Positions 1-64,000 of a DNA stretch of 64,000 nt are shown in pieces. Numbering within the stretch: position 1 is the stretch's first letter; every line of letters starts with the position of its first letter. The stretch is taken from positions 310,001-374,000 of the forward strand of contig JAWQFM010000022.1 in assembly GCA_033442325.1 (NCBI GenBank). The letters are read 5' to 3'. The notes below the pieces were generated by a model. It was not told the origin of the DNA, searched no databases, and worked only from the letters and a program-made list of their open reading frames with translations. Made by a program: the position numbers and the translations under genes. This DNA comes from Salpingoeca rosetta (taxonomy: Eukaryota; Protista; Choanoflagellata).

Positions 1-121
1 TTTGTTTACTTTCGTCTTTGACATCAACACGTATCCATTACACAAGTCATCAACAAGAGGAAACGCAACTCAAGCGCATCAATCCTGTGACAGAACCCCA
101 CACAACCTCCTTCCCTTCATC

Positions 122-180
<59 letters not shown>

Positions 181-229
181 CGCACAGTGCTTCATGGGAC
201 GGCTTGCCTAGTTGCATTGTGCTGGGGAC

Positions 230-3646
<3,417 letters not shown>

Positions 3647-3861
3647 CGTTGCGCTTTGGCTTTTTTGTTTGTGTTGCGTTGGCGTGTTGTGGGAAAATTG
3701 GACGCACCACCAACAAATCGCCAGCACCTGGTGTCCTCCTCCAAAGCAAGACCGAAACAGCAGCGGACACTGGGCTGCTGCGTCTTGCAGCCACTTACAT
3801 TGATGTGACAGCACACGGATACAAGGCAGACATCTTTGTAGTGTGAGCAGGCAACGGCGTG
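3647..3861. promoter_or_regulatory. Putative bidirectional promoter between the MFS and riboflavin/lumazine synthase genes
   Basis: Divergent ATGs at 3646(-) and 3862(+), 215 bp apart; no core promoter motif identified. Confidence 0.5.
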
Positions 3862-5604
3862 ATGTTCACCGGCATTGTGGAAGAGATTGGCACGGTCGTC
3901 TCCCTGCAGACCGACCAGGGTAGGTGCAGGGTGCATGTGTGTGTGTGTGTGTTTGTGTTCGTGTGTGTGTGTGTGTGTGTGTTTGTGTTCGTGTGTGCAT
4001 GTGTGTGTTTTCGTGTGTGCATGTGTGTGTTTTCGTGTGTATGTTTGTGTGTATGTTTGTGTGCATGTGTGTGCATGTGCGTGTTTTCGTGTGTATGTTT
4101 GTGTTGTCGTGTGCATGTTTGTGTGCATGTGTGCATCCTCTCGTCACTTCCCTCACACGCACAGTTATATCACCCCCCCCCCCAAACACACACACACACA
4201 CACGTTTTTTTTCTTTTGCTAGAGGTAACGCTGTGGGATGGCCGAAAGGGGAAAGCAACGGTGCTGGTGGTTCAGTGCAGTGAGCAGGTGCTGGGCGGCG
4301 CATACATTGGCTGCAGCATTGCGGTGAACGGCGTGTGCCTGACGGTGGTTGCGTTTGAGACTGATGCCGCCAACACTGAAGCCGCCAACACCTTCACCGT
4401 GCATCTGGCGCCGGAAACGCTGCGCAAGACCAACCTGGGCCTGCTGCGAACCGGAGATGGCGTGAACTTGGAGCGTGCACTTGCAGAGGGCGGGCGCAAC
4501 AGCGGCCACAACGTGCAGGGCCACGTGGACGGCACGGGCGTCGTGTTCTCCCGAGAGAACGACGGCGAGGCGCTCAAGATGGTCATCCGCGCTCCACCGC
4601 CCTTGATGAAGTACATTGTGCCAAAGGGGTTCATTGCCGTGGACGGCACGTCGCTGACGGTGGTGGACGTGGACCGCGAGCAGTCCACCTTCTCCTTTAT
4701 GCTCATTCCGCACACGCAGTCCGCAGTGGTTCTGCCGCGGCGTCTTGTCGGCCACCAGGTCAACCTCGAGGTGGACGTCACTGCAAAATACGTTGAGGCC
4801 CAGCTTCAACAACAGCAACAGCAGCAGCAGCAGCAGAAGACAACGTTGGGTGATGATGCAGCCCCACATGCTTCAGACCAAAACACACCAGCAACAGCGG
4901 GTCAAGGCAGCACAGGCCACAGTGGTGACGGCAACAACGGCCGTAGCAGCAGCAGCAGCAGTGCGAACGCGCCAACCGTGACCGCGGATGCGGAGATGGC
5001 GGCAATTTCTTCACAGACGGAACGCGGGCGCACGGTGCACGGCGCCGGACTGCGTGTGCCGTTGGGCGTGGACACGAGCACGTGCAGGGTGGCCATCGTC
5101 AAGACATGCTGGCACGACGAGCTGATTGGCGTCATGCGGGACAAGTGCGTGCAGCGCCTGCTTGATCGTGGCGTGCAGCAGTCCAACATCACGGAGGTGG
5201 CGGTGCCCGGATCCTTTGAGCTGCCGTTTGCCGTGGCGTCCCTGCTCTCGCGCAAGCAGCAGACAGGCAGCAGCAACATTGGTGCTGATGACGGTGGTGA
5301 AGACGACGGTGCAAATGATGGTGCTGCTGATGGTGCTGCTGATGATGATGGCAGTGCGTTTGATGTTGTGATTTGCATGGGCATCCTGCTGAAAGGGGGC
5401 ACCATCCACATGGAGGTGATTGCCAACGCCGTCACGCCGGCCATCATGGACCTGCAGCTGCGCACGGGGGTTCCCATTGTGTTTGGGGTGCTCACCACCC
5501 TCTCCATTGAGCAAGCGAGCGAGCGCGCGCACAGCGCCCTGCCAGAGAGCTGGGCAGACTCCGCCATCAGCATGGCCGCACACAACTTCTCCCGAAACGT
5601 CTGA
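3862..5604 (+). CDS. ribE-ribH: Riboflavin synthase (alpha-chain type) fused to 6,7-dimethyl-8-ribityllumazine synthase
   Basis: Exons 3862-3919 and 4223-5604. The N-terminal half has MFTGIVEEIG, SIAVNGVCLTV, PETLRKTNLG, VNLERAL, GHNVQGHVDGTG, KGFIAVDGTSLTV and VNLEVD (riboflavin synthase). After a Q/S/G-rich linker come RVAIVKTCWH, VPGSFELP, GILLKGGTIH, GVPIVFGVLTT and EQASERA (lumazine synthase). Both halves lie in one exon with no stop between them. Confidence 0.93.
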   Translation: MFTGIVEEIGTVVSLQTDQGRCRVHVCVCVFVFVCVCVCVFVFVCACVCFRVCMCVFSCVCLCVCLCACVCMCVFSCVCLCCRVHVCVHVCILSSLPSHAQLYHPPPQTHTHTHVFFLLLEVTLWDGRKGKATVLVVQCSEQVLGGAYIGCSIAVNGVCLTVVAFETDAANTEAANTFTVHLAPETLRKTNLGLLRTGDGVNLERALAEGGRNSGHNVQGHVDGTGVVFSRENDGEALKMVIRAPPPLMKYIVPKGFIAVDGTSLTVVDVDREQSTFSFMLIPHTQSAVVLPRRLVGHQVNLEVDVTAKYVEAQLQQQQQQQQQQKTTLGDDAAPHASDQNTPATAGQGSTGHSGDGNNGRSSSSSSANAPTVTADAEMAAISSQTERGRTVHGAGLRVPLGVDTSTCRVAIVKTCWHDELIGVMRDKCVQRLLDRGVQQSNITEVAVPGSFELPFAVASLLSRKQQTGSSNIGADDGGEDDGANDGAADGAADDDGSAFDVVICMGILLKGGTIHMEVIANAVTPAIMDLQLRTGVPIVFGVLTTLSIEQASERAHSALPESWADSAISMAAHNFSRNV

Positions 5605-5855
5605 CTGCACACGCGTGGTGGTTGTGTGCACGTGTGTCGGTGCATGTGTGTAGTTGCGTACTTGCGCGTGTGCTTGTTTGATTGCTTGGCTGATGGTTGT
5701 TGTTACATTACACATTACATTGGTGGACGATGGGATTCCGATTTCTGCGTCTCATTCATTCGGGGGGTATGACTCGATGGTTAAGCTGAATCAGCATGCA
5801 AAGCAACACACACACACACACACATGCAAACATGGGCAGGGAAAGTGAAGCACAC

Positions 5856-5888
<33 letters not shown>

Positions 5889-5919
5889 AGAGAGTGCAAA
5901 TCAATCTTCAGTCCACGCG

Positions 5920-8687
5920 TCACAGGCGCTTGCTTCCGCTCTGGCGCGTCTTGCGCCGGCGCGAGAGGGAGAGCTTGCCCTTCTTGGCCGAGGAGTGCGG
6001 CGACGACACAGACACGTCCTGCACAACCAACAACACCGCAACGCACATCAATTTCCCGTGAGTGGGGAAGAAGAGGCAGGCATGGTGTTGTTGATGCAAG
6101 CGAGCGAAGGCACGTGGGGACGCGGCACTGACCGGCGATGGTACTGCTGCTGCGAGGGGACTTGCCTGCGCAGACGCGCTCTTGGAGCTGGTGGTAGTGG
6201 GTGGCGGAAGAGGTCACAGGTGGTGGCATGAGGGGTGGTGAGGTGGGATGGTGAGGCGAGATGAGGACGCAGGTAAACAAGCGCATGCACACACACACAC
6301 ACAACACACACACACACACAACACACGCACATACTCACCCTGTTGCCGCGCTGCGCTGTCGGCGCTGTTTGGGCGAGGGCGTCCTCATGGCTGCAGCCGC
6401 ATGTGCCGCTGCTCGCGTTCGCGGTGGCGACAACCGCACCTCATCCTCCTCAGAAATGCTTGCGTGCATTGTACGAGACGACTGCTGCTGCTGCTGCTGC
6501 TGTTGCCCTTGCTCATCCCCACCACCTCCACCACCGCGTTCACCGCTCTCGTCGTGATCATCATCGCCGCCATCACCATCACCGTGAATCTGCTCCTGCT
6601 TGCTCTGCTTGTCCTGCTTGCTCTGCTTGTCCTGCTTGCTCTGCTGCTTCCTCTTCCGTTCAGGGCCGTCTTGGTTAATCTCCATCTTGTCGCCATCACC
6701 ACCGACAGGACCGCTTGCGCTCTCGCCTTTGACCGCCTCGGTTGTCGTCGTCTCTGTGCGCGTGGCGTTGTGCGCGCCAATGGCAGGGATGCAATCAAGA
6801 AACTGCTGCCACGTCAGCGTCTTGTCCTTTGAAATGCCAGCGAGCGGATCAGCCACCGCCTTTGTCCCCGCTGTAGTTTTGCTTTCGCTGGTGGCGGTTG
6901 TGCTGCCCGCCTGCAGCTTTGCCCGCGCCTTTGTTGACGTCGATGCCTCCGAGGACGACACGAGCACAAAGTCCACATCATCCGCAGACACACCATCCCC
7001 ACCACCTCCCTGCAGCAGCAGCTGCTGCTGTTCAGCTTGCTTTGCGGGCGGGCAGGTGCCTGGCAGCAGCGTGCCATGTCCGTACGTCTCCACGAGCGCA
7101 CGCGCGTTGTTCTGCTTCTCTGCGCGAGCGCGCGCAAAGCCGGGCGAAAACACAAAGCGCTTGTTGGCAAACGGGCGAGACGCAAACGACTCTCCGTACC
7201 CGTCCTCGGGCAGCAGCCTGCCCGCCTTGAACGAGTCAACCAGCCATGCGCTGGACACCAGCCAGCGCCCTTCCAGCGTGGCTGCAAGCACCTTGAGCGT
7301 GCGGCACGACTGCGGCGCCACCACGTGCGTGATGTCGTCACTGAAGTTTGCGCCGCCGTGCACGCGCGCGCCGAGCTGCTTGGCGTAGTCCACGAGCCGC
7401 AGCTTGTCGTCGTTTGTGTACCCGGCCAGCTTTGGGCGGAAGCCGCTCAAGCACACGCACACTGCCCTCTGCTGCTTCTGCTTCTGCTTGTTTTGCTGCA
7501 CAGCTGCAGCCTTGTGCTTGAGAGCCTTCTCGCTGCTGTTGTTGTTTGCACCACTGTCGTCTTCATCCTCGTCATCATCCAGCACCACAATGGTCTCGCT
7601 GTCCTGCGCTTTGCTGGCGGTGGCAGCAGGTTTGCTTGCTGCCTTGCGGCTCTTGCTGCCACGCACGTCCATCTTGCCTGCTGCTGACCCCGCCCTCTGC
7701 TGCCGTTCTTGCTCTTCCCCCAACTGCGCCTCCTGCCGTTGCTGCTCCTGCCGTTGTTGCGCCCCCTTGTCCTCCTCCTTCCCCTTGTCCTTCCCTTTCT
7801 TCTTCTCGGCCTCTTTCTCCTCCTCCTGTCCCTCCTGCTCATTGCGCTCACCCTCCCTGTGTCTGCGTGCATCGCTGCTTCCTCTTCTGCTGCGCCGCCG
7901 CGGTGATCGCGACCGCCGCCGCTCTTTTGCTGCTGCCGCTCGTCGTCGCGTCTTCGGGCCCGGAGGCGATGGTGAACACGACCCATCACCACCACCGTCG
8001 ACATCACCGCCTTCACCATCGTCACCCACGCTGTCGGCGTGGCTGTCGTTGTGGTTGTGCTCACCATCAACAACACCATCACCACCATCACCATCATCAC
8101 CATCATCACCATCATCACCACGACCGGTGCGGCGGCCCCGCCTCTCCTGCGCCAAAATGTCCTCGGTGCCAAAGCGCTTGAGGCGCTTGCTCGGGGTGGC
8201 CCGCTTTGCCTGCGTGTCCAGGCCCATGTCCATGTCGTGGCCTCCGCTGCTGCTGCTGCCGCCGCTGCTGTCCTGCCCATCTTCGCCACTGCCACCCCCG
8301 CCACCACCACTACCACCACCACCACCATCATCGTTGGTGTTGATGCTGTCGGTGTTGTTGTCGTGCTGTGGCATGCTGTCCTCTTCGGACGTGACCATGT
8401 TCTCCAGCTCGTGCGAGTCCTGCTCAATCTTCGCTCGCTTCTTGGCCTGCTCACCGTTGCCGTCACCTTCATTCTGCTCATCACGGGCGCCTGCTGTTGC
8501 CGCTGTTGTTGGTGCCGGTGCTGCTGTTGCTTCTGTGTTGGGCAGATCAGCCCACACAGATGGCTTGCTGCAGCTGGTCTTGGTGTTGGTGGCTGAGTTG
8601 GTTGTGGTGGTGGTGTGCTGCCTGTGTTTTGGCTTGGATGATCGTGTGTGCGTGGAGGCATCAGTTTGAAAGTCGTCATCGTCATCG

Positions 8688-8746
<59 letters not shown>

Positions 8747-10099
8747 ATTGTTGTTGTTGTTGCTTCGATCATGTGTATGATCATCACCAGTACCAGCAGC
8801 AACAACAGCGGGTGCCTTGGTAGCGTCCCCACGATTGGCGCGACCACCGCCACTGCTGCCCTGCGCTTGGTCGTCATCAAGGGCGGTTGGGCCTTGATGT
8901 TGCAGCATGGAGAGCAGCGTCGCCCGCTTCTCTGCGTCGTCCCGCGCCCGTCGCAGCTCCGCCACCTCTGCCGCCGCATCCTTCAACGCCGCCCGCACAC
9001 TGGCCATCCTCTCCTCCAGCTCGCCCTTCTCCGTCTCCAGCGCGATTAGCGAGTGCTCGCTCACCCGCTGCTGCGCGCACGCCTCCTCCGCCTCCGTCTG
9101 CGCCCTGGCCAGGGCGTCGGTGAGCCGCGTCACTTCGCCCTCCAGCCGCTCGCTGCGGGTGGTGGCTGTCGCCACAGCAGCGCTGAGCTCGCGTGACTGC
9201 GCTGCCGCTGCCTGCACCTGTGCCCGCAGGTCGTCCACCAGCGACGCCTTTTCCTTCTTTGCCGCCATCGCCTGGCACGCGGCCCGCGCACACGCCCCCA
9301 GCACAGCCAGCACACCGCCCTGCTTGTTGTCACCGCTGTCGACGGTTGTGGCGTGTGTGGCATCCGCGGTCTCGCCGTTGCTATCGCCTTTGCTGTTGCT
9401 GTTGCTGACGCTGTTGTTGTTCGTCGTGGTGTCGACACCGAGGGTGGTGGCGATGGCGTGAACGTGCTGGCGAATGGCGCGAATGTGCTCGTCATGCTCA
9501 CGTCGCACGCGTGCAACCTCCTCCTTGTGTGTCGCTGTGAGTGCGTCCAGCCGTGCTGCCGCTTCCTCCCTGGCCGCCGCTGCTGCCGCCTGCTGTGCCG
9601 CCTCGAGCGCGCTTGCGTGGGCGGTGCGCAGCTGGTCAACCTCTGCAGCGTGCTCCTTCGCCAGGCTGTCCCGCATGTCTCGCTCCGCACGCTGCACGGC
9701 TGCGTTGTGCTCCTGTTTCAACGCGGCCACGGCCTGCTCGTGCTGGTGCGTCAGTGCCGTGATGGCGGCTGCGTGCTCTGCTTTCGTGGCCTCCGCCTGC
9801 TGCCGTGCGCGGCTCACATGCTGCTTCTCCTCATCAAGGGCGCTCTGCACACCGGCCAGCTGTGCCTTGAGCGCCTGCACCTGCTCCTCTGCTGTGCGGT
9901 TTGACGTGCGCAGGCGTTTCAGTTCCTCCACCGCACGCGCAACAACGCCGTCCACCTCGCCCGTGCCGATAGTGGCAGCTGCAGTGGCTGTGGCCTCCTT
10001 TGCTGCGCTTGCCTGCACACGTGTACGTGTGAGTTTGCACGTGTGAATGTGTAGGCGTGTGTGTGTGTGAAGTTCGAAAACAAATATCATCTGAGCGCC

Positions 10100-10163
<64 letters not shown>

Positions 10164-10526
10164 NNNNNNNNNNNNNNNNNNNNNNNNNNNNNNNNNNNNN
10201 NNNNNNNNNNNNNNNNNNNNNNNNNNNNNNNNNNNNNNNNNNNNNNNNNNNNNNNNNNNNNNNCACCCCACGTACTAGCCCCGGTAAACGAATTTTTATT
10301 AAATAGCGATTGCCGTGCTAGCAATGTATGGAACCCCGGGCCTGGATGGCTGCCAGGCCGCAGGTTGTACGGGGGAGCGTTCCGGGATTCTTATTAGCAC
10401 GTACAACGCCCAGGCGTTTTAATTACTAGCCAGTACGTAAGGGTTGGTGTTATCAATCGCGCAACACCACCTTAATTTTCTCAGGGCCTCACTTTTTTTC
10501 CCGTAAAGTCAATCCAGTACCCGCGC

Positions 10527-10591
<65 letters not shown>

Positions 10592-12195
10592 GATGTATGC
10601 TTCTCCTCTTGCACATGAAGCACACACAAATCAAAACAACGGAACATCACCTTGAGAGTGGCGAGGGCCTGCTGGATGGCGGGCGGGAGCGGCAAGTCGC
10701 GCGCATCCGTTTGTGTGCCGACGGGAACGACATCGCACGTTGCCTGCATGCATGCATGGGCGGTGCCTGTGCGCTGCATGGTGTGCGGGTGGTGCTCCTC
10801 CAGCCACGCCGCGCTGTCGCTGTTGGCGGTGACGGCCTTGAACAGCGCCGTGGTCGTGTGCGTCAGCTGCCGCAGTTCGCTGCCAGCGGTATCCAGGCAC
10901 TTGAGCGTGGTGTCCAGCTCCTCCTGCAGCTGTACCTCATCCACCATCTTGGTGTTGCTGGTGTTGTTTTGCCTCGTCAGCTTGCCGTCAGCAACGCTGC
11001 TGCCACCATTCGCTTGTGCACGTGGCGCTCCCGACGCACAAGCGGGAGTTGCAGTTGTGGTTGTCGTTGTTGCCGTTGTTGTGGTCGTGGTTGTGGTTTT
11101 CGTTGTGGAGGTGGTGGCAATATGCACGGCGTGCGTACGCACGCGCTTGGCGAGGTTGTGGAGGAGTTGGAGCAGGCTTTGGGGGCTGGACGGGGCCAGT
11201 TTGCTGTTGGCGGCAGCGGTTGCTTTGGCCAGCGCCGCCTTGAGTTGGCGCACGTGCGTGCGGGCGGCGTTGCGCTCCTGCCGCAGGCGCTGTTCCGTGG
11301 ACCGCTGCTGATCAAAGATGCCCTTGAGATGGTCAATGACTTGCCCCGTCAACACTTGGTCATCCGCCTTCTGCGACAGCATGCTGTCATAGTCGTCCTC
11401 GTCCCCTACACATCCACCTTCGTTGCCTCGTCGAGGGTCCTCTTGCCCCTGCTCTTGCTCGCCACCCACCACCATTACCACGCCGCCGTTCTCCATGCCT
11501 CGCTTCTCGCCCATCAAGCGTCCACTCTCACCGACCTCCTCCATTTCGTCCTCATCCTCCTCCTCGCCATCTTCCTCGTCTGGCCCGCTGGTGTCTTCCG
11601 GCAGCACTACAGAGACGCTGCCTATCGTCACCGTTTTCCTGGCACGCTGCCTCACCTGCTTGATGGCTGTTTTCAGGCCCATCACGTGGCCGTCTGTGGT
11701 CTTGGCATGGGTTTGCCCATCCTCTGCCTCTCCATCTCTTTCGTCTCTTTCGTCTGCTTCGTCGTCGTCTTGCGTGTCTTCTCCGCCATTCTCCACATGC
11801 TCAGTGTGCTGCTCCGTGTCTTCCTCCTGCTCCTCCTCCTCCCCATCTTCCTCATCCCGAGGGGAATCAATCACCATCTGCACATCACTGTCGTGCTGCT
11901 CTTGCTGGTGCTGGTGGTCTTGGTGTTGCCTGTGGTGCGCTGCTCCATCCCCCAGGTCCCCCAGGTCCTCCTCTTCTCCTTCTTCTGCTGCTGTTCGCTT
12001 GCCGGCACCACTTCCCATCTCACCCGCACTCGGCTGCTGGTGCTGTGGTTGCTGGTGCTCGTCATCCTCCTCCTGGTATGAGGCGAGAATGTCTTCCTCT
12101 TCTTCTTCTTCTTCTTCCTCATCTTCCTCCACATCCATGTCCAGCAGTTGCGACTGCTCAATCATCGTGGGCGACTCGCCCTCTTCCTCGGCCAT
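5920..12195 (-). CDS. Large acidic/coiled-coil protein with C-terminal tandem BRCT domains
   Basis: Exons 12195-10651, 10012-6339, approx. 6187-6133 and 6018-5920 join in compatible phases (...LATLK|ASAAKE...RSAATG|SKSASA...VPSP|DVSVSS...SKRL*). BRCT1 reads CLSGF...AKQLGARV...ITHVVAP...RTLKVLAATLEGRWLVSSAWLVDSFKAGRLLPEDGY; a degenerate BRCT2 reads PFANKRFVF...LTWQQFLDCI. Intron 1 spans an N-gap, so hidden exons are possible. Confidence 0.78.
10164..10263. other. Assembly gap
   Basis: Run of N. Confidence 0.99.
10264..10473 (-). other. Candidate structured element (ncRNA, MITE-like element or foreign sequence) in intron 1 of the BRCT gene
   Basis: 15-bp helix 10266-10280/10428-10442 (11 Watson-Crick pairs plus 4 that are G.U only on the minus strand) encloses hairpins 10309-10325, 10339-10359 and 10364-10407; a further hairpin lies at 10445-10469. 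Confidence 0.35.
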
Positions 12196-12906
12196 GGCTT
12201 GTGTCTTGCTGAACCCGCCTCAGTGCAAACAAGCTCGATATCAACTGCGACTGCTGCACTGCTGTCGTGGCTTGTTGGCTTTGTTACAAGGCGAAAAATG
12301 AGCCCGCTTGCTTGCTTGCTTGCTTGTTGCACGCTTGCACTGACAAACGCCGCAGCACGTTCCATCTTGTTTGCTTGCTTGCTTGCTTGCTTGTTCTGCT
12401 TGTTGGGCGCGCCGTTGACACTTGACGGACAGAACACGTTCAAGCAGACTCCACTGCAACGTGTTTATGCATGTCAGCGAGCGAGCGAGCGAGTTGTGTT
12501 TGTTGCTTGTGGAAAAATAAGTTTTTTGTGTGATGGAATGATTCAATGCATGTTTATGGGGCACAAACAAAAACAAAACACAACAAAACAAAACGCGAGA
12601 GGAAGGGAACATCCATCCACCCATCCACCGCTCGATGAGTTTGTGAAACAAACAGGACAACGAGAAGGACAAAAGCCAGAGAGATAGAGAGATACCCTCC
12701 ACAGCAGAGCAGAAGAAGCAACAGCACGAATACAGCAAGCAAGACAGCAAACAAGACAGCAAGCAAGAACACACGGTTCCCTCCACTCACCCACTCTTTC
12801 CTTCACACTTTCACACTTTCATCTTTCACAGCTTCACACAAAGACACAGCACAACGCTCGCCACTCGCTGCGCTGCGAGGGTATCGGAGGGATCTCCTTC
12901 AGTCCT

Positions 12907-17922
<5,016 letters not shown>

Positions 17923-17932
17923 CTTGCTCAGT

Positions 17933-17981
<49 letters not shown>

Positions 17982-18957
17982 GCGTGTGTGTGTTTATGTG
18001 CGTGCGTGTCGTTTGTTCTTCAACAGAGGAGTCGCGACCGTCAACACAAAGTCAACAGAAACACTGGAATTGGCACAGCGTCTGCGTCAGCTTCCCTAAC
18101 AACCTTACAACCGAGGCGAGCAATCAAATGAAGCAAATACGTGAGGGAATGCTGCGTGTGCGTGTGTGTGTGTGTTGTTCGTGGTGTTATGAGGGTGTGT
18201 TGTGGCATGACATGAATGGCGCGAAGACGAGCACCAGAAGAAAACGAGAAGAGAAAGGAAGACAGGAGCACGCAACTCATGCTCAAAAGTACGAGACGCC
18301 AAATAAACAGTGAGGTTCTTCACGTCAGTACGTCGTTGTGCTGGTTGCAAGAAGGGATCAGGACAGAGAGTGAACCTGTAAACGAACCTGTGCTTGTGGT
18401 CGCGGTAGTTGGGGGTGTGGTGCAGGTGACTGGCTGGCTGGGTTTGTGTTGTTTTGGTTGTTGTGTTGTTTGCCCTCACTTGCCGAATTTTCACGACCAT
18501 CTTCATCCAATCCTCCACAACACCCAAGCCTGCAGGCAATTCCTCTGGCTGGCTGTTTTGCTTCGTTGGCTCGATTTGGATGGTGATGGTGATGGTGTTG
18601 TTGGTGGTGGTGTTGACATTTATGTACTTTGCTTAGCTGCTCGCTTGGTCTGTTGGGTTGTTTAGTCCTCTTGCTCTGCTTGTTGTGGACAAAGCAAGGA
18701 GGATGACGGAGAAGACAATGTTCATGCGACAAAAAAAAAAAAAGAAAAAGAAAATGTGAACATAACACCAAGAGACTTGGTGTCTACTGAAGCTCACACG
18801 CAGCGCAGAAACTTACATACCAACAAGTGCGACTATTATTGTTCAGCACCCTTCCTCTTCACGCCACACACACACACACACACACATACAGTACATCTCT
18901 TTTTTTCTTTGTTCTATCTCTGTCTCTCTCTCCTCTCTCTCTCTCTCTCTCGGCAGC

Positions 18958-22578
<3,621 letters not shown>

Positions 22579-22709
22579 TCTCAACAGTCCTTGCTTTTTC
22601 TGCTGCACAGCGTGAAGGCGGAGATGTGATGCATGGCTGAGTGAGTGGATGGGCTTGTGAAGCCAAGAAGCCAGCAACACAGAAAGCACTCGTTGTGACG
22701 ACCAAACCA

Positions 22710-22858
<149 letters not shown>

Positions 22859-23192
22859 AACACACACATACACACACTCAACCCTGCACTCAACAACGGA
22901 ACCAACAGCCTGCTCAGCAACGACTTCTTCTTGTTGCTTGGTTGTGCTTGTTGTTTGGGCTGTTGTTGCGAGTTCTGAAGATTTGTGGGTGTGGGCGTGA
23001 ATATTCTTTCACAGCGTTTGCCTTGTCTCGTGTGTTGTGGTGTGAGCGGACATGCTGTTGTCGCTGCGTCGTGCTGCTGTTGCTGTTACATCTCACTGCT
23101 GTTCTTCTGCTTCTCAGCTTCGCTTATCAGCGCCGTCGCCGCTGTCCTCGCTCTGCTTTTTACCGCCCTCATCGCTACGTTGCTCTTCCAGT

Positions 23193-24373
23193 ATGAGTGA
23201 AGCAAAACCATCAGCTGCCAGCCACGAGGTTCGTGATTTGTCGTCACGGTGCGCGTGATGTGCACGCGCTGCACTCGTGCTGCGGCAGTGAAACACACAT
23301 TGGCTTGCGTGTCATCGTACAATGCACCCCCAGCGCTGCAACAGTAGTAACAGGAGTGGTTGAAGCAGGAATAGCAGTTGTTGTGATTGATAGCAACTGC
23401 ATTTGCAAATCTTGCTCTCAAATGTGGTGCTTGTGCCTTGCCCCGTGCACGTAGGCGGCATGGAACTTCTTCAACGAAACCCTCGGTGCCCCCAAGTTTG
23501 TCATGGGATCAATGGCGGAAGGATCTGACTTGCCATTCCGCTTGCTCTGGTGCGTGCACATGCATAAGCGTGTGCGTGTATCTGCGGGTAGATACGTGGG
23601 TTTTTGTTGTTGTGTGTCTGCGAACAACATCTGTGACAGTTGTTGAATCGCACAGTGTACACGTGGGTGTTGTGGGGATCGCGCGGTTTGCACTGCATTT
23701 TCCATCATCTTCCAACGTACGAGTACACTGGGTTCTTGCATTGTTCCGTTCGTCCATGTGCAGCAAGCCGTATGGTGTGCAACTGGCGTTCTCACCGCGC
23801 CTCTATGCCAAGCACTTGGTGAACGAGGACCTGTATCGTGAACAGCACATGGTCACCTGCGACGACGACCTGCCCCTCGTCACCATGGTCTGTGTGTGCG
23901 TGTGTGCGTGTATGTGTGTGTGTGTGTGTGTGCGTGTGTACATGTGTGTGCGTGTGTATGTGTGTGCATGTATGTGTGTGCGTGTGTGTGCTTCTGTGTG
24001 TGTGTGTGTGACTGCGTAGAATTTTGGGCTTACTGCACTCGGTCGTCGTTGAATCAGCACAACAACCTCACGGCTCTGCTGTGTCGCACCACCGACGTCT
24101 TGCAGCTGTGTGCAAATGAGACCAAATCCTTCGTCGAAGCCTGCAGTGTGGTGCGTGCGTGTACGATGCCCTGCTTGCGTGCACATTCGTCTGTCTGTCT
24201 GTCTCTGTCTCTGTCTCTCCTCTCGCTGCTTGGTGGCTAAGTGGTGTGAGCTTCACCATCCTTGCATTACCTCTCACCCAAACCCGTTACTTGCGCCACC
24301 CTTCTCACAGGCTGCGCCAACATGCAAGGCCTTGTGCCTTGACCTCACATGGAACTCAAAGCGAGCCATCAAC

Positions 24374-24430
<57 letters not shown>

Positions 24431-25262
24431 GTGTGCGTGTGTGCGTGTGTGTGCGTGTGTGTGTGTTCGTTGGAGCACGTGCTTACGAGTGCGGGCGTGC
24501 CAGTAATGCCCTTGAACGCCCGCCTTGCTCGTGCTCACGGCTGTGGCCATGTTGCGTGGTTCGTGGGTGGCTTCACCAGGCCAATACGGCGCATGCCTGC
24601 TGCAGCAGCGAGATCTGGTCGGGGACATGCTCACAGCAGCTACACAGCAGGGCCACAAAGGTGCAGCACGGTGTGCAGGGTGGCTTTGTTTTGTTGTTGA
24701 TGCTTGCCGCACATGTATCTAGCATGTTAGGCATGTGTGTATGTTCTCACCATACGTCCTCAGTGACTGCATCTCATACACACACACGCACACATACACA
24801 CATGCACATATACACCGACACGCACACACACATGCACACACATGCACATATACACCGACACACACACGCACATGCACACAAATACACATTGCAGTGTTTG
24901 CTGGCGTGCGCGTGACTGATGAGACGCAGGATGTTGAGGGCCTTGTGCGAATGGTGGAGAAATCAGGCTGCGTGGGCATTGTCGTTGACACACGCACGAC
25001 AGAGGAGACAGCAGCAATCTGCAACTGGGATGTCGTGGCCCGCATCAAGTGCGTCATGAACCAGAAGGCGGGCAGCATTGTTTGTGTGCATCTGTGTGTA
25101 GTTGTATGTATGTGTGTGTTTGTGTGTATGTTTGTGCGCATTCACACGTACCACGGTATGCAAACACATGTTGATGACGCAAACAAGTGAGCATCCCATA
25201 CCTCACATCCAGGGGTTTGCCGCTAACGTGCCTGCATGCGACCTGCGACCTGCTGCCCCTGT

Positions 25263-25340
<78 letters not shown>

Positions 25341-26852
25341 TCATGATGGCTTGAACTGTTCGTCTCAGGGCCCTCACGGCTCTCCCCGTATTGGCCCACG
25401 CATCTCTCAACTCCCCCAACGAGATTCAGCCATTCCTCAAACACACAGGTGCGCGCGCGCGCGCGCGTGTGTGTGTGTGTGTACTGCATGGTTAGAACAG
25501 GGTGCACGTTGTTCACAGCGCACGATATGCGATTGTGGCCGCAGGTGCTGATGCCGTTGTAGCCACGACCGAGCTCCTCTTCCAGCCAACCCTCTTCTCC
25601 CTCGAATCAACAACAGCAACAACACCTTCATCATCGACAGCAACACCTTCAGCCGTGAGTTCGCTCGATTTGGCCGCACGGTACCTGCAGCTGTTCCGAC
25701 AGCACATGGCGTTTCCGTTCTTCGCTCGCTGGCACCTCTGCCACCTCCTCCACTCCACCCTCCTCCACATGCCAGACATCTTCGACGACGTCCACAACGG
25801 TACGGGCGTTCATGTGCGTGCGTGCGTGTGTGTGCATGCGTAGATGGATGCGTGTATGGTCGGAGTGTGTGTGAATACGTGTGCGCGTAGGTTGGTGTGT
25901 GTAGTCTCGATTGCGTGTGGAAGCGTGTGTATGTTTGCGTGTACGTTTGCGTTTCATGCACAGTGCATCGCCTCTGTGTTGTCCATCACCAACCGAGCTG
26001 GCGACTGACATCTATCTGTATGCATTTGCACATTTGTGTGCGTGCATGTGTGTGCGTGTGTGTGTGTGTGTGTATGCGTGTGTGTACATCATTCCCAGCC
26101 AACACGCCGGCGGCTCTGGAGAGAGTGTTGGAAGAGATCAAGACAAAGGTGCGTAGATGTCGTGGCTACCGTTTCAAAACACACCTCGAATTCACGCACA
26201 CATGTCACACACTCATACACACAATGTCAAATGGCACAACACGACGCGCGAACGCTCGCCATACCTTAACCCCATTCGTGTGTGTGTGTGCATGTGTACG
26301 TATGTGTGTGCATGTGTACGTATGTGTGTGTGTGTGTGCATGTGTGTGTGTGCATGTGTGCGTGTATGTGTGTGTGTGTGTGTGCGTCACCAGGCTGCAG
26401 CGGCCGCGTTGGGAGCAGACGTGAATGCGTGTCGCATTTGTCCGCCGCTCGCGTATCATTCGGCCCCGGACACCGCATCCATCCTCCGATATGAAGGCGA
26501 CGTGGACCAGGTGCGGGCTTGGAATCAGAGAATAACGGCATCGGTAGAGCGGCCGGGGGGGGGCAGTAGTCGCTGTAGATTTGCGTGCATATTCCTGGTG
26601 CAGAGTAAATGCGAGACCCTGACGTGTTGCATGATGCCGTTGCGCCGCCGAGCTCATTCTCCCATGCTTCTCCCACCAGGCTGCGGCTGCGCGGTCGTGG
26701 GCGAGTGACCTGGTTGCTGCCGGTGTGCTGCCGTCGAATCACGTGGATATGCACAAGCGGCTCGAGTACGATCCAAATTGCGGTCACGAGCGCAAACTCA
26801 ACCAGCTCGCAAAGCGCAAGGTGTGGTGCACCTGTGCTTCGACGAACAGCGC

Positions 26853-26925
<73 letters not shown>

Positions 26926-28051
26926 AATGTGTGTGTGTGTGTGTGTTTGAATGTGTGTGTGTGTGTTTGAATGTGTGTGTGTGTGCGTGCACGCGAAATA
27001 CAGCGCACATATTGCATCTCGTGCTTTCGATGACATGTGCTGTCTGGACTGCTTGCGTTGATGCATCGGCTCACCATGCTCATGGTATCCTCCTCCACCT
27101 TGGTGCGGGTTGATGCAGTTGAAGCGAATTGGGTTCCAGAAGCAGCAGAAGGAGGAAAAGGCAAAACAACGCAAGCAACGACGACGGGCAGCACGTACGC
27201 AGCAATTGGCGCTGTGGTTATGCTGTGGACTTATGTCAGGATTCAATTTGTGACCACCACAACCTACTCCTCACACACACCTACACCCACACACAACCTC
27301 CCCACCCACACACGTAACCCAACGAGCAGGGGAGGCCGGGGCTGAGGATCAAGCGGAGAAGAAGGCAAAGACGGAGCAAGTGGAGAAGAAAACGAAGCAA
27401 GAGCAGCGGGAAGAGCGACGCGCGCGTGTGCTGGCAGCCATGCAGTCGCCAACCGCCATCCGAGTTGCCATCGACATGGGCCTTGGTGACGCCATGAACA
27501 GGAAAGAGATTGTCAAGTTGAGCGATCAGATTCGACGCCTCTACGGCGCTAACCTCCGCGCACAGGTAACACTTCGCTATGGTGATTGCATTTGCTTTTG
27601 TTTTGGTTGTGCCGTTTGATTTTGTGTTGGTTGTGTTTGTTGTTCGTGTGTGATCACCACAATCGTATGTTCGCTTTGCTCTCAACATGTTCTCTGACTG
27701 CAAGTCGTTGTCTGGGCGTCTCTTCCCACTTGCTCACAGCACCACCCAACTCTAAACTTCCCCAATACCCCTCCCCTCTTCCCCCGCACACACTCTCTCG
27801 CTCCCTCCACACTCATCTGTCTTCGCTGCCGCTGTTCAGCACCCGTGCCACCTGCACCTGACCAGTCTCGATCCCAACGGCCTCCCATATCGCCTGTGCA
27901 AGCAGCGCAATGTTGGATTCGACGACTACTTGGCCACCATGACTGACAAGACTCACATTCACCACTTTGACCCAAGCGAGGTGCGTTGGTGTGTATGAGA
28001 ACGTGTGTGTTCGTGTGTGAATGAGAATGGTTGTCATGCACTTGTGTGTGT

Positions 28052-28123
<72 letters not shown>

Positions 28124-28517
28124 CGTGCATGCTGTGCAGGTGTGCGTGTGGGCGTGATGGTTGCGTGCGAATTCTTTCAGCCACGACAGCTCACCTGCGT
28201 CTCAATTCCCCTCTGCTCGTTGTTCATGTGGTGTTCAGATTGTCTTCCTCACGCCAGATTCCCCAAACGTTCTCGTCGACCTTGTTCCCTCTAAGGTTTG
28301 CACACTCGCTCCTCTTGTTGTGCTGATGCCTGCAAGCATTCAGCGGCGATGTGCTGAAGAGCCGCAGTGCCGTTCGCTTTTGACTTCTTCTTGATCAACT
28401 CCTCCATATCGGTGTTCTGATTGTGCTTGCCAGACGTATGTGTTTGGCGGTTTGGTGGACGAGAGCATCCAGAAAAACTTCACGCTCAACCGTGCACAGA
28501 AGGTCGGTCGGACGTGG

Positions 28518-28576
<59 letters not shown>

Positions 28577-28867
28577 TGGGTTGTTTGGATGTGGTCGATA
28601 GGTTGTGTGCTTGTGTGTGCTTGTGTGTGTGTGTGACCAGGGTGCATGTGTGTTCTCCTTCACTGTTGTTTTGCTTGTGCTGTGTACCACTCATCTCGAC
28701 CCCCTCCTTCTCCTCCTCATTCGTCATTGACGTTCTGTCGTGCTCTTCACCACTGCTGCTATCCCCCTCCCCCTTCCAAGGCTGGCATTGTGACTGCTCG
28801 TTTGCCCATTCTGGAGTTCAGCAACGCAAAGGCCACCAAGTATGCACCCGTCCTCTCCATCAACCAG

Positions 28868-28943
<76 letters not shown>

Positions 28944-29337
28944 CTCATCACACACACACACACCATATGCGCCACAGGTGTTTGATGCGTTTCTGAAGGT
29001 GATACATGGCGAGGGGTGGCGTGAGGGCCTTCGTGCAGCCGTGCCGGAGCGAAAGGGATTTGCGCTGTACTCTGAGGAGAAAATCAACGCCACGGTGCAA
29101 CACATGAAAGAACAGAGCGTGGATGGCGTTTACATGCAGGCAACTAGCTACGACGACAACAACAACGACAAGGCCGATGGTGGTGGCGTTGATGTGGTGG
29201 ACGCGAAGACACCGGCACCAGCAGTGGCGAATGCAACGAACCAACAAGACGCCGAGCAGCTCGCAGCCCCGATGGACGAGGGCGAAACGAAGGGTGAGCA
29301 CTCTGAGGAAACTGCACCTGCACCAGCCGCAGCTTGA
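23193..29337 (+). CDS. Fusion of a degenerate (probably inactive) DUS1-like tRNA-dihydrouridine synthase domain and a TRMT10B-like tRNA purine-9 N1-methyltransferase (SPOUT)
   Basis: 19 phase-consistent GT-AG exons: 23193-23228, 23455-23549, 23764-23887, 24106-24150, 24311-24374, 24580-24660, 24895-25048, 25369-25448, 25545-25799, 26099-26148, 26394-26510, 26680-26820, 27119-27194, 27330-27565, 27840-27980, 28239-28295, 28434-28502, 28781-28867, 28978-29337. The N-half follows DUS1 ([61 protein letters not shown]). The C-half has TRM10 motifs ([53 protein letters not shown]). Confidence 0.82.
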
Positions 29338-29396
29338 ATTACTCTGATGTACGCGCATGCACGTGTGGTAGAGTGCATAGGGGTGTCGTGCAGCCG

Positions 29397-29480
<84 letters not shown>

Positions 29481-29916
29481 CCAAGGGTGTGTTGTTGCAA
29501 GCATGTGCATTTGGCTCCTGTGGCATTTCGTGCGATGGCACGATAGTTCTCGCTTGTGCGTTGTCATCGTTCAATCGAGACTTCAAACGAGACAGTACGC
29601 GAGTGCGGATACAGACTGCGGCGTGCCTTGGGTGCAACGGGTGAAGAGAGAGAAGCGACAACGCCACCGAACGAAAACGGACACGACAACACGCAAAGCG
29701 CAAAGAATGGCCTGTGCATGCAAGCTGGCGGTGCCACCACGCAGGAGTTGAGAGCTGGAGCGCAGGAAATGAAAGGAAGGCGCAAAAGCAATGGCTTGGC
29801 ACACATATCCACCCTGACGACGAACAGCACAACAACTGCACGACGCATAAGCACACACAAGCACCATGCTCACACACACACACGCATGGATATCACGTAT
29901 GCACGTGTGCAAGTGC

Positions 29917-31155
29917 TTACACCTGCCACTCCTGGAAGAAGTCGTTGCCCTTGTTGTCAACGACGATAAAGGCAGGGAAGTTCTCCACGTCAATCTTCCA
30001 GATGGCCTCCATGCCAAGCTCCTCATACTCCTTCACTTCCACGTTCTTGATGCAGTTCTTGGCCAGGATGGCAGCGGGCCCGCCAATGGACCCAAGGTAG
30101 AAGCCGCCGTACTCCTTGCACGCGTTGGTCACCTGGTGTGTTGCACAGGGGAGGAGGGGGAAGACGATTGTATGTGCGTGCGTGCGTGCGTGTGTATATG
30201 TGTGTGTGCGTACGTGTGTGTGTGTGTGTGTGCGTGCGTGTGTATGTGTATGTGTGTGCGTGTGTATGTGTATGTGTGTGTCAGCGAGCGGACATGGACG
30301 ATGGGAGAAGAACGTTGGATGCTATGTGCAGATGTTAAGTGGAATGACCGACAACGATGAAGGACTGTGACAAAGACAGCGGCAAGCACACAGCAAACAC
30401 ATATGCCACACGCCTCTCCTCCTCCTCCCCCCCCCCCTCAAAAAGACACGCGCACCTCGCGGGAGCGGTTGCCCTTTGCGAGGGTGATGAAGCTGCCGCC
30501 CTCCTTCATGAACGAGCGGACGTACGAGTCCATGCGCCCGGCGGTGGTCGGACCAAACGAGCCAGAGGCGTACCCTTCAGGCGTCTTCGCAGGGCCAGCT
30601 GCATACATGCGTACACACACACATACATACATATACACACATACATACACACATACACACACATACGTACATATGTACAGGCATTTGTGCATGTTCATGT
30701 TCATGAATGCAGTTGCGTGGGGTGAACCGGTGAGGAATGAAGGTGAGTGGCAGGCATGGGGTTGCTTTGAAGGCAGTTGATTGAACAACAACTTAAACAA
30801 CAGCTTAAACAACTTAAACAACAACAACAACTTCAACAGCAACAACAACTTAAACAGCAGCAGCAGCAGCAACACCCACCGCCGCCACCGACACCATCAG
30901 CATGTGTTGTCATCAGCGGCCTGCGCACCGTAGTAGATGATGTGGTCCTTGACGTATTCCGGCAGACCGAGACCTTGATCAATCCGCTCCTGTGAACAGC
31001 GAACGCGCGCGCAGAGAACCGCAGTGAAACAGCAGAGGGCAAGCACAAAGGCGGTGGAGTGAGGTGCAGTTTGATAAGACTGTTTGCACAGGCGTGCGTA
31101 CACGTGTGAATTGGGGGGGGGGGCGGCACTGGATACAAGTATCAGCATGTACGTG

Positions 31156-31228
<73 letters not shown>

Positions 31229-31468
31229 TGTGTGTGTGTGTGTGTTGTGTGTGTGTGTGTGCCAATGTGTGCATGTTCATGTGGTTGTAAGGCTGCTTGT
31301 ACCTGCAGCTTGGCGTGGGCGATATCACGGGCGACAATGAGAGTGCCGCTGAGCGACAAGCGGGTGCTGGAACGCAAATGGAGGAAGGGGACAACAGGAA
31401 CGGGCAAAGGAAGGTAAGACGATGTGAAGTGGTGAGTGAGTTCATGCGATGGCACGGGGGTGTATTTA

Positions 31469-31550
<82 letters not shown>

Positions 31551-32365
31551 ATGTGTGTGTGTTGGCGTACCGGATGGGGTACTGGGAGAGCTGTTTGCGA
31601 ATCTCTTCCATGGGCTGGTTCAGGTTCACGGGCACAACCTGTGATGGCGGTGGGGGTGCACGGCGGCGATGAGCGCTTGGAATCGAGCACGAAGGAACAC
31701 ACACAGACACACACAGACACACACAGACACACACAGACACACACACAGACACAGACACACACAGACACAGACACACACACGCGCAAGCAAGCGAGCAAAG
31801 TAACGAGCAAGCAGGACGGCACCTCATCGGATGCGCCAAGCGATTCCTCGGTGACGTCGGGCAGATACTGGCGGTCGAGTGGCGGTCGTGGACAGGGAGG
31901 TGGAGTGAGTGATGAGGGAATGCAGGGTGTTTGTACGGTCATTGGAAGCGCAAGTGAACACACACATAAACACACACACATAAACACACTCACACATAAA
32001 ACAAACACATATGCATTCACCCCTCCCCACACACACACACAGAAACACAAGACCACATATGTACACATAATCAGCCATCCATGAGGGAACGCAGACCTTG
32101 CCCGGGTTTGTCTCAAGCTGCTCCAGGAAAACGCCGTCCTTTGTGATTTTGCCGAGGGCCTGAAGTGGAAGGGGAGGGGTCCAGTTCGTGGGGATCGTCA
32201 ACATGAACAGATGGACTCTTCGAGGGCAGGTACGAATGATACACGCACGCACACNNNNNNNNNNNNNNNNNNNNNNNNNNNNNNNNNNNNNNNNNNNNNN
32301 NNNNNNNNNNNNNNNNNNNNNNNNNNNNNNNNNNNNNNNNNNNNNNNNNNNNNNACGACGACGAC

Positions 32366-32450
<85 letters not shown>

Positions 32451-35108
32451 GTCTGTCAGCTGAGCAGGACACGCCAATCCCGACAGGACAAGATGCGCCG
32501 TGGCGAGGAAGGCGGACGACGCGCACGTCGTGGCAGAAGTACTTGCCTGGTTGGCGTGCAGTGTGTTTGTATTGGGTGCAGCGTGTGTATGTGTGTGCAT
32601 GTGTGTGTGTGTGTTGATGTACAAGGGAGAGAGCGTGTGTGAGTGAGTGAGTGAGTTAGAGGGCGCATGTGAATCATTATGTGTGTGTTTTGATGTACAA
32701 GGGAGAGAGAGAGTGTGTGTGTGTGTGAGTGTGTGAGAGGGCGCGTGTGAATCATGATGTGTGTGAAAGTGAGTGAATGGGAGAAAACAGCTGCACAGGA
32801 GGTGCGAGATGGGTACACACGACATGGACAGGCCAGTATGTTGGCTGGGCGCTAGCGTCTGCACCTCCGAATTGGGCGCCGATGCCGAGGTTCTGCGTGA
32901 GTTTGTGGATCCTCTCCTCCCTGGTCCATCAATCAATCACACAAACACACACGCGCATGTGCAGATGGACATGGTGATGACATGACGAACGAGGCCGCGA
33001 TAAACACTCGAGCAACACGCAACAGCAGCGATAACAAGAACGGGGAGTGACTGCCAGAGCCACCACAAAAAGGTGTGTTTGCATCGTTGCGCGGTGTGCG
33101 ATTGCGTCATGGTCTCACCACTCGAGGTCGCGGAAGGCGCGGCCGTATTCGTTTCCACTGCACAGATACGCACGTGCGCAGGCCACATCGGGACCAGCCA
33201 GCCCATGTTAGTCATGGGAACTTGGGAGCGTGATCAGCGTACATGTGTCGGCGAGTGACTTGTGGCACAAGCAGGCGCACAACACGTCTCATTTCCATCA
33301 CCAACACACAGACACACACACAAGCAAACAAACATGCACACGCACAGACGCAGAGCCTCGGGCATGCGCACGTGGTGTGGAGGTTGTCGTAGTAGCGTGT
33401 GGAAGCGCTCTTGACGGTCTTGAGATTCATTTCCGCAGAGAGGCCGCCAATCACAACGGCAAGATGGTACGGCGGGCACGCTGCAACGACGGGAGGCAGA
33501 GCAAGGAGGGCCGGTGGAGGGGCAAGTGGTTAAGTGAATGGGTGGGTCAGCGAGTGTGTGGAAGTGTGTGCGTGCGCAGCAAAGCTCTTGTGTTGCCACT
33601 CATCCTCACCAGCACCACGGCGCCATCATCACGGCCACCACCACCACAATGCTGCTGGTGCTCACCTGCGGTGCCGAGCGTCTTGATCTTCTCCTCCAGG
33701 AACTTGAGCAGGTTCTTCTCATTCAACAGCGCCTGCACACACACGCGCGCGGTGTCGTGTGTGTATGCGTGTTTGGTCGGGCCCTCAGGTGAGTGCAGTG
33801 GGGTGCAGGGTGCAACCATACAAACACAGGTCGTGTGCGTACACAGGCGTTGCACGCCCACACAGACACAGACACAGACACAGACACACAAACACACATA
33901 CACACACATACACACACATACACACACAAACACACATACACACACATACCTTTGTCTGCTGGAAGAGGAACGTCTTGTTTGCAGAGCCACCGCCCTTGGC
34001 AAGGAACTGTAAGGAGCAGACCAGAGCACACGGATGAACGCAGGGCGAGCAGCGACGATGGGTTGAAAGGTACACCCAGCTATGCACACACACACACACA
34101 CATGCACGCACACAAATGTCTGCAGAGTTGTGATCACCTCAAAGTTGTACTCGCTGCCGTCGGTTGAGTAGATGTCGATTTGCGCGGGAAGGTTGCAGCC
34201 CGTGTTCTTCTCCAAAAACATGTCGAGCGGCGCCACCTGCGCACACAAACACGCACGCACACAACCACATGTGCATGGGACATGGAAGTGCAACGTGCAT
34301 GAGCCGGCTCGGTATATCCTGAGGTTGCAAACGCTACCGCACACACACACACACACACACAAAGACACACACACACACGCCAACCTGGGAGTAGCGGAGG
34401 TTCTTGCGGGTGTAGGCGTCAAAGATACCGCGGGAGATGGCTTCTTCATCCTTGCCATCCGTCCACACGTACTGGCCCTTCTTGGCAATGCAGATGCCCG
34501 TGCCAGTGTCCTGGCAGCCTGCACAGACAAAACGACGAAGCAAACCACCAGCAGTGAGGGAGTGAGTGAGTGAGTGAGTGAGTGAGTGAGGGAGTGAGTG
34601 AGTGAGTGAGTGAGTGAGGGGATGAAGTAGGTTTTATTAAGCTCATCAACAATTTCACATACTTGCCAGCGGTTTCCCACACACTCGGGTAGGTGTTCTT
34701 ACGCAGATGTTGAGGTGAACTGACCAGGAAGCACCATGCCCGCGGCAATGTTGGCGTTCTTGAGGAGCTCAAGGGCAACAAACTTGTCGTTTGCAGAGGC
34801 TTCTGGGTCCTTGAGGATGTTGCTCAGCTGCTGCAGGTGACCAGGGCGCAGAAGGTGGGCGATATCAATCATGGCCTGTTCAGCCAGCATGGTGATGGCC
34901 TCCGGCTCCACCGTCAGCACCCTGCGCCAGCATTGCGTTTGGACAAAGCCAGCGCATACATGAGGCAGAGACAACGTTGTGTTTGAGCGTGTTTGAGTGG
35001 TTGCAAAGTACTGTTTGCTTCCATGTGTCATCTGTGCACGAGTGTGCATACAACACGCACACACGCATACAACACACACATGCACACACACACAACACAC
35101 GCACACAA

Positions 35109-35139
<31 letters not shown>

Positions 35140-35358
35140 ACACACACTCACATGCACACACAACAACTGCTGTTGTGTGTGGACGCACTCTTTGCCGTTG
35201 ACGGTTGTGGTGGTCACGTGGTCTCCAGAGAGCTTCTTGTACTGAGTGTCCTTTGGCTTGGCTGCCTCAAACACAGGCTGGTAGTGGAAGCTCGGCATCT
35301 TGGCCGCCTGCAGCCGGCTCGAAGCCGTGCTGACAGCACGCACACACCGCAACAACAT
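29917..35358 (-). CDS. fumA: Class I (Fe-S) fumarate hydratase with predicted mitochondrial presequence, about 17 exons
   Basis: [20 protein letters not shown] presequence-like start, then [23 protein letters not shown]|[28 protein letters not shown]|ACPPYH, GIGAQFG|[58 protein letters not shown] and DNKGNDFF, all FumA/FumB-type motifs. Confidence 0.96.
32255..32354. other. Assembly gap inside a fumarase intron
   Basis: Run of N. Confidence 0.99.
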
Positions 35359-35478
35359 CGTAGAGCTCTCGCGCTGCTGGTCGTATTCGCCACTGCAGTT
35401 TATGCTGTTGTTTTGCATTTTGACAGGACTCGACTCAACGTCGTGCACTCCCTCCACGCGACAACCCACGACAACGCG
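35359..35478. promoter_or_regulatory. Putative minimal bidirectional promoter (fumarase / GH38-like gene)
   Basis: Only 120 bp between the divergent start codons. Confidence 0.5.
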
Positions 35479-37095
35479 ATGAAGATGCACGCCGCGATGA
35501 CGACGACGCTGGCGACGACGCTGGTGGCAGCGATGATGGTGGCGGGGATGATGGTGGCGGGGATGGCGACAGTGGAAGGGGCACGCGTGCCGTGTGGTGG
35601 TGCGTGGATGTGGGACTCCAAAGAGGCGTGTGAAGCGCGCCACTGCGTGTGGGAACCGAGCGCAAAGACGCTCAACTGGTGTGTTTACAACTCAAGCTGG
35701 ACAGAGCGCATCGAGCACGTGCACGTGGTGCAGGGCTGCCATTTCGATGCCGGCTTTGCCGGCACGGTGGACGCCATTGTTCGGCGGTGGTTTGGCTTCT
35801 TCGACCAAGCATACCACACGGGCATGCAGCTGGAGCAGAACAGCACGGACCCCGCAGCAAGGCTGGCCTTCACCGCGCAGAGCTGGGTGGTCTGGCTCTA
35901 CCTCAACTGCCCCTCCGACCTCAACTTGACGTGCCCGGATGACGCCGCGCTGCGCCGCTTCAACACCAGCGTCGCCAAAGGGTGGATCACGTGGCAGGCG
36001 TTTCCCTTTGATGCAGAGCTCGAGCTCCTGTCCCCGACCACGCTTCGCCTCGCCTTTGAGCTCACCCACGCGCTCGACGCACAGTTTGGCCTCAAGCCCA
36101 AGCGCGTCCTCTCGCAGCGCGACGTGCCGGGCATCCCGCGTGCTGCGCTGCACCCGCTCGCCAGCAGCGGCGTTCGCGCCGTCTCCGTCGGCACCAACGG
36201 CGGCAGCACCCCTCCAAATGTGCCCCGCGTCTTCCTGTGGAAGGACGAGCAGACACAGACGTCCATGCTCACCATGTACCTCACGGGCGGGTACGGCGGC
36301 TTCAACAAGCTGCCGGGCGTGTTTGTTCCAACCGTCGTCCCTGGCAGCACCCACGCCATGGTGGTGGCGTGGCGCGGCGACAACAGCGGGCCCGCGTCTG
36401 CGGATGAGGTCATCAAAGACCTGGCAGAGATCCGCAAGGAGTTCCCCAACGCCGCCGTCAACGTGTCCACCTTTGATGCCTTTGTATCCGCCATTGACAC
36501 GCCGCAGGTGCGGTCCCAGCTGCCAACCATCACGGACGAGATTGGCGACAGCTGGATCCACGGTGTGGCGTCGGACACGGGCAAGCTGGCGCAGCTCACG
36601 GCCATGCAGCGTGCCATCGACACGTGGTGCGCCCGCGCGCCGTCGCACTGCACGTTCACCAACGCGCACGTGAGCACGTTCATCCACCGCTTCCTCAAGA
36701 ACTCGGAACACACGTGGGGCCTGGACGTCAAGTCCACCATCTCCCCGCGATCGGCGCTGCACGCCAACTACTCCAACCCCGACTTCCACCGCGCACGACA
36801 GCACAACCCGCAGTATGCCAAGCTGGAGGCATCGTGGCAGCGGCAGCGTCGCTGGGGCATTGCCAACGCACTCAAGCACCTGCATGACGACGACCTGCGT
36901 GCGCTTGTGGAGCAGGAGCTTGCAGCCGTGAACACCACGTTTGTGGACCTGACGGGCTACTCGCCTGAGCAGGAGGACTTGGCGGTGATTGCAGCGCAGG
37001 GCTGGCGCGTCGCCATCAACACCACATCCACAGCCATTGTCAGCATCATCAACAAGGGTGGGTTGTGCACGTGTGTGTATGTGTATGTGCATGTT

Positions 37096-37136
<41 letters not shown>

Positions 37137-37218
37137 ATGTTTGTGTATGTGTGTGTGTACATGTTTGTGTATGTGTGTGTGTACATGTTTGTGTATGTGT
37201 TGTGCGTGTGTGTGTACA

Positions 37219-37250
<32 letters not shown>

Positions 37251-38672
37251 GTAAACGCATGTGCACGCGGCCAAATCACAGGACATAAGACACATGGCAC
37301 AATTCCATGTGTTTGCCCGTGGTTTTGTGTCCCCTCCCCCCTCCCCCCTTCACACACGACTGCATCCATCCGTACCTAATCCTACACGATACCCCACTGT
37401 GCCTCAACCCCCACCCCCCCTCTCCAATCCATGCTGTGATGTAGATCGCTCGCTCATTGGCGCGGATGCACAGCTGGGCCTGATGCAATATCGCACGTAC
37501 ACGGCGCAAAACTACACGCATTTCATGCTCAACTACAACTTTGCTGGCCCGCTCTTCCCCGTGGACGACCTCGACGACTTTGACAAGGTGCTCATGCGGT
37601 GTGGGTGCATGTTGGGTGTTGGCGTTTCTTGTTAAACACACGATCTTCTCGTCATCCCTCCTCCACGTTGCCTTTCATTTTTACAGTAGCTCCCACACAC
37701 ACGCACACACATACACACATGCACACATGTACACACATGCACACACACACACATGCACATGCACATGCACACACACATGCACACACACATGCACATGCAC
37801 ACACACACACACACACACACACATGCACACACACACATGCACATGTACACACACATATACACACATATGCACACACACACACACACATGACACGCTAACA
37901 ACAACCCCCCCCCCCCTCCAATTCACCCTCACATGCTTCCTGTGTCCAAAATGCCCTTTGCCAGGTTGGCATCAACAAGGTGCCTGCCGTGTACCGCAGC
38001 GTCGCCAGTGTTGGCAATGGCACCACCTTCCGCCGCGCCGCGTCTCTCGTCACCCCGTCTATGCTGGCTGACCCCTCAGCTGTCACTGATGCTGGGGGCT
38101 TTGCATCGGCCTTCACCAACTACACGCTTGTGTCTGCCAACCAATCCACGCTTGTGCTTCGCGGCGATATCACGCTCAAGGACAAGACGGCAACCCGCCT
38201 GCCAGAGGCCCTGTTTGTGCGCTTCAGGCTGCCCAACATGTGTGGCGGCGACGACGCGAGCAAGGACGCTATGTCCAGGAATGCTGGTCATGATGGTGAT
38301 GGTGTTGGTAGCGATGCTGATTGCGATCGTGGTGATACTGGCCCTGGATGGACCCTGACGAAGCTGGGCAACCACACGCTGGATCCCCGCCACGTTGTGG
38401 ACGGCGGTGCAAAGCACAACCACGTCGTCACCTCTTTCTCGTGTCTCGACGGCAGCGGCGTCCGTGTCACAATCACGCCCCTCACGTCCCCGCTCGTCAG
38501 CGTGGGAGAGCCCACGCCATTTCCAACACCAGTGCGCGGGCAGCCCACTATGCGGGAGGGTGTGGCCATGCTTGTGCTCAACAACATCTGGAACACAAAC
38601 TACCGCATGTGGCAGGGTGGTGACTTCCGCCTGTCCTTCATCGTCACCGTTCAGCTGCACGTACCACAGTAG
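35479..38672 (+). CDS. Secreted GH38-like (DUF5054-type) glycoside hydrolase with N-terminal trefoil-like domain
   Basis: Exons 35479-37057, 37445-37587 and 37965-38672. Hydrophobic signal peptide, then [14 protein letters not shown] (HxD metal motif), [61 protein letters not shown] and [12 protein letters not shown]. Confidence 0.8.
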
Positions 38673-39504
38673 TGCCCACAGTGCGCCAGTGATTGTCCAC
38701 TCAACGTTGCTCCCTCATTGCTTGTTGCATTGTTGCCACGTTACAATAACCTGTCTGCTTCCTGTTCTGTCGTTGTCTCGCTAATCACGTGCAATGCAAG
38801 CTTTCGCCACAGTCTTTCCCCCTCCCGACACACACAGTGTTCGTTGCATTTTAAAAAGTGCCATTTTACCGGCTGATGACCCACATTGGGGCCCAAAGTT
38901 TCGAGGAGAAGACAAAGAAAACAACCAAGTGAAATGGCACGGAGATGGAATTTCTTCTTGGGCACACGGGAAGTCAATGTTGTGGAAAGGACAAGGGGAG
39001 AGGGGATTGGAAAGAAAATACGCAGCGCTTACGACCAAAATCGATCACGTCAATGAAAAACCAACACGGATATAAGGGGACGCGGGGAAACCAAGACTTG
39101 TACACTTATGGAACCTTCAACCAGACACTCAAATACCATCCATGCAAACCACCACCACACATACACATCAAAACCTTAGAAGGTCAAGAAGGACCCGACA
39201 AAGTGGGTGACGAGAAACAAAGAGGAGGAGAGGAGAAGGAAAAAGAAAAAGGAAAGAGAGAAACGAAGACGAAGACGAAGAAAACAAAAGAGAAGGAACA
39301 ACAGAGCTCATAAATCGTAGGCAGCAACGAGTGGAAACCCAAAGCAAGTCGACAGCTCCATCGCAAGAAAGCTTCAACTGCAACCCAACTTCACTCACTG
39401 CTCACAAGCACACGCAAAGGAATCACGCAATGGGGCTCAACTCCAGACAAAAAAAAAGAAAAAAAGAATTGAGCACCGCCACACCACCAGCTACGCGCAC
39501 CGCA

Positions 39505-42500
39505 TCAGACGACGGGTGGCATGGACTGCTGGAGCAACTGTGTCGTCGTCAGCGCCATGCAGGTGAGAGCCGTGCAGCTGGAGCGAGCATAATGCTGCGC
39601 AACAGCTGCAGCAGGTGGCCGCGCTGCCGTGGCCGCGCAAGCCGTGATGGCCATGGTGGGGTTGCGGTAGCCGTAGTACTGCTGCTGCTGGCGGCGAGGG
39701 GAGGGGTTGAGGACGGGCGTCGTCTGCGCCACCGTGGGCAAGCCGGAATCGGCTGGCGGCGACATTGACGCCTTGTCGCAGTACGGCGACGACGGGCGCA
39801 CCTGCACGTTAGAGCGCCTCTGCCGCTGCGGTTGTGGTGCTGCACACAGCGATGCAGGCTGCTCACGCTCATCCAAGACTGCCACGGCCGCAGCCGCAGC
39901 CGATGGTGTAGTTGTTGTAGTCGCTGTCGCGGTTCCTGTTGTAGCTGCGTTTGGAGGCGTGCCTGCTGATGCTGACGTGGTTGTGGAGTTGGACGAAGCG
40001 GAGAGCTGTGATGTGCACGAGGCCGACCGCCGTGTGCTGTGGTGCGTAGCGGGCGAGACGTTTGGTGTCAACGTGGCTTCTGCGACAGTGGTGCTGGGTG
40101 CCTCGTCCCGCTCCAGCGGGTGCACGAATGGTGATGAGTGTGGCGTGACGAGCCCCGTCCCTGACTGCGCCAGCTCTAGTTTCTGCTCAGCCGTATCGTG
40201 TGCACCACAGGCGACGGCATACGCAGCCGATGACGTGAGCACCGGTGGCAGCACCGCTGGGGCCGCTGGCTGCTGAGAAAGTTGTTGCGAATAAGGCGAG
40301 TGGTACATGTGGTGCTGAAGATGAGGCAGACGCTCCGCCACCGGCTGCTGCTGCTGCTGGTGCTGGCGCAGGTGCTGGTGTAGGTGCTGCTGCAGGTGTT
40401 GGGGATGAGGAGGATAGTGTGGCTGAGGGGGCACGGGATACGGGGCAGCTGGGTACTGCTGGTGCTGGTATTGGTGTTGGTACTGTGGTTGGTGGTGTGA
40501 GTGGTGTTGGAGATGGGCCGGCATCACAGTCGCCGCGTTAATGACAGGGCGCGCCGCCACCATGGAACCGTACCGCACGTGCTCGGGCACATGCATGGGT
40601 GGGGCTTGGCTCGGCGAATTGACCACAGACGAAGCTGCAGTCGAGTGCGAGCATGACATGGCCGTGTTGAACGCAGAGTACGTTGGAAGATCAGGAAGTG
40701 ACGGCATAATCACCGCTGGGTTTTGGGTCATGAGACGCGACTGCTGCGGCTGTTGTTGCTGCTGCTGCTGGTAGTGGTAGTTGTGGTGGTGGTACACCGG
40801 CAGCTGCTGGTGTTGCTGAGGCACGGGGGCATTGGGGGCGGGCGCAATGTCAGGCCTTGATGCTTGCAGCCTCGTAGGCTGCTGGGGCTGCTGCTGCTGC
40901 GGGCGCACATGTGGCGGCGGCTGTTGGTAGTAGTATGGGAGAGACGGCGTGGCGTAGGGGTATTGGTGGTGGTGATGGTATTGGTGGTGGTGGTGGGAGA
41001 CGGGGCCGGCCATGTGGTACTGAAACTGCGCCGCCACCATTGCTGCTGGCTGCTGTTGGACGGGGCCGCCGCGGGGGTACACCGCAGGCTGGTGGGTTGC
41101 GTCGTGACTGACGCGCGCGGGCGAGTTTGGGGGCGGGGTTGGCGCAACCATTGCCACCTGGTGATAGGGCATGCCAGGAGGCATGCTCTGAAGCTGTGGG
41201 GGCAGCTGGGGGGAAAGGGGCCTTGGCACCACAGAGATGGCATCATAGGCGCGTCGCAGCACGGAAGCATACTCGCGCAGCGACGCATGCAGGTCAAAGC
41301 ACAGGTTAAAGCAGATGAACCGCTCGCATTCGTTGAAGTGCTCGATGGATGTGCGGGCGGGCCCGGCATAGTATGTGTTGTAGCAGTAGCGGTCATCCAT
41401 CAGCTTGGAGGCCGCCGTCAGGCACGCCGCAATCAGCACATGCACGTTCAGCACCGAGAACATGACGCCAAGGTTGGCGCGGGCCCTGGTGGAGATGATG
41501 TAGGCGAGTGGCAGGCACTCGCGCGAGCACACGCGCGTACTGACAAATTCCTCGAGAAACAGGGGCAGCGGCTGTCTGACGGGCTCGGCGAGGTCAAAGC
41601 GGCGGGGCGTCGATGGCGTCCGCGGCCGGGTCGTGTCCTCTGCGAGAATGTCATCCCACAACTGAGCCATGCCTCTGCTCAGGTCATCCCCTTTAAACCG
41701 CGACAGCAACAACTGCACCAACCACAACTCGTAACATTGCCCACTGTCCTGAGAAGCAGTCGCCATCCCAGACACGCGCATCCTCGCGGGCGAAGAAGCA
41801 GGGAACGGCGATGTCCTTGTGCCAGGGCAAGCAGTCGGTGGCGAGGGCGATGGCGATGGAACGGTGAGTGCGGGGTCGACGGCGGCCGCCAACATCACAT
41901 CTGCACCTTCCTTTGTGGAGCTAGCCAGTGCCGCGCGAGAGGCGCAGCCCTCATCCGCCTCTTCATGGTCACCAACGGCGCCAAAGTAGGCGTCGCCACG
42001 GCTGCTGCCATGGCCCGAATCAGCAAGAGCATCGCTGGCGCTGGTTGGCCTTGGTGAGATGGCGGTAGATGTGGCAGCACGGGCAGCATGGCTGAAGTCG
42101 AGGTCGAAGTTGGCGGCATTGTCCACATGCCCGCCGCCGCTCAAGGCGCTGCTCGAGGGTTCTGTTTGGAGGGTGTCAGCAAGAAATTCCACCGAAGACT
42201 TCCACCACACGCCGTAGTCGGCGATAGGAACGTGGGCATCTGCGACATCTGCGACGGGCGCGTGTGTGGGGGTGGGTTTCTCGGTTGGCTCGGAGGCGGA
42301 GGTCGCAGACGCAGCTGTGGGCGGCTGAGATGACTTGGGTTTGGACGGCTTGGCCTTTGCCTTGGGCTTGGAAGCCATGAGCGTTGGGCACAGGTCGCCG
42401 ACAGAGCCAAACTCGCACTTGACGGCGGCAGCCTTTGAGGCCAGCAGAGCGTCGCTGCGGGCCTTGGCCTTGCGCGCGTGGCGCCGGCGGGCCGTGGGAA

Positions 42501-42543
42501 CTTGACCGGATGACTCACGGGAAAGCGGTGCGGCACCGGCCAT
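39505..42543 (-). CDS. PHO80/cyclin-U-like cyclin with long low-complexity P/Q/H-rich tails
   Basis: Uninterrupted ORF of about 1,010 aa; the cyclin box at approx. 41250-41580 reads CSRECLPLAYI...LNVHVLIAACLTAASKLMDDRYCYNTYYA...HFNECERFICFNLCFDLHAS. An upstream exon cannot be excluded. Confidence 0.8.
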   Translation of the reverse strand: MAGAAPLSRESSGQVPTARRRHARKAKARSDALLASKAAAVKCEFGSVGDLCPTLMASKPKAKAKPSKPKSSQPPTAASATSASEPTEKPTPTHAPVADVADAHVPIADYGVWWKSSVEFLADTLQTEPSSSALSGGGHVDNAANFDLDFSHAARAATSTAISPRPTSASDALADSGHGSSRGDAYFGAVGDHEEADEGCASRAALASSTKEGADVMLAAAVDPALTVPSPSPSPPTACPGTRTSPFPASSPARMRVSGMATASQDSGQCYELWLVQLLLSRFKGDDLSRGMAQLWDDILAEDTTRPRTPSTPRRFDLAEPVRQPLPLFLEEFVSTRVCSRECLPLAYIISTRARANLGVMFSVLNVHVLIAACLTAASKLMDDRYCYNTYYAGPARTSIEHFNECERFICFNLCFDLHASLREYASVLRRAYDAISVVPRPLSPQLPPQLQSMPPGMPYHQVAMVAPTPPPNSPARVSHDATHQPAVYPRGGPVQQQPAAMVAAQFQYHMAGPVSHHHHQYHHHHQYPYATPSLPYYYQQPPPHVRPQQQQPQQPTRLQASRPDIAPAPNAPVPQQHQQLPVYHHHNYHYQQQQQQQPQQSRLMTQNPAVIMPSLPDLPTYSAFNTAMSCSHSTAASSVVNSPSQAPPMHVPEHVRYGSMVAARPVINAATVMPAHLQHHSHHQPQYQHQYQHQQYPAAPYPVPPQPHYPPHPQHLQQHLHQHLRQHQQQQQPVAERLPHLQHHMYHSPYSQQLSQQPAAPAVLPPVLTSSAAYAVACGAHDTAEQKLELAQSGTGLVTPHSSPFVHPLERDEAPSTTVAEATLTPNVSPATHHSTRRSASCTSQLSASSNSTTTSASAGTPPNAATTGTATATTTTTPSAAAAAVAVLDEREQPASLCAAPQPQRQRRSNVQVRPSSPYCDKASMSPPADSGLPTVAQTTPVLNPSPRRQQQQYYGYRNPTMAITACAATAARPPAAAVAQHYARSSCTALTCMALTTTQLLQQSMPPVV

Positions 42544-43746
42544 GACGTTGTTGAGTTGGGCTTGAAGGTGGACAAACCCGAAGAACAAGAGGAAAAGAAA
42601 AGGAGGAGGGCGCGCCGGGGGTCGGGGGGCAGGAAGAAAGCCGGCAGAAAGAGGAGGAGGAAGAGAAGAAGAAGTAGTAGTAGTAGTAGATGCGGTCCTA
42701 GCCGACAGTGAAGCAACTGATGAGGTATGTTAAGAGAAATGGAGTGGATGGAAGAAGACAGAGTTTAGATCAGACACAAGTGAGAACGGACGGACGGGAC
42801 GAGAGGACGGGAGAACAGAGGAAGTGCCCTACACGAGAATTGTTCAACCACAACAGAACAATACACTTTGGTGGATGTGTGTTGCAGCTGATTCTGTCCA
42901 CGAGCGAGCGAGCACGCAAGATGAGGTAGCAGTAGCAGTCGTTCACGAGACAAAACAAAGGCACGGAAGAACAATGGCGATATGTTGTGCACGATGAAAA
43001 CAGAAGAAGAGGAAGGAGGACAGCAATTGATTGGCACGCGAGCGAGCAAGAACGTGTAGCCGTGCAGACAGTACTGAGGAAGATGAACAAAAACGCACGA
43101 GGGAGAGCAACTGAGCCGGGGAAAGCAACCGACGGGCCCAACCGCAACTCAAACGGAGACACAAGCAAACACAAGAGACCAGCGAGTGTGTATGGGAGAT
43201 AGGAAGAGAGATAGAATGGAGGGGGTGAGGGGAGGGAGGTGGCTGGTGCTGTTGTCGAAGCTGGTATGAGAGGTGGGCAACAATGAACAAGCTAGGGCGA
43301 GGCCTGCTGGTTCGTTGTTGTCACTGCTTTGCGACCGACGACACTTCGTCGGGCGAAGCCGACCTACAATGCAGCAAAGGAAACGCAAGAGTCGACAAAC
43401 CAAGCAGGAAGCAAGCAGCCATTCATTGTCGACAGTGAGCTCAAGACACGTGTGCTGGGCACGAACACCCACGAGGATATGCGTGTGCGTGTGTGTGTGT
43501 GTGTGTGTGCGTGCGTGTGTGTATGTTGGGCAGAGCCGGGGAAGTCGTGATGACGGCTGACGACTTGACATGGGCACGTGCCAGCATTCTTGACAAACAA
43601 AACACACACACACACACACACGTGTCGACACAAGCAAACAAGCGGACAGGTAGGTCTCTCGAGACAACGATGCCGGTCGCATGCATGCATGCGTGCACAG
43701 GCAGACAGGTGCTGAGCTGGTGTGCGTGTGTGTTGTGTGTTGCGTG

Positions 43747-43792
<46 letters not shown>

Positions 43793-43937
43793 ACGTATTT
43801 TATACCAGCTTTAGTACCTAATTAGACCAAAAGTTCAATTCTACTCTCGTACCCATATCTGCAAAAAGACAGCCCGGAACGTTGATACACCATTTACTCC
43901 ATCTAATCGTTTTGCCAAATTAACAATACGACCATAA

Positions 43938-44153
43938 NNNNNNNNNNNNNNNNNNNNNNNNNNNNNNNNNNNNNNNNNNNNNNNNNNNNNNNNNNNNNNN
44001 NNNNNNNNNNNNNNNNNNNNNNNNNNNNNNNNNNNNNNNNNNNNNNNNNNNNNNNNNNNNNNNNNNNNNNNNNNNNNNNNNNNNNNNNNNNNNNNNNNNN
44101 NNNNNNNNNNNNNNNNNNNNNNNNNNNNNNNNNNNNNNNNNNNNNNNNNNNNN
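43938..44153. other. Assembly gap
   Basis: Run of N. Confidence 0.99.
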
Positions 44154-44166
44154 GTGTGTGTGTGTG

Positions 44167-44216
<50 letters not shown>

Positions 44217-45478
44217 ACAGGTTGTGGCCTTGCGGAACAATACAATACACACCTGGCCGATGTTAAGCGAGGGGCGCCGTGGTGCGGGTTACTTGGTGGA
44301 AGGGTGCTCACACACAAAGCGGGTTTGAGCGGTCGGTGGTGGTGGTGGGAAGGTGGGGGGGGGGGGGGGGTTGCGTGTGGTTGTGGAAGGGCTTGTGTGT
44401 CCGTGTGAGAAGCGGAGGGCACGTCGTGTTGCTGCTCTCCCTCAAGATGCGTGAGTGTCTTCCTTGCAGGCAACCAAATGATGGGTTGGAAGAGGAAAGG
44501 CAGGCTTGTTGGGGGGGGATGTGGTGTCGAGTGGAGTGGTGTGGTGTGGAGTGGAGTGGGGGTCCCTTCGAAGAGCTCGCACACTCCCAGAAACACACAC
44601 ACGCGTAGCTGGCCACACGCGGTGGTGAGCAACTGGGTGAGGGTGGCGGGAAGTTGAGGAGAGGGAAAGGGAGGGGAGGGGAAAGAGGGGGGAAAAGAGG
44701 AGAATGCGCGCACGCTCGCACAGCAACCACAGATAGACACTGCTGTGTGTGTTTGCTGCAGGCGGGCACGCGCGGCGGCAGAAAAAGCAAGCAACAAGAA
44801 AAAACGCCACGCCAACGTTGCCTCGACAATTTGTTGGTAGTATCGCCATAAATCTTTTGTCTCACCTTTTTTTTCGGCGCTGTTTGTAAACCATAAAGCC
44901 GCATCAAATCGTACCAAACAAACATTATTATCACGAGCGGCAGCCCCAACCACACACAAACAACAGAAAGAGCGCAACAGCGACTGTTCTTCCCCCACCA
45001 CGTTGTTTGTTTGTGGTGTTGTGACGGCTTGTGGTTTGGTTGGTTGATCAAGGGTGCGAGAGCGCGAGTGAGTGGCGTGTGCAGCACGGACATCTCGCGT
45101 GCGCGTGCAACTCCACGCCATTTACACCACGACCACACCCACATCTCATCTGTACGTGCATTCGGCCACAACAACCTCGACAACAAGCCTTGTTGCTGAG
45201 CCATCGACAACAGAGTGGACTCGTGAGCCACGACCGCGTGCTTTCTACTATCGCCGTTCAGCCCCCGAAGCTTCGGGTGCCACTGGCGAGTTGGAGCCCG
45301 CCTTGCGCGCAACTTGCATGTCGACTAGCGTGCGTGCTGTGAGGAGCCAGCAACAAGTGTCGCCGACAACAACAACAACGTCCATACGCCTGGTGTGTGT
45401 GTGTGTGTGTGTATCGACATGTGTGTGTGTACGTGTGTGTGTGTATCGACATGTGTGTGGACGTATGCGTTTGTGTCG

Positions 45479-45527
<49 letters not shown>

Positions 45528-46061
45528 TGCGTGCACGTGTGTCGATGTGTGAGTGTGTGCCGATGTGCGCGCGCCCGTGTGTCGAAGTGTGTCCATGTGT
45601 CGATGTGGTGCATGTACGCACAGCGGTTGCCCGACACACCTGCGAACAATGGAGCCTTGTTTCCATCAAGTCTTGTTGTGTACAACACGCACTGCGTGCT
45701 TCAAGCTCAAGTGTTGTTGTGCATCAACCACCCTCCTCCTCCTCCCTTCTCCACTTCACCATCGCCACCACTTCGACCTTGACAGCCCTATTCCATCACT
45801 TGACGCACACACACACACACACGCACGCACTGGTTTGTCTATGACTCTTGTGCAATTGACCACGCACCACATCCAATACACGATCCGCATGTCATGCCTT
45901 GCTTGCAATCTCATACGCGCGTTGTTTTCCCCCCTCTCTTCCCAAACACTCTGCGCGCGCCCTTGTATTCCAGTGCGCCCCCTTCCCCTCCAACGGCGGG
46001 ACACCGCTCACGTCGGACACCAGGGAAGCGCCGCGTCGAGATTGCACGGTGACATGCAGAT

Positions 46062-59288
<13,227 letters not shown>

Positions 59289-59786
59289 TGCGCGAGCTGT
59301 CGACCGGTGTGCGGTGGGGCAGGGGAGAGTAGGGGCGCCTCTGGTGGCTGTGATGCGGCCGTCCTGGTGACAGTGCTGGCGATGTCTGGACGATGTGTGT
59401 AGGTGAATGAACGTGAGTGTGTGACTGCGGGTGAGTGAATGTGAGTGTGTGACTGCGGGTGAGTGAATGTGAGTGTATGGATGTGGGTATGGGCGAGTGA
59501 GTACGCATGCGAGTGAGTGGGTGTGGGTGGGTGAGTACGCATGTGAGTGAGTGGGTGAGCGAGTGGCCCGCACTGAGTCGAGTGAATCAACGCACAGAGA
59601 CGGCACGACAGCATGTGCCTCTGTGCCTCGCGTGTCGAGGATGCTGCGCTGATGCATGGTACGCGTTTTGGGGGGTTTTGGTTGTGCTAATGAACCCTCG
59701 TACTTGCTGGAAGTGACGTGATTAAGCGTTGACTTGGTTTTTTGTTGTTCTTCATTTGTTTCTCAGAGTCTCTGTCTGTCCTTTGA

Positions 59787-59891
<105 letters not shown>

Positions 59892-60366
59892 ACCCTCTGC
59901 TTTATTTTATATCACATGGTGTGTTATGTAAGTTTGTTTGCAGTTTGTTGAGTGCTGGTTGTGTTGTGTAATTGGGGCCTTGTAGGCCTTGTCGTCTTGT
60001 CTTGTGGCTGTGTTCGTTTATGAGTTTGTTTTTCCGCAGGTGTGCGTGTACAGGACGTTGTGAACGACGATGTAAATAAATGCCACTCAGCACAAAGGCA
60101 CCTGCCATGTTTTCAAGCACTTCAATAGCACACGCAAAGGCAACGCCTCGGCCACTGTGTACCACCTACACGCACACGTAACAAGGCACAGACGGACAGA
60201 CAGAGAGAGAGAGAGAGCGCGAAATAACGTGTGCATGTGGAAACCAATGCACACCACGATGTACACACCACGATATACACACCACGATATACACATTGTG
60301 ACGTGCACACGCGTGCGGATTACCCACATGAACACGCGCATACGCGAGTGCGCGCAGGCGCTCAGG

Positions 60367-60506
60367 CTAGCTGGTGGGTCCAAAGTCGTGGCGGGGAAGA
60401 AACCCGCGGCATACGGATGCCCCACACAAACAGGGGGTGCGGGACGGCCCGACACCAAGAGCCTCTTTGCCTACAATACCAACGTCACCCCCGACAGCAC
60501 CCCCGA

Positions 60507-60574
<68 letters not shown>

Positions 60575-60605
60575 CCATCATCATCACCACTATCACCAGC
60601 AGCAG

Positions 60606-60670
<65 letters not shown>

Positions 60671-61702
60671 CCATCATCATCACCACTATCACCAGCAGCA
60701 GCATCAGCCACGCCATAGTCAAAGGTCAGCTCCTCTCCATCAGCAATGTCGCGTGAGGCAAACAACGCAATGTGCGGAATAAAGTGCCAGCGCACCACCT
60801 CCAGGCGCAAGTTGGGGCTGCAGGAGTGGTTGATGAAGCGCGCTTCGTTGCCATACATCTCTGCATCGACGCAGGTGACGATCGTGCGGGCTTGTGATCC
60901 TGTGGAATGCTCCTGCAGCCTGATCAGGTAGGTGGGTCGCCCATCCCTGTCCTGTTTGGCAGCCCTGCGCCGGGCCTCTGGGAGGGAGATGACCTCACCA
61001 AGGTAGAGCAGCACGAACGCATCGCGGGGGATGGCGCAAGTGGTCTTGAGCCCGTGCCCTTTGCTGCCGCCGCAGTCGAAGACGACCAAATGTGGTGCCG
61101 CCTTGGAAGGCCGTTGGCACGTTCGCTGTGCGCATGTTTCCGGATCGCAGCTGCAAGCATCGCTGCACTCGAACCGAACGAGTCCTGGTCGCGACCTCAG
61201 CGCGCATGCACACTGGGCCACACATGTGGACTGCGTACCCGCTGTGCTGCACGCGCATCCCTCGTACACCAACAACTGCTCCTCCTTCAACCCAACAGGC
61301 AGTTTCAGCTGGGAAATGTCTGTTGGTTGGGTAGTTTGGGGTCATGAGAAGAGTGAGATGGTGTTGATGGGAGTGGGAGGGTGTGAAAAGAGTGGGACGG
61401 AGGCGAAAGGAGTGGGGCAGGTGTTGGTGCAACTTGGGACATCTCGATGTGAGATGCATGCACATGTACAAATATTACAATGCACATGCACACATGCACA
61501 TCCACGCACACATCCACGCACACGCACACACACGCACACACACTCTCTCTCTTTCCGCCTCCCTCTGTCTCTTTGTTCTCCTTGTTTACGTCGTACGATT
61601 GTAAGAGCTTGCTGCATGTTGCCTTTGCGCTGTCACCCTTTCTTTTTCCTCATCGTTTTCCCGTGGCTGCTTCTTGCTGCGTTTGCTTGTTGGGCTCATC
61701 AT
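60367..61702 (-). CDS. SETMAR-like pre-SET/SET/post-SET lysine methyltransferase (no transposase domain)
   Basis: Exons 61702-61597 and 61319-60367 join as ...SSYN|HISQLKLPVG...YEGCAC. Motifs are FECSDACSC...CAQRTCQ (pre-SET), KGHGLKT, YLGEVI, VDAEMYGNEARFINHSCSPNL, ELTFDYG and TPCLCGASVCRGFLP. Confidence 0.85.
60508..60706 (-). repeat. Coding tandem duplication of a ~97-bp (GAT)n-rich unit encoding DAAAGDSGDDDG-poly-D
   Basis: Two copies of (atc)n-accatcatcatcaccactatcaccagcagcagcatca on the plus strand. Confidence 0.9.
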
Positions 61703-61802
61703 CGTCGTCGCCCATCATCGCTGGCTCCGGATTGCAACTGTATCCGACAGCACAATTATTTCACCACTCCTTCCTTCCTCCAAAACAACAACACTGGCGA
61801 CG
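61703..61802. promoter_or_regulatory. Putative minimal bidirectional promoter (SET gene / phospholipase B gene)
   Basis: 100 bp between the predicted divergent start codons. Confidence 0.45.
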
Positions 61803-62438
61803 ATGGCGCGGCGTACTGCTGTGTTTGTGTTTGCGGCGATCGTGGCTGTGGCTGTGTTGAGTGGCAGTGCGGCTGCCAACTTCACCTGCCCTCCCCCTGG
61901 CTTCTCCCCCTTCAGCTGTCCCTGTGAGTAATACATCCATTCGTGTGCGCTTGAGAGCTTGTTCTCCCTGGATGCGTGTGCGCTTGCGTCTTCACAGCCG
62001 CGATTGTGCGTGAAATGACAGCACCACCACAACACTGAAGGGCACAATGCACACAAACACAACACACAAACACAAAACACACAAACACAAACACAAACAC
62101 AACACACAAACACAAACACAAACACACACACGCACGCACGCACGCACGCACACTCACTCACTCACTCACTCACTCACTCACTCACACACACACTCACTCA
62201 CTCACTCACTCACTTGCTGGCAGCGCTGGAGCGTCCACCGGAGCCTCAGGATGTGCTGCACTTGAAGCCAGGCAACATCGCGGCCGTCATGGCCCTCGGT
62301 CAGTGACGCAACCACTGTAGCAGTCGACTTCATGCACATTGCCACGAGGTCACGTGTGCAACCATCCACACGTGCACAAATATCCACACGTGCACAAACA
62401 TCCACACGTGTACAAACATCCACACGTGTACAAACATC

Positions 62439-62483
<45 letters not shown>

Positions 62484-63583
62484 ACACATGCACACACACA
62501 CACCCATGCACACACACACACACCCATGCACACACGCAACCATATACACACGCACAACCACTCACATGTGCATGCTCGTGCGCCTTCCTGCATGCAGGTG
62601 ACTCTATCACGGCGGGATTTGCCATGCAGGACGGCCCATTGGAGTACCGTGGCACGGTATACTCCACTGGCGGCGATGACGGCGCCTTCACCATCGGCAA
62701 CTTCCTCTCCCACTACAACCCGGACATCAAGGGCCGCGCCAAGGGTGAGACCATTCCCCTCACAAAGGCAGGCAAGGGCCTCAACTTTGCCGTGAGCGAA
62801 GCCCGTGTGCGGGATGTCCCTGGCCAGATTCAGCGCCTCTCTGCCAAGCTCAACTCCTCCGAGTACGCCGACGTCAAGGACAAGTGGAAGCTCCTCACCA
62901 TCTTCATTGGCGTATGTTGTCATGCTCTGTTGTCATGCTCTGTTGTACCCTCTGTTGTGCGGCTGTCGTGTGACTCGACCGCTGATTTGCTTCGCCAATT
63001 TGTGCCATACACGCATCCACCTATCACCAGACCCAGCCCGCAACCACTCCCAACCACATGCGCTCGCTCGTTCACATGGATCTTCAAGATTACACACACG
63101 CCCGCATGCACACTCATGCACACGCTCACGCTATTTTCCTTCCATAACAACACCCCCCCCCAACCACACACAGGCGAACGACATCTGCGAGTGCAAGAGC
63201 ATGACTGCAGATCAGTTCCGCACACAGCTGACCGAGGCGCTCACCATGGTTCACCAGACATTCCCCAAGACCTTTGTCAACATCATGACCATCTTCAACA
63301 TCTCCAACGTGTGGGACGTGAAGAAGGACCGGCTGTACTGCCAGGCCGCCGTGCCCATTCTGCACGAGTGCAGCTGCCTCGAGGCAAACGCGACCAACCG
63401 CCAGCGCATGGACGATCTTGGCATGGCCGTCAACCAGGTGCGAATGCGACGCGATGTGCTGTTGATGCCCATTGTCTCCATTGGACTTCAGCGCCTTGAC
63501 CATGGGTCATGCATGATGCCGCCAACACCACCACCACCACCACCACTCACGCGTTGGCCGCGAAACCCCCGGTTCTGTTTCGT

Positions 63584-63629
<46 letters not shown>

Positions 63630-63731
63630 TCACACAATCTCGCCTGCTCGCAGGTCACACGTGAGGTGGCTGCGAAGTTTGCGGCCCTGAAGGACCCGCA
63701 CTTCACGGTTGTTGTTCAGCCAGCTGTTGAG
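61803..63731 (+). CDS. PLB1: Phospholipase B1-like secreted SGNH/GDSL lipase (5' part; continues beyond the window)
   Basis: Exons 61803-61923, 62224-62298, 62598-62911, 63174-63437 and 63654-63731. Signal peptide, then VLHLKPGNIAAVMALG|DSITAGF (catalytic Ser block), LNFAVSEA, KWKLLTIFIG|ANDIC, PKTFVN, HECSC and FTVVVQP. Confidence 0.9.
62362..62444. repeat. 18-bp minisatellite (catccacacgtgYacaaa), 4-5 copies, intronic
   Basis: Direct tandem copies visible; each full copy contains CACGTG. Confidence 0.85.
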
Positions 63732-63849
63732 GTTAGCCTATAGTACCTAAATTTGCTCTACAATCTGTTTGGTTGCATGCGCTTTTGCAAATGTAACTCC
63801 CTCCTCCCTCACTTACTTCCTCTTACTCCCTCTTACTCCCTCTTACTCC

Positions 63850-64000
63850 CTCACTCACTCACTGACTCACTCGCTCACTCCCTCACTCACTCACTCACTC
63901 ACTCACTCACTCACTCACTCACTCACTCACTCACTCACTCACTCACTCACTCACTCACTCACTCACTCACTCACTCACTCACTCACTCACTCACTCCCTC
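63850..64000. repeat. (ACTC)n tetranucleotide repeat, intronic
   Basis: Long tcac/actc run to the end of the window. Confidence 0.95.

What the first reader, a model, noticed from the sequence alone, without database searches (positions are those of the whole stretch)
23193..29337. Pseudo-dihydrouridine synthase fused to a TRM10 tRNA methyltransferase: a candidate built-in tRNA-binding scaffold
Seen: 19 GT-AG exons splice in phase with no stop from a DUS1-like domain through a basic helix ([10 protein letters not shown]|[14 protein letters not shown]) into an intact-looking TRM10 SPOUT domain. The DUS half keeps the order and spacing of the fold but has lost nearly every FMN-binding or catalytic signature: APM>GSM, TPM>SPR, xQF>TML, NxGCP with the catalytic Cys>DLTWN, KxR>GVR, HGR>DTR, ANG>AHA. 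Established: DUS enzymes grip the tRNA elbow/D-loop; Trm10 methylates purine 9 next to the D-arm; human mitochondrial TRMT10C needs the moonlighting dehydrogenase SDR5C1 as a tRNA platform; other tRNA modifiers use inactive partner subunits (Trm6, ADAT3). Inference: a cofactor-less DUS has been kept as a cis-acting tRNA recognition module for Trm10. I know of no description of this architecture.
Basis: partly seen in the sequence, partly recalled or inferred. Interest (0 to 1): 0.86.

Follow-up and report, generated by a model that had tools for sequence, protein, structure and literature searches.

The report
Dead DUS1 domain fused to TRM10
This choanoflagellate (Salpingoeca rosetta) gene joins a catalytically dead copy of a tRNA dihydrouridine synthase to an intact-looking TRM10 tRNA methyltransferase in one protein; at least five choanoflagellate lineages keep the fusion and I found no paper describing it, but what the dead half does is still inferred.

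Summary
All 19 GT-AG exons splice in phase into a 755-codon frame. This is public gene PTSG_08201 of Salpingoeca rosetta (XP_004991225.1). The public model uses the same junctions between the two halves but lacks exons 1, 2 and 4, which orthologues support.

Both halves pass Pfam thresholds: Dus 69 bits, tRNA_m1G_MT 95 bits. The same fusion occurs in Barroeca monosierra, Salpingoeca infusionum and Hartaetosiga gracilis. The last two are complete ORFs on single transcriptome contigs. A TARA Oceans scaffold carries the same gene order.

The DUS half derives from DUS1. It shares two intron positions and phases with the genome's true DUS1 gene. It has lost the catalytic Cys (an invariant Trp in all four species) and the Lys, His and Asn/Gln flavin and substrate residues. 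S. infusionum keeps an intermediate state. The methyltransferase half is closest to TRMT10B and keeps the catalytic Asp and SAM loops.

New here: an in-frame ATG at 23052 adds 47 acid-free residues that look like a mitochondrial presequence.

A scaffold role for the dead DUS domain is plausible but untested.

The parts
23052..23228 (+). Exon 1. It encodes a 59-aa N-terminus whose first 47 aa have 4 Arg, no Asp/Glu and 15 Ser/Thr, which looks like a mitochondrial presequence.
   Evidence: in-frame ATG right after the stop at 23043-45; 802 aa against 789-801 aa in orthologues. P0007 and P0008 N-termini are likewise acid-free. Inferred; no RNA evidence.
23455..23549 (+). Exon 2: DUS strand 1, with the APM motif degenerated to GSM. 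Absent from the public model.
   Evidence: The orthologue P0003 has ..[18 protein letters not shown]...
23764..23887 (+). Exon 3: TPM>SPR and the Q-F position >TML. The 3' junction (phase 0) coincides with an intron of the true DUS1 gene.
24106..24150 (+). Exon 4 ([15 protein letters not shown]). Skipped in the public model but present in all three orthologues.
24311..24374 (+). Exon 5: former catalytic loop, DLNLGCPQ > LDLTWNSK. The catalytic Cys position holds a Trp that is invariant in all four species.
24580..24660 (+). Exon 6: the DUS1-type G-x-YGA motif is retained.
   Evidence: Dus profile 99-118, weak exon-level hit.
24895..25048 (+). Exon 7: KxR>GVR and HGR>DTR. The 3' junction splits a Lys codon AA|G at the same place and phase as in the true DUS1 gene.
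25369..25448 (+). Exon 8: ANG>AHA (flavin phosphate loop).
25545..25799 (+). Exon 9: end of the barrel, a species-specific Ser/Thr-rich insert, and the DUS helical domain.
   Evidence: phmmer hits P0001, P0002, P0003. Searches show the helical domain modelled in the orthologue.
26099..26148 (+). Exon 10: start of the extension after the helical domain ([14 protein letters not shown]), conserved among the fusion proteins.
26394..26510 (+). Exon 11: extension after the helical domain, with conserved C-x-x-x-P and GD-x-DQ motifs.
26680..26820 (+). Exon 12: end of the DUS-side extension, ..[12 protein letters not shown]. The equivalent exon lies on the TARA scaffold L017.
27119..27194 (+). Exon 13: start of the basic helical linker ([14 protein letters not shown]..).
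   Evidence: linker has 21 K/R in 56 aa, pI 10.4. It is fused with exon 14 into one exon in L017.
27330..27565 (+). Exon 14: rest of the basic TRM10 N-terminal region and the first SPOUT strand and helix ([18 protein letters not shown]).
27840..27980 (+). Exon 15: TRM10 SPOUT domain.
28239..28295 (+). Exon 16: TRM10 SAM loop (FLTPDSPN).
28434..28502 (+). Exon 17: TRM10 catalytic-Asp motif (YVFGGLVDE).
28781..28867 (+). Exon 18: TRM10 knot region (ARLPI .. LSINQ).
28978..29337 (+). Exon 19: end of the SPOUT domain (VFDAF .. PERKGF), an acidic species-specific tail, and the TGA stop.

Best explanation
This is one nuclear gene of Salpingoeca rosetta, PTSG_08201, with a corrected 5' part. From N to C the roughly 802-aa protein has five parts. 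(1) An acid-free N-terminus that looks like a mitochondrial presequence. (2) A TIM barrel plus helical domain descended from a duplicate of the DUS1 gene (tRNA U16/U17 dihydrouridine synthase). It has lost the catalytic Cys, which is now an invariant Trp, and the Lys, His, Asn and Gln that hold FMN and the target uridine. (3) A conserved extension of about 85 aa. (4) The basic helical N-terminal region typical of Trm10 enzymes. (5) A TRMT10B-like SPOUT methyltransferase domain with its catalytic Asp and SAM loops intact. Shown here: the gene structure, the homology of both halves, the loss of the DUS catalytic residues, the origin from DUS1, and conservation of the fusion in at least five choanoflagellate lineages. 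Inferred: the protein methylates N1 of purine 9 of tRNA. The dead DUS domain no longer binds flavin or reduces uridine. It is kept because it still grips the D-loop/elbow region next to position 9 and so positions or selects tRNAs for the TRM10 domain in cis. This would parallel the role of the SDR5C1 dehydrogenase for human TRMT10C. The substrates may be mitochondrial tRNAs.
For: Gene structure: 19 in-phase GT-AG exons. The public model P0001 uses the same junctions from exon 5 to exon 19, including 26510/26680, 26820/27119 and 27194/27330.

Single mRNA in relatives: P0007 (S. infusionum, 801 aa) and P0008 (H. gracilis, 789 aa) are 'type:complete' ORFs on single transcriptome contigs that carry both domains.

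Other lineages: P0003 (B. monosierra, 798 aa) has both domains. TARA scaffold L017 carries a pseudo-DUS exon, the ..RKLNRLAKRK exon, and one exon joining the basic linker to the TRM10 start, all on one strand.

Domain identity: Pfam gives Dus 68.9 and 57.5 bits and tRNA_m1G_MT 95.3 and 96.3 bits. An AF2 model of the orthologue (pLDDT 81) matches human Dus2 and T. thermophilus Dus, barrel plus helical domain, at TMt 0.74-0.77. It matches TRMT10C and TRMT10A at TMt 0.89.

Dead active site: the alignment against DUS1-type enzymes and the genome's own Dus genes shows the losses. The Trp at the Cys position is invariant.

DUS1 origin: the best database relatives are DUS1-type. Two intron positions and phases are shared only with the true DUS1 gene on contig C5.

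Selection: the four DUS domains form one clade (100/96). They keep 26-51% identity, against 54-61% for TRM10 and 9-30% for the tails.

The methyltransferase looks active: the D of IDM, TPDSPN, GGLVDE, LSINQV and RKG are all kept.

It is an extra paralogue: true DUS1 (C5) and a canonical TRM10 (C15) exist elsewhere in the genome.
Against: No RNA reads could be laid on the S. rosetta locus, so an additional TRM10-only transcript from an internal promoter is not excluded. Nothing here measures tRNA binding, flavin binding or methylation. The pseudo-DUS domain is net acidic (pI 5.3-6.0), which does not favour RNA binding, although true DUS1 sequences range from pI 5.25 to 8.3. The domain-domain docking test gave no verdict. 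Mitochondrial targeting rests on N-terminal composition only, and the B. monosierra gene model does not show it. The TRM10 half is nearest to TRMT10B, which I recall as non-mitochondrial in humans. The subfamily position of the DUS domain in the small tree is only weakly resolved (82/86).
Confidence: 0.5

Rival explanations
1. The fusion is real and the DUS domain is dead, but it is kept for something other than tRNA recognition. Candidates are protein-protein assembly (a platform for other tRNA-processing enzymes), autoinhibition or regulation of the methyltransferase, folding and stability, or import.
For: The domain is conserved. It is acidic. The new invariant Trp and the conserved extension after the helical domain are not tRNA-binding features known from DUS enzymes. 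SDR5C1 in the human complex also serves as an assembly platform (PMC10941002).
Against: The DUS helical domain, which is the RNA-binding module of the family, is retained and modelled with confidence. DUS1 and Trm10 act on neighbouring parts of the same tRNA region, which makes co-binding the simplest reading.
Confidence: 0.27
2. The DUS half is still an enzyme, so the protein is bifunctional. It would make dihydrouridine, or carry out another flavin reaction, with non-canonical residues, at least in some species.
For: S. infusionum P0007 keeps APM, the Gln, the Asn and K-I-R, and has a Cys one residue before the canonical position.
Against: In S. rosetta, B. monosierra and H. gracilis the Cys, Lys, His, Asn and the ANG phosphate loop are all replaced. 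Even S. infusionum has His>Glu and Trp at the Cys position.
Confidence: 0.07
3. The DUS-like part is a decaying remnant with no function, carried along as an N-terminal extension of a working TRM10.
For: It evolves faster than the TRM10 half: 26-51% identity against 54-61%.
Against: The frame is open across 11 exons in S. rosetta and in four other lineages. The fold is predicted with pLDDT around 90. More than 30 positions in the DUS half are invariant, including residues newly fixed in the fusion. The truly unconstrained tails are at 9-30% identity.
Confidence: 0.08
4. Gene-model artefact: two adjacent genes (a DUS pseudogene and a TRM10 gene) were joined only by prediction.
For: No S. rosetta reads were laid.
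Against: Complete single-contig transcriptome ORFs span both halves in two other species. The conserved residues run straight across the junction (..RKLN-x-LAKRK + basic helix). There is no in-frame stop and no conserved start between the halves.
Confidence: 0.03

Closest known systems
Human TRMT10C-SDR5C1 (MRPP1-MRPP2) m1R9 methyltransferase subcomplex of mitochondrial RNase P
   Same: A TRM10-family methyltransferase works with an oxidoreductase-fold protein whose redox chemistry is not needed for methylation. The fusion's linker plus SPOUT part superposes on the TRMT10C chains of the cryo-EM complexes over about 297 columns. The N-terminus looks like a presequence.
   Different: Here the partner is covalently fused and is a TIM-barrel flavoenzyme fold (DUS1), not a Rossmann-fold dehydrogenase. 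It is a true pseudoenzyme, whereas SDR5C1 remains an active dehydrogenase. The methyltransferase is nearer to TRMT10B than to TRMT10C: 131-145 bits against 77 bits. A review states that a mitochondrial TRM10 has been found only in metazoans (PMC10941002).
TRMT10B (vertebrate m1A9 methyltransferase of tRNA-Asp)
   Same: It is the closest named relative of the SPOUT half. A lizard TRMT10B-type protein, P0009, is 36-42% identical. Atlas clusters named 'TRMT10 homolog B' score 0.94 and TM 0.88. UniRef names the S. rosetta protein 'homolog B'. The motif GGLVDE-x-IQK is shared.
   Different: TRMT10B has only a basic N-terminal region of about 100 aa and no DUS domain. Orthology was not tested with a proper tree that includes TRMT10A and TRMT10C.
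DUS1 / DUS1L (tRNA-dihydrouridine(16/17) synthase)
   Same: The fold is the same (TIM barrel plus helical domain). The N-terminal W/F-x-F-F..LG-x-P motif and the G-x-YGA motif are shared. Two intron positions and phases match the S. rosetta DUS1 gene.
   Different: The catalytic Cys, the Lys of KxR, the His of HGR, the Asn of NxGCP, the Gln and the ANG loop are replaced. The domain is fused to a methyltransferase.
tRNA-modifying enzymes with an inactive or RNA-binding partner: Trm61-Trm6, ADAT2-ADAT3, METTL2-DALRD3
   Same: The logic is the same: a catalytic subunit relies on a paralogue-derived or tRNA-enzyme-derived non-catalytic module for substrate recognition. DALRD3 targets arginine tRNAs for METTL2 (PMC7237682). 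The Trm6 and ADAT3 examples are from my own knowledge.
   Different: Those partners are separate polypeptides and, for Trm6 and ADAT3, paralogues of the catalytic subunit itself. Here the dead module comes from a different enzyme family and sits in the same chain.
Animal DUS2 (Dus domain plus dsRBD)
   Same: It shows that the DUS family combines with extra RNA-binding modules in one chain. It is the best solved structural match for the DUS half.
   Different: In DUS2 the DUS domain is the active enzyme and the appended module helps it. Here the roles are reversed.

Membership tests
Trm10/TRMT10 family (SPOUT m1R9 tRNA methyltransferases) | Sequence match to the family profile above the curated threshold | tested here: met
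   PF01746 scores 95.3 bits (cut-off 27.3) on P0001 residues 438-606. The precomputed PF27710 TRM10_TRM10A domain is also attached.
Trm10/TRMT10 family (SPOUT m1R9 tRNA methyltransferases) | SPOUT fold superposable on solved Trm10 structures | tested here: met
   The AF2 model of orthologue P0003 gives TMt 0.88-0.89 to 5nfj (TRMT10C) and 4fmw (TRMT10A), and 0.83-0.86 to 4jwh. This was tested on the orthologue, not on the S. rosetta sequence.
Trm10/TRMT10 family (SPOUT m1R9 tRNA methyltransferases) | Conserved catalytic Asp (V-D motif) and SAM-binding loops | tested here: met
   GGLVDE, TPDSPN, LSINQV and P-x-RKG are invariant in all four fusion proteins and align to the S. pombe Trm10 motifs. 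The role of the Asp is from my own knowledge of the literature.
Trm10/TRMT10 family (SPOUT m1R9 tRNA methyltransferases) | Basic N-terminal tRNA-binding region before the SPOUT domain | tested here: met
   The linker has 21 K/R in 56 aa and pI 10.4. It is helical in the model.
Trm10/TRMT10 family (SPOUT m1R9 tRNA methyltransferases) | m1G9 or m1A9 methyltransferase activity | not testable with these tools
   Needs an enzyme assay or tRNA sequencing of a knockout.
Dus family (FMN-dependent tRNA dihydrouridine synthases) | Sequence match to the Dus profile above threshold | tested here: met
   PF01207 scores 68.9 bits (P0001) and 57.5 bits (P0003, profile 5-252), against a cut-off of 20.4.
Dus family (FMN-dependent tRNA dihydrouridine synthases) | TIM barrel plus C-terminal helical domain | tested here: met
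   Foldseek: 6eza (human Dus2) TMt 0.77; 3b0u (T. thermophilus Dus) TMt 0.76, rmsd 3.4 over 324 columns; DusC 0.72.
Dus family (FMN-dependent tRNA dihydrouridine synthases) | Catalytic Cys in the N-x-G-C-P loop | tested here: not met
   The position is Trp in all four fusion proteins. The loop reads DLTWNS in S. rosetta.
Dus family (FMN-dependent tRNA dihydrouridine synthases) | FMN- and substrate-binding residues (APM, Gln, Asn, Lys of KxR, His of HGR, ANG loop) | tested here: not met
   S. rosetta has GSM, TML, Asp, GVR, DTR and AHA. The controls (DUS1-type P0010-P0012 and the genome's own Dus genes) keep all of them. The domain is therefore a homologue but not a functional member, that is, a pseudoenzyme.
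TRMT10C-type mitochondrial m1R9 methyltransferase with an oxidoreductase scaffold | Orthology to TRMT10C | tested here: not met
   TRMT10C scores 77 bits, against 131-145 bits for TRMT10B-type P0009 and 90-95 bits for TRMT10A and yeast Trm10.
TRMT10C-type mitochondrial m1R9 methyltransferase with an oxidoreductase scaffold | Mitochondrial localisation | tested here: inconclusive
   With the start at 23052 the N-terminus has 4 R and no D/E in 47 aa. P0007 and P0008 have 7-8 K/R and 0-1 D/E in their first 60 aa, but P0003 does not. No targeting predictor or experiment was available.
TRMT10C-type mitochondrial m1R9 methyltransferase with an oxidoreductase scaffold | Dependence of methylation on the non-catalytic oxidoreductase-fold partner | not testable with these tools
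   Needs assays of the protein with and without the DUS-like domain.

The most novel reading that the evidence does not exclude
The fusion is the mitochondrial m1R9 tRNA methyltransferase of choanoflagellates. If so, the closest relatives of animals already had a mitochondrial TRM10 that depends on a catalytically irrelevant oxidoreductase-fold scaffold. In choanoflagellates that scaffold is a dead DUS1 in cis; in animals it is SDR5C1 in trans. The scaffold-dependent design of the animal mitochondrial RNase P methyltransferase module would then either predate Metazoa or have arisen twice. The invariant Trp that replaces the catalytic Cys would hold a flipped-out D-loop base in the former flavin pocket.
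Probability: 0.2. Interest if true: 0.85.

Novelty: new variant of a known kind. Interest (0 to 1): 0.62.

Why it matters
Trm10 enzymes are unusual monomeric SPOUT methyltransferases, and how they choose their tRNAs is poorly understood (PMC9508554). The one well-studied helper system, TRMT10C-SDR5C1, is regarded as an animal invention (PMC10941002).

This locus offers a naturally fused, conserved, dead DUS1 domain on a TRM10 in the sister group of animals. That gives a tractable single-chain model for scaffold-assisted substrate selection, because S. rosetta can be transfected and genome-edited. I found no paper describing a dihydrouridine synthase pseudoenzyme. The S. infusionum protein also gives an evolutionary series from partly intact to fully dead.

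If the presequence-like N-terminus is real, the locus also bears on when mitochondrial m1R9 and its machinery arose. On the practical side, it corrects the public gene model PTSG_08201, which lacks three exons.

Tried and rejected
The share of sampled words in runs X4-X12 (0.30-0.33) fits spliced transcripts that hold both halves: by my own arithmetic about 0.28 is expected for all exons and about 0.14 for one half. The kind of those runs is only guessed, so this is weak.

Exon-by-exon searches. Pfam and own-genome family searches on single exons were nearly blank because the exons are short. They became informative only once the database protein P0001 was found.

Full-length search. The search for homologous proteins with the full length was swamped by low-complexity words.

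Subfamily from solved structures. The PDB sequence search could not tell DUS subfamilies apart. Human Dus2 was top for both the fusion and an unrelated Dus of the same genome, so a 'DUS2-like' reading was rejected. Database neighbours, Atlas names and shared introns favour DUS1.

Tree. The small DUS tree shows that the fusion domains form one clade but does not firmly place them.

Domain docking. Complex prediction of the DUS half against the TRM10 half of P0008 gave no verdict (score 0.00). It is neither for nor against.

PRORP. An own-genome search with PF16953 was blank and its controls were blank too, so it is uninformative.

Whole-protein Atlas search. No usable hit.

Intron comparison with a lizard TRMT10B-type gene. 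One junction nearly coincides (..INQ|VF..) but the phase differs. It is not used as evidence.

Charge of the pseudo-DUS domain. It does not discriminate.

Full report
**What is there.** The window is eukaryotic, about 55% G+C, with introns full of (GT)n/(CA)n. It has 19 exons on the + strand between 23193 and 29337, every intron is GT-AG, and the 2268-nt frame has no stop (755 aa).

**Identity of the locus.** A phmmer search of 1.84 billion representatives with exon 9 alone returned a 699-aa protein, P0001, at 100% identity. P0001 is PTSG_08201 / XP_004991225.1 / UniProt F2UIA4 of Salpingoeca rosetta, which UniRef names 'tRNA methyltransferase 10 homolog B'. This agrees with the organism named by an earlier agent of this scan.
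- It starts at an ATG inside intron 2 and skips exon 4.

**Both halves are real domains.** On P0001, Pfam gives tRNA_m1G_MT 95.3 bits (cut-off 27.3) and Dus 68.9 bits (cut-off 20.4). On the B. monosierra orthologue it gives 96.3 and 57.5 bits. Spliced residues 22-282 align to a bona fide Dus gene of the same genome at E 1e-24.

An AlphaFold2 model of the orthologue (P0003:105-798, ten-row alignment, mean pLDDT 81, barrel about 90) was compared with solved structures by Foldseek.
- It matches human Dus2 and Thermus Dus over barrel plus helical domain: TMt 0.74-0.77, rmsd 3.4-4 Å over about 325 columns.
- It matches TRMT10C and TRMT10A SPOUT domains at TMt 0.89.
- It matches the TRMT10C chains of the mitochondrial RNase P/Z complexes over about 297 columns, which includes the helical N-terminal part.

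**It is one gene, and the fusion is conserved.** A region search with the TRM10 part found three more proteins with precomputed Dus plus TRM10 domains.

| Protein | Species | Length | Source |
|---|---|---|---|
| P0003 | Barroeca monosierra | 798 aa | genome-based model |
| P0007 | Salpingoeca infusionum | 801 aa | transcriptome, 'type:complete' ORF |
| P0008 | Hartaetosiga gracilis | 789 aa | transcriptome, 'type:complete' ORF |

- P0007 and P0008 each lie on a single assembled transcript, which is RNA-level evidence for one mRNA in relatives.
- The 131-aa environmental protein P0002 lies on TARA Oceans scaffolds.
- On the 1885-bp scaffold L017 three exons lie on one strand: a pseudo-DUS exon, the ..HERKLNRLAKRK exon, and a single exon that runs from the basic linker straight into ..AVRVAVDMGL..RRLYG of TRM10. 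This is a fifth lineage with the same gene order.
- Conserved residues run across the junction in all species.
- The two-gene artefact is therefore very unlikely.
I worked beside those places afterwards and sent none of their letters to any search tool.

**The DUS half is a pseudoenzyme derived from DUS1.** One search aligns the fusion proteins with DUS1-type enzymes (P0010-P0012) and with a Dus of the same genome. The references keep APM, TPM, Q-F/L, DLNLGCPQ, K-I-R, HGR and ANG/VNG.

| Motif in DUS1 | S. rosetta | S. infusionum |
|---|---|---|
| APM | GSM | APM |
| TPM | SPR | SPM |
| Q-F | TML | Q-F |
| NLGCP loop | DLTWNS | N-L-C-W |
| K-x-R | GVR | K-I-R |
| HGR | DTR | EGR |
| ANG | AHA | ASG |

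- B. monosierra and H. gracilis are similarly degenerate to S. rosetta.
- S. infusionum is therefore an intermediate state.
- The catalytic Cys position is a Trp in all four proteins.
- Origin from DUS1: the nearest database relatives are DUS1-type, and Atlas clusters named tRNA-dihydrouridine(16/17) synthase score 0.95.
- Within the genome I found the following Dus genes by tblastn. The subfamily labels rest on motifs I know from the literature.
  - A true DUS1 on contig C5.
  - DUS2-, DUS3- and DUS4-like genes on C13, C3 and C2.
  - An extra intronless Dus on C4.
- Two introns of the fusion gene sit at the same place and phase as introns of the C5 DUS1 gene. One is ..VTM|LCAN.. against ..IVQ|FCGN.., phase 0. 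The other is a Lys codon split AA|G before A-x-x-x-PV. The C2 and C4 genes have no intron at either place. This points to a DNA-level duplication of DUS1.
- The PDB could not resolve the subfamily, since Dus2 was top for any eukaryotic Dus. A small tree shows the fusion domains as one clade (100/96) but places that clade only weakly.

**Selection.** Pairwise identity among the four species was measured per region.

| Region | Pairwise identity |
|---|---|
| DUS barrel | 26-51% |
| Helical domain | 29-48% |
| Extension after the helical domain | 26-40% |
| TRM10 SPOUT domain | 54-61% |
| Terminal tails | 9-30% |

The open frame across 11 exons, the confident fold and the newly fixed residues show that the dead domain is maintained, although under weaker constraint than the methyltransferase.

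**The methyltransferase half.**
- It keeps the Trm10 signature positions: the D of I-D-M, TPDSPN, YV-x-GGLVDE, ARLP, LSINQV and P-x-RKG.
- It is mutually closest to a TRMT10B-type protein. P0009 scores 131-145 bits.
- The fusion's TRM10 domain scores 85-95 bits against TRMT10A and the yeast Trm10s, and 77 bits against TRMT10C.
- P0009 itself scores 85 bits against TRMT10A and 65 bits against TRMT10C.
- The Atlas agrees with the TRMT10B affinity.
- The 'basic helix' is simply the basic N-terminal region that Trm10 enzymes have, with pI 10.4.
- A second, canonical TRM10 gene (..VYIIGGLVDHNSCKGLT..) lies on contig C15.
- The fusion is therefore an extra paralogue of both families. The organism has not given up D16/17 or ordinary m1G9.

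**A new point: the N-terminus.**
- The added 47 residues contain 4 Arg, no Asp/Glu, 15 Ser/Thr and 14 Ala/Leu.
- The protein becomes 802 aa, matching the orthologues.
- The two transcript-derived orthologues also begin with 60 residues holding 7-8 K/R and 0-1 D/E.
- This composition is typical of mitochondrial presequences, which I state from my own knowledge. No predictor was available, and the B. monosierra model does not show it.
- A review states that a mitochondrial TRM10 and m1R9 in mitochondrial tRNA are known only from metazoans (PMC10941002). A mitochondrial TRM10 in choanoflagellates would therefore be notable.

**How it most likely works.**
- Shown: a single chain with a dead DUS1 fold, a basic helical region and an intact-looking TRM10 domain, conserved in choanoflagellates.
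- Inferred: m1R9 methylation of tRNA by the SPOUT domain. The flavin-less DUS fold would still engage the D-loop/elbow region that DUS1 normally recognises, next to position 9, and would supply affinity or selectivity in cis.
It rests on analogy with TRMT10C-SDR5C1, METTL2-DALRD3 (PMC7237682), Trm6 and ADAT3.
- The main rival is a role other than tRNA binding (assembly platform, regulation).
- Residual catalysis is conceivable only for S. infusionum.

**Novelty.** Searches for Trm10 with choanoflagellate, dihydrouridine synthase with pseudoenzyme, Trm10 with dihydrouridine synthase and fusion, and the locus tag found nothing describing this. The protein and its two Pfam domains are visible in public databases, so the architecture is unreported rather than hidden. 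I class it as a new variant of a known kind: a TRM10 enzyme with a built-in pseudoenzyme partner.

Noticed in passing
window 23193-24374 against the public model XP_004991225.1 (P0001): The public gene model PTSG_08201 starts at an ATG inside intron 2 (MCSKPYG..) and skips exon 4 (24106-24150). It therefore lacks the first barrel strand and one helix. The orthologues show that these exons are real.
   Followed up: yes
window 23052-23192: An in-frame upstream ATG sits directly after a stop codon. It adds 47 acid-free, Arg/Ser/Ala/Leu-rich residues, so the N-terminus looks like a presequence.
   Followed up: partly
L001 (G000:C4:1884005-1887829), ORF 1108-2715: An extra, intronless Dus gene (535-aa open frame with all catalytic motifs and a long N-terminal extension) exists beside DUS1-, DUS2-, DUS3- and DUS4-like genes. 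It groups with the C2 gene in the small tree. Its origin and function were not examined.
   Followed up: partly
L016 (G000:C15:942335-945460), exon at about 1498-1629, minus strand: A second, canonical TRM10 (TRMT10A/yeast-type motif VYIIGGLVDHNSCKGLT) is present. Only one exon was identified.
   Followed up: partly
window 22800-29470, introns of the gene: Nearly every intron and both flanks carry long (GT)n or (CA)n microsatellites, for example 24375-24470, 25262-25338, 26862-26990, 28046-28122, 28514-28574, 28870-28945 and 29403-29480.
   Followed up: no
L017 / L018 (TARA Oceans and another ENA metagenome scaffold): An uncultured marine relative has the same gene but lacks S. rosetta introns 8 and 13, so exons 8+9 and 13+14 are each one exon. 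Intron gain or loss has been recent within the clade.
   Followed up: partly
window 25620-25670 (exon 9): A Ser/Thr-rich insert (..[18 protein letters not shown]..) lies between the barrel and the helical domain. It is specific to S. rosetta; the environmental relative has a different insert at the same place.
   Followed up: no
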